4,834 nucleotides of DNA from a virus. Its lineage: Duplodnaviria > Heunggongvirae > Uroviricota > Caudoviricetes. Positions 1 through 4,834 of this stretch are shown piece after piece (positions within the stretch are counted from its first letter, which is position 1; each line of letters starts with the position of its first letter). The DNA lies in the IMG/VR virus record IMGVR_UViG_2630968342_000003, one strand, 5' to 3'. The position numbers were made by a program, and so were the translations under genes. A model generated the notes under the pieces. That model was not told where the DNA came from. It did no database searches and was given only the letters and a program-made list of their open reading frames with translations.

Positions 1-331
1 TCTCGATGGAAGTTATTGAGTGATCTCCTTTCATGAAAATACGCAAGCGGTTACGAACGGAATCTTCATGCCAGCGGGTATCGCTGTAACGGGTCAGCTG
101 GCGATACTTGTCTCCTGCATAGCTGAATGACGTCACCAGCCCCAACGTGTCCGTAAACTCATAACGGTATTTCACGTTAATCCCGTTCAGATCATCACTG
201 CCGGGAACGTTCGTCGAGGCATGAAGATACCCCGCGCTCAGCGTGGACTGATGTTCAGACGCCCATGCAGGCGCACCGGATACGGCCAGACAAATGGCTG
301 CGGACAAAATTGCTGCACAAACTTTACGCAT
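1..331 (-). CDS. lom: Lom-family outer membrane protein (Ail/Lom/PagC/OmpX 8-strand beta-barrel family); ATG at 331..329, ORF runs off the window at position 1. Frame departs from recalled lambda Lom in the last ~45 nt.
   Basis: Minus-strand translation from the ATG at 331..329 gives MRKVCAAILSAAICLAVSGAPAWASEHQSTLSAGYLHASTNVPGSDDLNGINVKYRYEFTDTLGLVTSFSYAGDKYRQLTRYSDTRWHEDSVRNR..., a near match to lambda Lom as I recall it, including the signal peptide ending AWA/SE. GAGG Shine-Dalgarno (plus strand CCTC 337..340) lies 5 nt upstream of the ATG. Position immediately downstream of J matches lambda gene order. After ...SVRNR the frame reads LRIFMKGDHSITSIE, which I do not recognise as Lom. Confidence 0.8.
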   Translation of the reverse strand, partial: MRKVCAAILSAAICLAVSGAPAWASEHQSTLSAGYLHASTNVPGSDDLNGINVKYRYEFTDTLGLVTSFSYAGDKYRQLTRYSDTRWHEDSVRNRLRIFMKGDHSITSIE

Positions 332-351
332 AATTACCTCTCGCTTTTCTG

Positions 352-380
352 CAATAAAAAAGGCGTCATTCCTGACGCCA
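352..380 (-). terminator. Rho-independent terminator downstream of J (tJ-like): 7-bp GC-rich stem, 4-nt loop, then a T-run on the minus strand
   Basis: Plus strand 356..379 reads AAAAAA GGCGTCA TTCC TGACGCC. On the minus strand this is GGCGTCA-GGAA-TGACGCC followed by TTTTTTATTGC, starting about 22 nt after the J stop codon. Seen directly in the sequence. Confidence 0.6.
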
Positions 381-401
381 TTTATTGGGGTTATAAATAT
401 T

Positions 402-3400
402 TCAACGAATACTGATGCCGGAAGCAGCTTTTTTGGTCACAATCACCGTACAGTCGGTGATATTGCCTGCCCCCTGATTGCCTTTCTGGAAAATCTTAAA
501 CTCCAGAGTGACGCTACCACCACCACTAGGCATATCAATAACTGCACTGTAACTACCGGGAATGGCCCCTTTAGTTTCTCTGGATGCGATTAATACGCCG
601 TTTTTGCGAACTTCAAAACCATAACCCGTGTATCGCGTGCCTCCTGGGTTATTTCCGCTCCCCGGATCGTCATACGCTATACCGTTAAAAATAATGGGCG
701 GAATAATAATCTGGCGGTCAAAGTTATGATCATCGCTGATGGTGACTGTAACCGTACCGTTTGGTGTTTCCGTGTTACCCCACGTACCGACTTTTTTCGG
801 GAAGGCTTTTGATACAGCTTTAACGAAATCCCCTCTGACCTGGGTCGCCTCCAGCATGCCCTTAATCGTACAGTTCTGGTTAATCGTGACATTGTTGAGC
901 GTTCCTGAGTTCGCATTCACACTGCCACTGATATCCGCATTTTTAGCGGTCAGCTTTCCGTCTGATGTCAGGGAAAATACCGGAGGACTGCCACCGCTGG
1001 TAATGGTGGGGGCCGTCAGGCGCTTCAGGAACACGTCGTTCATGAATATCTGGTTGCCCTGCGCCACAAACATCGGCGTTTCATTCCCGTTTGCCGGGTC
1101 AATAAACGCGATACGGTTAGCGGCAACCAGAAACTGGCTCAGCTTGCCTTCCTCCGTGTCCTCCATGCTGAGGCCAATACCCGCGACATAATGTTTGCCG
1201 TCTTTGGTCTGCTCAATTTTGACGCCCCACATGGCATTCCATTTATCGTTAGCGTCCTTCCACTCTTTCGAAAACTCATCCAGTCTGCTGGCGTTATCCT
1301 CCGTCAGATCGACTTTTTCCAGCAGCTCCTTGCCGAGATGAGATTCGGTTATCTTGCCTTTGAAAAAATCCAGGTAACCTTCCGCATCATCGCTCGCCCG
1401 ACCGACGGCTTCCACGAATGCCGATTTGCCAACGGTGTTCACACTGCGGATATAAAAGTAATAATCATGGCCCGGTTTGATATTGATACTGGCGGCTATC
1501 CAGTACAGCGCCGTACCAAGATAGCGGGCTGTGGTTTCAACCTGCCTGATATCGGTAATCCGCTTTTCCGAGAACCAGAACTCAAACTGTACCGTCGGGT
1601 CATAAACGGCAAGATGCGGCGTGGCGGTTATCTGAAAATAGCCCGGCGTCAGCTCAATCCTCGACGGTGCTGCCGGTGCGGCAATCCGGAACGATACCGA
1701 CGCCGGATCGCCCTGCTGCCCCCACGCATTTACCGCCCGGACTGTCAGCCTGTAGTTCCCCAGCGCCAGTTGCGTGAAGCGGTATGTGGTTTCCGTCGTC
1801 CGGGCCGTGCTGACCAGCCGCTCACTGCCGTCATCCGCTGTTACGGTCAGACGGAGCAGGAAGCTCACGCCCTTCACCACCTTCGGCGTGTCCCAGCGCG
1901 CCAGCACCTGATATTCCCCGCTGTCTGCGGTGACTTCGGCGGTCAGGTGCTGCACCGCTGGCGGCGTGACACCATTCACCGTGCCGCTCTGGTCGCCGTC
2001 AAAGTGCGCCCCGTTATCCACGATGGCTTCTTTTTCCGGTACATGCTGCACGGCAGTGATGGCATACGTGCCGTCATCGTTCTCACGGATACTCACACAG
2101 CGGAACAGGCGCTGACGCAACGTCGGCAACTTCAGCCCCCACACACTGTATTCTGCAACGCCGTCAGGAACCCGGTTCACTTTCACCTTAAGTCCGTCGG
2201 TGACGGACTGAACCTCCACGCTGACCGGATTACCACTTCCGTCAACCAGGCTTATCAGCGTGGTACCGGAGGATGGCAGCGTGATTTCACGGTCGAGCGT
2301 CAGCGTCCGGGTCTGGCTGGTCACCGCCAGCACGCGACCACCGGTGCTGATACCGGCATAGTCATCATCGCAGATTTCAATGACATCGCCCGGTACATGG
2401 CGAAGCCCTTCAGCACCCACGCTGAAATCCACGGTCTGCGTTTCCAGCAGTTCTGTTTTAATCAGCCACAGCCCGGCGCGATGTGCCTGCCCCCGGCTGG
2501 TACAGCCAAAGGCATCCATCTTCGTGACATTACGACCGTAACGGGCAATGGCCTGCGTATCTTCAACAAGCTCTGTCGCCGTCTCCCAGCCGTTGTTCGG
2601 GTCAATCCAGTTCACCTCAACGGCATTATGGCGGTCCTTCAGGGCGCTGAAACTGTAGCGGAACGGCGCGCCATCATCCGGCATCACCACATTACTGCGG
2701 TTATAGGTCCACACCTTATCCGACGGCCGGTCCTGCACGAACGTCAGCGTCTGCCCGTTCCATACCGGCATACAGCGCATCGCCGAGCAGAAATCACTGA
2801 GCACATCCCACGCCTTACGCTGTGTGGTCAGCCAGGCATTACAGGTGATGCGCGGCTCCGTACCGCCAAAGCCGTCCGGCACCGACTGGTCGCAATTCTG
2901 GCCGATGACATACAGCGCCCATTTATCCACATCTGCCGCACCAAGACGTTTCCCCATGCCGTAGCGCGGGTGGGTCAGCATATCCCACAGACACCAGGCC
3001 ATGTTGTTGCTGTATGCCGGTTTTAACGTTCCGTCCCAGATACCGCTGTATTGCCGCGTCTGCGGGTTATAATTCGACGGCACCTGCAGAATGCGCCCGC
3101 GAAGATGATAATTACGGCTCACCTGCTGGCTGCCGAACTGCTCCGAATCCACCTGCACGCCGACCAGTGCCGTGTTCGGGTAGCACTGTTTCACATCGAT
3201 GATTTCGGTGTATGACGACCAGAGCGTTTTGTTCTGCAGCTGGTCTGTGGTGCTGTCCGGCGTCATCCTGCGCATCCGGATATTAAACGGGCGCGGCGGC
3301 AGGTTATCCACCACCACCGAGGCCAGATACTGCGAGGTGGTTTTGCCTTTAATGGTGATGTCTTTTTCCGTCACCCAGCCACCATTACGCTGTATCTGAA

Positions 3401-3815
3401 CCAGCAGGCGGACTTCCGACGGATTCCGGTCACCCTTTGAGGTGGTTTCCACCAGTGCCTGCACACCGAAGGTAAAGCGCAGACGGTCGATGTTTGCCGA
3501 CGTGATGGTCCGGGTAATCGGCGTGTCGTACTTCACTTCCGTACCCAGCACCGTCTCGGAGCCGGAGGATTCAAATCCCTCCGGCGGTGTCTGCTCCTGC
3601 TCACCTGCCCGGAAAACCACCGTGACACCGGAGATATTGGTATTCCCCTCACTGTCCAGCACCGGCGTACTGTTCAGCAGCACACTTTTTAATCCGTCCA
3701 CCGGACCTTCAACCGGCCCTTCACTGATGGCGTCTATCACGCTCAGCATCTGGGATGATTTCAGGTTGTCCTTCGCTTCGCGCGGGGTATGCCCCTTACT
3801 GCTGCCTTTACCCAT
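402..3815 (-). CDS. J: Tail tip / central tail fibre host-specificity protein J, 1137 aa; lambda-like N-terminal and central regions, diverged C-terminal receptor-binding region
   Basis: Single 1137-aa ORF. The N-terminus [20 protein letters not shown]... and the bulk of the protein are near-identical to lambda gpJ (1132 aa) as recalled. GGAG (plus strand CTCC 3824..3827) lies 8 nt upstream of the ATG at 3815..3813. Stop is TGA at 404..402. The last ~165 residues align with lambda only in patches ([15 protein letters not shown] vs IVDMPAGRGNVILTF; [14 protein letters not shown] vs VMVIKKQALGISVV). Confidence 0.95.
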
Positions 3816-3830
3816 TCGTCATGCTCCATA

Positions 3831-3857
3831 AACGATAAAACCGCCCGGAGGCGGTTT
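3831..3857 (-). promoter_or_regulatory. Intercistronic stem-loop with T-tract between I and J; possible partial terminator, attenuator or RNA-processing/stability element
   Basis: Plus strand 3838..3857 is AAACCGCC-CGGA-GGCGGTTT, a perfect 8-bp stem with 4-nt loop. On the minus strand it is followed by TTTTATCGTTTATGGAGCATGACGA and then the J ATG. It sits inside the 60-nt I-J gap. Confidence 0.35.
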
Positions 3858-3875
3858 CACATAAAACATTTTGCA

Positions 3876-4547
3876 TCAGCGACCAATCACCACAACCTGC
3901 CCACCATCCCCTTCGTCTGCCGTGCTGATTTCCTGAGAAACCACGCGTGACCCCACGCGCATTTCACCGTACAGAACCGGCAGAACATTGCCCTGGGCAA
4001 CCATGTTATCCAGTGAGGAGAAATAGGTGTTCTGTTTGCCGTTATCCGTTGTCTGTGTACGGGGAGTTCTGGCTTTCGGTGCCAGCATCTGCGCCACACC
4101 ACCGAGCACCATACTGGCACCGAGAGAAAACAGGATGCCGGTCATACCACCGGCCCCAATGGCTGCCCCCCATGCTGCAAGGGTGGCTCCGGCGGTAAAG
4201 AATGATCCGGCAATGGCGGCAGCCCCCAGGACAATCTGGAATACGCCACCTGACTTGGCCCCGGCGACTCTGGGAACAATATGAATCACAGCGCCATCAG
4301 GCAGAGTCTCATGTAACTGCGCCGTTAACCCGGACGTGCTGACGTCCCGCCCGGCAATCCGTACCTGATACCAGCCGTCGCTCAGTTTCTGACGAAACGC
4401 CGGGAGCTGTGTGGCCAGTGCGCGGATGGCTTCAGCCCCCGTTTTCACACGAAGGTCGATGCGGCGGCCAAATCGTTGCAAATCCCCGTAAAGGCAGATG
4501 CGCGCCATGCCCGGTGACGCCAGAGGGAGTGTGTGCGTCGCTGCCAT
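3876..4547 (-). CDS. I: Tail assembly protein I, 223 aa
   Basis: Translation MAATHTLPLASPGMARICLYGDLQRFGRRIDLRVKTGAEAIRALATQLP...GGQVVVIGR matches lambda gpI (223 aa) as recalled. Contains a C-terminal Gly/Ala-rich hydrophobic segment. Length and position between K and J match lambda. Confidence 0.9.
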   Translation of the reverse strand: MAATHTLPLASPGMARICLYGDLQRFGRRIDLRVKTGAEAIRALATQLPAFRQKLSDGWYQVRIAGRDVSTSGLTAQLHETLPDGAVIHIVPRVAGAKSGGVFQIVLGAAAIAGSFFTAGATLAAWGAAIGAGGMTGILFSLGASMVLGGVAQMLAPKARTPRTQTTDNGKQNTYFSSLDNMVAQGNVLPVLYGEMRVGSRVVSQEISTADEGDGGQVVVIGR

Positions 4548-4834
4548 TTGTCGGTATACCTCTCTCGTTTGCTCAGTTGTTCAGGAATATGGTGCAGCAG
4601 CTCGCCATCACCACAGTAAATGGCGGCATGATTCGGCACCGATGAACCAAAACAGCACAGCAGCACATCGCCCGGTTGTGCTGATGACAACGGCACCTGA
4701 TACAGCCCTGTGGCCTCCAGATTATCCAGATAGAGATTCTGGCCGTTACGCCACCAGTCATCCTCACGATGAAAGTCCGGCATCTCAATCCCCGCCAGAT
4801 GATAAGCATCCCGGAACAGCGTGTAACAGTCCGT
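4445..4834 (-). CDS. K: Tail assembly protein K, C-terminal part (NlpC/P60-type domain); 5' end lies beyond the window
   Basis: The minus-strand frame is open from the window edge (…TDCYTLFRDAYHLAGIE-MPDFHREDDWW…) to the stop at 4445. The Met at 4783 reported by the ORF track is internal. A Cys/His-containing NlpC/P60-like region (…DCYTLF… / …VPNHAAIYCGDGELLHH…) is consistent with lambda gpK. It overlaps the I start by ~100 nt in a different frame, as in lambda. Confidence 0.85.
   Translation of the reverse strand, partial: TDCYTLFRDAYHLAGIEMPDFHREDDWWRNGQNLYLDNLEATGLYQVPLSSAQPGDVLLCCFGSSVPNHAAIYCGDGELLHHIPEQLSKRERYTDKWQRRTHSLWRHRAWRASAFTGICNDLAAASTFV

Follow-up and report, generated by a model that had tools for sequence, protein, structure and literature searches.

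The stretch of DNA analysed here, an IMG/VR virus record of 4,834 nucleotides (IMGVR_UViG_2630968342_000003; the window, at its full length), ends inside a gene whose product changes its character shortly before the edge. On the minus strand, positions 331 to 1 are translated as MRKVCAAIL...HEDSVRNR, a typical beginning of the lambdoid outer-membrane protein Lom, and then as LRIFMKGDHSITSIE. What is the origin of these last residues, and what has become of the lom gene?

The surroundings of the gene are ordinary. The minus strand of the window corresponds to the late region of a lambdoid prophage, with the genes K (partial), I, J and then lom, and the intact gpJ places the window in this region. 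The lom frame starts at nt 331 and leaves the window at nt 1. The hairpin that precedes lom is GC-rich (GGCGTCAGGAATGACGCC) and is followed on the minus strand by TTTTTTATT, which makes it a terminator-like site; the records of phages mEp460 and 434 list a 'terminator' feature under the aligned lom-J stretch. Promoter scanning of window positions 1-450 revealed no sigma-70-type promoter, and neither an outward nor an inward promoter is claimed here. Coordinates of the individual features are collected in Table 1.

Table 1. Features of the window discussed in the text (".", strand not applicable).
Feature	Position	Strand	Evidence and remarks
Chimeric open frame lom'-IS, 110 codons visible	1..331	-	Full frame of 112 codons in matching genomes
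Left terminal inverted repeat of ISEc12 (IS21 family), outermost 45 nt, istA-proximal end	1..45	-	45/45 identity
Target-site duplication copy, 5 bp	46..50	.	AGCGG on plus strand, CCGCT in lom sense; the pentamer also flanks the other end
lom 5' fragment, nt 1-286 of 600	46..331	-	Codons 1-95 + first base of codon 96; translation, Pfam, BLAST
Hairpin, then T-run, between J stop codon and lom start	362..379	-	Consensus scan; context only, outside the insertion
gpJ, tail tip host-specificity protein, 1137 aa, intact	402..3815	-	ORF list; RefSeq gpJ, WP_187002376.1

Position of the break in lom

The switch from Lom to other residues is abrupt and falls between nt 45 and 46 of the window (minus strand). 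The Lom translation begins with MRKVCAAILSAAICLAVSGAPAWASEHQ and runs to ...TRWHEDSVRNR, directly before LRIFMKGDHSITSIE. An initial annotation of the sequence had counted about 96 recognisable Lom codons, which is close; the native part amounts to 95 residues and one further base. In a search against Pfam, residues 1-102 were matched to positions 1-102 of the 199 positions of the Ail_Lom profile (PF06316; E = 1.2e-54), and it is therefore only the N-terminal half of the family that is present, a stretch comprising the Lom-homologous signal peptide and the first strands of the barrel.

Comparison of window positions 1-420 with other genomes by BLAST located the break at the same place. At least 80% of this query was spanned by 165 of the 179 matching records in the phage collection, and among the phage matches listed, all except H24 start to align at nt 46. 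In over 4000 E. coli genomes the alignment likewise begins at nt 46 and not earlier. Between nt 46 and 420, identity to most of the listed phage records and to these E. coli genomes is 93-99.7%, and the lom portion, from nt 46 onward, shares 93-99% of its DNA sequence with lom of many lambdoid phages. Alignments that continue through nt 1 were obtained with three E. coli genomes only. The change of the Lom frame to non-Lom residues near the edge, suspected in the initial annotation, is thus confirmed by translation, by the half-profile Pfam match and by the BLAST break.

The terminus of ISEc12 at the window edge

Read on the minus strand, nt 45 to 1 (TGCGTATTTTCATGAAAGGAGATCACTCAATAACTTCCATCGAGA) are identical in 45 of 45 positions to nt 1-45 of ISEc12, a 2581-bp element of the IS21 family carrying the genes istA and istB. 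The reference copy, an intact one from E. coli CRE1540 (L006 301-345), is located in mnmH and has its own 5-bp duplication, GCGTT. Since the identity to a known IS terminus extends over all 45 positions, the break is not a product of chance. By this match, the window edge is placed 45 nt into the left terminal inverted repeat of ISEc12, which is why the Lom frame appears to turn into unrelated sequence. The 45 nucleotides contain the first repeat unit of the terminus (core GGAGATC) and a part of the second one (core CGAGATC), which is split by the window edge.

An AAGGAG-like motif, noticed already in the initial annotation, is indeed present in this segment (minus strand GAAAGGAGATC; about nt 21-31 on the plus strand). 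Its role as a Shine-Dalgarno site was considered and rejected: the motif forms the core of L1, one of the GGAGATC units repeated in the IS ends, it is found also in the right end (GTGAAGGAGATCGG), and it lies approximately 175 nt upstream of the istA ATG.

The lom::ISEc12 locus in matching genomes

The three E. coli genomes that align with the window without interruption are complete genomes of strains G1/2, G6/7 and G8, components of the probiotic Symbioflor 2 (PMC4358396). The whole window is identical to each of them in 4833 of 4834 nucleotides, and the sole mismatch, common to all three, is nt 2320 inside gpJ, where the window has G and the genomes have T. The window accordingly derives from a very close relative or from a further assembly of this lineage, not from those exact records.

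In these genomes the structure of the locus can be followed beyond the window edge. RefSeq lists, in the direction of lom, an Ail/Lom pseudogene without C-terminus, istA, istB and an Ail/Lom pseudogene without N-terminus, and the two genes in the middle are labelled 'IS21-like element ISEc12 family'. The pentamer AGCGG flanks ISEc12 directly on both sides in all three strains. The element runs TGCGTATT...AATACGCA, with imperfect inverted ends and 5'-TG...CA-3' termini. One pair of inverted-repeat arms is 53 nt long with 72% complementarity; the terminal pair is 16 nt long with 81%. In the left end GAGATC cores occur at nt 19 and 42, in the right end at nt 18 and 41, with the same spacing of 23 nt in both.

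When ISEc12 and one copy of AGCGG are deleted in silico, a 600-nt lom reading frame is obtained. It encodes 199 amino acids ending ...GVGYKF, and past the insertion point it continues with ...VRNRWFSVMAGPSVRVNEWF..., by which the continuation WFSVMAGPS, given for lambda Lom in the initial annotation, is reproduced. A full-length Ail/Lom protein of about 200 residues, with C-terminal strands and a terminal aromatic residue, is not encoded by the frame as found; it appears solely after this removal of the IS (199 aa, ...GYKF). The restored gene is identical in 594 of 600 positions to the uninterrupted lom of strain WP7-S17-ESBL-04. With respect to lambda Lom and the Ail/Lom family (PF06316), residues 1-95 are thus Lom, and the restored gene, of 199 codons, shows 99% DNA identity to an intact prophage lom, whereas the present gene is split and about half of the barrel is fused to 17 IS-encoded residues.

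The duplication and the restorable gene are together the signature of simple transposition, and ISEc12 has almost certainly transposed into lom of a lambdoid prophage, after nt 286 of the gene. From the 4833/4834 identity to three genomes with the whole element, we infer that a complete ISEc12 is present in the window's own genome as well. Among the possibilities raised initially, insertion was therefore the right one, the element being ISEc12 with its inverted repeats and 5-bp duplication; terminal inverted repeats and a target-site duplication had been named there as marks to look for, and both are found in the matching genomes. A truncated lom remnant had also been proposed, and truncation of the Lom frame follows from the insertion.

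The course of such an event can be outlined from the biology of IS21 (PMC10122671, PMC11208146). IstA, a DDE transposase, would bring together both multi-repeat ends of ISEc12 in a synapse, and IstB, an AAA+ ATPase, would present the target DNA. Staggered cuts made 5 bp apart would then give rise to the target-site duplication.

On the far side of lom in strain G1/2 (L001 1-5600, beyond the window), two truncated pseudogenes of side-tail-fibre genes are located, and after them tfaQ, pinQ, ydfK and ynfT, genes of the Qin type. This suggests that the lambdoid late region of G1/2 adjoins a Qin-like cryptic prophage or has recombined with one.

Alternative explanations

Four other explanations of the junction can be weighed against simple insertion. 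The first is that the window's own genome contains a solo ISEc12 end, a rearranged or deleted remnant of the element, or a deletion of the lom 3' part mediated by the IS. The window shows 45 nt of ISEc12 and has one mismatch to the three reference genomes, and the copy in G1/2 is 136 nt shorter than canonical ISEc12, all of which could be taken in favour of such a rearrangement. It is nevertheless improbable: identity in 4833 of 4834 positions points to the same lineage, the three assemblies show a complete simple insertion with its duplication, and the deletions in the G1/2 copy show the scatter that is typical of assembly error.

Mosaic recombination, by which a moron or accessory cassette of unrelated origin would have taken the place of the 3' half of lom, is frequent in the late regions of lambdoid phages, which are mosaic, and the lom/stf region does vary between records, with identities ranging from below 80% to 99%. 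The sequence after the break, however, begins with TG and corresponds exactly to the terminus of a transposable element, and directly beyond ISEc12 the 5-bp direct duplication and the missing half of lom follow in register. Clean excision in silico restores lom, and neither homologous nor illegitimate exchange of cassettes would give such features, which leaves this explanation with a very low probability. The swap of a moron cassette, put forward in the initial annotation, is contradicted by the intact 3' half of lom, retained at a distance of 2.6 kb in the genomes with this junction.

An assembly chimera, in which the 45 nucleotides were mis-joined to lom at a repeat, is just as hard to credit. 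IS repeats are frequent at the ends of contigs, and the window does terminate inside one, but three complete genomes that were assembled separately contain the identical junction, together with the reciprocal junction and its matching 5-bp duplication, which a chimera would not create. A divergent full-length Ail/Lom allele with a C-terminal half unlike lambda Lom, the reading that the initial annotation had set against its own, has an open frame reaching the window edge in its favour and nothing else, and its probability is close to nil, as the stop codon follows two codons past the edge in matching genomes and ends the product at 112 aa, the match to PF06316 covers no more than the first 102 of 199 profile positions, and an inverted repeat of the IS is the source of the 15 odd residues.

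The chimeric frame and its product

With simple insertion of ISEc12 as the preferred explanation, the product of the interrupted gene can be specified. The full chimeric frame consists of 95 Lom residues, 17 IS-encoded residues (LRIFMKGDHSITSIEIG) and a stop codon (ORF L001 7993..8331), and the same chimeric translation of 112 aa is obtained from G6/7. In the matching genomes, the last base of the stop codon is found 8 nt past the window edge. The signal peptide would be retained in the 112-aa product, together with about one half of the beta-barrel. As only about half of the strands are left, the eight-stranded barrel should not form, and in the lineage of the window Lom has probably been lost. 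Lom is dispensable for growth of lambda, which would explain why an insertion in its gene is tolerated.

ISEc12 as a member of the IS21 family

Tests of family membership were carried out on istA and istB of the junction-sharing genomes and of canonical copies, the window itself holding 45 nt of ISEc12. Canonical IstA scores 310.5 bits against the NCBIfam model of IS21 family transposases (NF033546, cut-off 160) and matches also the Pfam domains rve and Mu-transpos_C_2. For canonical IstB, the scores are 270 bits with NF038214 (cut-off 200) and 227.5 bits with PF01695. Elements of the IS21 type are characterized by two-gene istA-istB organisation, 5-bp duplications and ends built of the repeat units L1/L2 and R1/R2 (PMC10122671). 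All these traits are found in ISEc12. Between its ends there are two consecutive genes, istA, coding for the DDE transposase, and then istB, coding for the AAA+ helper ATPase. The ends have TG...CA termini and multiple terminal units, whose 23-nt spacing agrees with the L1/L2 and R1/R2 organisation of IS21-family ends (PMC10122671). Duplications of 5 bp accompany three separate ISEc12 insertions: AGCGG here, AAAGT in lom of ST131 strains and GCGTT in mnmH.

The copy in lom shares its TG...CA termini, repeat units and 5-bp duplication with canonical ISEc12, and no structural difference between the two was found. It differs from the canonical element in frameshifting single-base indels in istA and istB, present in the three assemblies, and the annotation of G1/2, G6/7 and G8 marks both genes as frameshifted. 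The copies are 2445 bp (L001 5601-8045), 2578 bp (L003 2468-5045) and 2579 bp long (L004 2467-5045), compared to 2581 bp of the canonical one. Those of G6/7 and G8 are like canonical ISEc12, with 0-2 substitutions and 2-3 indel positions relative to the 2581-bp copy. The G1/2 copy lacks 136 nt in scattered small deletions, nearly all in istA, which are suggestive of noise in the assembly. All three Symbioflor copies have in common the loss of one nucleotide at IS nt 2071, in istB, which may represent a real inactivating mutation. The lom-borne copy may thus be inactive, or else the assemblies may be imperfect.

Recurrence of ISEc12 in lambdoid late regions

Of 5426 complete E. coli genomes, 1875 contain sequences matching ISEc12, at 5521 places in total. 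The junction seen in the window was found in three of the 5426 genomes, and a second insertion of ISEc12 into lom in 342 of them, including the ST131 strains EC958 and JJ1886. These counts cover two junctions; the similarity search joins pieces only over short distances, and insertions at other sites would escape it. The second element was inserted after nt 380 of lom, 94 nt from the first site, with the duplication AAAGT (EC958, L007 1965-4545). It is 2581 bp long and both istA and istB are intact.

A partial phage record, vB_EcoS-783R2 (L002 1-64), terminates in this second lom::ISEc12, and the insertion is thus the reason why the record stops inside lom. The same record matches the window in two pieces within positions 1-419, which prompted the idea that nt 1-45 are a displaced piece of lom, separated from the rest by an internal deletion of the gene. 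The idea was abandoned, since the record shows the same IS end 94 nt further into lom.

The insertions in ST131 strains and vB_EcoS-783R2 resemble the present one in their orientation (istA-istB co-directional with lom), in the 5-bp duplication and in that lom can be restored. The ST131 insertion differs from it in position (after nt 380 versus 286), in the duplicated pentamer (AAAGT versus AGCGG) and in the alleles of lom and J. It is an event independent of the insertion in the window. Full ISEc12, 100% identical to the canonical element, is carried also by four complete phage genomes, PhiR12_1, PhiR12_2, PhiR12_2_star and PhiR12_4. In this type of insertion (PhiR12_1, L008 3501-6081) the element lies downstream of J in a gene for a tail fibre or for tail-fibre assembly, in the opposite orientation. 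Lambdoid phages carrying the IS appear to remain viable.

Because of two independent insertions in lom, 94 nt apart and in the same orientation, and of the tail-fibre insertion in inducible phages, it can be asked whether ISEc12 has a preference for lom, or for accessory genes in the late region of lambdoid prophages, as its target, either through target choice directed by IstB or through selection for loss of Lom in gut-resident lysogens. We regard such a preference as rather unlikely. High copy number of the element and dispensability of the genes may simply be sufficient to produce the observed recurrence.

Conclusions

The element and the gene are both known, and the annotation of lom pseudogene fragments flanking ISEc12 is already contained in RefSeq. 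What looks like an unusual C-terminus of Lom marks a pseudogene junction; it is neither a novel form of Lom nor a moron swap, and it matters mainly for correct annotation. Lom, an outer-membrane protein expressed in lysogens, has probably been lost in a lineage whose matches among complete genomes are the probiotic Symbioflor 2 strains. The junction, with its occurrence in 3 of 5426 complete genomes, could act as a lineage marker. Repeated insertion of ISEc12 into lom, with the second event in 342 genomes, provides a small piece of evidence for accessory phage genes as sinks of insertion sequences.

Follow-up and report, generated by a model that had tools for sequence, protein, structure and literature searches.

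A 434-type receptor-binding domain, predicted to be OmpC-specific, on the lambda-like tail fibre protein J of an Escherichia coli prophage

The gene J in the DNA analysed here, a 4,834-nt stretch of a lambdoid Escherichia coli prophage (hereafter the window), encodes a natural mosaic protein, namely a body of residues 1–972 that is of lambda/434 type and a C-terminal receptor-binding domain (RBD) of residues 973–1137 that is of the phage 434 type, i.e. the 'h434' host-range allele. The C-terminal module is very probably an RBD of the 434 type that was brought in by recombination and that has OmpC as its receptor. The host-range difference between lambda and 434 has been mapped to J since the 1950s–70s, the genomes of 434 and of lambda h434 hybrids have been sequenced, and complexes of gpJ RBDs with porins have been solved. 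A 434-type RBD on a lambda-like J is a common and already described module swap, and the case presented here does not depart from published knowledge.

RESULTS

The window covers the K-I-J-lom region of a lambdoid prophage

ORF and Pfam analyses revealed that the window comprises the tail-tip region of a lambdoid E. coli prophage, with all genes on the minus strand and in the K-I-J-lom synteny of the lambdoid tail cluster. The 3′ part of gene K (4445..4834, minus strand), which is cut by the window edge, encodes a C40/NlpC-P60 peptidase of tail tip assembly (Pfam NLPC_P60, E = 1.4e-12; annotated as C40 family peptidase in the source genome), and gene I (3876..4547, minus strand) is a 223-aa ORF for a tail tip assembly protein (Pfam Lambda_tail_I, E = 1e-28; tail assembly protein in related phages and in the source genome). 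The PGAP annotation of the source genome places the start of gene I later than that of the 223-aa ORF. Gene J (402..3815, minus strand), encoding the central tail fibre or tip attachment protein, is an intact ORF of 1137 aa and is annotated as gpJ in the source genome. The opposite-strand ORFs within 402–900, such as 294..593 and 739..1191 on the plus strand, were rejected as genes, being antisense to the conserved and annotated J and having no annotation in any related record.

Three human commensal E. coli chromosomes (strains G1/2, G6/7 and G8) are 100% identical to the full 4,834 nt of the window, and nt 46–4834 share 96–97% identity with phage 434, lambda h434 imm21, 2B8, PhiR29_1 and other lambdoid phages. 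The phage matches all stop at nt 46 because nt 1–45 (1..45, no strand assigned) belong to the end of the IS21-family element ISEc12, which interrupts lom; similarity to all uninterrupted lom genes likewise ends at nt ~45. In the source genome, a Mu-transposase-domain gene and the ISEc12 istB directly follow the lom fragment, and the remaining lom lies beyond the IS. The window holds the first 95 codons of lom (331..46), an IS-truncated N-terminal fragment (46..331, minus strand) of the Ail/Lom outer-membrane protein, which matches positions 1–95 of the 199 in the Pfam Ail_Lom profile (E = 1e-53), is of the 434/Stx type when aligned with lom of 434, of the Stx phages and of lambda, and is listed as a partial pseudogene by the annotation of the source genome.

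Six gpJ-specific Pfam families, all above their gathering cut-offs, were found in J in the expected order, namely FNIII-A_GpJ, Phage-tail_3, Ig_J, Ig_J_second, Phage_Tail_Tip and Ig_GpJ_C, giving the multi-domain architecture of hub, FNIII/Ig domains, tail-tip fibre stalk and C-terminal Ig-like RBD. As judged by this architecture, which it shares with lambda gpJ (P03749; PDB 8xcj, 8xck and 8iyk), and by the synteny, J belongs to the lambda gpJ family. Over its whole length, it has 98.6% amino acid identity to the equally long (1137 aa) J of phage 434 and of the lambda 'h434' allele (OL657226, OM418627), and 88% to lambda J.

The identity of J to lambda gpJ breaks off in a conserved linker

J was aligned by MAFFT with lambda gpJ (NC_001416), 434 J (OL657226) and the J of the Stx2-converting phage Stx2a_WGPS6 (AP012539). 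The J body, residues 1–972 (900..3815, minus strand), comprising the hub domains, FNIII/Ig domains, helical shaft and beta-prism stalk, is identical to lambda gpJ at 945 of the 972 residues (97.2%) and to 434 J at 960 of them, and to Stx2a_WGPS6 J in 714 of 1000 alignment columns. In contrast, only 65 of 171 alignment columns (38%) are identical between residues 973–1137 (402..899, minus strand) and lambda (Fisher exact p = 3.3e-77 for the contrast of body and C-terminus). This verifies the description of J given by the sequence-only reading, i.e. a lambda-like body with a diverged C-terminus. The short motif islands which that reading saw shared with lambda were also found in the alignment (NVTI, NCTI, GD.VKA, AFP, DDH.FDRQI, DMP.G.G.V.L.F and KK.A.GIS).

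On a codon-aware DNA alignment with lambda, the maximum chi-square breakpoint fell after J nt 2933 (codon 978, window nt 883; maximum chi-square 972), with 95.7% DNA identity on its left and 47.5% on its right. In 60-nt windows, the DNA identity to lambda dropped from 0.97 to 0.67 between window nt 959 and 899 and stayed at 0.32–0.65 thereafter, so that the per-window comparison, which had been proposed as the check on the first reading, likewise showed a C-terminus less conserved than the body. Against Stx2a_WGPS6, the breakpoint fell at nt 945 (codon 957); the last mismatch of this phage to the window J is at nt 902, and the mismatches to lambda are dense from nt ~906. The two breakpoints delimit a recombination junction zone at 883..945 (minus strand) in a conserved linker, J codons ~957–978 (...|LNNVTI...), and the boundary first estimated at window nt ~900 from a motif that corresponds to residues 970–986 lies within a few codons of the breakpoint. 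The position of this junction, near lambda aa 964–973, is that of the 434-type allele; lambda gpJ aa 964 is the natural junction used for engineered gpJ chimeras, and the conserved-linker junction has already served to retarget lambda particles to OmpC (PMC11338833).

Downstream of the junction, five indels relative to lambda (+2, +6, +1, +2 and −6 residues) were identified, all of them in predicted loops, and the 165 RBD codons contain 38 synonymous and 89 non-synonymous differences, with the synonymous sites saturated. The 972 body codons show 84 synonymous and 27 non-synonymous differences from lambda, 111 in all. The prevalence of non-synonymous over synonymous differences in the RBD (89 vs 38), together with the J C-terminal point mutations that quickly arise and change receptor use in experimental evolution of lambda and phi21 (PMC11336670), would fit a C-terminus that diverged in place from a lambda-type RBD by rapid point mutation under diversifying selection, without any exchange. 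However, this course poorly accounts for a fall to ~47% DNA identity with synonymous saturation and five indels across a boundary of few codons, next to 972 codons of which only 111 differ, nor does it account for a diverged block that extends into the terminator and lom.

As to the latter, the block diverged from lambda does not stop at the J stop codon, as would be read from the earlier description, and it runs on in the 3′ direction, where both the intergenic terminator and lom are of the 434/Stx type and strongly diverged from lambda. A terminator scan identified an intrinsic terminator-like hairpin followed by a T-run in the J-lom intergenic region (362..379, minus strand; GGCGTCAGGAATGACGCC TTTTTTATT), and phage 434 has an annotated terminator at the equivalent position. 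In the alignment, the stem of the 434 terminator carries paired substitutions that keep the hairpin (GGCACCA...TGGTGCC).

The RBD is of the 434 class and is carried on divergent J bodies

The RBD cassette (J residues 973–1137 plus stop; 402..899, minus strand) is identical to that of phage 434 at 161 of 165 residues (97.6%) and to that of Stx2a_WGPS6 at all 165. The four residues differing from 434 (N1019D, I1108V, Q1110H and G1115R) are common polymorphisms within the 434 class, which has 23 polymorphic RBD sites. At the DNA level, the 521 nt from 901 to 381, i.e. the RBD, the stop and ~20 nt beyond, have zero mismatches to Stx2a_WGPS6, although the J body of this phage (J of 1164 aa) shares only 71% protein and 75% DNA identity with that of the window. 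Identical or 99%-identical cassettes were also found in Stx2_112808, Stx2_12E129, ASU11, mEp460_ev081 and phage 2851; in the Stx2-converting phages Stx2a_WGPS6, Stx2_112808 and 2851, and in ASU11 as well, the 99–100% DNA identity includes the ~20 nt past the stop. The presence of the cassette on Stx J bodies of only ~71% identity indicates that it moves independently of the remaining J. O157:H7 Stx2 phages carry exactly the RBD allele of the window.

With only the RBD as tblastn query, the identities across 243 phage records were bimodal, 74 records at ≥90% and 169 below 60% with none between. A pairwise matrix separated at least six RBD classes with 42–56% identity to one another (434/window, lambda, A8, P0052, P0056/P0061 and P0058), and the window RBD shares 42–49% identity with the five other classes versus 97.6% with 434. 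By this near-identity and the junction, J can be assigned to the 434-type RBD allele class. It falls outside the lambda-type, LamB-binding class (38% identity and loop indels; 38–42% for the RBD across the comparisons) and also outside the A8 class (PDB 9wcb; 47% identity), which has the same fold and is a different allele class. Counting genomes with the cassette present over ≥80% of its length, we found the 434-type cassette in 2,092 of 5,426 complete E. coli genomes (~39%).

The modular exchange of the RBD that was proposed from the first look at the sequence is supported by the saturated synonymous sites and indels, by an identical cassette on a 71%-identical backbone and by the bimodal RBD identities. 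Cassette exchange is preferred over divergence in place because of the synonymous saturation, the common junction and the same cassette on divergent backbones. For a C-terminus altered in place, zero mismatches in 521 nt beside a 71%-identical J body, and RBD identities that lack intermediates among the phages, are hardly expected; the cassette common to divergent backbones and the bimodality effectively refute such divergence without recombination, and we consider it extremely improbable.

The RBD is predicted to adopt the Ig-like fold of solved gpJ RBDs

Pfam PF12421 (Ig_GpJ_C, 'Tip attachment protein J, C-terminal receptor binding domain') matched residues 1001–1136 (E = 6e-25). A phmmer search of the PDB with the RBD only retrieved 9wca (A8 gpJ; E = 3.6e-34) and lambda gpJ (8xcj, E = 7.5e-25; 8xcj/8iyk, E ~1e-24). 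The AlphaFold2 model of the RBD monomer, built from an 11-sequence alignment from which the chimeric or fragmentary database proteins P0055, P0057 and P0059 had been removed beforehand, is all-beta, with a mean pLDDT of 74.7 (moderate confidence), a pTM of 0.71 and low confidence in the first 22 and last 5 residues. By Foldseek against the PDB, the top matches of this model were 9wcb, 8xck, 8xcj and 9wca, each with E ~1e-13 and TM 0.70–0.72, and the next ones had E values of 5e-4 or weaker. Among them, 9wcb is the 'Open state of A8 gpJ 713 central tail fiber with OmpC G17 from E. coli EDL933', 8xck the closed lambda fibre, and 8xcj lambda gpJ713-LamB. The modelled RBD of the window is thus predicted to be an Ig-like beta-sandwich like the solved gpJ RBDs.

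PMC11101478 describes the lambda RBD as Ig-like, with four loops at its bottom, L1–L4, that insert into the LamB trimer. The finding that all RBD indels relative to lambda reside in predicted loops is consistent with receptor contact through loops L1–L4.

OmpC is the probable receptor

According to PMC3509688, which cites Fuerst & Bingham 1978, lambda with 434 J in place of its own J binds to OmpC, which is the 434 receptor, and PMC11101478 and PMC12502783 also state that 434 J redirects lambda to OmpC. From these papers, adsorption that depends on OmpC and is independent of LamB is known for 434 and lambda h434. The 'h434 host range allele' is named in PMC9119081. PMC12502783 compared the RBDs of lambda, 434 and phi330, which are 35–40% identical pairwise, and modelled the 434 RBD trimer docking on trimeric OmpC. 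Natural gpJ C-termini that target OmpC are also described (PMC11338833). The suggestion that the phage uses a receptor different from that of lambda is therefore supported, since the RBD is the 434 allele (161/165 aa) and 434 J is reported to redirect to OmpC, while its other branch, a variant of LamB, is unlikely. We infer that the window allele, four substitutions away from 434, would also bind OmpC.

The same four substitutions (N1019D, I1108V, Q1110H and G1115R) could instead direct this 434-like RBD to a receptor other than OmpC, such as LamB, OmpF or another outer-membrane protein, or confine it to OmpC alleles that K-12 lacks. In lambda and phi21, receptor use is known to shift upon single substitutions in J, and one to four are enough to add OmpC or OmpF use in both (PMC11336670); moreover, gpJ chimeras discriminate OmpC alleles, as with A8 versus 1A2, and OmpC-targeting gpJ C-termini vary in the alleles that they accept, exemplified by the 1A2 gpJ, which delivers via the OmpC of EDL933, not that of MG1655 (PMC11338833). 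The carriage of the exact window allele by O157:H7 Stx2 phages points in the same direction. Nevertheless, the RBD is 97.6% identical to the experimentally characterised one of 434, each of the four variant residues is a common polymorphism of the class, and phages with 98–99% identical RBDs have been isolated on K-12 strains, e.g. mEp332, and PhiR34_1 on MG1655, so that we regard such a departure in receptor as improbable.

With OmpC as the favoured receptor, some doubt on the assignment persists because of the four substitutions and the known OmpC-allele selectivity of gpJ variants, and the label 'OmpC' may cover only some OmpC variants for the window allele. That the window sub-allele, common to O157:H7 Stx2 phages, and the classical 434 one are suited to differing subsets of OmpC alleles is conceivable, albeit rather unlikely.

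The prophage carrying J looks defective

In strain G1/2, the element occupies the Qin prophage locus between cspF/cspB/essD/rrrQ and tfaQ/pinQ/ydfK, and its set of lambda-like head and tail genes is complete. The annotation shows several lesions, namely a frameshift in gpU, a lom gene split by ISEc12 (an element that also carries a frameshift) and truncated side tail fibre genes. The Qin-locus prophage carrying J therefore looks defective. In view of the gpU frameshift, the IS in lom and the truncated side-fibre genes, the window copy of J may never be assembled into infectious particles and may no longer be deployed.

The Qin location and these lesions would be explained if J were an inert remnant of a cryptic prophage, its RBD functionless in this genome except as recombination stock for incoming lambdoid phages, and we give this an even chance. 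Yet the J reading frame is uninterrupted over its 1137 codons, and the J body differs from that of 434 chiefly at synonymous positions (70 versus 12 non-synonymous), which suggests that J was under purifying selection until recently. Lambda can form plaques without lom, and also without stf (PMC12617516). The remnant reading concerns the present status of J and is compatible with the 434-type RBD as the explanation of its C-terminus.

DISCUSSION

We propose that the RBD is a cassette exchanged among lambdoid phages, which would be moved by homologous recombination in the strongly conserved upstream linker at codons ~957–978. In the J trimer, three copies of the RBD would form the tip of the central fibre, and, by analogy with the lambda gpJ-LamB and A8 gpJ-OmpC complexes, their distal loops would contact the OmpC trimer on its extracellular side. 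Binding to OmpC may then trigger RBD opening and rearrangement of the tail tip, as happens when lambda binds LamB and A8 binds OmpC.

Phage 434 is the known system to which the window conforms most closely, sharing with it the junction with the lambda-like body, the position of the downstream terminator and the lom type, and having OmpC as its reported receptor. Unlike 434, the window has 12 body substitutions besides the four in the RBD, compensatory changes in the terminator stem and the IS in lom. The lambda gpJ is alike in its body, in its domain architecture and in the Ig-like fold of its RBD (TM ~0.70–0.72), and is unlike in the RBD sequence and its loop lengths; lambda RBD loops L1–L4 bind LamB (PMC11101478), whereas the 434 allele redirects to OmpC. 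The A8 gpJ chimera (PDB 9wca and 9wcb, with EDL933 OmpC) and the 1A2 gpJ (Brödel et al. 2024, PMC11338833) resemble the window J in bearing a natural non-lambda C-terminus on a lambda body at the aa 964 linker and in targeting OmpC; A8 gpJ was also the top Foldseek match, though of another allele class. The window RBD DNA and peptide strings had no match in the supplementary files of PMC11338833. The literature search found no paper describing PDB 9wca/9wcb (A8 gpJ-OmpC), and, for the PhiR.. ECOR phage records, no paper on J receptor typing.

Two points had escaped the sequence-only reading: the RBD is the textbook 'h434' host-range allele and not a new variant, and the prophage that carries it looks defective.

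For annotation, J of the window can be labelled '434-type RBD, predicted OmpC-specific'. If the tuning of the sub-allele to OmpC variants were true, the 23 polymorphic sites of the 434 class would be a record of a fine-scale arms race with the OmpC surface loops, and the intact J genes in decaying Qin-type prophages would be a reservoir of cassettes for incoming lambdoid phages. One RBD cassette circulates widely, being present in ~39% of complete E. coli genomes and on J backbones that are only 71% identical, and its spread is useful background for the sequence-based prediction of host range in lambdoid and Stx phages.

Probable exchange of the receptor-binding cassette

The receptor-binding domain (RBD) cassette at the C-terminal end of the tail-tip protein J was compared with that of Stx2a_WGPS6 (L003), an O157:H7 Stx2a phage. 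Window positions 381-901 aligned over 521 nt with zero mismatches, whereas the J bodies of this commensal prophage and the Stx2a phage are only ~71% identical. This mismatch-free stretch on such dissimilar bodies indicates that lambdoid lineages that are divergent elsewhere have recently exchanged the RBD cassette. At the opposite end of J, the first ~132 nt (window 3684-3815) displayed 90% DNA identity to phage 434 versus 97.5% for the rest of the gene, suggesting that the I/J boundary holds a further, small patch of mosaicism.

In five database proteins (P0050, P0055, P0057, P0059 and P0006), the C-terminal ~60-100 aa of the window RBD were found fused to unrelated N-termini, the fused partners being Lom, a tail-fibre N-terminal domain, tail protein I and HTH domains. 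The probable origin of these fusions is frameshifting or misassembly of prophage remnants, with genuine rearrangement at the RBD as a possible alternative.

Sequences flanking J

Beyond the J stop codon, window 46-401 still differs from lambda. The lom gene, which encodes an Ail/Lom outer-membrane protein, is also of the 434/Stx type; it has diverged strongly from its lambda counterpart and shows indels relative to it, so the non-lambda block has its 3′ boundary beyond the window. The J-lom intergenic region carries a terminator hairpin on the minus strand (window 362-379), GGCGTCA-GGAA-TGACGCC with a T-run after it. In phage 434 the hairpin reads GGCACCA-GAAA-TGGTGCC and differs by paired substitutions that preserve the stem. 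Lambda has an unrelated sequence here.

The lom gene is interrupted by ISEc12, an IS21-family element within which the window begins (window 1-45; 24810-27232 of the source prophage region L004), and the match to all uninterrupted lom genes stops at window nt ~45/46 (...CGTAACCGCT | TGCGTATTTTCATG...). Both the transposase and istB genes of ISEc12 carry a frameshift annotation.

Upstream of J, gene I (window 3876-4547) has two candidate starts and is ambiguous in this respect: the lambda-like start yields 223 aa and a ~100-nt overlap with K, as gene I likewise overlaps K in lambda, whereas the PGAP annotation of L004 places the start at window 4448, for a product of 190 aa.

State of the source prophage

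The source prophage (L004, NZ_CP060083 2605388-2650221) resides at the Qin locus in a commensal E. coli and, unlike K-12 Qin, retains the full set of lambda-like head and tail genes. Its gpU is frameshifted and its stf genes are truncated, and it probably represents an intermediate stage of prophage decay.
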